Shown here piece after piece: positions 1-64,000 of a stretch of 64,000 bases of DNA (the first letter of the stretch is position 1; every line of letters begins with the position of its first letter). Position numbers and translations under genes: made by a program. A model generated the notes under the pieces. It was not told the DNA's origin and ran no database searches. It worked only from the letters and a program-made list of their open reading frames with translations. The stretch is from Isurus oxyrinchus (Eukaryota). The stretch lies in NCBI GenBank assembly GCA_026770705.1, contig JANJGN010002606.1, forward strand, positions 1 through 64,000. Direction: 5' to 3'.

Positions 1-590
1 GGCCTGGTCTTGTAGGCATACTTTCATGCGCCTAGTTCAGTTCAGTTTCTGGTCAATGATAACACCCAGGATGTTGATATAGGGGGATTCAGAGATGGCA
101 ATGCCATTGCACGTCAAGGGGCGATGGTCAAATTCTCTCTTGTTGGAGATGGTCATTGTCTGGTACCTGTATGGTGTGAATATTACTTGCCACTTATCAG
201 CCCAAGTCTGGACATTGGCTCGGTCTTGCTGCATTTGGACATGGACTGCTTCAGTACCTGAGGAGTCGTGAATGGTGCTGAACATTGTGCAATCATCTGT
301 GGACCTCGTCACTTCTAACCTTCTGATCTAAGGAAGGTCATTGATGAAGCAGCTGAAGACGGTGGGGCTAAGGGCACTACCCTGAGGAACTCCTGCAGTG
401 ATGTCCTAGAACTGAGGTGATTGACTTTTAACAGCCACAACGATCTTCTTTTGTGCTGTGTATGACTATAACCACCGGAGATCTTTCCCCCAGATGCACA
501 TTGACTCCACTTTTGCCAGGGCTCCTTGACGCCACAGTCAGTCAAATGCTGCCTTGATGTCAAGGGCAGTCATTTTCAACTCCCCTCTGA
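1..590 (-). mobile_element. Non-LTR retrotransposon (CR1/L2-group LINE) RT fragment, decayed
   Basis: Minus ORF 37-312 reads VQTWADKWQVIFTP...NILGVIIDQKLN, the C-terminal RT region. Same family recurs at 21290-22510 and 34255-34725. Confidence 0.8.
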
Positions 591-1589
591 TAATAACGAG
601 AGAGGATCTCATATATAATTCTTAAGGGGCTGCAAGGACTTCAGCTTCACCGTGGAATCTAGTACCAAGGCTCACAGTCTCAGCATACGGGGTCGACAAT
701 TTGGTACTGATGGTTCTGTACCCATTGAGCTGTGGGGCTTCTGGTGACAAAAAGAATTAAGGAATATGGGGATATTCCTGTAACATGGAATTGAGATAGA
801 ATATGAACCATGAATTCACTGCTTGGTGGTGAAGACTCGAATGGTCGATTGCCTAATATATTCCTAGATCGTATATTTTTATGTTGAACTGTCTCCTTAT
901 TTTTACATAAATAGAGAGACGTGGTCTAGTGCATTCATTCGTGTTCCAGTGTCTAGTGTAATATAAACAAAAATATGATTTGGTATAATGCAACTGAGAT
1001 AAGTTCGAGTGGACTAAAGACAATGACATGTTCTTGTACAGTAATGACAGAGATAGGTCCTTGTGCACTATGAGCAGAATCTCCGTTCAGCTACCACTAC
1101 GTGTCTACAGATTTCCAAAGCGCCACTACAACACTGCCTCTTTATTTCTATTGCACATTTTTATTTTCAGCACTGCTTGAAAGTTTGACATTGTAGTTAA
1201 TGTAAAAATGGTGGGTGCAAGTTACTGATTCTCGTACTAGCAGGTCAACAGACACTGATGACCACCTCATCACGTTCAGCAGGAGGTAAAATGGGTTTTA
1301 TGTGCACTAATTGAAGATGAGCTTGTTTGATTTACGCACAGAAACATCAACGGCAGAGGAAAGTGGTTTGGACCCCAGCAATCTTTCTTTGGTTATTTAA
1401 GGTCAAGAGAGGGATATTGACCAATATATAGTGTAGGACCATGAGAACTTTAATTCCTCCCAGAACAGCCAAGGTTCATGATCTCCCCAAAAAGATAGCA
1501 TCTTTTCAATAGCCCGATTAGAATTCTGATATTTATGCTCAGGTTCTGAAGTTGAGGTGGAATCCACAATGTAATGACACTCAAATCAG

Positions 1590-1850
1590 AACAATCAGAA
1601 AGGAATAATTGGTATTCTAGTTGTGCGAGGCTTCTTGAGGATGAGTGACCAGAATATGATAGAATTCTTCATCAAGATGGAGAGTGACATAGTTGATTCT
1701 GAGACTAGGGCCCTGAATCTTAATAAAGGAAACTACGATGGTTTGAGGCGCGAGTTGGCTATGATGGATTGGGAAACGATACTTAAAGAGATGACGGTGG
1801 ATAGGCAATGGCAAACGTTCGAAGAGCGCATGGGTGAACTGAAACAATGT
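1590..1850 (+). mobile_element. CR1 LINE ORF2 fragment (endonuclease-RT linker)
   Basis: SDQNMIEF...LNLNKGNYDGLRRELAMMDWE resembles the CR1 ORF2 SDH motif and linker. Confidence 0.75.
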
Positions 1851-2706
1851 CACTTTAGCTGAAAGGCTTGAGGTAATATCTTATATTTACAAATATACCA
1901 TTGCATTCGCTAATGTAGTTCCTGTTAAGCTTCCCTATGCTAATATCACATAAAGCAGCCTGAAGAATACAATTACTAAACTTAATTCATCCAATTCCAA
2001 TTTATGGGCTCATCAAACCTAAAGGAAAGACGGGGCACACTCACCCCATCTAAACTGTGCCCGCTCTCTGGAAAAAAAGTGCCTATAATTAGTTGTACTC
2101 TCTTTCTCTTTTTCCAAACTCCTGCACGTCTTCCACTTCCAAGCATCCGTACAATTTCCTTTTGAAGGTTACAACTGAATATGGTCCCATCTCCCTAAGG
2201 AAAGAAAGTCCAGCTCACAGCAATTCGCTGCATTAAAAAAATTACCTTTTCCCCTTTATTCCTCTACGAATTGTCTGAACATTGGCTGCCGATCCTTCTG
2301 CCAGTGGAATTAGCATCTCACTAACAATTCTGTAAAACAAACCTTCAGAAATTTAGAAACTCTATTATAATCCCCCTGTAAGATTCTTGTCCTTTTTCTC
2401 TAATTTCTTCAGATACCCGAGGTGTCTCATCTCTGGTTCAATTTGAATAAATATCTTCTGAGCCTGCTCCAAAACTATTGCATGCTCCTGAAAGTGTGGT
2501 TTCAAATAAATTCAATACCTTTTTATCCCTTCAGATAAATTCTAGCGATATATGTTCGCTTACAACTAGTCTAAGCAATAATTTGCGTAATTCCAATCTC
2601 TGTACTAAGACTATTACTTTCGCCGACAGCGCACAGAATCACCTGTATGCTCAACAAAATTGGTTTGGTTAGAATCACCTGTATGCTCAACAAAATTGGT
2701 TTGTCT

Positions 2707-2845
2707 AGTTCTTTCGAAGGGTCATGAGGACGCGAAACGTCAACTCTTTTCTTCTCCGCCGATGCTGCCAGACCTGCTGAGTTTTTCCAGGTAATTCTGT
2801 TTTTGTTTTGGATTTCCAGCATCCGCAGTTTTTTTGTTTTTATAT
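2707..2845 (+). mobile_element. Short Penelope-derived element with degenerate hammerhead motif (copy A)
   Basis: agtt ctttcga agggtc atgag gacgc gaaac gtc aact, followed by the gatgctgccagacctgctgagtttttccag tail shared with the other copies. ATTGGTTT flanks it at 2695-2702 and 2847-2854. Confidence 0.75.
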
Positions 2846-3768
2846 TATTGGTTTATTTTCAATGTCCGTTAGATCACTGCCGCCACCTGCTGACCAACAC
2901 CCTCTACTACAGGCCCTGGAGTTTATCTAAAATGATTCAGAATTCTACACGTAACATTTGCTAGTGAATTTCACTCAGTGAAGTTTTTCAGCGCAAACCA
3001 CGAGAGACAAGAGATGAAAAGGATTTAAGACGCAAGTGCCAATATTACTGTTATGAATTTCGAGAAGTTTTCCGTGAGAAGGTGTGCAGTTACTGAGGAA
3101 GAGACTGGCAGTGAAGAAAGGAACAAAACCATTTCTGCCGGTGGAGTGGGTTGAACAGCTGCAGCTCAGTTTCTTCTGGCGGAGGCTCACTTGCGCCCAT
3201 TTTATAGCGCATTCCAAATATCTGCAACGAGCACAGGGCGTATCGAAATTTTAGTGATATTTTCAGTGCACAGTTGCAACACGGAGATGTTTGCGCCATC
3301 TTTTTACTTATACTTTCATTACGCTAGACAGACGTTCATGTGATAGAATCAGAGGCATGGCGTAATAAAATATAAACAGGGCCAGGGCCCAATATAATAA
3401 AAGTCCAGAGACAGCGTCTGATGCAATATAAACAAAGGTATGCATTTATGCAGCAACATCTGACACATGGCCAAATGTAATATAAATTATTATATTATAA
3501 TATAATGCATCGTATTATGAAATACTATAATATAATAGCATTACATAATCAAATGTAGCTACGTAGGACAATCCGTTGTGACTCTATTCTATGCATGGGT
3601 AAGGCATCCAAAGTTTGTGGGCTTGAATCCCACCAGGGTCAAATTTTGAAGGGACGAATAGAGACAAACTCAGCTCTGATTCTGCAGCAGTGATAACTGC
3701 GACGGCGTTCTTGTGTAATGTCACGTGAAATAGATGCAAAGCTGGAATAAACTCGACAGGTTCTTCTG

Positions 3769-4300
3769 TTGAGGCTACAGCTGGAGTACTGTGCGCAGTT
3801 CTGGTCGCCACATTATAGGAAGGATGTGATTGCACTGGAGGGAGTGCAGAGGAGATTCACCAGAATGTTGCCTGGGATGAAACATTTAAGTAATGAAGAG
3901 AGGTTGGATAGATTTGGGTTGTTTTCGTTGGAGCAGAGAAGATTGATGAGCGATCTCATCGAGGTGTACAAGATTATGAGGGTTAGCACCCCTTACCTGA
4001 AAGGTCAGTCATAAGGGGGGCATAAGTTCACGGTGAGGGGCAGGAGGTTTAAGGGGGATGTGAGGAAAGCTTTTTTTGCCCAGAGGGTGGTGACGGTCTG
4101 GAATGCACTGCCTGGGAGGGGGGTGGAAGCGGGTTGCCTCACATCCTGAAAAAGTACCTGGATGAGCACTTGGCACATCGTAACATTTAAGGCGATGGGC
4201 CAACTGCTGGTAAATTGGAGCAGTTAGATAAGTCAGGTGTTTCTCACGTGTCGGTGCAGACTCGATGGGCCAAAGGGCCTCTTCTGCACTGTGATTCTGT
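3769..4300 (+). mobile_element. CR1 LINE 3' end
   Basis: LEYCAQFWSPHYRKDVIALEGVQRRFTRMLPG...EERLDRFGLFSLEQRR is the CR1 ORF2 C-terminus; 3'UTR follows. Confidence 0.9.
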
Positions 4301-4684
4301 GAATATAAACAGATGTTTCATCAGTCCAGCAATAACAGAAACAGTGTCTCATATTGTATAAATGGAGAAAGAGCTTCGTGTTACATACACAGTGATAGAG
4401 AGCATATATATGGTTCTGAGCTAAGATATCCATTTGCTTGAGGAATCGAATGACCTCAACTATCAATAATCTATGAAAATTCAGTCACCTGAGCTTACAT
4501 TGATTAGACGCACAGCCACCTCCATTTGACCTTGCATGGCATGACCTATAGTCAATTCCCCACCAACAACATCCTGATCACCCGTGGCTACAGCAGCCCA
4601 ACAGAGTTTGAACATTATGCGGATTCCCAATTGTAGCTGTTGCATGTGAAGCCCATAGGATGCACTGCAGCAGCACACAAAGCC

Positions 4685-5060
4685 TCTATTTTATTAATTT
4701 ATGGGATGTGGGCTTCGCTGGCAGGGGCAGCATTTATTGCCCACCACAAGTTGCCCTTTGGAACGTGGTGGTGAGCTTCCTTCTTTAACCACTGCAGTCT
4801 ATGAGGTGTAGGTACACCCGCAGTGCTGTTAGGGAGTGCCAGGCTTTTGGCCCAGCGATAGTGGAGTAACAGCGATATATTTCCAAGTCAGGATGGTCAG
4901 TGACTTGGCGGAGAAGTTCCAAGTAGAGATGTTCCTATCTCTCTGCTTCCCTTGTCCTTATAGGCTTTAGTGGTCGTGGGTTTGGAAGGTGCTGTCGATG
5001 GAGCCTTGGTGATTTCCTGCAGTGCACCTTTAGATGGTACACACTGCTGCTTCTGTGCAT
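4685..5060 (-). mobile_element. LINE 3' end / SINE tail fragment
   Basis: tttatgggatgtgggcttcgctggc...gtggtggtgagc; the same tail appears at 23428, 43880 and 62372. Confidence 0.7.
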
Positions 5061-6477
5061 CGGTAGTAAGTACCGCCCAAACCCATGATGTCAATCACTT
5101 AGAAGGGCAACTGAACATGGTAGAACCATCACATCCACTTTCCCCTCCAAGTCAAACATCATTCCAACTTATTTATATCGCCGGTCTTTCATCGACCCTG
5201 GGTCTTAATTTTGTAAATCCTAGCTAACAGCATTGTGCAGACAACTTGCGCAGAGGGGCTGATGTGGTTCATGAAGGTTGCTCACCAGTGGGAAGTAGAA
5301 AGCTGCATTAAATACCAGCCTTGATACTGATGTTCACATCATGAGTATAGAGGCGAAATAATACGAGGAACAGTGGATCCAGAATCACAAATACCTGGCG
5401 TTATCTTTCTTGCTTTTGTTAGTTCTTTCTTTCATTTTTACTGTATATTTGAATTCTTTCCTTTTTCTTCTTTCTCTATTTCAGATTTTCTCTCCTCTCC
5501 TCCCTCTTCCACTTTGATTCATTAATTCTCTTTCTGCTTTTGGAATATGATGAGTTACCTTGCATCACAAGAGTATTACTTTTTTGAGCATGACGATAAG
5601 GCAGTGATGGAACGGCGAATTTTTAAACACAAACCCCGCCCAGCACAGTGTTCTACCCAACCCGGGTCTCTCCTCCTCCTTTATGAATGACATTGTGAGC
5701 GATGCCGTCAAATGCGGCAGGAGGACAAGACAGTTCTCCTGTTCAAACCCAGATAATTGATTTGTTACGTTTTGATAACAGCAGAATTGCACGAGACGCT
5801 TCCTCCGCTCTAGCTCTACATATATGCAAACCCGTTTTTCCACGGTACTCTAACAGATTACAACAACAAATAGAACTGCTCTTCCAAGGGGCTGTTGTTG
5901 CATCATAATAGATCCCATGTCGTACCGCTGTCCCGTTATATTCTGATTGGTGTTCGGCAAGTATGGCCAGGCCTGGTATCTGTTTACACTTTGTGGTGCC
6001 ATGAGGCATTCTAACACAGTTAGAGTTATAGTTGCCCCTCAGTTCTGTTTTATTTCAAGGGAGATTCGGGCAGATTCGGTATAACAAGCTCAGATAACAC
6101 TCTACGTGGCTGAATGAGATGGTGTGATAAAAGATTGTAGGTAATAGACACAACAAACCTCCGTGACCCCGATCTGTAGTGGCACTGACAGCGCACAAAG
6201 GCTCCCCGTTTTATTTTTCATCGGGATAACAACAGGAAAATTGACATGGATTTTGCCAAGAGAAGATTCGAGGCCAAGCAGACTAATGCAGAAAAAAAAG
6301 TTTCCTTTATCGATCACTGGAGAGGAAATCTAGGACACCGCCGCATCTTTCTGTGTGCTGAGGATCACAATTGTTTCAAACTCATCTGTCGCTGTACAAA
6401 AACCTCAGCGATATAGAACTACCATATGCTTTCTCCCCAGGTCAAACGAACATGACCTACTCTGTTAGTGCCATCCG

Positions 6478-6820
6478 CTGCTCAGTCGGTCTGACTCCTG
6501 CATCTGAATTATAAGCTTATAAATTCAATTCTCACTCCAGAGAGTTCAGTCCACAATCCAGGCTGATTCTCGGGTGCCAGAGGAGACGTTGAACCGAGGG
6601 TCCGGCGACTCTCTTAGATAAAAAGATTCCAGGCCTCCATTTGGTAGAATGATAGAGCACTTCTCTCAAGTTTCCTGGACCCATTCTAATGTCTAAACCG
6701 ACATCACTAAAAGAGCTTACCATGTTGCCTTTTTGTGGGAGCTTGTTGTGTATATATTAGTTACCGCATTTCCTACATTTCAACAGCGGCTGCCCTGCGA
6801 ATTGCTGCATTAACGTTTTA
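6478..6820 (+). mobile_element. tRNA-derived SINE, Deu-domain-like, decayed
   Basis: tRNA-like head, gagacgttgaaccgagg core and tgtgggagcttgttgtg tail. Related fragments at about 1410-1590, 16770-17020 and 24060-24470. Family assigned from memory. Confidence 0.55.
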
Positions 6821-7344
6821 AGGTGTGTAGGGAAGGCTGGATTTGCTCACTGCCATTGTTCGTATGTGTAACATATTAAATATTGCAATTCCTGGAACTG
6901 TCTCAACTTCTAGAATCACTTCGATGATGTTAGTTACTTGACTGGATATCACACCTGCACAATGGTGCGCTGTGCCTTCAAAGGAGCTGAGAGGATTTGC
7001 AACAATCTGCAAAAAATATTTGAGCAGAGACCCGAAACAACTCTTTATATCTGAGCGATCAATGTAAGGGTGAACACAGAGCAGCTTACCGCTGATTTCA
7101 ACGAGCTTCATTAACTTTCATCTGGCTTTCTCCTCCATGTTTTGTTTACACACATCCTCCAAATCAAGATTTTGGATAACTCAGTGTTATTTGGGAAATT
7201 CAGATGGGAAACTCAGGATGGCAGCTATTTTCAGTAAAATGTTAAAAATATAATCCACTATATTAGTCGAAATTCTATTCTCTTGCTCTTTCTGAAGCAA
7301 CGGTTTACTTCCAATGCTTGTTAAAGTCAAAGGTTAACTTCAGT

Positions 7345-8420
7345 TACCTGGATGGCTGGCGGACAGCAGAGAGCGTGGATAAATGGCTCTTCTTCGGTTT
7401 GGCAGAATGTAATGAGAGGAGTCAGTATGGGGCCTCATTTTTTTAACGATTTACATCAAGGATTTGGATGAGGTGAGTGAAGTCATGCTAGCTAAATTTG
7501 CAGATGACACAGAGATAGGTAGGAAAGTATGCTGCGAAGAGGGCATGAGGAGGTTGCAGGTGGATATGGATAGGTTGAATCAGTGGGCAGAGACCTGATA
7601 AATTGAGTGTAATGTGGGAAAATATGAAGGTGTTCACTTTGGCAGGGAGAAGAAAAAAGCAAAGTATTACTTAAATGGATAATGACTGCATAATTCTGAG
7701 GTGCAGATGGATCCACGTGTTCTAGCTCATGAGTCACAAAAAGTGATTTTGCAGACACTGGAAATAAGTAAGAAGGCTAATGGAATGCTATGCTTTATTA
7801 CGAGAGGGATTGAATATAAAAGTACGAATGATATGCTTCAGTTATACAGGACATTGTTGAGACGGCACCTCGAATACTGTGTGCTGTTCTGTTCTACTTT
7901 TTTAGGGAAGGTTGTAAATGCATTACAGGTGGTTGAAAGGAGATTTACTAGATTGATGTCTGGAATGAGTGGGTTGTCTTATGAGGAAAGGTTGGACAGA
8001 CTGGGTTTGTTTCCACTGGAGTTTACAAGAGTGAGGGGTGATTTCGTTGATGTATACAAAATCCTGAACGGCCTTGACAAGGTGGACGTCAAAAGAATGT
8101 TCCCTCTTGTGGGTGAGCCCAGAACTAGGGGGCACTGTTTTAAAATAAGTGTTCACCCTTTGAGAACAGAGATGAGGAGAATTTTCTTCTCTCAGAGGGT
8201 TGTGCGTCCTTGGAACTCTGCCTCAGAAGGCAGTGGAGGCGGGGTCATTGAATAGTTTTAAGCAGAGGTAGACAGATTCTTGTTAGGCAAGGGAATCACA
8301 GTTAGATAGGAATGTGGAAATCAAAACACAAGAAGATCAGCCACGATCTTATTGAATGGCGGAGCAGGCTCGTGGGGCCGAATGGTCCACTCCTGTTCCC
8401 AGTACTATGTTCTTATGTAA
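7345..8420 (+). mobile_element. CR1 LINE ORF2 RT and 3' end
   Basis: KFADDT motif at about 7495; ORF 7701-8255 is the CR1 C-terminus. Confidence 0.9.
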
Positions 8421-8927
8421 TCAGTTCTTATACCTTTGAAAGCCTTTTTTGTGCTCGCTGTGTGAGGGTCGGAGAAGATGTGTTGTTAAGCGCCAACAAT
8501 GATTTCAACCAGTTCACTTGGATATCTCTTAACATATTTCGGGAACATTAAAGCATCAAAAAAAGTTTTTTAAAAATACACAGACTAATCTGACACCAAA
8601 AAGCACGAAATAATGGGGCACGTGACAATGATTGGAAGAGACGGTCTTTGCTTCGGGATCGGGTAACAAGCTCAGTGTCTGCCATCGTCGGCTGCTCTTG
8701 AGGAAGACCCAAAGACACGGTTGTGGGGAGGGGGAACCACATAATTTTCAGCAGTTAGCCCAGAGGAACAAATGGAAGAGAGAAACAGTGAGTCAATCTG
8801 TTTGTTCACTGACCTGTAACTAAGGTGCAGATTGTAATTTAATTGTCCCTCTGGAGACTGTCATTTAGAATAAATGAGGGATGCTTTGATACACATCTTC
8901 GGTAATTCCTTGAGTTTCTGAGAGACG

Positions 8928-8997
8928 ATGCACGGGCCAGCGAAAGGCCTCTTCTTCGCTATTTGCTATCCCATTCTCGCTGTTATTGGTGTGCCTG
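8928..8997 (+). CDS. GPR139/GPR142-like class A GPCR, exon 1 (MHGPAKGLFFAICYPILAVIGVP)
   Basis: ATG at 8928, hydrophobic TM1 start and GTAAGT donor at 8998. Phase 1 joins exon 2 to give GVP-A-NLL. Confidence 0.85.
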
Positions 8998-9799
8998 GTA
9001 AGTGATGAATCCCGAATAAATGTTTGTGTTGATGTAAATCTCTAGATGTTTAGTCTCTTCTCTTCAGAGTCTGCATTTAAGGGAGTTCAATCGAATTATA
9101 TCGGTGCTCTGTATGATATTATACTGTGTTATGTTGGATTATAGCTCTACTTGCACTTGCATTATGGGGCATTGCAAAATATTATTCAATTTATTATGCT
9201 GCATATTTAGAGAAATGCTTTTTATTAGAATGCTGAGATATGAATTGTAATGTTTGCCTTTGCATAGACATTAACCTGTTATATTGTTGAACATCGTGTT
9301 TTATTCTAATCCAGTCAAATGCAATCTAGCATTTTGAGTATTGAGCGAGATCATTGCATATCATCATGTACTGACCTGCATTTTCGTGCGCTGGTCCTAT
9401 CAATATATCAGAAAATTAATTGTTACAGTGCAATTATTCAATTAAATGAATTGTAATATAAAATACTTTCAGTGATAATACACATATACAATGCAACCTC
9501 TAGAAGTATGTAAAATTTACAGTATGATTTCCCACTGGGCAGTCCTAATTGTTAATCTGGCTTTGGGATTTAATCATGGAATCGTTTGAAAAAGGGGAGT
9601 GAGGTCTCAAGATTTTTAATGTGCTTTGCTTTGTGCTGGTAGGTCTTATAAATTTTGGATAGTTATATTTTTAATCATCAGCGGGATGTGGGTGTCCGTG
9701 ACAAGATCAACATTTATTGCTCTTCACTAGTTTCCACTTCAGAAAGTGGGGTTGCATTTGTTTCTTCAGCCGATCCTGTATGTATGGCACGGATGCTTC

Positions 9800-10420
9800 A
9801 CAGGAACTTCACCTGATTAATTTCATACTGAACGGCGCAAGGGGATATTTGACCAAAGGGTACTCACAGAGTTTACTTCTAAGGAACGTTCTAAAGAGGA
9901 AAGAAGAGCTGGAGCCGTAGAGGGAGGGGTTTTCAGAGATCAGAGCGTCGGCAGCTAAACGCTGAACCTCTACAAATGAAAAGATTAATGCCAGGGGCAC
10001 GAAACTGCAGAATTGGAAGCATATGATGGATCTCAGACAGTTGCAGTGTGTTACAGGAATTGAAGAAGGCGAGATAACAGAAGAAGTTAAAAATGGACGG
10101 ACGAGGTTATTAAAACAGAGACGTTGCCATTCAGGGGGGCATTGGGCTGATGGATGGGCGGAACTTTTGCCGTTTTATGCCAATAAGGGCAGCGGTAGCA
10201 AATGTTTCAGATAATCTTAAATTGGATAGTTAGGCCTGAAGATTGCCTCAGTGTACAGAGAGTGAAGTTTGGAGTGAGAATGAGAGGATTGCCTCATGTT
10301 TTGACTAATAGTTTATCCAGCATTGGATGCCAGACAATTACCAAAGACTTGACAATAGTCGCAGCCTGGAGGTGGCAAAATGACGGGTAAGGAGGGTTTA
10401 AGTAACAGATTCGATGAGGC
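9800..10420 (-). mobile_element. L2-like LINE 3' fragment in the GPCR intron
   Basis: Resembles the L2 fragments at 54830-55760, 58560-59070 and 63230-63690. Confidence 0.5.
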
Positions 10421-10476
10421 AGTATCTCATGTTTGGAATCCGCTTGGTAACATCTCTACCCCTTTATCCCTCACAG

Positions 10477-11378
10477 CCAACTTGCTAGCGATCGTAATTC
10501 TATCTCGAGGGTGCTGCGGGCTCTCCCGCTGCACCACCTACTACCTGATGGCAATCGCGGTGAGCGATTTCCTGGTCATCATCACCGCCGGCATCCTCAA
10601 CCGGATCGGCCGCATCTACTTTCAGGACAGTGTCCTCTCCACCACTCCCGCATGCGCACTCAGCAATGTGCTGGTCTTTACCATCCGGGATGTGTCAGTC
10701 TGGCTGACGGTCGCCTTCACCATTGACCGTTTTGTGGCCATCTGCTGTCAGAGCCTGAAGAGCAGATATTGCACTGAGAAAACTGCGTTGCTGGTTATAG
10801 GACTGGTCAGCGCCCTGAGCTGCGTGAGGAATGCCCCTTTCTACTTCAGCTACCAGCCTTTGTACATCCTGGACGGAGTGTCCTGGTTCTGTGCCATTAA
10901 GCCTGCCTTTTATATTCTTACCGCCTGGCATGCCTTTGATTGGCTGAACCGCATCTTAACCCCCTTTCTCCCATTCCTCCTCATTCTGCTTCTCAATGCC
11001 CTGACCGTAAGGCACATTCTAATGGCCAGCAGAGCCCGCAGGAGGCTCCGGGGCACCGAGAGTCACGGAGACCAGGAAATCATCAATCGCAAGCGGTCCA
11101 TTGTCCTGCTTTTTGCCATCTCGCTCAGCTTCCTCCTCCTGTGGGCCATCTTTGTTGGACATTTCCTCTATGTGCGGATTACAGGCGAGGGCTATCTCAC
11201 CAGCCTGAATTTCAATGATCCAGATTACATCGTTCAGGAGACCACCAACATGCTCCAGTTGTTCAGTTCCTGCAACAATGTCTTCATCTATGCCGTGGCC
11301 CAGAACAAGTTCCGAGAACAGCTGAAGAAAGTGATGATGTGTCCCTTCACCACGGTCACTGTTTGCTTTAAATGGTAA
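10477..11378 (+). CDS. GPR139/GPR142-like class A GPCR, exon 2 (spliced protein 323 aa)
   Basis: Pyrimidine tract plus CAG acceptor ending at 10476. Seven hydrophobic segments in the spliced protein, AVSD in TM2, DRF at the end of TM3, a TM3/ECL2 Cys pair, NVFIY in TM7, and an uninterrupted frame to TAA 11378. Confidence 0.92.
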
Positions 11379-12059
11379 AAACAGGTTAAAACACCTTTGC
11401 GTTAATTCACTTCCATCAGAGTAGTTCAGTGTGTCGCTCTGTCCAGCATAAAAATGTCCTAGGCTCTGTCTTTCGGACTTCAGAGATGTAAGGCCCGTAT
11501 TCCAATGGCGACAGTCCCCCTGTCTGAAGGGATTTTGAAATATCACAGTTGCTGCCTGCCTAGATGAGATACAAAGGCTGATTCTTCCTTTCTCTTTCTT
11601 TCTTTCCTTCTTTCTTCCTTTCTCAGTCATACCGCTAAGGCTCTAACCCCTCGAAATTTACACCGAATGCAGAAAGGAAAGCATTTGAACAAATGGGAAA
11701 TTCTTCCTTTCTCAGTGAATCGTGATCTGAAATTTGTTGCCTGAAAGGGAGCTGGGCGCACAGTGGATTAAAATTTTCAAATGTTCATTAATAAATACTG
11801 GAACAGGACGACATTTGGAAAAGAGCAAGGGAAACTAAGTAACTTGATGGATCTATCAGAAACCCGGAATACACATTGTGGCCTACTGACCTCCTGCAAA
11901 ACTCTATTGTTACACAACACTGCAGTGGTATTTCACACTGGATGAAGACCCTTATAAGAAATGCTGCAGCTAATTGCTCAGCGTCAGATCCCCAATCTCA
12001 TTCGGAACATTGAAGGCCACCTATCTGCTCATCGGTTGGTGAGAGAGTTTGGGTGGGAG

Positions 12060-12235
12060 CAAAATAAAGCAAATGCTGGAAATCAGAAATAAAAACAGAA
12101 AAGGTTGGAAAACTCAGCAGGCCTGACAGTGTCTGTGGAAGAGTCATGAGGACATGAAACGTTAACTTTGTTCCTCTTTCCACAGATGCTGCCAGGCATA
12201 TTGAGTTTTTCCAGTATTTTCCATTTTTATTTCAG
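12060..12235. mobile_element. Fold-back pair of Penelope terminal fragments enclosing a hammerhead-like core (copy B)
   Basis: Left arm 12060-12140 is the imperfect reverse complement of 12178-12235. The centre is ctgtgga agagtc atgag gacat gaaac gtt aac. Confidence 0.7.
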
Positions 12236-12619
12236 AGTGTAGATGGATGCGGGAGGTTCAAAACACAGCAAAACAATGACATACCCTCTTATAATATTAA
12301 CAGCGACAGTGGATGATCTAATGAAATGAAAACAAAACAGGTGTCTGCTGTCACATGAACAGTCGAAATATGTCATGATGTAATCACAAGATATGAACTA
12401 ATCTCCTGAAGAGAACCGGTTTAATTTAATAGAGACATGTTCTCATAAATTCATACCAGAGAAAGGAACTAATCTAATGTAAACGTGTATCTGTTTTACT
12501 TCATCAATAACTGAGCCAGAAATTCACGTTATATAAAAAGAGAAACTCTGAAGTGTAATCAAAGTTTAAACAGGGTCGCCTGTTATTTAAGCAATGGCAT
12601 GTCCTTGCACAATGTTAAA

Positions 12620-15600
12620 TGATACAGGGATTAGATTCATACAGACTGGGACAGGATCTGAGGCAGTGATTACTGATACAGAGACTAGATCAAAATAAAA
12701 TGACACTGTGTCCAGGGCAGTGATTACTGATACAGGGTCTTGACTAATACAAACTGAGACAGGGCCTAGTGCAATGATTACCGATATAGGGTCCAGTTTA
12801 ATATGAACTGAGAACTGAGACAGAGTATATTGTAGAGCTTACTGATGCATGGTGTGGACTACTATAAACTGAGTCTGGGTCTAGTGCAGAGAAATATGAT
12901 GCAGGGCCGATGTCAACATTAACTGAGACAGGGTCCACTGCAATGGTTACTGATACCTGTGCCTTTATTAATATAAACTGAGAAGGTGTCCAGTGCAGTG
13001 ATTAGTGACACAGGGTCTAGGTTAATATAAACTGAGTCAGGGCCTAGTGCAGTGATTACAGATATAGGGTTTAGAATGATATAAACTGCAAGATGGCATT
13101 GTGCAGTGATTACTGATACAGCGTCTGGATTAATATAAACTGAGACGGGGTCTAGTGCAGTGATTACTGAAACAGGGTCTAGATTAATAGAAAATGATAC
13201 AGGGGCAACTGCAGTGATTACTGATTTGGGCTCTAGGTTAAGATAAACAGAGACAGGGCCTAGGGCAGTGATTCCTGATACAGGGCCTTCACTAATATAA
13301 ACTGAGACAGGTTCTATTGCAGAGACAACTGATACAGGGTCTAGAAAAACATTAACACTAGACAGGGTCTAGTGCAGTGATTACCGATACAGCGTCTTTA
13401 TTAATATAAAATGAAAGAGGGTCTGCTGCAGTGATTAATGATACAGAGTCTAGCTTGAATTAAACTGAGGCAGGCCATTGTGCACTGATTACTGACACAG
13501 TATCTCGATTAATATAAAGTGATGCAGGGCCAAGCACAGCGATTACCAATACAGCGTCTCAATTTATATAAACTGAGGCAGGCCATTGTGCAATGATTCC
13601 TGACACAGGATCTTGATTAATATAAAGTGATGCAGGGCCAAGCACAGCGATTACCGATACAGGGTCTCGATTGATATAAACTGAGGCAGAGCATGGTGCA
13701 GTGATTACTAATACAGGGGCTAGATCAATATAAATTGAGATAGTGTCTTGTGCAGTGATTACTTATACAGGGCCCAGATAAATATAAGCCAGGGCAGGGG
13801 CTAGTGCAGTGATTACTGATGCAGGTTCTTGACTAATACAAACTGAGGCAGGGCCTAGTGCAGTGATTACCGATAAAGGGTCTAGGTTAATATGAACTGA
13901 TAATTGAGATAGAGTATATTGCAGAGCTTACTGATGCATGGTGTGGACTACTATAAACTGAGTCTGGGTCTAGTGCAGAGAAATATGATGCAGGGCCGAT
14001 GTCAGCATTAACTGAGACAGGGTCCAGTGCAATGGTTACTGTTACTGTTCCTTGATTAATATAAACTGAGAAGGTGTCCAGCACAGTGATTAGTGGCACA
14101 TGGTCTAGGTTAATATAAACTGAGTCAGGGCCTAGTGCAGTGATTACAGATATAGGGTTTAGATTGATATAAACTGCAGGATGGCATTGTGCAGTAAATT
14201 CTGAAACAGGGTCTGGATTAACATAAACTGAGATGGAGTCTAGTGCAGTGATTACTGATACAGGCTCTAGGTTAAGATAAACAGGGACAGGGCCTAGGGC
14301 AGTGATTCCTGATACAGGGCCTTCACTAATATAAACTGAGACAAGTTCTATTGCAGAGATAACTGATACAGGGTCTAGAACAACATTAACTGAGACAGGG
14401 TCTAGTGCAGTGATTACTGATACAGTCTAAATTAAGATAATCTGAGACAGGGCCTAGAGCAGTGATTAATTATACAGGTTCTTAACTAACATAAAATGAA
14501 AGAGGGTCTCCTGCAGTGACTAAGGATACAGGGTCTAGTTTGAAATAAACTGAGGCAGGCCATTGTGCAGTGATTACTGACACAGGATCTCGATTAATAT
14601 AAACTGATGCAGGGCCAAGCACAATGATTACCAATACAGGGTCTCAATTGATATAACTTGAGGCAGGGCATGGTGCAGTGATTACTGATACAGAGTCTAG
14701 ATTAATAGAAACTGAGGCACAGCCAAATGCAGTGACTACTGATAAAGGGTCTAGATTTATTTAAACTGGGGCAGGGCATAGCCCAGTGAATACTGATACA
14801 GGGATGAGATTAATACAAACTGAGACAGGATCTGGGGCAGTGATTACTGATACAGGGACTAGATCAAAATAATCTGACACCATATCCAGGGCAGTGATTA
14901 CTGATAAACGGGCCTGAACTAATGTAAACTGAGACAGGGCCAAGTGCAGTGATTACTGATACAGGGCCTTGACTAATACAAACTGAGACAGGTCCTAGCG
15001 CAGTGATTACCGATACAGGGCCTAGATTAATATGAACTGAGAACTAAGATAGAGTATATTGCAGAGATTACTGATGCATGATGTGAACTGCTATAAACTG
15101 AGTCTGGGTCTAGTGCAGAGAAATATGATGCAGGGCCGACATGAACATTAACTGAGACAGGGCCTAGTGCAGTGATTACTGATACCAGTCTAGATTAATA
15201 TAAACTGAGACAGGGCCTAGAGCAGTGATTAATTACACAGGGTCTTGATTAATATAAAATGAAAGCGGGTCTTCTGCAGTGATTACTGACACAGGATCTA
15301 GATCAATATAAACTGTGACTGTGTCCATTGCAGTGATTATTGATACAGAGTCTCGATCAATGCAAGCTGATACACTGTCTATTCCAGTGATTACTGACAC
15401 ATAACCTTGGTTAATGGAAACTGAGACAGGTTCCAGTGCCGTATTTACTGATACAGGATCTAGACTAATTTAAACTGAGACAGGCTCGAGTTCAGAGATA
15501 ACTGATATAGGGTCTAGATCAATATTAGCGGAGACAGGACCTACTGCACTGATTACTTATCCAGTGCCTAGGTTAATATGAACTGAGATAGGGCCTAGTG

Positions 15601-16620
15601 CAGTGATTACTAATACAAGGTCTAGATTGATAAATACTGAGGTAGAGCATAGTGCAGTGATTACTGATAGAGTCTAGATTAATAGAAACTGAAAGAGGAC
15701 CAAGTGCAGTGATTACTGATACAAGGTCTTGAGATATTAACTGAGACAAGGTCTAGTTCAGTGATTACTGATACAGGCTACAGATTAAAAGAAACTGAGG
15801 CAGGGCCTAGTGTAGTGATTACTGACACAGGATATAGATTAATACAATCTGATACAGGGCCAAATGCAGCGATTACCGGGTCTGGAGTAATAGAAACTGC
15901 AGCAGGGCATTGTACAGTGATTACTGATACAGGGTCTAGATTAATAGAAATTGAGACAAGGTCCAGTGCTGTGTTTACTGATACATGGTCCTGATCAATA
16001 TAAACTCAGACAATGACCAGTGCAGTGATGACTGATACAGGGTCTAAATTGATATAAACTGAGGCAGTACATTGCACAGTGATTACTGATACAAGTCTAG
16101 GTTAGTATAATCTGGACAGGCTCTAGTGCAGTGATTACTGATACAGGATCTTCATTAATATAAACTGAGACAGGCTCTACTGCAGTGATTACTGATATAA
16201 GGTCTAAATTGATATAGACTGTGACAGGGTCTAGTATAGCGATTACTGATATAGGGCCAAGATTAATATAAACTGAGACAGGATCTAGTGAGTTATTACT
16301 GACAAAGGGACTATATTAATGTTTAATGAGAAAGGGTCTAATGCACTGATTACTAATGCAGCATCTAGATTTTTATAAGCTGTGACAGGATCCAATGCAG
16401 TTATTACTGACATAGGGTTTAGATTGATATAAACTGAGGCAGTGCATAGTGCAGTGATTACTGATACAAGGTCTAGATTAATAGAAACTGAGACAGGGCC
16501 AAGTGCATTGATTACTGATACAGGCTCTAGGTTAAGATAAACTGAGACAGGGTGTGGTGCAGTGATTACTGATGAATGATCTGGACTAACAAAGTGAGAC
16601 AGGGCCAAGTGCAAGAATTA
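12620..16620. repeat. Satellite array, ~54-bp unit made of two diverged 27-bp subunits
   Basis: Consensus agtgcagtgattactgatacagggtct + agattaatataaactgagacagggtct, about 70-75 units. Confidence 0.95.
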
Positions 16621-17829
16621 CTTCATCAGTGGCACCCATATCCCAAGAATGAATTAAAGCGCTGCAAAATACTACAGATTCTGGAAATGTAAAGCAAAAC
16701 AAAAAAAAACACACTTAGCAGGCCTGTGGGCATCAGTTCGGAGAGAAACAGATCAAATTTTCAGGTAGATGGCAGGTGCAAAATATCCCTTGGTACCTTC
16801 TTGAGAGCAGGACTGTTCGCCCCACTATCCCAGACCAATATTCATTCTTCAACTAAAATCACATATTATCTGGTCATTTTTCACAGCTCTATTCGTGGGA
16901 TCTTGCTGTGTACAAATCACCAGATGCATTTCCAACATCACAGCAGTGTCTAAACTTCAACAAAACTACATCAACGAGTTTTAAGGATCATGAGCATCAT
17001 TCTATAAATGCAAATTATTTCTAAATGTTAACATTTTAAAATGATAGTTGCAATATGTTGAAAACTCAGAGATTAAAAATTATTGTAGGTCAGTCCTCTG
17101 GCTGCCGTTTTAACTTGTCCAGTTTAAAAGGGTTAAATCTTCAATCAAATTGACATTTAGTGGACTCCCAGCTAGATGAAAGATTGTGATAGTAGATTTT
17201 TTGGAATTAAATTCTTAATTTAAATGTATTTTTGTTTATTTGAAATAAATAATCTGTTCTTATGGATGTTGAAGTTTCCATTCATTTTGTACCAACTGTC
17301 AATATTCTTAAAATAAAACCTTGTTTTGAGTTGAAACCAATCAATAAGTGTCTGTGTTTATCTGTTTTTGCTGCCATGAACACTTCATTGAAACCAGTGA
17401 GGCATTTATGTAAATAAACACGGAAATAGAAGTCCTAGATTAGATTCTGGAGAGACACATACACAGCAAATATTTCCCCACCAACACAGAAATAGAGCCA
17501 AACATGCAAATACATCAACCGATTCCAGTTTTTTTGAGCAATTTTAAAATTAGTTATATGAGCATTATGTCACGATGATATCCATGTTCATAATTAAGAT
17601 AGACTCCCACTTATCATGAAATATAATGGCACAGCAAATGTGTTTGTAGAGATTTCCTGTACCCTCTCCCTCTCTCTCTCTGTCTCTTTCTCTTATTTGG
17701 TTCTTTGTCTTGTCTCTCCACCATGGGTCACTGTCTTTCCTCCACAACATGAAGTCAATGTCTAGCCAATGTATTCTCTCGGCACGATTTATGCACTTTA
17801 ACCTAAATGGATCAAATGAAATGGATTAG

Positions 17830-18305
17830 AATCCGTAGAGGGAACTTTATTCTAAATCTGTTTTGAGCATTCAATGACCTGGGAGTGCTTGAAGGGGAAA
17901 CTTTACCCTGTATCTAACCTGTGTTGCACCCAGTAGCGAGGATCTGATGTCGCAATGCCGAAAGATCTTTCCCTGTATCTAACCTGTGCTGTCCCGGCCT
18001 TTGGAGTGTTTGATGGGACAGTGTAGACTGGGACAATTTCACTCTGAATCTAACCCGTGCTATACCTGCCTTAGGAGTTTTTCATGTGGCAATGTAGAGA
18101 GAGCTTTACATTATTAATGTAGTCCCATGCTACACCTGACCTGGGAATGTTTAACGGAGTCGCAGGCCCTGTCTCTGCATTACACTAGGCCGTGTCTAAC
18201 CGCATTTTACCAGTGCTGGGCCTTCCCTGGGAGTATTTAATACGGCAATGTAGAGGGAGCTTTAAATTCTGTGCCTCGCCCTGGGAGTGTTTGATGGGAC
18301 AGTAG
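17830..18305. repeat. ~68-bp minisatellite (tatctaacccgtgct...gggagtgtttgatgggacagtgtagagggagc)
   Basis: Several tandem diverged copies; isolated units also at about 34750, 44770 and 48830. Confidence 0.8.
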
Positions 18306-18860
18306 GCCCGGTGTCAATATTGCACTCGACCATGACCCTGCCCGTGTTAATCTTACAATAGACCCTGTCTGTGTTTGCATTACACTAGGCCCTGTCTCAG
18401 TTTATATTACGATCGCCATATCTCTGTTCATACAGCACGTGACGCTGACTCTCTTTATACTACACTGGATTCTGTCTGTTTGTATTTCACTAGGCCCTGT
18501 CCCTGTTTATATCACACTCAAATATTTCTGTTTATATTATACTCGGCATGTCTCTGTTTATACTGCATTAGACGCTGTTCTTGTTTATATTAAACTAGAC
18601 CTGGTCTGTGTTTATAATACACTAGACGCTACCTCTGTTTATATTACATTGGACCCTGCTTCTGTTTATATTACTCTAGATCCTGTCTTTGCTTCTGTTA
18701 AACAAGGCCTTGTCTCTTTATATTACACTTGACATGTCTCTGTATACATTTATCTAGACCTGGCTCTGTATTGAAATAGGCGTTGCCTCAGTTCTGCGCT
18801 ACATCATGCTTGCATTTAAATTCCATTAGACCGGCCTCAGTTATTACTGCACTGCACAAC
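18305..18860. repeat. 27-bp minisatellite (ctagaccctgtctctgtttatattaca), opposite orientation to the 12.6-16.6 kb array
   Basis: Visible 27-nt period; translates as YITLDPVSV-like 9-mers. Confidence 0.85.
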
Positions 18861-18994
18861 CCCAATAATGTGGAAATTGGTTGGGGTGGAAATGGTGATG
18901 ATCAGACATCATGATGGTGGGAACGTTAATGATGCAAAAAATCTTTCGAAAACAATTATCATGGGTGCCTATTTAGACGTCGTGACCTGCACTT

Positions 18995-19770
18995 TGTAGG
19001 AAGAATAGAGGCAAAGAGTATTGTCTAAATGGGAGGATAATTCAGAAATCTGGAGTGCAAAGGGACCTTGGAGTCCTAGTCCAGGATTCTATTAAGGTTA
19101 ACTTGCAGGTTGAGTCGGTAGTTAGGAAGGCAAATACAATGTTGGCATTTATTTCAAGAGGACTAGAATATAAAAGCAAGGATGTGCTGCTGAGGATTTA
19201 TAAGGCTATGGTCAGACCGCATTTAGAATATTGTGACCAATTTTGGGCCTCGTATCTCAGGAAGGATGTGCTGACCCTGGAGAGGGTCCTGAGGACGTTC
19301 ACAAGAATGATCCCAGGAATGAAAGGCTTAACACATGAGGAAGATTTGAGGACTCTGGGTCTATACTCGATGGAGTTTAGAAGGATGAGGGGGGATCTGA
19401 TTGAAACTTACAGAATACTGAAAGACCTGGATAGAGTGCACATGGGGAAGATGTTTCCGTTCGTAGGAGAGACTAGGCACAGCCTCAGGGTAAAGGGAAG
19501 GCCTTTTAGAACAGAGATGAGGAGAAATATTTTTAGCCAGAGAGTGGTGAATCTATGGAACTCGTTTCCACAGAAGGCTGTGGAGGCCAGGTCTTTGAGT
19601 TATTTTGAGGCCGAGATAGATAGGTTTTTGATTGGTAAGGGGATCAAAGGTTACAGAGAGAAGGTGGGAGAATGGGGGTTGAGAAACTTATCAGCCATGA
19701 TTGAATGGTGGAGCAGACTCGATGGACTGAATGGCCTAATTTCTGCTCCTATGTCTTATGCTCTTATAGT
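18995..19770 (+). mobile_element. CR1 LINE ORF2 C-terminus and 3'UTR, relatively intact
   Basis: 262-aa ORF QRDLGVLV...VRPHLEYC...FSQRVVNLWNS. Confidence 0.92.
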
Positions 19771-20589
19771 CTTGTCCTCCCTGCATCCCAGATTTGTGTT
19801 CATAAGCCACAGATCTCTCTTATCTAGCAGCTGTTTAAATTAAAGCATTTAATGCCTATTTCCAGGGTCTACAGCAATAACACAAGGGAATCTACTAATG
19901 TAACATAAACAGAGGACAATAACATAAATAACTGAGACAGGGTCTAGTGTTACAGAACTATGGACCAGAGCAGTAACAACGAGACAGGCCCAGTGTAATA
20001 TGAACAGAGACATGGTGGAGTGCAGCAATATTGACACCAGATGACCTGAAGACCCACATAACCAGATAAGATAGGGGTGGAGATACCTCCTGGGCATTAA
20101 CACCTATTGCCCTCCTTCAGATGATGAATCTGTACTCCTTCATCTTTAGCACTACTTTGAAGAACCACTGAGGGTAGCAAAGGCAATGCATGTGCTGTGG
20201 GTTTGCAAAGACAATTACCATTTGACAAGACCACTAATGACCGAGCTGGATGAGTCCTGAATGATGTATCTGCCAGGCTGGACCTGCCACAGGTAGTGAG
20301 AGAGCCAACACGAGGGAAAACCTGACCTGGTCTCAGGCCCATCACACTATCAATATAGGTGAGATTGACCCCTGCACTTTCCTTGCGGAAACCAAGTCCG
20401 GTATTCATACTGAACACATTCTCCATTGTGTTATGCGGCACTGCCGCTGTGCTAAACTGGGTACGTTCAGAACAGGTCTAGCAGTTCAAAACTTGGCAAC
20501 AACGAGATGCTGGTGGCTATCAGCAACTGAATAATTGCATTCAATCACAACCTGTAATCTCATGAACCAGAATATCCCTCACTCACACC

Positions 20590-21290
20590 TTGGTGTGCAC
20601 ATCCACAGATCCCTGAAGCTAGCAGGGCAAGTAAATGAGGTGGTTAGGAAGGCATATTGGACACTTACCTTTATTAACCGAGGCATAGAATACAAGAGTA
20701 AGGAGGTTATGCTGGAATTGTATAATACGTTGGTTAGGCCACAACTGGAGTGCTGCATGTAGTTCTGGTCACCACATTATAAGAAGAATGTGAGTGCACT
20801 GGAGAGAGTGCAAAGGAGATATACCAGGGTGCTGCCAGGCTGGAGGGCCTGAGCCATGACGAAAGATTGGATAGGCTGGGGCTGTTTTCCTTAGAGCAAC
20901 GAAGGCGGAGAGGGGATAGAGGTGTAAAAGATTATAGGGGTATAGATAGAGTGGATAGGAAGGCACTTTTTCCATTTTTAGGGGGTGGGGGGTCAATTAC
21001 CAGAGGGCACAGATTTAAGGTAAGAGGTAGAACACTAAGAGAGGAGTTGAGGAGAATTTTTTTCACCCAGCGAGTGGTTGGAATCTGGAACTCATTGCCT
21101 GAAAGTGTGGTTGACTCAGGAACTTTCGCAAAATTTAATAAGTATTTAAGTTATCACTTAAGCTGTCATAGCTTCCAGGGCTATGGTCCAATCGCTGGAA
21201 AATTGGATTAGTGCAGTCAAATCGTTGTTGATCGGTGCAGAAACGGTGGGCCGAATGGCCTCCTTCTGTGCTGTAAACGTCCACGAGTCT
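20590..21290 (+). mobile_element. CR1 LINE 3' end nested in an older LINE
   Basis: ORFs 20535-20762 and 20867-21211 give CR1 C-terminal motifs. Confidence 0.88.
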
Positions 21291-22510
21291 AACATTCAGC
21301 CTGGGGACAATGAGGAATGTAGAACAGCAGGTCAAAAGCAAAACTAGGCATACCTGAAAATGATAAACCACCGTGTGAAGCTAAAAGACTGTACTCAATG
21401 GACAACAGATCAAATCCATCTCCTTGCTGCTCAATCAGTCTACTCTCAATCATCAGTAAAGTGATTGAATGTATCGCCGACCTGCTCACCAAAGCTCAGA
21501 CTTGATACACCCGGATCAGTCAGCTTCAAAGCTCATTGTAAATTTGACCTGAACATGGTCAAGAGAATGGACTTCCAGACATGATGTGTGAGTGCTTTAG
21601 CACTTGCTGTCAAAGTAGCTATTGACTGAGTCTGGCATTAAGAAGCCTTGGGAAGCAAGGGTAAGTCTCTCCAATGGCTGGAGTCACATCTAATACACAT
21701 GAAGATGTTGTGGTTGTTGGAGAAAAATCATCTTGGCACAGAACATCGTTCCAGGAGTCCCTCAGAGAAGTGTCCTTGGCCCAACCATCTTCAGTCACTT
21801 CATCAATTACTTTCTCTTCATCACTGGGTCAAGAGTTGGGATGTTCGTTCATATTTTCAGTGTTCAGTTCCATTTATGACCTCTCAGGTAATGAAACCGT
21901 CCTTACTTGCTGCATCTCGAACTGGACAAAATTCATCTTTGAGCTTGTAAGTTGCAAGTGACATAAGCAACACACAAGTGCCAGGCAATGACCAACTCCA
22001 ACAATAAGGAAACCAATCATCTCTGCTCAAATTTCAAAAGGCATTACTGTCCCTGAAACCCACCATCAACGTCATGCAGGTATCATTCAACAGAAACTGA
22101 ACTGGAACAGCCATATAAATACTGTGGCTACAAGAGTAGGTCAGAGGCTGGGGATTCTGTGGTGAATAACTTACCTCTAGACACCCGAAGCCTTTCCACC
22201 ATTTGCAAGTCTGCAAGTCAGATGCCTATTGGAAATTGTTTACTTTCCTAGATGAATGTAACTTCAGCAACACTCAAGAATCTCCACATCAACCAGGGGA
22301 AATCAACCCCTTGATAGGCACCTCATCCAGGAGTTAAACATTCATTCCCATCACCACCGATACACAGTGGCTGCAGAGTGTACCATCCACAAGATGCACT
22401 GCAGCAACTCGCCAAGGCCTCTTCAACAATACCTTCCATACCTGTGACCTCCACCTCCCAGAATAACAAGGGCAATAAGCACACGGGAACACAATGCCCT
22501 GCATCCTCGT
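21290..22510 (+). mobile_element. Decayed LINE RT/3' region (same family as 1-590)
   Basis: Homologous to 1-590 (cagaaactgaactggaacagccatataaatactgtggctacaagag). Confidence 0.7.
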
Positions 22511-22763
22511 ACACATACATCTCTGTAGGGGAGAAATTGGCCTTGGGCGCTGGCAAAGAGGAAGCGATATCTGAAATCTCATTCTGCTGACTGCGCTGAA
22601 GGTGAATATCAAGTGCTGCGTAGCACGTACGGCCGATGCTATACCGCCCGTTTCAGGCTACTGCCAGATGCCAATGTCCAGGCCAAGATCTTTATTTTCA
22701 ATATTATCTCTCCTTCTCATAGACACATGGGGTAATGCAGCTATAATTTAAACAGAGGCATAG

Positions 22764-22886
22764 ATTAAAGCAAAACACTGCTGATGCTGGAAATCTGAAT
22801 TAAAAACAAAAAATGCTGGAAAAACGCAGCATCTGTGGGGAGAAAAACAGAGTTAACGTTTCGAGTCCGTATGACTCTTCTTCAGA
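22764..22886 (-). mobile_element. Short Penelope-derived element with intact hammerhead core (copy C)
   Basis: Minus strand reads CTGAAGA A GAGTC atacg GACTC GAAAC GTT AACTCT. CAGAGGCATAG is repeated at 22753-22763 and 22883-22893. Confidence 0.8.
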
Positions 22887-23174
22887 GGCATAGTCTAGTG
22901 CTGTAGCTACAATGACCAGGTCTGGTACAATATACACATTGTCAAGATCGAACATAATATAAACAGAGACAGGGTCTATTTTAATATAAACGGAGACAGG
23001 GCCTAATGTAACATAAGTGGAGACAGGGTCCAGAGCAATGCAAACTGAGATGGCTTCCATTGGAACATTAAGGAGATAGGGTCTATTTTAATACACACAC
23101 AGGCCTGATCCAGCATAATAGAAATAAAACAGTTCCCAGGACATTAATAATCGAACCAGGATCCTGTATAACAT

Positions 23175-23720
23175 GGGAGGGACGATCGTGCATTGGGAAC
23201 GTCACTGGGTTAGTAACCCAGAGATCCAGACCTTTTCCCTGGGGATAGGGGTTTGAATTCCGTTATGGCAGCAAGAGGAATCGAAATTTAATTAATAAAT
23301 CTGGAATTGAAAGCTCGTCTCAATAATGATGACCATGAAATTATAATCGATTATCATAAACATCCACCTGGCTCACCAATGCCCTTTAGAGAAGGAAATC
23401 TGCCGTCCTTACCTAGTCTGGCCTATATTTTTATTCTTCGTTCATGGGAATGTGGGCGGCACTGGCTAGGCCAGCATTTATTGCCCATCCCTAATTGCCC
23501 TTGAGAACAGTGTGGCTTGTTACGCTATTTAAGAGTCAACCACATTGCTGTGGGTCTGCAGTCACATGCAGTCCAGACCAGGTGGCATTAGTGTGAACCA
23601 GATGGGTTTTTACGACAATGGTTTCATGGTCATCATTAGATTTTTTAATTAAAATTTCATCATCTGCCGTGGGGGGATTCAAACACAGATCCCAAGCCAA
23701 TTACTAGCCGAGTGAGAATG
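23175..23720. mobile_element. Two opposed tRNA-derived SINE copies (+ 23175-23425, - 23428-23720)
   Basis: tRNA-like head and the gaaggaaatctgccgtccttacctagtctggccta body, shared with 27258-27645 and 60428-61050. Confidence 0.7.
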
Positions 23721-24554
23721 CCATTACACCACCGCTTCCCATGCATACAACTCCAGACCCACAAATTTGTGCAGCCCCATTCTCCGGCTATTTGTTTAAT
23801 TGCCCACCACCATTAACGACTGGATGTGACAGGACTGCAGAGGTAAAATCTAATCTGTTGGATGTGGTATCTTCCAGACTATGTCTGGATATAAATATTG
23901 GTATTGACTGGTGCAGTATTAATTGAAACAGGGTACAGTGACATATAAACAGAGGCAGTGTTTGGTCTAACATAAGATGATATGGAGTCCAATTTAAAAC
24001 GACAGAGACAGGGTCCAGTGCAGTGTTAATTGTGACAATGCCTGCTTCATAGAATGGATCCTTCAAGATTTCAAATCCATCTGCTGGCCAAACTTTGCAA
24101 TTGCAGCTACTGTGAAAATGTCGCTGTCAGGTTAGATCTTTGACATTATTGTATCAAGAGTCCAGTTCCTCAGAGGTAGTACCACATCACCTTCTACGGG
24201 AAGTGTCAAAATTTAACAAAATTCAACTAATTGCAGATAAACGTGGTTCATTAGCACACGTTAAAGTCAGCACCAGAGTAAAGCGGCCCAATTCCTGGTG
24301 ATGTAACTTTGTTCATTTTGATCAAAGGGAGGGATGTTGACCAGGGCGCTGTATAGAGACCATGGGAACTTTAATGTCCACCTCAACAAATATAGTGTTG
24401 GGGAGAGTTTATTGGTTCATGAGACCACCTGAAAGACAGTTAGGGTCATTTTCTTCAATAGCTACGCGCTCTGGAGCCTCCCAGGAAGTCAAGGTGGGAT
24501 CTTACCTTGAAGCACAAGATGCCATTTTGGTCTGTGTGTGTGTGTAAGGGAGAG

Positions 24555-26165
24555 GGAGGGAGACAGACGGAGACGTACATCATATTGTTTGCAACTGAAT
24601 TTCACGAAGGTCCTGGACAACCTTCCATCGATGAAAGGTCACAGATACACAATGGAAATAAACCCATTGCAGATGTACTGATGGCTGAGGGGGGGCAATT
24701 GTTGTGAGGCAGGTTCTGCCGGAAATGCTTCACATGAAGCTACAAAATGTCGTTGTGGGTTGTTTTTTTTCGGTGAAGACCTCGATTGCCAAACTGCTGT
24801 AGCCATTGGACATCGTGGTGGTTCACACCAATCCACAGAAGGTGTCGTCATTTTCCTCAGTCATCAGTTAGTTACATTCAGTTGTGATAATCGATATTTA
24901 GGGCTTTCACTTCAAGCATTCTGGAAGTGGAGGTTTGGGCGTCCCACTGGTTGTCTGCCTCCGGCTACCTCACCATACAGAAAGTCTTTGTGCATGTGAC
25001 CATCTTCCATCCTATGTACGTTCCCAAGCCACCAGCACCATCTCTGTTTCATGAGCTCCACGGTCTTGGGAGCTCTGCCTTTGAGAGTATTACTGCATTC
25101 GTGTCTTTACCCTGCCAGTACATACCCATAATGTGCACCAGGCAGTGAATATGGAAATTGTGGAGCTCCTTTTCTTGATAACTGTAAGTCGTCCATGTTT
25201 CACAGCCATAAAACAAGGTGTTGAGAGCACAGGCCGTATAAACCATCAGCTTGGCCTTAAGGGTCAGTTTGATGTTATTCCAGGGGCATTTCATGAGTAA
25301 GCCAAAAGTAGCAGCTGCTTTCCCCTTGCGGGTATCAAGTTCTGCAGCAAGCACCAGGCTGCCTGACACAGTGGAACCCAATGAGCAGAATTTACTTCCA
25401 TCCGAGTGTTAATTAGTGTGATCAATGGCGGAAATGCAACACCTTGTCCCATGACCAGTGTTTCCTTCATGTTTATAGTCAGGGAGAACAAGTTACAGGC
25501 ATGGGAGAGTCAGTTCATCAGTCTTTGTGGATGAGTTTCCGTTTTGTTGACGAAATTATCAGCTTCGAGCAATTCTTTGATCAGGATTCAATGTGTTTTT
25601 GTCTTCGCTTTCAGTCTTCTAGCTTGTGGGGCTTGCAGTCTGACCGGGTGTGTGAGTTCATTCCATATCTACAGGGAAGGCAAAAATAAGCAGCGTGGAG
25701 AAGAAGATGCTAAACAAAATGGGGGCTAGGACACAGGCCTGTTTCATTCCATTCTTCACTCCGAATCTGTCGGAAGTGGAATAATTAATCTGTACAGTGC
25801 AGTGCATGTTGTCACGGAAGGAGTGAATGAGACTGAGGAGCTTTAGTCGGCAGCCAATTTTCCCCAAAATCTTGTAGGCTCCTGTCCTGCTGGCGGTGTC
25901 GAGCGTGTGGAGCAGATCATGTCCACAGAATACTTTCCCACACAAACACTACACTGTGCTTCGGCCTGCAAGTAGATGAAGTCCTTAAAATATGACCTGA
26001 GCAAAGGCCTTCCCTGTGACTCTATGAGTGAGATATTCCTGTAGTTGTTGCAGTCTCATCTGTCGTCTTTGTTTTCAGATAGTGCGATGATTATTATGTT
26101 ATTCATCTCCTGCAGAATGGATCTTATCTTTCAGCAGAGGAGGAGAAGGTCATAAAGGCTGAGAA
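24555..26165 (-). mobile_element. RTE-clade LINE ORF fragment, frameshifted
   Basis: GMKQACVLAPILFSIFF and ELDTRKGKAAATFG...LFYGCETWT motifs are typical of RTE reverse transcriptases. Confidence 0.85.
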
Positions 26166-26425
26166 AGATACATAATTATATATACCAATTATTATCAATT
26201 CACGAAGGTAAATAATTATATTCACGAATTACCATCAATTCACAAAGATAAATAATTATATTCAGCAATTGTTATCAATTCACAAAGATAAATATATACA
26301 CCAACTATCAATTCACAAAGATAAATAATTATATTCACCAATTATGATCAACTCACAAAGATAAATAATTCCATTAATCAATTATCATCCATTCACAAAG
26401 ATAAATAATTGCATTAACCAATTAT
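26165..26425. repeat. AT-rich 40-bp minisatellite (~6 copies)
   Basis: ccaattattatcaattcacaaagataaataattatattca repeated in tandem. Confidence 0.85.
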
Positions 26426-27257
26426 TTTCAGTATTTTATTTCATATAAAATGTAATTGCGGTTCTTGTAATATCATTAACATTGATTGAGATCACATTGA
26501 CCATTCTGTCAACAAGGAATCACATCTGTCCCAGAATTCAGTGGGAAATGGAATTAAATCAGACCGAGGGTAATGAGCAGCTACCCAGCAGCCTCTGCGA
26601 CTTATTGACAAGTAATCACTTCATTATCACAGAGAAAGTCCTGATATTTAACTGGAGCGTGTGAGGATTTGTAAAGTCATGGCTACCTGGACCTGACGTT
26701 AGTTGATATATATTTAAATCCAGATTTGTTATTTCCCTCGTCTGGAAGGTAATGAAACATTTGCGGCCCTCCATTCAGTTTCACACTATTTCTGTTTGCA
26801 CAGTAATAGTGTTTAGTTTGTTACATTCATTAATTTGGGTGAGGATATGTTGAATGTTTCGTTATACATAAAAGGACCACATGATCCAAATATTACAATC
26901 CTCCACCCTAATCCGTATTATATACCCGTTTTCTGTGTTAAAGATGATGATTGCCCATCAGCAGGGAAGAATCACCAGTGTCGCAGGGACATCTCCAGCC
27001 TTCTCTTGGTGACGTTCAGTTCGTTAGTTTCCGATAAGCAGGGAATGGAATTCATCCAGAAAATCTGGAAGGACTGAAGATATTAGACTGATGTAAATTA
27101 AATACAAGACCAGCTTTAAGATATGAAGTGGTCAAGCACAAAGATGAGAAAGTAGGACAACATCTTTCAGGCGCATCTATGGATACATCGATCAATGCAT
27201 TCAGGCGTCCAACCACCATTCATTCCTGCATCACCGCAGTCATCCCTCCATTTTTGG

Positions 27258-27645
27258 CAGACGGTTGTGTTACATTAATGTCAGTGGACTCGTAACCCAG
27301 CGACCCAAGCTATTAACGAATTCAAATCCCATCATGGCAGTTGGTGGAATTGAAATTCAATTAGAAATCTGGGATTGAAAACTGGTCCCAGTGAAGGGAA
27401 CCATGAAACTATCATCGATTGTGGAAAAAAGTCATCTGATTCACTAATGTCTTTTAGGAAAGGAAATCTGCCACTATACCTAGTCTGGCCTACATGCGAC
27501 TCCAGGTCCACAGCAATATGGTGGACTCTAACTACCCTCTGAAATAGCCTCGCAAGACACTCAGCTCAAGAGCAATTAGGCACAGGCAACAAATGCTGGC
27601 CTTGCCAGTGACTCTCACATCCCATGAAAGAGTAAAGGGGCAAAA
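27258..27645 (+). mobile_element. tRNA-derived SINE with LINE-derived tail
   Basis: Near full-length copy of the family also at 23175, 48890, 60428 and 62372. Confidence 0.75.
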
Positions 27646-29394
27646 AAATCACATAAACACACATGATTGTCTATTTCAAAATGTATCCTCTCTCTGAGTC
27701 CTATCTGATAGTCTGTCTGTAATTCTTTCTATCTATCCATCCATCCATCACAATATAATGATGTGTTGGAGAGTTCCTCAAATGAGCTTTTAATGCAAAC
27801 AGGGTGTCAGAGAAGATGGATAAGTTTTCTTTCCTAGGAGATTGGAACAGTTCACATAGGTTCACAACTTAAAAAAATAAAACTGACTCCAGTGTTGTTG
27901 CTGGGTAGATTTGTTATAAATAGGCCTTGTTGACAATGTTAAGTGCTTGCAGTTGGCTTGCAGCCAAGCGGTCAGTACTGAGGAAACAGATCTTTCATTT
28001 ACTGCACAAACCCCCCAGATGCTTCCTGTAAACAACATTGGACATTCGAGCCTCCCTGACTGCAGCCGGCTGGCTTGTTGCCAAATACAGTGCGGGGCAG
28101 ATTAGCCTGGATATGAATCAACAAAATGGGATTTAGCAATTCAAACAATATTGCTTTCAGTCGCACACGGAATACGCATTTTAAATGGAATTTCATCCAA
28201 GGAAATATTTTAATGAATGCCGTGTTCACTGAGATTAAATGCAATCAAAAAAATTAAATTGACCAGAAACTAGCTAATTTATATTATTTCGAAGTAAATG
28301 GCATTCCAGTTATTAAAGCATGTTCATTAAGAACTTCAAGAAGTGCGAGAGGGCGATGTTGATGGTCACAATGTCCCAGTCCAATGAGACGAGTGCAATG
28401 GCAAAAATTAAAAAGAAATTAAATTAAAAGAAAATTGCTGAATTGCCTTAAAGCTGCAGGAATTCCTTGAATATTCTCAGAGTTGTGCACTCATTTTACC
28501 TCAGGCGCCTCTTATTCCTGATTAGCACCGTGTACTGTACAGTTTAATTTGTGCTGATTTCGATTATTTAACAGTCCCTCTCATAGCTGCCAATGAGTGG
28601 AGAAATGACCAGTTCATGACCCGCTTCAATGGAAGATAAAACATTTATTCTTGTGATATTGTGTAATATGCCGCAAAGTCCTGATATCCTGTGTTCCCAA
28701 TTCAGTGAATGGTATACAGTCGGTGGCCAATAGAATTACCTATAATGATTTGGATGCTGATCAGATTTGCTGATCTCCGTGTCCATTCTGATTCATTAGC
28801 TTCTCTGTCAAAAGTTGATGTAAATTTTATGTTTATCTATAAACTTACTGTTTAAATATCAGGGTGGCAGGCTTCTTTTTCCGCTAATATTCACAGGGCT
28901 GTCTTAGGTCAGGGGCTATTCGACGAATGCAAGGAGAGACATTGCACAATATGAGCAGATTCTTCTTATCTCTGGACCCAAATTGTGTGGCGATAGCCAC
29001 CCATTTTATATATAATATCACTTTGTTCATCCCCCGCATTTAGCTATATAAATCAATAATAATTCCTCTGACTAATGATACTTTATTACTGTAATGAGAC
29101 AGAGACCCGGAGTTGCTGCAAAACAGACTGACAGCCCCTTTATTCCCTGATAATATAACTTACTTTTTTTCGATTCAACCCGCTGTGAAGTAGTGTAGAA
29201 ATAAATGGGCTTATTTTACATTTGAATTAGTCGTTTTTATAAACTGATTCTAAGCTACAATTTCACCATTAGAGCCAATGGAGACATTACAATAAATCCA
29301 TTCAGTCAAATATGCCGATACAGATAAAATTTCCACTTTTAACAATAAACTATTGTAAACATCTGAGTCCATTCTGTTGGGGATGTGGAAGGTG

Positions 29395-29480
29395 GGGCGT
29401 GGATCCAGTCGCCGCCTCCACCAGGGAATCAACAGGCGGCGCCTGGAAACCCGCCCCTTTCTGCCGGGTATTAAAATACC
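29395..29480 (+). promoter_or_regulatory. Putative VH promoter: GC boxes, dyad and TATA-like element, no octamer
   Basis: CCGCCC at 29451 and TATTAAA at 29469-29475, about 90 bp upstream of the leader ATG. Confidence 0.6.
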
Positions 29481-29567
29481 GCTCACTGGGACCGGAATCC
29501 AACAGTCCGGGAGTTGGTTTGTTCACTGAGTTCTGGACAGAACCATTTTCCCCAAATGACCAGAAGG

Positions 29568-29613
29568 ATGAGGTCGGCGATTTCTCTCAGTTTGTTGCTG
29601 ACTTTCTTATCCC
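29568..29613 (+). CDS. IGHV: IgH variable leader exon (MRSAISLSLLLTFLS)
   Basis: ATG at 29568 (an in-frame upstream ATG at 29556), hydrophobic signal peptide, GTGAGT donor at 29614, phase 1. Confidence 0.92.
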
Positions 29614-29741
29614 GTGAGTAGTTTTTATTGTCCAAGTCTCTTACTGTCACTGTCTCAGTGTTAGTCTCTCTCTGGAATATTACAGAGTCAGGAATCATTT
29701 CACCAGGGTTAACCCTCGGGGTTTTTGATATATTTGTACAG

Positions 29742-30046
29742 GTGTCCAGTCGGAGATTGTGTTGACTCAGCCAGAGGCAGAGACCGGGCGCCCCGGAGGC
29801 TCCCTGAGACTGACCTGTGAAACCAGCGGCTTCGATCTTGGCAACTACTGGATGCAGTGGATCCGACAGGTTCCTGGACATGGGCTGGAGTGGCTGGTTA
29901 GCTACTATAGTTCATCCAACAACGGCTACGCCCCAGCAATTAAGAATCGATTTACTGCGTCCAAAGACACTTCAAGGAGCATCTTCTCCTTGGACATGAC
30001 GAGCCTGAAGACTGAAGACACCGCCATCTATTACTGTGCAGCAGAC
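29742..30046 (+). CDS. IGHV: Germline VH segment
   Basis: (R)[10 protein letters not shown]...LTC...WIRQ...GLEWL...[10 protein letters not shown]; open frame with an AG acceptor ending at 29741. Confidence 0.97.
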
Positions 30047-30085
30047 CACAGCGAGAGGAACCAGAGCTGGACCCGAACAAGAACA
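30047..30085 (+). other. VH 3' recombination signal sequence (23-bp spacer)
   Basis: CACAGCG - 23 nt - ACAAGAACA. Confidence 0.9.
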
Positions 30086-30453
30086 GATCGAGAGGGACTC
30101 AACAACTTCCATCGTAACCTGACGGTCAGTACTTGTTCTAAATGTAATATTAACTGTAATGATCAGAACCAGACAACAAGTCGCTTCTGACAAGAATAAA
30201 ACAGCAAATTTAACAGTAAAACCTAACAAACCAATTGATATAATGGGTTGAGCTTTTGCTGTGTTTATATTTACTGTTAACAGTTTCCACAATTACAGAC
30301 CTGGATATAATGTTCATTTTAATATGTCTGACACTTGGAGGAGGGTCTCTGTTCATTAAGTTTTGTAAATTGCTGCATAAATACCAAACTAGATCAGAAG
30401 TAAACGTCTATTTGAAGTAAATATTGCGAGGCAGCACTGAACAGAGTGGGTGC

Positions 30454-30533
30454 AGTTTTTGTGCGGGTGTATTTCACTGTGATACTACAGCGGGTCACAG
30501 TGCTGTGCACAGCGACATCCTCATACAAAAACC
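30454..30533 (+). other. DH1 segment (30482-30495 ATACTACAGCGGGT) with 12-bp and 22-bp RSS
   Basis: AGTTTTTGT-12-CACTGTG / D / CACAGTG-22-ACAAAAACC. Confidence 0.95.
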
Positions 30534-30831
30534 TCAGGAGTTTGTTTAAATTCATGATCTCTAACACAGCAGGAACGTCAAAGAAAATGAGAGTTAAATA
30601 ACATAATGGGTCAAGGTTTGCCAAAAGGTGTAAAAGTATTCCGCTTTGTTCGTAGTTACGGACATGCTAAATCTGCAAAGAGATTTTGAAAGTATTCCAA
30701 TCACATTTATAAATATAATGACCAGCACAGGCTGGAATATCTCACTGATTCATTCCTAAGCGAGTCGGAATCGGGTTTCTGAGAAGGTAGTGAACTTAAA
30801 TCTCTGTATTTTACAGTGAACAGTCTGCCGC

Positions 30832-30900
30832 AGTATTTGACATGGTGTGTCTCACTGTGATATACTGGATGGCACAGCAGTTACTGTCAATACAAAAACC
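30832..30900 (+). other. DH2 segment (30860-30872 ATATACTGGATGG) with 12/12 RSS
   Basis: AGTATTTGA-12-CACTGTG / D / CACAGCA-12-ACAAAAACC. Confidence 0.93.
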
Positions 30901-31230
30901 CCTCAGCACTAATTGAGTCTGCCTGGGTCAGTGCTCGCTTTTACAATCCAACTATATGTACAGTGAAGTATTATTTTTGTCCAGCAATGCCCACAAAAAC
31001 ATGGTTTAAGATGGAAAAGTTGTGATAATTATCCATTCATCAGTTGGTGATTTCAATAACATCTTCATGTGTTACTCTGTGAATTATAAAAAATGAGGAT
31101 CATTGATGAATAGCGAAAAATATCCACAAACGCAAATATAATTTCGTGAGGATTCATCGTGACCTCGCTTTGCCCCAGACTTATGAATATTTAAAATAAT
31201 GGTGGATTTCTGTCTTTTTGGTGCAGGGGC

Positions 31231-31269
31231 AGTTATTGTATGTCACAGCCCAGGGAATGTAACACTGTG
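31231..31269 (+). other. JH 5' RSS (23-bp spacer)
   Basis: AGTTATTGT-23-CACTGTG. Confidence 0.92.
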
Positions 31270-31317
31270 ACGGTATGGGCTACTGGGGACAAGGGACCAT
31301 GGTGACGGTGACTGCAG
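31270..31317 (+). CDS. IGHJ: JH segment (GMGYWGQGTMVTVTA)
   Basis: WGxG motif; GTAAGA donor at 31318, phase 1. Confidence 0.97.
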
Positions 31318-34254
31318 GTAAGAACCATGCACTTATTTAGTAACTGTTTTATTTGAGTCTTTGCTTTACGTTTTTGTCTATTTTAATAATTCATTCCTTC
31401 ACTGAAGCATGGGTTTGGTGGATTCTGTATTCAGATTTGTTTTACAATGCTTCATGCGATTCCGCTATGTCTTGACAAAAAAAGTACTGCTGAGGGATTC
31501 GTCCCTGGTCGTTGTGATTTGGTGTTTATCTACTGAGGATAATGTGTGGCCGGGTTACTTGAAATATCTAACGTTTGTTAAAACAGTTTGACGTTTCTGC
31601 AGTGTTTAATCTCGGTGACATCTAATGGCTGCAGGTTTTACCATCTGTTGCACAAGGGTTTAAATATGTCTGAAATCAAGCCCAATATGAACAAAATGTG
31701 CTTGAGTTTCAATGTTAATTTATTGAACATGTTCCGCCTACTCACAATGCTGGTGCCATTATTCCATATTTCTGTTTAGTTTAATTATTCATTCATTTGG
31801 TGACGAGCGGGTTGTCTGGATTCGATATTGAGATTTTCTTGCAATGTGACATTGGATTCTGTTGGAATTGTTTATTGAATTGAGTTGCTTCTCCATGAAA
31901 CGGGTTTCAGCCCCAGTGATGTGATTTGGTGTTTTTCTGCTGAGGAGATTGTGTGTCTGGGTGGCTTTGAACAAGTGGAATTTGTGAAACGGTTTGGCGG
32001 TTCTGCATTGTTTCTGCTTTGTTTAAACTCGGTGATATTGAGCGGTTACACGTTTTGTGGTTGAATGGAAACAGTCTACGCGTTTGTATCTGCTTGAAGC
32101 GCGATTGTAGGCAGAAATTGGGAAAAAGCGTTTAAAGATGCGTTAGAACATTTTGTTTTTATTTTAAGTGATAATTGCAGATTAAGCTAAACCATGGATA
32201 ATGACGCTCATTCAGAACATAACTCGGTACTGCAATCAGAAACTATATAATTAACAAGTTTTCAAATTGTAAAGTAAAATTAATATAATTCAAACAATTA
32301 TAATATGGTAATATTTCTCCATATTGACGGAACAACTTTCATATTAACATAATTGATCATTAATCGTCTTTCACAATTCTGCTGGCACTGCGCACTATTA
32401 AGATGATAGGAAAAGTTTTTAGGCTGGAAACATTTTGTGATTATGTATAAAAAAATCAATAAGAATATACTGACTCTACAGAATTGTTCAGATTCACAAG
32501 AGATTTTGAATTACTTTTTTAGATCCCTGATAACCTTTATCTTAAAATCTTAAAACCTTATCTTAAAGACTTAAAGAGGAGTTTGACATTGCAGTTTGGC
32601 AATATGTGTATCCGTTTATTACATTCTTTCTGTGCAACCAGAGCCGCATTATTCCTTCAATGTCATTGGGATTTGGATAGCGAGATAATTGTCACTAGTT
32701 TAATCTTAAACAGTTTTCTGGGGGTAGAATTTGCTGGCAGTAAATGAATTGTTCTTACATTTTCTTGAAATGTAGGAAGGTGCAGACTGCATATGAATAG
32801 AGTTTGACAAGTAAAAGCTTGAAATTCGAACAGATTAATTTAATTGCAAACATTAATATTAGTTTGAGCTTAATAACAATACCCTGCCTCCCATAGTTGT
32901 GCTGGAAACAGAATAGAATTATAGGGGAAGAACAGATTATATCTGAGATTCATGCTTAATTCTTATTAAATGTTAAATTGAAGAACAAAATCTCGAATCC
33001 TTTTGCTGGTTATATTTCAGTGGTGCAGATGATCTGAATGAATTGTTCTCATCAAGTTTTATACTGATCAATTTGGATCTTCTTTCAATGAACAACATAT
33101 TTAACCATTAAATTATAGGGATTGTTATCTAGGAAGCACTTTTATTGTTAAGTAACTGCTAGGAACATTTTTTACATATAGCTTGGAATTAAGACAAGTT
33201 TGCTTTAACCAACAGATGGTGTTACAGCCCATCGACAGTTAATGTGATGTGACCCCCGGCCATATTTGAAAATATTTAAAATATTCCACTCATAAAGTCA
33301 TCGTGTGAATTACTCGATGAGAATAGATGGAATTTATGATTTCTCAATGCATTCAGAAACACGCATAGTTTACAATTTTGTACGTTAAAACAAGAGCAGT
33401 GGAAGTAAAAGTAAAATAGTAAATAATGATTAGATTTAAGTAAAATTGATATACTTCTCTGAATGTTACCATCTGGTAATTTCAAGTTTATTGTTCAACA
33501 TTGTTTCAGTGTCAGGTTGATTTAAATAAACCCCAATTATTTCACAAAGTACCAGGGAGAAACAAGTTTTCAATTATTGAAAACCATTTTTAATATTATA
33601 GAGTAGAAATCAGCTAACAAGAAAATGAATTGACAATAACAAGATAATTAACTTACAAGATAATATTAGTGAAAATTAATTCAACATAAATAAACTCCAA
33701 CAATTAAGTAGTCATTATAATGAATGCAAAATCTCAAAGGGTGGAGAGAATTTTTAATTGTATCCAAAATGAATTTAGAAAAGAATACTTCCTTACTCAG
33801 CTGTGCTCAGCTCGAATAGGTGTTTCGCCTTGATGATTTTCTTGATTATATTTATATCTACAATCACATCAAATCAGTGGGTAATCGATTTTCAATGTGA
33901 ATATTTCCTGATTTGTTTAATTCTTACCTTGTCATTGAGTTTCTGTTACGGACATGAAATTACCCTGAATCTGTCATATTTAATGTGCTCATTTTCAGGG
34001 TAACTTAAATCTTACATTGTTTGGAGATTTGAGGCAGACAGGGAGAATTAAATGGAGTTCAAAGGGAGTTTTAAAATGAAAATCAGATTAATTTCAAAGA
34101 AGTTATAGAATAATTGTAGTAAATTGACCATTGATCAATTAGAATCAAACAGCTTGAATAAAATGGACGGATTGAACAGATCTATCTGCTGGGAACTCAC
34201 TTGTTGCATCATTTATGTCTGTTCTGTGCCTGTGCGCGTGGTCACTATGCTGGG

Positions 34255-34725
34255 ACCAGGATTCTGACATATTGACAGTGAAGGAACGGCGATATAATTC
34301 CAAGTCAGAATAGTGGGTGCCTTGGAGGGGAACGTACAGGTGGCAGTGTTTCCAAGCACCTGCTGCCCTTGTCCTTCTAGTTAGCAGAGATTGTGGGTTT
34401 TAAGAGTGCTCCTGAAGGAGCCTTGGCGAGTTGCTGCAGTGCATCTTGTATATGGTACACACTGCTGTCACTGTGTGTCAGTGGGGGAGGGAGTAAATGT
34501 TTAAGGTGGTGGATGGGGTACCAATTCTGTGGGCTGCTTTGTCCCGGATAGTATCGAGTTTCTTGGGGTTTTTTGAAGTTTCACTCATTGAGGCAAGTGG
34601 AAACTATTCAATCCCAGTCCTGACTTGTGCCTTGTAGATGGTCAGTTGTCTTTGGGCAATAGGAGTTGAATTGCTCGCCACAGAATTCCCAGCCTCTGAC
34701 CGGCTCTTGCAGCCACAGCATTTAT
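34255..34725 (-). mobile_element. LINE 3' fragment in the JH-Cmu intron
   Basis: Reverse complement matches 22120-22490. Confidence 0.75.
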
Positions 34726-35479
34726 ATCAAAACTGGATTGAACCCTCTCGTGGGCATATTTGATGGAACAATGTAGAGAGAGTTTTATTTTATGTCAAAC
34801 CAGTGCTGTACCTGACCCGGAGTGTTTGACAGTTCAGTGGAGAATTGGCTTTCTGTTGAATCCCATCCTTGCAGCTGATGACAGGAGTGTACCGGAGGAG
34901 GAGTGGGGGCTTTAATCCATGTCTTAACTTGTCCTGTTCCTGACCTGAGAGCCTTTTCCCTGCAGAGGTCAAACAAACTGAATCAGCATTGAACTACCTG
35001 GCTGTGAGTCCTAGACCAGATCTGTGAAAATAAACAGTTCCATTGCTCAGTTGAAATGACGCACATTAATTGTTTTTAACAATATTTCTGGAGAGAACAT
35101 GTATGCATTTTAAATGAATTAATTATGTTTAAGCATTTTGAGTATCAGAAAATCATTGAATGTGAGTGACCTGAACTTGAGCACAATTTCAGAACAAACA
35201 GAATCAGGGAGTGACAGTGAGTTTCCAGAGAGCAGCACCTGTTCTGATCTGATCAGAGGCTGCGAGTTATTTAAATGATTGAAATGGACAATGACCAGAC
35301 TCCCGCTCCAAATAACCAGTCGTGGGGGATTTGGGGAAAAGAAGCCGCCATCAAAGACTGAGTTATTGAATTGCCGCCTGCAGGGGGAGGAATGAATGAC
35401 AGAAATAAGAGCATGAGGAGGACGTTCGGCCCTTCGATCCTGCCCTCCATTCAGTCAGATCATGGTTCATCTACCTCGA

Positions 35480-35965
35480 CACTCAGTCTCTTTACCACAC
35501 ACCCTCACTCGCTCACTCTGTCTGTCACACACGCTCTCTCTCTCACACACACGTTCACTCTCTCTCTCTCTCTCACGCATTTTCTCTGACAGACACACTG
35601 TCTCTTTCTCTCTCTGTCTCACACACACACACAAACATACTCTCACATTCTCTCTTTCACACACACAAACTCTCTTTAACACGCCCACACTCTGTCTCAC
35701 ACATTGCCTCTCTCTTTCACACACACTCTCAAACATACTATCTCAACTACACACACTCTCACGCATGTGCACACTGTCTCTCCAACACACACATGCACTA
35801 TTTCTCACACATGCACTCTCACACACTCATTCTCTCTCACACACACACACACACTTTCTGTCTCTGTCTCTCTCTCTTTCCCTCTCAAAAACACACATAC
35901 ACTTGCATGCACTCTCTCTCTCTCTCTCTCTTTCTCACGCACACACACACATTCTCACATACATA
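35480..35965. repeat. Degenerate (CT)n/(CA)n microsatellite
   Basis: Direct inspection. Confidence 0.9.
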
Positions 35966-36529
35966 TGTGGGCTGAAAATACTAATTTCAGAATGAAAATC
36001 CGTTAAACTGCAGGCATGTTCATTGTTCCATTTCTGAAGTCCTTTTGTGTAAAATGCAATTACACAGGTGACATCACTATATATGTGGAGAATTTCCAAG
36101 TGTTGAACTAAACACAAAGAAACAAGAAAATGGGAGGGATGTGATGGAGACCACGGCCGCCTTGATCCCCAATACTGGTGCACACTTGGTGCAAGATACC
36201 TGCACGGCCCATCCTGGTTTTGCTGTAACCTTCCCCTCCAGCCCCTCAGTCTGCCTATTCGCACACTGACACGGGTTTCTTAAAGAAAGGCATCAGCATT
36301 AAAGCAGCTGGCCAGTGCTCTACACTGCTGCCTGACTTTACACAGCCGGTGTTACTGAAAGCTGATCAATCTGGAGAATCGGGACAGGGTCGATGGAGAG
36401 GAAGAGGAGGAGGTGGAGCTGGTGGAGCTGAATGGAGGAGCCCCCAGCTCGGCAACAGGCAATGGAAAGCTGAGCCAGAGCAGAAAATCATCTGGAGAAA
36501 CATCACCTTGATGAGCCTGCAGCACCTGG

Positions 36530-37325
36530 GCACCCTCACTACCCACAATCATCACCTTCATTCTCTCACTCATCCTCACTACCCATAATCACTCATCCTC
36601 ACTCAATCTCACTCACTCACCCTCACTCACTCGCCATCACTCATCCTCACTCCCTCACCCACCCTCACTCACTCACCCTCGCTCACTCGCCCTCACTCCC
36701 TCTATCACTCATCCGCCCTCCCTCACCCACCCATGCTCACTCACCCTCACTCACTCACACTCACTCACCCATCACTCACGCACCCTCACTCACTCTCTCT
36801 CACTCACCCTCACTCACCCATTTTCATTCTCACTCAATTACTCACCCTAACTCACTCACTCTCACTCACCCTCACTCACCTTTCCCTACCGAGCCTCATT
36901 CTCACTCAATTACCCACCCTAACTCACTCACACTCACTCACTCTCACTCACCCACAGTCACTCACCCAGCCTCGTTCACAATCATTCACCCACCCTCACT
37001 TATCCACCCTTACTCATCCACGCTCACTCATCCTTACTCAAACTCACTCATTCACCCATCCTTATTCACCTACCTGCACTCACAGTCAATAACTCATCCT
37101 CCCCACCCTCACACACCCAGCAACTCTCACTCACCCACTCATCCACCCTCAGTCAATCACCCACCCTCACTCACTCATCCATTCTTACTCACCCACATTC
37201 AGGCACCCACCCACGCTCACTCATCACTCACCCACGCACCCTCACTCACTCAGCCACCCGCCCTCGCTCTGTCACTCAGCCACCCTCACTTTGTCAACCA
37301 TGCACAGGCTCACTCACTCGATCAC
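36530..37325. repeat. C-rich low-complexity array (ctcactcaccc-like)
   Basis: About 800 bp almost devoid of G on the + strand. Confidence 0.9.
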
Positions 37326-37339
37326 TTTTCCTAAATCGG

Positions 37340-39110
37340 TGTGTGGGAGGGCGGGAACGAGAGACCTGGAAGAGAGGCCTGAGGCCTAGCAGTGCCAGAA
37401 AGTGGAGGATGGCCGAAGGGAGCGATGAGCGTCGGTCGAAAGGGCAGAGAGGCGAGGAGAAAGTGCAGAGAGCCTGGGGGAAAAGGCAGAGAGCCGAGGG
37501 GGTTGGGGTGGAAGGGCAAAGAGCCGGGGGGTTTGGGGGGAAGGGAAGAGAGTCGGGGAAAAGGGCAGGGATCCAGCAAAAAGTGCATAAAGATTGGGCA
37601 AGGGTCAGCGAGCCCGGGAACGGTCAGCGATCCAGTGGAAAAGGTCAGAAAGCCGAGCGAAAGCGCAGAGACCCATGGAGTAAGTGCAGAGAGCTGGGGT
37701 AGAAAGCACAGGGAGGCGGGGGGTGGGGTGCAGTGCAGAGAGGCAGGAGGGGGAAAGGGCAAAGAGGCGGCGGGGGAAAGGGAAACGGTAGAGAGGCGGG
37801 GTGGAGGGCTGAGAGGCGGGGGTGCAGTGCGGAAAGGGCAGTAAAGCGGGGGGCAAAGGGCAGAGAGGCGGGAGGGGGAAAGGGCAGAGAGGCAGGAGGG
37901 GGAAAAGGCAGAGAGGCAGGAGAGGGAAAGGTCAGAGAGGCAGGAAGGAGAAAGGGCAGAGAGGCGGGAGGGGGAAAGGGCAGAGAGGCAGGAGGGGGAA
38001 AAGGCAGAGAGGCAGGAGAGGGAAAGGTCAGAGAGGCAGGAAGGAGAAAGGGCAGAGAGGCAGGAGGGGGAAAGGGCAGAGAGGCAGGAGGGGGAAAGGG
38101 CAGAGAGGCAGGAGGGAAAAAGGACAGAGAGGAGAGGAGGAAAGGGCAGGGAGGCCGGAGGAGGAAAGGGCAGAGAGGCCGGAGGGAAAAAGGGCAGAGA
38201 GGCGGGAGGGGGAAAGGGCAGAGAGGCGGGAGGGGAAATGGGCAGAGAGGCGGGAGGGGAAATGGGCAGAGAGGTGGGAGGGGAAATGGGCAGAGAGGTG
38301 GGAGGGGAAATGGGCAGAGAGGTGGGAGGGGAAATGGGCAGAGAGGCGGGAGGGGAAATGGGCAGAGAGGCGGGAGGGGGAAAGGGCAGAGAGGCGGGAG
38401 GGGAAATGGGCAGAAAGGTGGGAGGGGAAATGGGCAGAGAGGTGGGAGGGGAAATGGGCAGAGAGGCGGGGAGAAAGTGCTGAGAGGCGGGAGGGGGAAA
38501 GGGCAGAGAGGAGAGGAGGAAAGGGCAGAGAGGCGGGAGGGGGCAAAGGGCAGAGAGGTGGGAGGGCGAAGGGCAGAGAGGCGGGAGGGGGAAAGGGCAG
38601 GGAGGCGGGAGGGGAAAAGGGCAGAGAGGCCAGAGGGAAAAAGGGCAGAGAGGCAGAAGGGTGAAAGGGCAGAGAGGCTGGCGAGAAAGGGAAGAGAGGC
38701 GAGGGGTAAAGGGCAATGAGGCAGGAGGGGCAAAGGGCAGAGAAGCGGGAGGGCAAAGGGTAGAAGGGCCAGAGGAGGAAAGGGCAGAGAGACAGGAAGG
38801 GGAAAGGGCAGAGAGGTGGGAGGAGGAAAGGGCAGAGAGGCGGAGGGAGGAAAGGGCAGAGAGGCAGGAGGGGGAAAGGGCAGAGAGGCGGGAGGGGGCA
38901 AGTGCAGAGAGGAGGGTGGGGGTAAAGGGCAGAGAGGCAGGAGGGGGAAAGGGCAGAGAGGCGGGAGGGGGAAAGGGCAGAGAGGCAGAGGGAGGAAAGG
39001 GCAAAGAGGCGGGGGGAAAGGGCAGCGAAGCGGGCAGGGGGGAAGGGCTGAGAGGTGGGGGAATGGGGAAGGGCAGCGAGGTGGGCAAAAGTGCAGAGAG
39101 CCGGAATACA
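37340..39110 (+). repeat. G-rich purine tandem array, 24-bp unit gggcagagaggcgggagggggaaa
   Basis: Regular core at about 37730-39060; appears as GREAGGGK 8-mers in the ORF track. Confidence 0.95.
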
Positions 39111-39589
39111 GTGGGGACATCCGGGCGAAAGCATTTGTGAGCCGAGGCTCCAGGCACCCTGGGCCCCATTCTCTCTCTCTCTCTCTCTCTCTCCCTCATT
39201 GCATCTCCTCCTCCTGAAATCCTTTCCGTTCCTGGGGAAAGGCGATAAGTGCCTAGGAGAGAAAGGAGACAATGTCTCAGTGCGCTCCCCCCCCCACCCC
39301 CTCACCCCGGCCCCACTGGCTTCCTACACCTTCCTCCAGTGGGTGTTCACTGCCCCTCCAATCACAACCTGTTTGTCTCCCACTTTTCCTGCTGATAGGC
39401 CCACTAGTCAGGCTATCAGCAGCTAACGGGGTAGGGGGTGCGCCTGAGATTGGGGGAGCATCTCCTTACAGATATCTTCAACTCCACTTACCTGCCTTAC
39501 TAGCATTTTGAACAACGGCTCCGGGGGCCAGACAGAGGGGCTTCGGGGGCCACAATCCAGTGACAGGACATGGATTGGACAAGCCCATA

Positions 39590-41170
39590 ATAAAGGAAAA
39601 TAAGGAAATGGGCAGAGAAGTTGGCCAAATACTTTGGCCTTAACGAGGTGGTTACTAAAATGGCAGAGGCATTGGTTTTAATTTTCCAAACTTCCCGAGA
39701 TTCTGGAACAGTCTAATCAGGTTGGAAAATAGAGAATGAGGCTTTCTCTTAAATAAAGGAGGGAAAGGGAAAGCAAGAAACTACAGGCCAGTTAGCTTAA
39801 CATCTGTCAGAGCGAAAATGTTTTAATCTTTTCTTAAGGAGTATATCACGGGTCACCAAGAAAATCCGAATGCAAATATGGAGATCCATCATGGTTTTGT
39901 GAAAGGGAAATCAATCACATTTGGCTGATTTATTTGAGGTCTTTGAAGTAAGAAGGAACATGAATAAAGGAGAACCTGTGGGTGTGCTCTACTTGGACTT
40001 CCAAAAGGCATTTGACAAAGTAGCACATCAAGGTTACTACACAAAATAGTGGTGTTGGCAGTAACATTTCAGCATGGATAGAAGTTTGGTTAGCTAATGG
40101 GAAACAGAATAGGGATAAATTGGTTATTTTAGATTGGCAAGATGTGACAAGTGGAGTTCCACAGGGATCAATGCTGCGGCCTCAACTATTTACAATTTAT
40201 AACAATGACTTGAATTAAAGGACTGAATGAATTTGCTAAATTTGCTGATAACACAAAAATAGATAGTAAAGTAAATGGTGAAGAGAGGTTAAAGATCAGC
40301 AAAGGGATATCGATAGGTTAATTGAGTGGGCAAAAAAATGACAGATGGAGTATAATCTGGGAAAATATAAACTTGTCCACTTTGGCAGGAAGAATACAAA
40401 AGCAGCGTATTATTGAAAGGGAGAGAGATGGCAGAACCCTGAGGTACAGAGGGATGTGGATCCCTTGGTGCATGAATCACAAAAAGTTATAATACAGGAA
40501 CAGCAAGTGATGAGGAAGGCAAAGGGAATGTTGGCATTTATCACAAGGGGAACAGAATATAATGGAAGGATATTTTGCTACTGTTTAACGGGGTGGCGAT
40601 GAGACCTCGTCTGAATTACTGTGTACAGATTTGGTCTCGTTTAAGAAAGGATATAAAAGCATTAGAAGCTGTTCAGAGAATGTTCGTTCAAATGATACTG
40701 GGAGGTGTCGTCAGTTATCTTATGAGGAAAGTTTGGATAGGCTGGGCCTGTAACCATCGGAGTTTAGAAGAATAAGAGCTCATTTTATTCAAACATATAA
40801 AATCCTGAGGGGAATTAACAGGGTGGAAGCTGAAAGGATGTTTCCTCTTGTGAGACAGACTAACGATAGGGAACACGGTTTAAAAATAAGAGGTCTCCCA
40901 TTTCAGACAGAAATGAGGGGATTTTATTTTTTCTTTCAATGACTCGTGAAACTTTGGAACTCTTCCCCAGAGACCGATGGAGGAGGAGTCATTAATATTT
41001 CAAGGCAGAGGTAGAGAGATTCTTCATTGACAAGGGAGTCAAAGGTTAGCCGAGAGGAGGCGGGAATGTAGAGTTCACGCCACAATCGGATCAGCTATGA
41101 TCGGTAGTGAATGGTGGAGGAGGCCCCAGAGGCCGAATGGCCTACTCCTGCTACTGATCCGCACGTTCAC
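39590..41170 (+). mobile_element. CR1 LINE ORF2 RT plus 3' end in the JH-Cmu intron, decayed
   Basis: NYRPVSLTS, YLDFQKAFDKV, SGVPQGS and KFADNT motifs, interrupted by stops. Confidence 0.9.
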
Positions 41171-41730
41171 ATGTACATACGATTGGAAAATATCGTACTA
41201 ACAGTCACTGGTATTCAGTTTAGGGTTCTATGGTCATTATATAGGTACCATTACAAAGGTACTTTCGAAGTGTTATTGCTGTTCTTTGTTTTGGGGGGGA
41301 TGTGGAGAGGGGAGGGGGCATCAGGAAATTTGAACAGAGCCAATTTTCAAAGCTGCAATGATATAAATGATGAGACAAATTCTCTATCACCACGTGCTGT
41401 TGATTGAGAAATAAATGGTGCCAAAATAATGGGGAAGATGCTCTGCTCTTCCATTTTAATCCACTGAAAGGTACGTCATTCAGATAACATCAAAATGTTC
41501 TCTTTTAGTAATGGGATAGAGGCGGAAAAAGAGGTGTGGGTTTCTAAAGAGGGAACCGACAAGTGAGGGTCACCAAATGATGGAAATAATAAATGATCAA
41601 ATGTGGATGTGGGCTTTAGTTGGAATATATTTGGATATGTTTATAGTTCTAGTCTAATGTCGAGTTGTTTGGTTACTTAATGATCACAAATCACAGAGTC
41701 TAACTTGTTCGATCGGCCATTCTTTCCCAG

Positions 41731-42030
41731 CGACACCGTCTTCGCCCACTCTCTACAGCCTGGTCTCCTCCTGTCAGCAACACAACCCCGACGGCTCCGT
41801 CACCTATGGCTGTTTGGCGATGGACTACTCCCCAGAAATCACCAGCCTGACCTGGAAGAAAGATGGGCAGCAGATCACCACTGGATTTAAGACATACCCG
41901 TCAGTGAGAAACCAGAAGGGAACTTTCACCCTGAGCAGCCAGTTAACCATCACCAAGTCAGAGGGAGAATGCAGCAAAATCAAGTGTGAGGTTCGATACA
42001 GCGGCTCAGACAAGAGCATTGAAATGCACT
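41731..42030 (+). CDS. IGHM: IgM CH1 exon
   Basis: (A)[14 protein letters not shown]...YGCLAMDY...WKK...CEVRY; 300 nt, phase 1/1, AG and GT boundaries. Confidence 0.95.
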
Positions 42031-42244
42031 GTAAGTGTTGGGGAACCTGTGAGAAACAGAAAGACTGTGATTGACCTGTATAGAGTCTTGGCTGTAACGC
42101 ATTTATAATACTCTGCATTGTTCTGATCCCTGGAAATTCCAAGTTCGTGTCCATTGACCGCAAAGAGCCTGTTAAAATATAAGAACTTATTGTATCTGTT
42201 ATCAATTTCTTCTGCAAGAAATGGCTAACCTTTGTTTTTTGAAG

Positions 42245-42559
42245 GTCCTCGTCCTGACTTACCTCCAACTGTTCTCCTCACCGTGAGTTCCAGGGATGAA
42301 ATCACAACCAAAAAATTTGCAACCGCCGTCTGTTCAATCATCGATTTCCGTCCGAAGCCAATCACCGTGAAGTGGCTGAAAAATGGACAACCCATGAATT
42401 CAGGAATTGTCACCTCTCCCGCCTTTGAAATGAACGGGAACTTCTCGGCGACCAGTCGGCTGCAAGTCTCCGCTGGGGAATGGTTCAGCGACGCGGTCTA
42501 TACCTGTCAGGTCACTCACCAAGGGGTCACCCAAAGTCGAAACGCCACCAAGTGTGAGG
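42245..42559 (+). CDS. IGHM: IgM CH2 exon
   Basis: PPTVLLT...VCSIIDF...WLKNG...YTCQVTH; 315 nt, phase 1/1. Confidence 0.95.
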
Positions 42560-43183
42560 GTAAGAAATACAAACCGTGGAAGCAATAGATCATTCTGCAC
42601 ACCGGTGTTAATCAAATCAGGAATTTATTGGAGTTAGTAGAAAGCACGAAACAACATCTAATTTACTATCATATAGTTGGTGTTTCATTCCGATGTAAGG
42701 GCTGCATTCGGATTATTCACCATTCAGGATTTGATCACATCACGTCTCTGCACTGACGTCATAGAGTGTGTGAGGTGGACTTGATATCAGCTTTACCTTG
42801 AGTCAGCAGATCATATTTGGAGAGGCAGAAGGTGTCTGGAACCCTTCACTGGTAACAGCTTCGAGACAGAGTGTTGGAAAGTGCACCCACCCTTTTTATA
42901 AAACATATTTCAGTCCTGCATTCCAGGGCCCAGGAATGATACATTTGTATTGGGACTGGGGCAACGCAGATTTATGAGAATGTTACCGGGGCTGAACGAC
43001 TTAAATTATGAGAACAATTTACACAGACCAAGCTGGTTTTCCATTGTGTAAAGAAGATTAAAAACGATAGTTAGAGGTTGATATGTCCAAGGTGATTTAT
43101 TCTCCTTCAGGGAGTGAAGACTGAATACTGCTGTCCTGCTTCTGAAGGTGAAACTTTGGTTGATTTTCATTTCTGTCTCACAG

Positions 43184-43495
43184 GTGATCACCAATGCCTC
43201 AACGATCCCACAATTACTCTATTGCCACCTCCAATAGAACAAGTCTTACTGGAGGCGACCGTGACCTTAACCTGCATCGTTTCTAATGCACCTTATGGAG
43301 TCCTCGTGTCCTGGACACAAGAGAAGAAGCCTTTGAAATCAGAGATTGCCGTCCAACCGGGAGAGGATCCCGACAGCATGGTCAGCAACGTAAACATCTC
43401 GACACAAGCCTGGCTGAGTGGGGCTGAGTTCTACTGCGTGGTGAGCCATCAGGATCTGCCGACTCCTTTAAGAAGTTCCATCCACAAGGAACCAG
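43184..43495 (+). CDS. IGHM: IgM CH3 exon
   Basis: [19 protein letters not shown]...[15 protein letters not shown]; 312 nt, phase 1/1. Confidence 0.95.
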
Positions 43496-43879
43496 GTGAG
43501 CGGTGAGATTGAAGCAATAAGTTGTTCAATGTGTCTATTTCCAGTGTAAATGTAAGGATCAATATTTACTATTCAGTGTATTCATGGTCTACTCTGATTA
43601 GCAATTTCGCCAACGAAACGCCCTGGGCCTGTGGACTTTCAGGAGGAAATTGATAAGTAGATGAATGAACAATGAATTGAAGGCTGTGCCATTGGGTTTA
43701 GATGAAGCAAGATGGGAGGAGCCTGGTGCGAAGCTGAAACACCAACATGGACCAGTTGGGCAGAATGGCCTGTTTCTATGCTGTAAACTTTGAGAAACTT
43801 TCTCGTCCAACCCTATAAGTTCTCAAGGAAAAGGATTGTGCCACCTCTGCTCCGAGCTGGAAAGCCGGACAGATCCCAA

Positions 43880-44090
43880 ACTATTTTATTTATTAATTCA
43901 TGGGATGTGGGCGTCGCTGGCTGGGCCAGAGTTATTGCCCATCCCTAATTGCCCTTGACAAGGTGGTGGTGAGCTGCCTTCTTGAACCACTGTAGTCCAT
44001 GTGGTGTAGATACACCCACAGTGCTGTTAGGAAGGGAGTTCCAGAATTTTGATTCAGCTATAGTGAAGGATCGGTGATATATTTCCAAGA
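43880..44090 (-). mobile_element. LINE/SINE 3' tail in the CH3-CH4 intron
   Basis: Same tail as 4685 and 23428. Confidence 0.75.
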
Positions 44091-44209
44091 AGTGGATAAT
44101 GAAAAACCTTAATATTCATCACAAAACACGTTACTCTCACATCTAACCAGTGGTTTCATTGTCTATGAATGTATCCAGTTTATTAACATTTATTGTACAT
44201 TTTCTGCAG

Positions 44210-44601
44210 TTAAAGCCCCGCGGGAACCGTCCGTGTCTGTCCTCCTACCCTCGGCAGAACATGTCTCCGCTCAGGGATTCGTCTCCCTCAGCTGCTTAGT
44301 GACAGGTTTCTCCCCGCGAGAGATTTTCGTCAAGTGGACCGTCAATGACAAGCCGGTGAATCCCGGGAACTACAAGAACACCGAGGTAGTGGCGGAGAAC
44401 GGCAATCGCTCCTTCTTCATGTACAGCCTGTTATCCATTGCAGCGGAGGAGTGGGCCAGCGGAGCTCCTTACTCCTGTGTGGTGGGACATGAAGCGATCC
44501 CCTTGAAGATCATCAACAGAACGGTTGATAAATCCAGCGGTAAACCGAGTTTTGTGAACATTTCCCTTGCACTGATGGACACCGTTAATTCATGTCAATG
44601 A
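44210..44601 (+). CDS. IGHM: IgM CH4 exon plus secretory tailpiece
   Basis: ...[11 protein letters not shown]...[24 protein letters not shown], with an NIS sequon and penultimate Cys. Internal donor G/GTAAAC at 44539/44540 serves the membrane form. Confidence 0.97.
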
Positions 44602-44628
44602 GAATCTCTCGGTTACATTTCAAACTTC

Positions 44629-44644
44629 AATAAAAAATAATAAA
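44629..44644 (+). terminator. Polyadenylation signals for secreted IgM
   Basis: AATAAA at 44629 and 44639, just after the stop. Confidence 0.75.
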
Positions 44645-45034
44645 GTCCTTTTCTCCAATCGTGATTTAAATACACAGTCGTTTAAGTAATGTTGTTTTCC
44701 AATTTTGCTAATTTTAGACGTGTTTTGTTAAAATCGGATACTCACAGGGCTCAGACCCAAGTCTTGTACACCCAGTGCTCCCAGCTCAGATACACCCTGG
44801 GTTAGAGACAGAGTAAAGCTCATTCATTACAGGATTCTGCAAAATAGCTTCACCAGCTCTCCTCCAGCTGAGGAGAAATCTGACAATTTCTCATTTCCAA
44901 TAAACAAACACAGCACATTTAGATCTCGGTGTTCCTGCTTCTCTTGTCTTCCATCCCTTTAAAATGGATGTCAGCTTTAAGCTTCTGCACCACACCCACG
45001 GGGAACTGAAGTGAGGGTCACGCAGAAATATGTC

Positions 45035-45550
45035 CCAACAATCCCCCATCAGAGAGAGGGGGAAGGGAAATTGTTACCCCATTGCACCTCCACCTCCCCA
45101 ACAGAGAGAGGGGGAGCGGAAATTGCTAACCCACTGTACCCCGACTTCTCCAACAGAGAAAGGGGAGGGGAAATTGTTAACCCAATGTACCCCCACTTCC
45201 CCAGAGAGAGTGGAAGGGGACATTGTTAAACCACTGCACCTTCACTTCCACAACAGCAGGTGGTGGTGGGGGGGAATTGTTTAACCACTGTACCCCCACT
45301 TTCCCAACAGAGAGAGGGGAAGGCAAACTGGTAAACCACTGTACCTCCACTTACCTGAGATAGAAAACTGAAAGGAAAATTTTAAGCCAATTTTATCTCC
45401 ACTTGCTAAACAAAAAGACAAGGAAGGCCATTGGTTAACCCGGTGTGTTTCCACCTTCTCAGCAGAGAGAACCGAAAGGGAAATTGCTTAGACAACCAGA
45501 CAGAGCAAAACTATTAACTCACTGGACCCTCAGTCCCCTAGTAGAGAATC
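45035..45550. repeat. ~52-bp minisatellite
   Basis: agagagagggggaagggaaattgttaacccactgtacccccacttcccaac units at 45051, 45103, 45155 and onward. Confidence 0.8.
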
Positions 45551-45959
45551 TGGAAGGGAATGGGTCTCTACTATAAGGACTCAGTTAACAACAGTCGAAG
45601 TCAGCTTCTAGCTTACTGGCCACAGATTTTAAACTCCCATCATGCTTGGGATGTTGTAAAAACGTCTACTTATGCAACATAACTTGAAGATGTTTTAACA
45701 CTCTTGCCCTGTTAAGCTTATGCTAAGATTGATTTCCCATCATCCAAATCTAAACTGGTGACTGAATCCTCCCTGGGTTGTTCAAGGTTCTGTCCCTGAA
45801 TTTTTATGAGGCACATGGTTGATTCTTTGCATTCGTTCATCTGATATCACCTTGCATCTCACAGAAAACATGTTTATACACAGAACTTTGAAAATATTCA
45901 CCGGATTTTTCACCGTCAAGGTCAGACTCGATCATTGGTATCTGGTGAACTTTGGAAAA

Positions 45960-47090
45960 ATAGTAAAAATACACACAGCTGACACAAATTGACAAACAAA
46001 AAACACGTCTACACACACACATAGGCACAGACACACTGACACAAACGCACACAGGTACAAGCAGACACATGTACACCAACACATGCGGAACCACACAAAG
46101 ACAGACAGACACACATAGACAAATATACACACACGTGCACACACACGCAGACACACACGCACACAATCACAAACACATGGACACAGATGCACAAACATAC
46201 ACAGACACACACGTACACACATAAACAAATACACACGCACAATCACACACATTCATAAACACACACACAATCACACACATACAGAAATACACACACTGAC
46301 ACACTCGCTCACACACATATACACAATCACAAACACACACAAACAGATAAAACCAGACAAGCAGACTCATACAAGGATACAAAGCACAAATGTAACTTTT
46401 AGCATATGCATTATCACACGTTCACAATGAAAGAAATACAGACAGAAAGACACACACGATCGTACACATTAAAACAATGCATGGACATACATTAACACAT
46501 GCACACACATGAGCAGACAACACCCAGATACAAAAACACAGAGAAACCGACTAACACATTCACAGACACCCATGTGGACACAAACATGAACATACTCATA
46601 CACACTAGAACACAAAAAACACATGTTGGTACATATGAAAACATAAACACGCATTGATACATAGTTCTAAATATCGATCAACACACAAATGCACACATTA
46701 AAAACCTTATTTCTCTCTCGCTGTGTCATACACACAGACGCTGTGACACAGACATTAATATGCTGACACACAGTGGAATACAAAAAGACACATTAACACT
46801 CATATTAGCAGGCAGGAACTCGTAAACACACATTAACTCAGATAGTAATAAGTCAACATAGACAACAATACACAAACACGCACAATAACACACTCATACA
46901 TACACATCAGCAGAAAAACCAAATATACATACAGACGCAGACACAAAAATACACAAATCAGCACTCATTAGCACATGAACACACATATTAACACACATGC
47001 ACACCTATGGACACACAAACAACCAGTAATGCAAAGTGCGAGATACTCATGCAGATACACACAAAAGCTAAAACACAACACAGAGGCCAG
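45960..47090. repeat. Degenerate (CA)n-rich tract
   Basis: Direct inspection. Confidence 0.85.
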
Positions 47091-47620
47091 GCTATTGAAG
47101 AAAGTATAATTCAAATGTACTTTTCTAACGGGCATATCCTCCGGCAATTGTCTCTATTACATAATAACCCGATAAACACACTGAAACAATGCTCTTACTG
47201 AGAAACTGATTTAAATTAATGATGCACCAAATATTCCCATCACAAATAGACAAACAAGATGGGAACTCATATCCGAGATTTTAAAAAGCAACGTCCACAG
47301 TTTCCAAATAAGTAGCTCAGTGAATCTCTCCCGATACCCATCATAATATTCTCCAATAATAGATCATACGAAATTGTTCAAAAATAACCTGATACTGGAG
47401 AAAATTTGCCATATTTTCTGACATGGACTGTACAAAGATTGTAAAGGGAGAACAGCTGTGGAGATAGGTACAGAGATAGGTTACTGAGTGTCACTTAATA
47501 GTAGATATACATTGAACATTGAATACATTAATAACTTATGAAAGAGTAAAGGAAATATTTTTAAAATGATATCCTAGATTAGTAAACAATCTAATTATAT
47601 TTCCTCATATATCCCCGTAG

Positions 47621-47748
47621 ATTCCACAGACCGCATCTGGATTGAAGACTCTGAGGATGATAATGGCAACATCTGGACAACTGCTTCCACATTCATCATC
47701 CTGTTCTTCCTGAGCATTTTCTACAGCACTGCCGTCACTCTGGCGAAG
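47621..47748 (+). CDS. IGHM: IgM membrane exon TM1
   Basis: (D)[42 protein letters not shown]: acidic spacer plus the conserved antigen-receptor TM motif, with AG/GT boundaries. Missed by the ORF track. Confidence 0.95.
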
Positions 47749-47886
47749 GTGAGAAGATTCAATCCACTCACACTTCAAACTGACAGAAGTGGTTTGAAAT
47801 ATCTCTCAATGTTTCATTGATTAGAACTCTAACATAATAATCCCAGATTATAAACATCTGCTTCATTATTTCATCCTCTTTTACAG

Positions 47887-47895
47887 ATCAAGTGA
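47887..47895 (+). CDS. IGHM: IgM membrane exon TM2 (IK*)
   Basis: ttttacag ATC AAG TGA gives a KIK cytoplasmic tail; AATAAA at 47989 and 48311. Confidence 0.88.
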   Translation: MK

Positions 47896-48482
47896 CCGGT
47901 TGAATTTTGGACACCGTAGATTTTCCTCAGCTCTTTATTGAGATCTCTGTATTCCGAATTTAAAATATATCCTCTCGGTGACTGTAAAAATAAAATACCT
48001 TCAGTTTATGTTTCCCAATTTGTAACTGAGACAATCATGAACGGTATTTCCGTTTCTCTGTTTCAAATGTGCGAGATAATCGTGATTCATTGTAACAGCA
48101 GCTTATAATTTCCCACTAGTTTGAATTCCCTGTGTAAATAAGTAACTTTTCTCATTCCTCATTCCCAATTAATCCCTTCCCTTCATATTGAGCTCCTGTT
48201 TTCTCTTTCTGGTGTCTGTTACAGTTGTACACACAGTTGGCAGCTCAGAGTGAATGTACTCTGTTCTCAAAGTGACTCTCAGTGATTATATTCACTTCAG
48301 TTAACTTTAAAATAAACTTTTCTGTAAAATGTTCCCTGAAATTGTTAATAAATCATGAATGTGAAACGAACTGACTTTGCTGAACTCCTTTCTCTCAGAC
48401 CCATCGACACCGCTCCATTTTTCCTATTACACTGTTTTCCCCCCTTCTCCCAAGCAAGCATTTTTAACCAGTCTTGTCTGGG

Positions 48483-48590
48483 ATCTGAAACAAAAACAGA
48501 AAATGTTGGAAAAACTCAGCAGGTCTCAGCATGTGTGGAGACAGAAAACGGAGTTAACGTTTCGAGTCCTCATGACTTCTTCAGAGCTCA
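48483..48590 (-). mobile_element. Short Penelope-derived element with hammerhead core (copy D)
   Basis: Minus strand reads GAGCT CTGAAGA AGTC atgag GACT C GAAAC GTT AACTC. Confidence 0.78.
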
Positions 48591-48889
48591 AGATCCTTCA
48601 GTGAAAGAGTCACCGCGCCACCAAGCGACCCATCGGTGTTAATACACCTTTACCTCTGCCTTTTTATGGCAAATTCCAGAGGCAAAATGATTGCACAGCG
48701 AGGAGAATCTCGGTGATTTCACTCATACTCAGGCCTGTCACAGTCACATGTCAGGTAATTGTAAACAGCAGGGATCAGCTTAATCAGAGGTCCATATAGG
48801 ACAGTATATGGAGGATGAAAGTTTCCTTTACACTGTCCCATTAAACACTCCCAGCGTCGGTGCAGCAGGGTTTAGATAGAGAGAAAAAG

Positions 48890-49225
48890 TTTTTTTCCCC
48901 TCTTTATCCTTTCATGAGATATGGTGTCGCTAGCAAGGCTGCTCTGAACAGTTCACCTTCCGAGGCCATTTCAGAGGGCAGTTAACTGTCAACCGCATTG
49001 CTGTGGACCTGGAATCACATGTCGGCCATGCCAGATGAAGATGACAGATTTCCTCCCCGAAAGGACTTGAGTGCAGCAGATGGGTTTTTACGACATTCGG
49101 TGATAGTTGTCATGGTCACCATCACTGAGGCCAGTTTTCAATTCCAGATTTTATTAATTGAACTCACATTCCAGCAGCTGCCATGTTGGGATTTGAAGCC
49201 CAGCCCCCAGAGCATTCACCTGGAC
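48890..49225 (-). mobile_element. tRNA-derived SINE fragment
   Basis: Reverse complement of the family at 27258. Confidence 0.7.
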
Positions 49226-49529
49226 TCTCTCTACCTTGTCCGATTAAACACTCACAAGGCAGAATCGTCACAGGCCACCTTCTCAAGTCTATTAGGGATG
49301 GGCAAAAAATGCTGGCCCAGACAGCCGTGCCCACATTGCATAAATGAATAACAAAAAATACGTATATACCACAGACAGTACAGTTGATACAAACCATTGG
49401 ATGATTCCTAGAGACTAGGGCCGATCGAAGAGCAATTCTGCAAATTATTACCACAGTTTGGGGCTTATCAGGGACACTAGGGAGCATCGTGGAAATTCCC
49501 AGGCACTGCAGCCTGCCTGATGCAACAAA

Positions 49530-49965
49530 CAACTGAATTCACTAAGCATCTCCCCAGGGATCCTCTCTTCCTGTTCCATTCCGTCTGATACCATCCTCCT
49601 GAATTCACTGAGCATCACCCCAGGGGTCCTCTCTCCCTGCTCCATTCCCTCTGACACCATCCTCCTGAACATCACCCCAGGGGTCCTCTATCCCTGCTCC
49701 ATTCCCTCTGACACCATCCTCCTGAACATCACCCCAGAGATCCTCTCTTCCTCCTCCAGTACCATCCTCCTGAACTCACTGAGCATCGCCCCAGAGATTC
49801 TCTCTCCCGGCTCCATTCCTTCTGATACCATCCTCCTGAACTCATTGAACATCACCCCAGGGATCCTCCCTTCCTGCTCCATTCCCTCCATTGCCATCCT
49901 CCTGACCTCTCTGAACATCACCCCAGGGATCCTCCCTTCCTGCTCCATTCCCTCTGATACCAGCT
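49530..49965. repeat. 66-bp minisatellite with in-frame length variants
   Basis: ctgaattcactgagcatcaccccaggggtcctctctccctgctccattccctctgacaccatcctc, about 7 units. Confidence 0.88.
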
Positions 49966-50086
49966 CAAATGGGAAGCTTCAACTCTCACTCCACTGATTC
50001 TGGCAGAGGCTGTTAAGCGTTTTCAGTTTTAAACCAATAAAAAGAACTCTCCGTTTAAGCAGTGTGACATGAGCAAAGAACCCTCA

Positions 50087-50158
50087 TTCCCAAACCAGAA
50101 ATTTAATCCGGGCTGCGGCATTGAAAGGGCCAAATTCTAACCACATGGCCACCAGGGA
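50087..50158 (-). pseudogene. tRNA-Glu(TTC) pseudogene
   Basis: Minus strand TCCCTGGTGGCCATGTGGTTAGAATTTGGCCCTTTCAATGCCGCAGCCCGGATTAAATTTCTGGTTTGGGAA is colinear (72 nt) with vertebrate tRNA-Glu. The T-loop/B box and stems are damaged. Confidence 0.8.
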
Positions 50159-50594
50159 TGTTATCTTTGTGTTTTGATAAATGATACTTTTGCCAATTTT
50201 TTCATTTCAAGCTGCTTTATCCAGAGACAAAATGACCTATTCAGCCAACTAAACAACCATTGCCATTGGCTGGAACATGAAATTGACAATGTGGTGAAAT
50301 AGTACCAAAAGCTGTGAATTGCAAAATTCAATTTCCAAAACCCACCAATCTAATCACTGCAGCTCCTGTGCAACTTGCAAGGCAACACACGACAGACATT
50401 CATCATCGAAAGTAATTGACCGACATAAAATTCTTCCACTTTCATGTTACATCTTCTAACTCCTAACCTCCACCTCAGTCATTTCCAGTTCTATTTAATA
50501 CCCATTTGGAACTTTAACTCTGCTCCTCATTCCACGGATTTTGGCCGACTTGCTATGCATTTTATATTATAATAAAGCCAGGAATTTGTGCTCT

Positions 50595-51270
50595 AATAAA
50601 AACAGGGGCGCTGAAGTTCCCAGCAGGTCTGGCATCATCTGTGGAGACAGAAACAGGTTGAATGTTTTCAGGCCATATGGCACTTCTTCAGACCTGAAAG
50701 GAGATAGAAATGTGATGGGTTTTATGCTGCTGAGGGGGCAGAGGGTTGGGGGCGCGGTTAAGAAAATGGAGCAAAAATGTTCAGGGATAGGTTGGAGATC
50801 TGGAGAGATTAAATGACAAAGATATCATGGAACACAAGTCAAAGGCAAAGTAAATGATATTATTAATTATGAAAGCAGGTGTTAATATCTAGACAAAGGT
50901 CAGCACTGACTGGAAGCAAAATAGCAGAATGTGTTAATTGCGGAAAAAGGGTCGGCGCTGTCTGAAAGCAAACATGAGAACAAGATGCAAACTGGCACTT
51001 GGGGGGTGGGAGGCTGCAGGGAAATTAAAATGGAGGATGGAGTTGATGGTGTGAATCTGTTGACCTCAATGTTGAGTCCAGAAGGCTGTAGAGTGCCTAT
51101 TGAGAAGATGAGGTGCTGTTCCTTCAGTTCGCATTGAGCTTCACTGGAACATTGTAGAAGGGTGAGGACAAAAATGTGAGTGTGAGCGAGATGGTGACAG
51201 GCAGGTCTGGGTTATGCTTGTGGACTGAGTGAAAGTGTTCCACAAAGCGGACAGTCAGTCTCCACTGAAA
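50595..51270 (-). mobile_element. Penelope-like element 3' part: GIY-YIG endonuclease C-terminus, UTR and hammerhead motif (copy G)
   Basis: Minus strand gives RFVEHFHSVHKHNPDLPV and EAQCELKEQHLIFSIGTLQPSGLNIE, then CAGGT CTGAAGA...GAAAACATTCA ACCTG at 50654-50696. Confidence 0.82.
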
Positions 51271-52952
51271 AAACATACAGAAAGAAACATTCTTCTCTTG
51301 CATCTTTCCAACCTGCTTTTTCTTTCTGAGCCTTTTTAATGTGAAGCTACACAACTAATGTGAGTGAAGTTTGCGATGGTAAAAATGGGTCCATCCCCTC
51401 GTGGAACCGAACCGCTTTGATACATTCCTGATCCGAACCACTCGCTGTGCAACATAGAAGCCCCTTTAAAACTGTAACTATTATTTTCAGTTTCCTCTCC
51501 TCTCCGACCAAAATGAATCACTTCACACTTCCAGACATTAAATTTCAGCTGCCACTTGTCCATCCAAATGGATTTGTTGAAGGGGCAGAAAGGAGAACCG
51601 ACTCAAACTGGGAATGAAAGAGTGAGAATGAAAGAAGAGATGTGACGGGTGTTGTCGATCCCAGGGGAAAGAGACTCTGTTCATTGTGACAGTTCACACA
51701 GCAACAAGGAAACAATATTCCCTGATGAGGGCCAACTGCGAGCGGCAGGAGCGGGAGTGCCGAATAACAGCCTGTTTAGTTAAAACATAGAAGGCTTCTT
51801 CAGCCAATAACAGCATCGAGTGCGCTCGACATGAACATGAAGTGAACAGTGAGGGGAAATAGTGCCACAAGCTGCGGATGTACAACGTTCAATTTCCAAA
51901 TCCACCAACAGAATCAATGCGGCTCCTCTGAAACTTTCAAGGCAAATATTGATCCTTTATCAGATGCCGTTCCCAGAACTATACACAGTCCTCCAGGTGT
52001 GACCTAACCAGGGCTTTGTATGGCTGCAGCAAACCTTTCCCTCTTTTCTATAACAGTCTCTGTAACAGGTTGTACAACAAGAGAAATTAGATTGTATAAG
52101 TCGACTGAGAAAAACGAGGACATGCTTGATCTGAATCAATCTCTTTGGAAGGTTTGGTATGAAATCAGCTGCATAAATACATTTATGGTTCAAAAACTAT
52201 ATCGGAATCTAAAGTCCAACTCCTGATGTCATTGGGTCAGGGAAACTTTGTTAATGATCACACAGTGTGCTGGGCACTGCAGAAACTCCTGCACCTCTTT
52301 AATATTGTTCCATAACTTTCATAAGCTCCATGAAATCTCTGTTTAACCTCCTTTGTTCTAAAAAGAACAATCGCGGCCTCAATAATCTCTCCACAAAGCT
52401 GAATTTCGTCATCTATAGACATGACACAAGGTGGAAAATTGCAATGAGATTTTAGAAAATATTGCCAGCTGGCAGTTGGGAAGATGGAAAAGGAACCAAA
52501 GCAGAAAGTCCAGTCTCCAGCTTTGTGAATCTTTCCAAATTCTTTGGGAACCGGGATCAGAGGAGAATGAAGGGTGAACTGTCCGACTGACCGTTCAAGG
52601 TACCGTTCCCTTCTTTAAGGTACTGGAACATTGACTCTGATGTTATCATTGAAATTAACTGATCTGAGACATGGAAAGGATTCTCCTCACTGCACATCAG
52701 CAATTCAAGCCGAATATTGGTTTCGGGACAATCAGAACACTTGGTGACAGACAAGGCACCAAAAGGATCGAAGGGAGACTGTAGGAGAGCTGGTTCCAAG
52801 TGACACAGATGTGTCTGCAGTAGGTGGGATCAGACTGTTTCCATGTATCTAAATCAATGCCTTACATTTTATTTTGGAAAAGTAAAACTCGTAGAGAACA
52901 ATGATCATTCTAATAGGGGTAATCTGAAGCTTTAAGTACATATCTTGCGACT

Positions 52953-53026
52953 TTTTCTGTGGTGCAATTGGTCAGCATGTTCGGCTGTTAACTGGAAGGT
53001 TGGTAGTTCGAGACCACCTGGAGACG
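52953..53026 (+). pseudogene. tRNA-Asn(GTT), probably a pseudogene
   Basis: 74 nt colinear with vertebrate tRNA-Asn (TGTGGTGCAATTGGTCAGC...CTGTTAA...GTTCGAGACCACC). The acceptor stem has a mismatch and several GU pairs. Confidence 0.82.
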
Positions 53027-53904
53027 AAGCTTTCACTGTTTATCAGCCCATCACATTCATCACCCCACAGCTCTGGGTTGTTAAGGTGCATATTGTTTTC
53101 AAGCAAATAATCCACATTTCTGTTATTCAGTGACCCACACAAACGGTTGCTTTCTTATGAATATTTCAAATGTAAAGAGAAAATTATTAGGCCCACCATG
53201 TACCAATATCTAACTCATTGGAAAGATATGAAGTTATATGATTCAAACAAACCCATCAGTGATTCTCTCTTCCTCAGCTCCACAGTGAGTGGGACAGGGA
53301 AGAGCGGAGAAGCGGCAATATTCCGGCCCCACACTCTCCAATCACCCGCTGCCAGCAGAAAGCAGCGACAGCAGCTTCAATCAGCAGATTACTGTCCATC
53401 CCTGGGATGCAAGATACTCCAACACGGGCTAAACCTCCCAATACACCGAGCACAGGCTCAGGCAAACACAGGTAGATTAGATCCCGGCCACTAAACCTCC
53501 GAGCAGCATTAACAGAATTCCCGAGAGACGGAGTCACAAATAAAAACGACGACAAACTTTGTAAATCTTTTCACTGTGAAATTCTATCTTTTTATTTAAA
53601 AACTGACAATTGTGAATCTGAAAATGAGCACCATGGGATTTGTGTTACCGACTGACTTGTTTTCCATTGTTTGTCCGACAGGTTTGCAACTCAATTTGTG
53701 TTGGAGATTGAAGCGAATCTGATTTCAAAATGTGGTTATAAAACAGATAAACATTAAATCCAGGAACAAATCCTGAGGAAAATAGATCACAATGTTTGAA
53801 AGGAGGTGCAGCTGAGAAGCAGACGCTGTAAATGATGTTATTGATGATCGATGGGAAAGCATTGGACCCTTGGGCTTCTGGTGGTCAATTTCCTTCTCTC
53901 CCAT

Positions 53905-54251
53905 TGCATTCAGACTGTTAACTCGCTGTGATGTTTTCCCTTCCCACATTCGGAGCAGGTTAATGGCCTCTCCACAGTGTGAACTTGCTGGTGTCTCAGC
54001 CGATAGATGTATGAGTGAATCCCTTCCCACACATGGAGCAGGTTAATAACTTCCCACCAGTGTGACTGCATAGTGAATTTCCAGCTAAGATGGGTGACTC
54101 AATCCTTCCTCACATTCCCCACATTTTACAGATTCTCATCAATGTAACCATGCTTGTATTTCAACAGGCCAGATGATGCATTGAATCCTCGTCCACACAC
54201 AGGACACGTGTACAGTTTCTCCCCACTGTGAACGGTGCTTTTTCCTTCCAT
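53905..54251 (-). pseudogene. C2H2 (Kruppel-type) zinc-finger pseudogene
   Basis: Minus strand [23 protein letters not shown], then broken CSMCGKGF and HTVERPLTCSECGKG fingers with stops and frameshifts. Candidate acceptor tttcacag at 54360. Confidence 0.88.
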
Positions 54252-54829
54252 GTTCAAACTCTGATGATATTCAGGCTACGATAAACTGGGCGACTCAGCC
54301 AGATCCTAGTGTGATGTTGGTTTGAGTTTCCTGACTGCAAATCTTCCCCTCCTAATACCCTGTGAAAATGATTTAAAACAGAAAAACGGGAGTGAGGGAG
54401 AACCCACAAAAACACAAAGGCAGGTTGTGAAATTGAACTGAAAATTTGGAAATTTGTGGGACAGACACTACGGCAAAATGACATTCAAAGCTGTTGGATT
54501 GTCAAAACAATTCAACTGGTTGACTAATGTTCATCAGAGAAGGGAACCTTACACTCAGTCTGGGCCTACACAAGACCTCTATAGGAGGAGAGAGGCGGAG
54601 ACAAAGAGGGATATAGAGAGAGAAAATGAGGGAGAAATGCAAAAGGAGAGATAGAGAGTGATGTAAGAGGGTAAGGTTCAGAGGGAGAGAGAGATAGAGA
54701 GAGAGAGAGGTGAGAGTGGCAGGGGTGAAAGAGAGGGATTTCATATCAGCTCGACCAGAACTTTAACAGAACGTCTGAATCTACACCATCTAGAAGGAGC
54801 AAGGTAACAGGTGTACGCAAACGCACGCA

Positions 54830-55760
54830 CCATCCTGACTTGTCTGGCATCCAGTGCTGCATGAACAGAAATGTCCTCCAATTAAATATTGGAAAAATTA
54901 AAGCCATTGTCTTTAGCCCCTCCCACCGACCCCTCCCCCCTCCCCACAACCACCACCACCACCACCCCCGACACCCCCCCCCCCCCCCCCCACACACCCC
55001 GGCCCCCTACAAACGTCACTCCTTAGCCAATGGCTCCTTTCCTCTCCCCAGCAATTGTCTGAGGCTGAACCAGATTCTTCTAAAACTTGATGTCATGCTT
55101 CAAACATATCTGCATCATCACAAAGATCGCTGATTCCCACCTCACCGAACCCTGTCCTAGTCTCAGCTCACCCAATTCTGAAACTCTCATCCATTCCTTT
55201 ATTATCTCTAGACTTAACTACCCTAATGCACCCCAGGCCAGCCTCCCACATTCACCTCCCCAGTAAACTTGAGGTGATGCAACACTCTGCTACCCATGTG
55301 TTTGTTTGCAATAAGTCTCATCACCTCTGTGCCCGCTGACCGAAAAAGGCTCACGTTTAAGAAGCACCAATTTTTAAAAATTCTCATCCTTGTTTTCAAA
55401 TCCCTCTGGGGCTGCAATCACCCCTTTCTCTGTGATCTCCTCCAGGCCAACAACACTTCAGGATCTCTGCACTGATCTAATCCTGATCTCTTGACCATTC
55501 TCAATTAATCACTCCACCACTGGTTGCCATTTTTTAAGTTTCCGAGACCCCAAGCTCTGAAATTTCCTCCCTAAACCTCCCCACATCTCTATTCACTTTC
55601 TTCTATTAAGATACTCCTTAGCCTTACTCTTTCACAAAGCTTTTGGTCACCTGCCCTAATGTCTCCATATGAGGCTCGGTGTCAAATGTTGCTTTGTAAT
55701 ATTTCTACAAAATGCTTTGGAACATTCAGTTACATGAAAGATGCTATATGAATACAAATT
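54830..55760 (+). mobile_element. L2 LINE 3' region with an internal poly-C tract
   Basis: CMNRNVLQLNIGKIKAIVF and an SRL-Y-NA-like motif, followed by an L2-type tail. Confidence 0.7.
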
Positions 55761-56539
55761 ATTGTTAGTTTGGATATATATTACTGTTCCTTCATCGCCA
55801 CAGGGTGAAAGGTTCTGTAACTCCCTATCTAACAACATTGTGGGAGCACCTTCACACGGGTTGCAGAGGTTCAAGAAGGTCAAACATCATCTTCCCCACA
55901 GGTAAATGGGGATGGGCAATATCTGCTGCTGGCCTTGTTAGTGGCACTGAAATCTCAAGGATTGCCTGTGTCGGATGGGGCGGTCCTTCCTTTAAACTCC
56001 ATCTGAGAGGAAAGTGACTGCTCCCGAGAGCTGGATGAGAGGAGGCAGCTCAGAGTCAGATGCTGAACACACTGCAGCCCACATGGACATTACAAACTGC
56101 CCCCTTTCTTGGGTACTCATTGCTGGAGGCGTAGCAACCAGCACATAGGAACAGAAGCAGGCCATTCAGCCCCTCAAACCTGCTCCACCATTCTATTCGC
56201 TAAGCTCCCTTTTCCCATCTTTGTCAAATTACTTTTATATCTTTGCTTAACAAAATTCAATCTATTCATGTCTTGAAAAATTCAACTGACCACCAGCATT
56301 CACAGCTTTTTGGGGACGTTGGTCCTGGTTCCCACAACTCTTGTCTGAACACGTTGTTCCTGATTTCACTCCAGGTTCTACTGTTTTGATTCTGCCCCCT
56401 TGTTCTCGATTCCCCAGCAGAGCAAATGTTTTCCCTGAATCTACCCTCACAAACACATTGATCATTTTAAAAAACAGCATATCACCCCTGAAACTTCAAT
56501 ATTTCATGAAATATAAACCAATTTTCTGCAGCCTGTTCA

Positions 56540-56840
56540 CCTTGAAGTGCAGCAGCATTGACTTTAATGACTTGGAGGAGCTTTCTATGAACTGTTCAGA
56601 ATGGCGACAACTTATCCATCAAGCTGCATCACACTTTGAGTCACAGTGTCTTCAAGATGAGGCACAGCAGCAGAGAAGTGGAATCAAATGCTGTCCAGAT
56701 CCCAATACTTCATGGATGTCCTGCCCCATGAGTCCAAATATCTGCAGGTCAAGAATCAGTCTGTTCATTTGCAAGAAGACCCATGGCAGAAACTCACCAC
56801 CCTGAGTAGACATCATCCTTGAATCGAGAGGCTGCTGACA
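56540..56840 (+). mobile_element. RTE LINE 3' end fragment (paralog at about 62700-63000)
   Basis: EELSMNCSEWRQLI...CP..C...H; the two copies share ccctgagtagacatca...aatcgag...ctgctgac. Confidence 0.65.
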
Positions 56841-57849
56841 AAGTATTAAACAACAACTAACACAGGCACTTGAGCACTGAGAGAATACACATAGATGGAC
56901 AGGTTGTTTAACAGAATTCTGACCACAGAAAGTTCATTCCAGTGAAGCCAGACTGAACATGAAGATAAGGCAGAGATAGAGGCAGATATGATAGCCCAAG
57001 ATTAAACATAATGCAAACTGAATTAGAATCACCATTGGAGCAGCTTTATTAGATTCACAATAACTAAGCACAATAAACAGAGGCCTTTCACTGTAGGATA
57101 ATGAAAATACTGGACAAAGATAGGAATAGTTTCATTCTGAGGGTTTGAGGAGAGGCTTGGTAGAGTATAGACAAAGGGTGTGGCTTCTGCAGCTACTGCA
57201 GTTCTGCACTCTCAGAAGGAAGGGGGTGTTTAGATTATGTAAGTGTCACCATTAAGCTGCAAACATAAAATCAAGGCTTTATTTAAGCAATGAAATGGAT
57301 ATAGAAATGAAGAGGCTCTGTCGGTTCAATGGAACTTGAGGGATTTAGGGTTATTAATAAAAATGAAACATTCTCGCCTCTGAGCCAGAAACTCCTCTGC
57401 AGACAGTGCTGGAGAGTGAAGACGGCTCTCCAGCTCATTCTGAATTGACATCAGGCAGGATAGGTGTATCCGGCGGGCCTGGCTGTTCTCTCCCATTGGG
57501 TGAGTTGATCAAACTCTCCCGGCTGATGCCGGAACAACAAACCGGCTGGAATTAAATGGTTCCAAACACGGAAGGGGGGTTAACAGCCTGCAAATTCTTC
57601 CACTAATTCACACTGTTCTCCAAGGGATGAATTCAAAAAGAAACAATCACTACGCCCTGTCATTTCCCGAAATAATTCCTGCTGCCTGTCCTGACTGAAT
57701 CCATTTCAGCAACAAATGTTGATATGTTTGCTCCACACCCACAGGTGTGGACAGTTTCATCTGTTTAAAGCCACAAACAGAAAGGTCCAGTTTTCTCCTG
57801 GAGTTTGAGACAAATCAGCTTTCAAAATGATGCCGTTTCTAGCAATGAG

Positions 57850-58230
57850 GGAGATCCGGACTCAGCCCCGCCCCTCATTCACTCCAATTGGTTGGAGGAC
57901 CAGCCACTTTCGCTTGGTCCTCTAGTCCAGCCCCGTCTTCCTATTGGTCCCGAGTTGCCGTCAATCAGTCTCCGTGCATTGTGATCTGAGCATGCGCACG
58001 CCATGGCGACGGACGGTAAGAGAGCTCGAGCGAGCGGGTTTAAAATGGAGGGTTTACAAAGACCGAATGCGGATCCAGAGCCCAAAATAAAACCTGCAAC
58101 ATTTTCTACTTAAGACGCGACTAGAAACCGTAAACATTATCCCTGACTTCCCGGTTTCTCCCGCTCATGTCTGACTTTGGAGTGAGTCCGGCGAGGCCCC
58201 AGCGCATGTGCAATGTCAGCTCATTCAGGA
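57850..58230. promoter_or_regulatory. CpG-rich housekeeping-type promoter cassette (GC box, CCAAT boxes, NRF1-like)
   Basis: CCCCGCCCC, CCAATTGG, ATTGG, GAGCATGCGCA and GCGCATGTGCA; lies upstream of the minus-strand ZNF pseudogene. Confidence 0.6.
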
Positions 58231-58559
58231 AGCGTCTGTAAATGGAGAGAAAGTGGTAAAAGTTAGGGAGCGTCTCTAAAAATGGTGATTGTCAGGAAAT
58301 GTCTGCAAATGAAGGAAATAATGACTGAGCATGGAGTGCTTAAAAAGCAAGGGAACGTGCTGATGAACAGAGAATGTCTGTAAAGAATCATTGAGTCATA
58401 GAATTTTATAACACGGTTACCAGAGAAGAAGATGATGCTTGACCTTGAACTTTTGCAGTCTGTGTGGTGAAACTGCTCCCACATTTCTGTGAGATAAGGA
58501 GTTATAGGAATTTCACTCAGTGATGATGAAGGAATGTTGACATGTCCAAATCAACAACA

Positions 58560-60425
58560 ACAATGTGAGTTTATATGGCGCCTTTCTTGTAATGGAAAAC
58601 TCCAAAGTGTTTCACAGGAGTTTTATGAAGGAACTTTTGCCACTGAGCCCACAAAAGGAGATGTTTGGCTAGATGACCAAAAGTTTGGTCAGAGATAGGT
58701 TTTAAGAATTATCTTGGAGGGTATGAGGCTGGAGAAAATCAGAGATAGGAAGGAGCGATATCCTGAAGAGATTTGAGAGCAAAAATGATAAATTTAAAAT
58801 TTAGGTGCTTCTTAGTCTGGAAACGTACCTCAGCGAGCATGATGGTGATGAGTGAACAAGACTTGGTGGAGTAAGCACATGAGCAGCAGAGTTTTGAATG
58901 ACCTCAAGATCACAGGGAGGTTTAATGTGGGAGGCCGGCTGGGATTGCGTTAGGATAGTTAAGTCTATAGGTAACAAATGAATAGATAAGAATTTCAATT
59001 GCAGAGCAACTGAGACTAGGATGGAGTTGGATGATACTGAGGTGGAAATGGGCAGTCTTGGTGATGATAAAGGGGAGCCTGTAGACAAACTGTACTTGGA
59101 TTTCCAGAAGGCATTTGATAAGATGCCACATCAAAGGTTATCGCGACAAATAAAAGCTCATGGTGTAGGATGTAACATGTTAGTATGGATAGAATATTGG
59201 CTGGCTGGCAGAAAACAGAGAGTATGCATAAATTGGTCTTTGTTGATTGGCAGAATGTAATGAGTGGAGTCCCACAGGATCTGTGCTGGCACCTCAACTT
59301 TTTACAATAGATATCAATGACTTAGATGAGGGGAGAGAAGCCATTGTAGCTAAATTTGCAGATGACATGAAGATATGTAGAAATGTATGTTGTGAAGAGG
59401 ACATAAGGAGGTTGCAGACGCATATAGATAGGCTGACTGATTGAGCAGAGATCTGGCAAATGGAGTTTAATGTTGGAAAATGTGAAGTTGTTCACTTTAG
59501 CAGGAAGAATAAAAAAATAGAGTGTTACTTAAATGGAGAATGACTGCAGAATTCCAAGGTGAAGAGGGATCTAGGTGTTCTAGTGCATGAGGCACAAAAA
59601 GTTAGTATGCAGGTATAGCAAGTAGTTAAGAAGGCTAAGGGAATACTTTTCTTTATTACGAGAGGAATTGAACATCAAAGCAAGGATGTTATGCTTCAGT
59701 TATACAGGGCATTGGTGAGACCACATATCAAATACAGTGTGCAGTTTTTAGTCTCCTTATTCAAAAAAAGATGTAAATACATTGGAGGTGGTTCAAAGGA
59801 GGTTTACTAGATTGCTACCTGAATGAGCGGGTTGTCTTTTGAGGATAGGTTGGACAGGTTAGGCTTGTTTCCACTGGAGTTTAGAAAAGGGAGGGGTGAC
59901 TTGATTGAAATATATAAGATCCTGAATGGTCTTGACAAGGTGAATATGCAAAGGATGTTTCCTCTTGTGGGTGAGTCCAAAACTAGGGGCATTGTTTTGA
60001 AATTAGGAGGCGCCCTTTTAGGACAGAGATGAGGAGAATTTTTTTCTCTGAGGACTCTGGAACTCCCTGCCTCAGAAGTCAGTGGTGGTGGAGTCATTGA
60101 ATATTTTTAAGGCAGAGGTAGATAGATTCTTGTTAGGCACATGAATCAAAGTTTATCGGGGGTAGATGGGAATGTGGAATTTGAAATGCAAGTAATCAGT
60201 CATGATTATATTGAATGGCGGCGTGGGCTCAAGGGGCTGAATGACCTAGTTATTCTCCTATTTTGCATGTTTGCATGATGCGGATATGTGGTTTGAAGGT
60301 TAGTTTGGGGTGAAACATGACACCGATGTTGTGAACAGTCTGGTTCAGCCTCAGACAGTTGCTGGGGAGATGATGGAGTCAGTGGCTGTGGAGTGGAGAA
60401 GGGACTGAAGACAATGGTTTTAGTT
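58560..60425. mobile_element. CR1 LINE (+, 59070-60280) nested within an L2 LINE (-)
   Basis: YLDFQKAFDK, SGVPQGS, KFADD and the CR1 C-terminus, flanked on both sides by colinear L2 sequence. Confidence 0.85.
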
Positions 60426-60427
60426 AT

Positions 60428-61050
60428 CGGGGAGACGTTGGCATAGTGGTATTGTCACTGGAGAAGTAATTCAGAGATCAGGGTAATGCTTGAGGGACCC
60501 AGGTTCAAATCCCACCACAACATCAGGCTTTCACCAAGACACTTTACACAGCACCTTCCAAACCCACAGCCACAACTACCTAGGAGGACAAGGGCAGCAG
60601 ATAGATGGGAAAACCACCACCTGGAGGTTCCCCTCCAAGTAACTCACCATCCTGACTTGGAAATATATTGCCATTTCTTCACTGTCACTGGGTCAAAATC
60701 CTGGAACTCCCTTCCTAACAGCACTGTGAGTGTACCTACACCACATGGACTGCAGCGGTTCAAGAAGGCAGCTCACCCCATCTTCTCAAGGACAACTAGG
60801 AATGGGGAATAAACACTGGCCCAGCCAGCGAAGCCCATGAGTGAATAAAAAAAACTTTACAAGACAGATGGTGGAATTTAATTTCAATGAAAAATCTAAT
60901 GTTGGCAACAAAATCATTGTCGATAGTCGTAAAAACCCATCTAGTTCACTAATGTCCTTTAGGGGAGGAAATCTGCCAAACTTATCTGGTCTGGCCTATG
61001 TGTGACTCCAGACCCACAAGAATGTGATTGACTCTGAAATGCCCTCAGTT
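60428..61050 (+). mobile_element. tRNA-derived SINE interrupted by a LINE 3' fragment (about 60520-60853)
   Basis: A/B-box head tggcatagtggt...ggttcaaatccc; the SINE body resumes at 60865. Confidence 0.75.
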
Positions 61051-61419
61051 GTATCAAACCACGACTGGAAAATGATTAAGAAATGAAACCAGACCACCCG
61101 GCATCGGCCCAGGTACCAGAAGCGACAAAGGCAAACTCAGCCCTGTCAACCCGATGAAGTCCTCCATACTAACATCTGCAGGCTGGTGCCAAGAATGAGA
61201 GAGCTGTCTCATAGAGGAGTTAAGCAACAGCCTGACATACTCATATTCACGAAACGATAGTTCTTGTGGAGACAAAGTCCTGTCTTTACATTGAGGATAC
61301 CCTCCATTATGTTGTCTGGTACTATAACCCTAGATCTCAAACAAATCATGCAACCATGAGGTGCTGTGAGCCATCGACAGCAGCAGAATTGTACTCAACC
61401 ACAGTCTTCAATTTTGCCT

Positions 61420-61680
61420 TGAATCATCATCCCCTTGACATTTACTCAGTCTTCCATCCTATCGCAGACCATTTGTTCTTTCCTCCTCTCCCCCTCTCTT
61501 TTACCTGACCCTATATTTGCTGGAAAAGTATTAAATCTTTCACTCTTTCCTGTTTGGATAAAGGGTCACCGATGTGAAACATTCACTCTGTTTACCTCTC
61601 CATAGATACTGTTTGACCTGCTGAGTGTTTCCAACATTTTCTGTTTTGAGGTCAATTTCTAGCATCTGCAGTATTTTTTG
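61420..61680 (+). mobile_element. Penelope terminal fragment with decayed hammerhead (copy E)
   Basis: aagggtcaccgatgtgaaacattcactctg plus the shared tail. Confidence 0.65.
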
Positions 61681-61762
61681 GGGGGCCACTGTGTTTTCTC
61701 TCACTTATCATTACCTGTTTAAAGGTGAAGAAGAGCTTTTAAAGAATGAGACAGCTGTAATT

Positions 61763-61862
61763 GTCTTGAAGGGTCATTCGGACTCGAAACATTAACTGTG
61801 CTCCTCTCCACAAATGCTGCCAGACCTGCTGAGTTTTTCCAGGTATTTCTGTTTTTGTTTTA
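61763..61862 (+). mobile_element. Short Penelope-derived element, partial hammerhead (copy F)
   Basis: gaa gggtc attcg gactc gaaac att aac plus the shared tail; GTAATT at 61757-61762 and 61863-61868. Confidence 0.72.
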
Positions 61863-61934
61863 GTAATTATCACCCTGTTCAACATGAAACTAAACTAATT
61901 GGTAATTACTCATCGGTAATAATTTTAAACACAA

Positions 61935-62005
61935 AGTTTTGGCCGGGATTGAACTGGGGACTCTCTCATGTAAAGTCAACGTGATAATCACTGCACTGGG
62001 GAAAT
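61935..62005 (-). pseudogene. tRNA-Val(TAC-like) pseudogene
   Basis: Minus strand ATTTCCCCAGTGCAGTGATTATCACGTTGACTTTACATGAGAGAGTCCCCAGTTCAATCCCGGCCAAAACT is colinear with vertebrate tRNA-Val; stems are broken. Confidence 0.75.
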
Positions 62006-62104
62006 GAGTGAGAATCCCCCCCGGACAGAGGGGAACTGACCATCCATCTCTAGCTCTAATTCCCAAACAGAAAATGCTGCCAAGAATCAGCAAGTCAGGT
62101 TGAG

Positions 62105-62345
62105 TCTCAGTGGCCGCTCTCAGCGTCTGAAACCGTTACAATTGATGGTTGCTCCGGACCAATAGGAAAAGGGGGCAGGACTGGGGGACATGCGCACGCG
62201 AGAGGCTGGCCCTGCAACCAATGAGGAGGTGGGGCTGACTGAAGCATGTGCATTGTGGATAATGGGGCTCCACAATGGGTAAAGAGGGGGGATGGCGGGG
62301 CGGAGGGACCGATGGACGAAGACACGTTGTGTAAACCCGCAGCTG
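62105..62345. promoter_or_regulatory. Second CCAAT/NRF1/GC-box promoter cassette, inverted homolog of 57860-57970
   Basis: attgatggttgctccggaccaataggaaaagggggcaggact vs the reverse complement attgacggcaactcgggaccaataggaagacggggctggact. Confidence 0.6.
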
Positions 62346-62371
62346 TGTTCAACTCGGGCTAAAGGCCCCAA

Positions 62372-62690
62372 TGTTTTTTATTCATTCCTGGGATGTGGGT
62401 GTCCGTGGCTGCAGCCAGCAGTTACTGGCCATTCCTAAGTGCCCTTGTTCAGAGGGCAGTTCAGGATCATCACATTACTGTGGGGTCTGGGGTCACAGAT
62501 AGGCCAGACCAGGTAAGGATTTTTATAACTATCAACAATGGTTTCATGGTCATCTTTAGCCTTTTAATTCTGGATTTTTATTGAATTCAAATTTCACCAT
62601 CTGCTGTGGTGGGGATTGATCCCAGAGGCCACAGCATTACTCTGGGTCTCTTGAATATGAGTACGTCACAATGCCACTATGCCACCACAA
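62372..62690 (-). mobile_element. tRNA-derived SINE, internally deleted
   Basis: Same family as 23428-23720. Confidence 0.7.
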
Positions 62691-63229
62691 TGGGCACATG
62701 TAGGGGGCAATGTTTTAATGACTGGGAGGAGCTTGTTACCCATTGTTCAAAATGATGACAACTTGTCCATCAAGCTGTATTAACCTTTGAGCTGATCAAT
62801 AATGTCTTATTGATGAGGCAAAGCAGCAGCAGAGAAGGCAAGAAAAGGAAGAAAATCCTGCTCTCCTGATCTCACTACCTCATAGACGACCTGCCCCATG
62901 TGTCCAAAGATCTGTGTGTCTGTTCAGTCACATGAAGACCAATGGCAAAAACTCACAACCCTGAGTAGACATCACCCTCTAATCGAGGGACTGCTGACGA
63001 CAATGAGGGACAATGTGCAGAGGACGCATGTGAGGTCAATCTGGACCAGGAAGGAGGAGGAGAGAATGTTGTGAATTTCTATCCTGGGATGGATTTTGGA
63101 AACTCCTTTTACAGGGGGTTAGAAGGGGAGGATTTATGCACAGCAAACTCAAAGCAAGAAAATATTTGTCTCCTCTGAATTTCCATCCTGGACTGATAGT
63201 GATTGTTTCTATAAACTCATGGGGTACTG

Positions 63230-63800
63230 GAAGCAGAGATCTTTTTTAAGGAGTATCTTAAAGGAGGAAAGGAAGATAGAGAGGCAGACAGGATTAGTAA
63301 TGAAATCTCAGATTTTATGGCCTTGGCAGCTACAGGTACCAAATGTGGAGCAAATGAAATCAGGAATTGTCAGGAAGTCAGAAGTGGAGGAGTGCAGATA
63401 TCTCAGAGGTAACAAAGGAATGGATGATGGTTTCAGCAGCAAATGGGCTGAGACTTGGGTGGAGTCTGGTGATGTTACTAGTCTTCATGATGATGCAGGT
63501 ATGTGGTTGGAGCTTGTCTTGGGGTCAAATATGACACCAATGTTTTGAAGGATCTCCTTCAGCCTCAGGCAGTTGACAGAGAGGGGGCTGGAGTCAGTGC
63601 CTAGGGAATGAAGTTTGTAGTGGGGACTGAGGACAATGTCTTCAGCCTTCTCAATATTTAAATGGAGGAAAATTCTCCTCATCCACTGCTGGGTGTTGGG
63701 CAGGTCAGGATGGTGTGTGACTTGGAGGGGAACCTGGAGGTGATGGTGTTCACATACACCCGCTACCCTGGTCCTTCTAGGTGGTGGAGATTGAGGATTC
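63230..63800 (-). mobile_element. L2 LINE fragment plus LINE 3' fragment
   Basis: QQWMRRIFLHLNIEKAEDIV...QNIGVIFDP is an L2-type motif. Confidence 0.7.
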
Positions 63801-64000
63801 ATGAGATTCTGTTAAAGTTCTGGTCGATTTGCACAAAATTAAATAATATTCCTCTCCTCTGATTCTGCTCCCAGCTTCTTTCACTCTTCTCCCCCCATAT
63901 TCCAGAGTCTTGTGTAGGACGAGACTGGGTGGCATGTTTCCTGAAGCATATTAGTGAACCAGCTGGGGTTTTACGACAATCCAGCAGTTTTCATGGTCAT

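What the first reader, a model, noticed from the sequence alone, without database searches (positions are those of the whole stretch)
37340..39110. Switch-region-like G-rich tandem array in the shark JH-Cmu intron
Seen: a ~1.8-kb array of 24-bp units (gggcagagaggcgggagggggaaa, about 55-70 copies). It is strongly G/purine-rich on the non-template strand, has several G runs per unit and a GGCA (RGYW AID hotspot) in nearly every unit, and lies ~6 kb 3' of JH and ~2.6 kb 5' of Cmu1. Known: tetrapod S regions occupy this position, and mammalian ones have this strand bias and form R-loops and G4. Cartilaginous fish are described as lacking S regions yet can swap VDJ between IgH clusters. Inference: the array could act as a proto-switch or recombination hotspot. 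Caveats: it has few AGCT palindromes, and a hAT-like terminal sequence at about 39572-39586 suggests it may be an internal minisatellite of a DNA transposon.
Basis: partly seen in the sequence, partly recalled or inferred. Interest (0 to 1): 0.82.

Follow-up and report, generated by a model that had tools for sequence, protein, structure and literature searches.

The report
G-rich repeat in shark IgM intron
About 68 G-rich 24-letter repeats (1.7 kb) sit in the long intron before the first constant exon of a shark IgM gene; they have the strand bias of a mammalian antibody switch region but not its enzyme-target motifs, so this is most likely an inherited minisatellite, at most a passive break-prone zone.

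Summary
A 24-bp tandem array lies 6.0 kb 3' of JH and 2.6 kb 5' of Cmu1 in a germline IgM cluster. TRF puts the core at 37735-39059 (55.5 copies); there are about 68 units over 37340-39110.

The sense strand is 56% G and 89% purine, with 93 G-runs per kb. It is the only G-rich block longer than 250 bp in the 64-kb window.

The array is not inside a transposon: no terminal inverted repeats were found, and its flanks are low-copy while the neighbouring LINE fragment is very high-copy. Contigs of a related species cover both array edges. Up to 12 distinct contigs of the source species cover its 5' edge, so it belongs to the IgM cluster family.

The AID-hotspot argument fails:
- RGYW+WRCY is at background (1.36 per 24 bp against 1.29).
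- WGCW is depleted 8-fold, and AGCT is absent from the core.
- WRC on the displaced strand is depleted 8-fold.

No promoter is known nearby and no RNA contig covers the array.

Verdict: a family-wide G-rich minisatellite with mammalian-type R-loop and G4 composition but without the motif hallmark of switch regions. A dedicated proto-switch role is possible (about 0.2) but untested.

The scan noted the same kind of array before in at least 12 other IgM clusters of this genome. One follow-up (s1-300801) reached the same reading.

The parts
37340..39110 (+). Whole G-rich tandem array (about 68 units), G-rich on the sense (non-template) strand of the IgM gene
   Evidence: G>=40% block 37320-39166 is the only one longer than 250 bp in the window
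37735..39059 (+). Homogenised core: 24-bp period, 55.5 copies. Contains an exact 96-bp higher-order duplicate (37884-37979 repeated at 37980-38075) and an 'AAATGG' unit subfamily (38218-38457)
   Evidence: G 56.2%, purine 88.6%; G4Hunter mean 1.39
37438..37734 (+). Degenerate 5' edge of the array (13-41 bp units that keep GCAGAGAG...AAAG[GT])
   Evidence: covered at about 95% identity by contigs of the related species (records 10 and 27)
36495..37346 (+). C-rich (TCACTCACCC)n low-complexity block directly upstream, with the opposite strand bias
35419..35967 (+). Second C-rich / CT-CA low-complexity block in the intron
39114..39410 (+). Short C-rich block directly downstream of the array
36301..36500 (+). 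Small G-rich patch with 6 AGCT per 200 bp (GGTGGAGCTGGTGGAGCTGAATGGAGGAG), 0.85 kb upstream of the array. Other contigs carry a 34-bp copy-number difference here
   Evidence: joint 36427->36394 in 11 contigs of X1
31318..41730 (+). JH-Cmu1 intron (10,413 bp)
   Evidence: GT donor at 31318, AG acceptor at 41729-41730. A contig of run X15 (RNA by guess) joins the last 30 nt of this JH to Cmu1 at 41728 (table 7)
31270..31317 (+). JH segment, preceded by the heptamer CACTGTG
29741..30046 (+). VH exon (V-set), germline with an RSS. D1 is at 30482-30495 and D2 at 30860-30872, both flanked by heptamers
41731..42031 (+). Cmu1 exon
42245..44601 (+). Cmu2 (42245-42559), Cmu3 (43184-43495), and Cmu4 with secretory tailpiece (44210-44601)
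47621..47748 (+). IgM transmembrane exon 1 (..[24 protein letters not shown]..)
39600..41161 (+). Degenerate LINE RT-like fragment, a very high-copy interspersed repeat. Not part of the array
   Evidence: depth 10-100x that of the array and the Cmu1 exon in all DNA runs. RT-like ORF pieces. Pfam gave no hit on the short pieces
45044..45352 (+). 6 x 51-bp tandem repeat 0.45 kb 3' of Cmu4. Its G-rich half (CAGAGAGAGGGGGAGGGGAAAT) resembles the array unit, in the same orientation

Best explanation
The array is a G-rich, purine-strand-biased minisatellite that forms part of the IgM cluster unit of this shark lineage. It grows and is homogenised by replication slippage and unequal exchange. It was copied along with the cluster as the IgM family expanded, and it is also present in a related species. 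It lies inside the primary transcript with G on the non-template strand, so transcription of a rearranged cluster should make it prone to R-loops, G-quadruplexes and polymerase stalling (inferred from sequence only). It is not a switch region in the tetrapod sense, because it carries no excess of AID target motifs and no known promoter lies close upstream. Most likely it has no dedicated switching function. If it contributes to inter-cluster switching at all, it would do so as a passive fragile zone inside the intron.
For: Minisatellite anatomy: a homogenised core with an exact 96-bp higher-order duplicate and a unit subfamily, and degenerate units at the 5' edge. Base rate: the same 64-kb window holds another kilobase-scale minisatellite (12620-16573, 54 bp x 73) and several smaller ones, and the intron also holds C-rich arrays of opposite bias on both sides of this one. 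Family-wide inheritance: up to 12 distinct contigs of the source species cover position 37650, as many as cover the Cmu1-proximal intron (12-13 at 41192-41325). Contigs of the related species cover 37287-37763 and 38799-39160. AID motifs are not enriched: RGYW+WRCY 1.36 per 24 bp against 1.29 for the window. WGCW is 2.3 against 18.3 per kb, AGCT is 0, top-strand WRC is 6.8 against 53.5 per kb, and bottom-strand cold-spot SYC is 333 per kb. Distance: 6.0 kb from JH, whereas S-mu mutation starts just after the I-mu promoter and accumulates for about 2 kb (PMC2715057; PMC2118391). R-loop and G4 capability: G 56%, 93 G-runs per kb, 75% of 25-nt windows at G4Hunter >=1.2, and 25 of the window's 27 top-strand G4 motifs with loops <=12, against thresholds in PMC4245955.
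Against: A fixed position and orientation in many clusters and in a relative is also what selection would give; the data cannot separate the two. G density and G clustering exceed those shown to drive R-loops and CSR in mouse cells. Shark V-to-C swapping between clusters is documented and its targeting is unexplained (PMC4279169, PMC8201067). AID deaminates both strands in S regions (PMC2118391), so the roughly one TGC per unit on the template strand is a usable target. Other elasmobranch genomes could not be examined.
Confidence: 0.6

Rival explanations
1. Proto-switch region. Transcription through the array forms stable R-loops that stall polymerase, recruit or expose DNA to AID, and produce the breaks used when a VDJ of one cluster is joined to the C exons of another. 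It would be a G-cluster-based, hotspot-poor counterpart of mammalian S regions.
For: S-like position, size, strand bias, G clusters and G density. Present in many paralogous IgM clusters and in a related species, so potential donors and acceptors would share it (unchecked scan notes). G density and clusters alone raise R-loop formation and CSR in mouse cells (PMC4245955). S-mu repeats stall RNA polymerase II (PMC2715057).
Against: WGCW/AGCT hotspots are characteristic of S-mu (PMC2715057) and were held constant in the synthetic switch regions of PMC4245955; from memory they are shared by frog and mammalian S regions. Here they are depleted 8-fold. The cytosines on the displaced strand are almost all in the non-hotspot context GGC (97 of 115). 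The array is 6 kb from JH with no evidence of an I-type promoter. No RNA contig lies on it (weak evidence). No similar array was noted in IgW clusters (blank is not evidence). Reviews state that sharks lack S regions.
Confidence: 0.22
2. Cis-acting transcription or RNA-processing element. It would be an array of GGGAGGG-type (MAZ-like) G-rich pause sites, or of G-run/purine-rich RNA-protein binding sites, that slows elongation or organises chromatin in the long intron, unrelated to recombination.
For: GGGAGGG occurs 22 times in the array against 11 on the same strand in the remaining 62 kb. A related motif (CAGAGAGAGGGGGAGGGGAAAT) forms a second, co-oriented 51-bp repeat 0.45 kb after the Cmu4 stop, in the Cmu4-TM1 interval. 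That MAZ-type G-rich elements pause polymerase II is from memory, not tested here.
Against: No binding, pausing or expression data. The motif match is short and composition-driven. The similarity of the two repeats may simply reflect common descent.
Confidence: 0.1
3. Internal minisatellite of a DNA transposon or MITE.
For: A high-copy interspersed repeat begins about 0.5 kb downstream.
Against: No terminal inverted repeats bracket the array. The flanks 37235-37421 and 39105-39665 have depths like the cluster-specific intron and the Cmu1 exon, 10-100x below the neighbouring repeat. That repeat reads as a LINE RT-like fragment, not a hAT. All 35 copies of the 24-mer in the window lie in this one array.
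Confidence: 0.03

Closest known systems
Mammalian Ig switch regions (S-mu, S-gamma, S-alpha)
   Same: Intronic position 5' of the first CH exon. Kilobase-scale tandem repeats. G-rich non-template strand with clusters of 3-5 G. Predicted R-loop and G4 capability (PMC4245955, PMC2715057, PMC9921937).
   Different: No tandem WGCW/AGCT hotspots (AGCT 0, WGCW 2.3/kb). No excess of RGYW/WRCY. 6 kb from JH with no known I promoter or enhancer just upstream. No evidence of junctions. Each shark cluster has a single C gene.
Xenopus (amphibian) S-mu
   Same: Position upstream of C-mu, and tandem repetition.
   Different: The frog region is AT-rich (PMC9921937) and, from memory, works through dense AGCT motifs rather than R-loops. 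The shark array is the opposite: G-rich and AGCT-free.
Classical GC-rich, strand-asymmetric minisatellites (Jeffreys-type; core GGGCAGGANG, from memory)
   Same: 24-bp unit, about 68 copies, purine/G strand asymmetry, variant-unit blocks and higher-order duplicates, degenerate edges. The unit start GGGCAGAGAG resembles the classical core.
   Different: It sits at a fixed place in a multigene family of antigen-receptor clusters that undergo AID-associated recombination in this same intron.
Shark inter-cluster isotype switching (Zhu et al. 2012, cited in PMC4279169 and PMC8201067)
   Different: Accessible reviews describe it as occurring without switch regions or cryptic promoters. The primary paper was not held, so published junction positions could not be compared with an array of this kind.

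Membership tests
Tetrapod Ig switch region | Lies in the intron immediately 5' of a CH gene's first exon (for S-mu: between JH and Cmu1) | tested here: met
   JH ends at 31317, array at 37340-39110, Cmu1 starts at 41731. The J-Cmu1 splice is seen in a contig of run X15, RNA by guess.
Tetrapod Ig switch region | Kilobase-scale array of short tandem repeats | tested here: met
   TRF period 24, 55.5 copies, 1.3 kb core within a 1.77 kb array.
Tetrapod Ig switch region | Dense overlapping AID hotspots (WGCW, especially AGCT) | tested here: not met
   WGCW 2.3/kb against 18.3/kb for the window. AGCT 0 in the core. RGYW+WRCY at background.
Tetrapod Ig switch region | Mammalian type: G-rich non-template strand with G clusters able to start and extend R-loops | tested here: met
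   At sequence level only: G 56%, 93 G3+ runs per kb, G4Hunter mean 1.39. Actual R-loop formation is not testable here.
Tetrapod Ig switch region | Germline (I-exon) promoter just upstream, and transcription through the repeats | tested here: inconclusive
   The array lies inside the V-promoter-driven primary transcript. No RNA contig lies on 37235-39291, but contigs lose rare and repetitive RNA. The only octamer motif in the intron (39870) lies downstream of the array, inside the LINE fragment.
Tetrapod Ig switch region | Recombination junctions of switched B cells fall within it | not testable with these tools
   Needs B-cell DNA. The primary shark switching papers were not held.
Tetrapod Ig switch region | Present at both donor and acceptor genes | tested here: inconclusive
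   Many paralogous contigs and a related species share the array edges. Unchecked scan notes list 12 or more other IgM clusters. Nothing is known for IgW or IgNAR.
G-rich strand-asymmetric minisatellite | Head-to-tail units of 10-100 bp over 0.5 kb or more | tested here: met
G-rich strand-asymmetric minisatellite | Variant-unit blocks and higher-order duplications, with decayed edges (turnover by slippage or unequal exchange) | tested here: met
   Exact 96-bp duplicate 37884-37979 = 37980-38075, the AAATGG subfamily at 38218-38457, and degenerate units at 37444-37734.
G-rich strand-asymmetric minisatellite | Copy-number variation between copies or alleles | tested here: inconclusive
   Contigs of other copies skip or repeat parts of the array, for example 37696->37947. 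Scan notes give lengths of 1.3-3.4 kb in other clusters (unchecked).
Transposon-internal minisatellite (hAT/MITE) | Terminal inverted repeats flanking the array | tested here: not met
   No convincing inverted pair brackets it.
Transposon-internal minisatellite (hAT/MITE) | Flanks present at high copy number genome-wide | tested here: not met
   Flank depths are similar to the Cmu1 exon bin, while the adjacent LINE bins are 10-100x higher.

The most novel reading that the evidence does not exclude
Shark IgM clusters carry a conserved, R-loop-based but hotspot-poor switch-like region. Inter-cluster switching in cartilaginous fish would then be targeted by G-cluster repeats in the J-C intron. 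That would mean the G-rich, R-loop type of S region is far older than mammals, or arose independently, and that the textbook statement that sharks lack S regions is wrong for at least this lineage.
Probability: 0.2. Interest if true: 0.8.

Novelty: new member of a known kind. Interest (0 to 1): 0.42.

Why it matters
Reviews say that cartilaginous fish swap V regions between IgH clusters without switch regions or cryptic promoters, and how breaks are directed to the J-C intron is unexplained. A family-wide array with mammalian-type G clustering at exactly that place gives a concrete, testable candidate. One could map junctions and mutations against it, test for R-loops, or swap it into a mouse S-region cassette. 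If it proves inert, it is a useful negative control: G richness and position alone, without WGCW motifs, would not make a switch region. As things stand it is an ordinary-looking minisatellite whose link to switching is circumstantial.

Tried and rejected
- Other IgM/IgW loci could not be fetched. Deep cross-species conservation therefore could not be tested.
- Several papers were not held: Zhu et al. 2012, Zhang et al. 2013, Kokubu et al. 1988, Hsu 2016 and Matz et al. 2021. Published junction positions and earlier descriptions of shark J-C introns are unchecked.
- No held paper reports a G-rich array in a shark J-C intron.
- The transposon reading is rejected.
- Canonical G4 motifs with loops of 7 or fewer are few (2 in the array). 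G4 potential rests on a 9-nt loop or on G4Hunter scoring.
- A CTCF-site reading of the unit was considered by eye and dropped because the spacing does not fit. It was not scanned formally.
- A J-like stretch on the minus strand near 36150-36190 has no RSS and is probably chance.
- RNA evidence was uninformative. The run is RNA only by guess, and its contigs cover the Cmu1 exon, a little proximal intron and LINE copies, but not the array.
- Pfam gave nothing on the short LINE-like pieces.
- The search of scan findings by sequence was blank, which means nothing.
- The spliced IgM model was not joined. Exons were searched one by one by reference.

Full report
**What is there**

The window holds one germline (unrearranged) shark-type IgM cluster on the + strand.
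- The VH exon is 29741-30046, with an RSS. D1 is at 30482-30495 and D2 at 30860-30872, each between heptamers.
- JH is 31270-31317, followed by a GT donor.
- Cmu1 is 41731-42031, Cmu2 42245-42559, Cmu3 43184-43495, Cmu4 plus secretory tailpiece 44210-44601, and TM1 47621-47748.
- Pfam gives V-set for VH and C1-set for all four C exons.
- Cmu4 with its tail aligns to the end of human IgM constant mu chains at E about 1e-45.
- A contig of run X15 (RNA by guess) ends at 41728 with a loose end identical to the last 30 nt of this JH. This confirms a JH-Cmu1 splice and a 10,413-bp intron (table 7).
- Exons were searched singly by reference.

TRF reports one array at 37735-39059 with period 24, 55.5 copies and 82% matches. 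Shorter degenerate arrays start at 37438. The 24-mer with up to 3 mismatches occurs 35 times, all on the + strand inside the array, against 0.00 expected.

There is an exact 96-bp higher-order duplicate (37884-37979 repeated at 37980-38075), a block of 'AAATGG' variant units (38218-38457), and decayed 13-41 bp units at the 5' edge. This is the normal anatomy of a minisatellite turning over by slippage and unequal exchange.

The array starts 6,023 bp after JH and ends 2,621 bp before Cmu1.

**Composition**

The core is 56.2% G, 32.4% A, 8.7% C and 2.7% T on the sense strand, with 92.8 G3+ runs per kb against 12.6 for the window. The interval 37320-39166 is the only stretch longer than 250 bp in the 64 kb with at least 40% G per 100 nt.

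G4Hunter averages 1.39, and 75% of 25-nt windows reach 1.2. Strict G4 motifs with loops of 7 or fewer are rare (2). With loops up to 12 the array holds 25 of the window's 27 top-strand motifs.

These values exceed the 35-50% G and G-cluster requirements for R-loop initiation and elongation in engineered mouse switch regions (PMC4245955). R-loop, G4 and polymerase-stalling behaviour on transcription is therefore a fair inference, but nothing here shows it.

The bias is local. C-rich blocks of opposite skew lie directly upstream (36495-37346, and 35419-35967) and directly downstream (39114-39410).

**AID motifs**

It is not an enrichment.
- RGYW+WRCY is 1.36 per 24 bp in the array, 1.29 in the whole window and 1.44 in the V-D-J region.
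- WGCW is 2.3/kb against 18.3/kb, and AGCT is absent from the core.
- WRC on the top strand, the one an R-loop would expose, is 6.8/kb against 53.5/kb. Of the 115 top-strand cytosines, 97 are in GGC context.
- On the bottom strand about 10% of cytosines are in WRC (mostly TGC), and cold-spot SYC reaches 333/kb.

S-mu is described as tandem WGCW motifs plus G clusters (PMC2715057), and amphibian S regions are AT-rich (PMC9921937). The array thus has one of the two mammalian hallmarks. It lacks the WGCW motif hallmark, which by my recollection frog and mammal share.

**Not a transposon part**

No inverted repeats bracket the array. I laid Logan contigs of four runs on 36300-41900.
- The bins 39666-41161 have summed depths 10-100 times those of the array, its immediate flanks and the Cmu1 exon, in all three DNA runs.
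- That stretch reads as pieces of a LINE reverse transcriptase in sense orientation. Pfam found nothing on the short pieces.
- No array bin rises more than marginally above the Cmu1 exon bin, so there is no sign of a genome-wide satellite. The tool warns that contig depth is not a copy number.

**Shared by the cluster family and a relative**

In the source organism's run, 12 distinct contigs cover position 37650 in the array's 5' edge. That is about as many as cover the Cmu1-proximal intron (12-13 at 41192-41325) (table 3).

In a second organism, which holds about a third of the 31-mers of the neighbouring intron, contigs cover 37287-37763 at about 95% identity and 38799-39160 (table 8). Both edges of the array therefore exist there too.

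The scan's own notes (unchecked first-reader notes) list the same kind of array in at least 12 other IgM clusters on other pieces of this genome, with lengths of 1.3-3.4 kb. One follow-up on another cluster (s1-300801) called that copy an ordinary repeat array that lacks the enzyme motifs and a nearby promoter. My independent motif counts on this copy agree.

However, inheritance with a duplicating cluster explains the sharing without any function.

**Distance and transcription**

In mouse, AID-dependent deamination starts about 150 nt after the I-exon start and extends over several kb (PMC2118391). In S-mu it accumulates for about 2 kb (PMC2715057).

Here the array begins 6 kb after JH. No promoter is known in shark J-C introns (PMC4588147). 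The only octamer motif in the intron lies downstream of the array, inside the LINE fragment.

No contig of run X15 lies on 37235-39291. The run is only guessed to be RNA, and contigs drop rare repetitive transcripts, so this says little.

**Literature**

Accessible reviews state that cartilaginous fish lack switch regions, yet can express a V region of one cluster with the C region of another (PMC4279169; PMC8201067; PMC4588147).

No held paper mentions a G-rich array in a shark J-C intron. The primary papers were not held. I therefore cannot say whether such arrays were seen in nurse or horn shark, or where the published junctions fall.

**Verdict**

- Most likely (0.6): a G-rich minisatellite that belongs to the IgM cluster unit, with R-loop-prone composition but no dedicated switching role.
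- Proto-switch reading (0.22): kept alive by position, orientation, G clustering and family-wide presence. Weakened by the lack of WGCW, the hotspot-poor displaced strand and the distance from any known promoter.
- Pause or architecture element (0.1): suggested only by the GGGAGGG-type motif (22 in the array against 11 elsewhere on that strand) and by a related co-oriented 51-bp repeat just 3' of Cmu4.
- Transposon reading: essentially excluded.

**Limits**

All cross-copy evidence comes from one read-laying run on contigs and from unchecked scan notes. The nearest VH proteins found were 76-80% identical (Chiloscyllium, Heterodontus, Scyliorhinus torazame).

Noticed in passing
window 36301-36500: A 160-200 bp G-rich patch (GGTGGAGCTGGTGGAGCTGAATGGAGGAG) has 6 AGCT per 200 bp, the second-highest density in the window. 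It lies 0.85 kb upstream of the big array. Eleven contigs of the source species and five in each run of the relative carry a 34-bp back-step here, which indicates a copy-number difference. Its motif content is more S-like than that of the array itself.
   Followed up: partly
window 45044-45352: A 6 x 51-bp tandem repeat lies 0.45 kb 3' of the Cmu4 stop, in the Cmu4-TM1 interval. Its G-rich half (CAGAGAGAGGGGGAGGGGAAAT) closely resembles the 24-bp unit of the intron array and has the same orientation. Common descent or a shared protein-binding motif are both possible.
   Followed up: partly
window 39600-41161: A degenerate LINE reverse-transcriptase-like fragment in sense orientation lies inside the J-Cmu1 intron. 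It is extremely high-copy in both species and is present in contigs of run X15 (RNA by guess).
   Followed up: partly
window 12620-16573, 18334-18769, 22955-23030: A 4-kb AT-rich minisatellite (54-bp unit with a 27-bp sub-period, about 73 copies) lies 13-17 kb upstream of VH. A partial copy at 18334-18769 has a consensus unit that appears to be its reverse complement, and a further short partial copy lies at 22955-23030. This shows that kilobase minisatellites are common around this cluster.
   Followed up: no
window 35419-35967 and 36495-37346: Long C-rich (TCACTCACCC)n / CT-CA low-complexity blocks in the same intron are G-rich on the antisense strand (GGGTGAGTGA). The intron therefore carries strong skews in both directions.
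   Followed up: partly
window 36150-36190 (minus strand): A weak J-like reading (YWGS..) lies on the minus strand without any RSS. It is probably chance.
   Followed up: partly
window 44781-44980: This is the highest AGCT density in the window (7 per 200 bp), just 3' of the Cmu4 stop. It was not examined.
   Followed up: no
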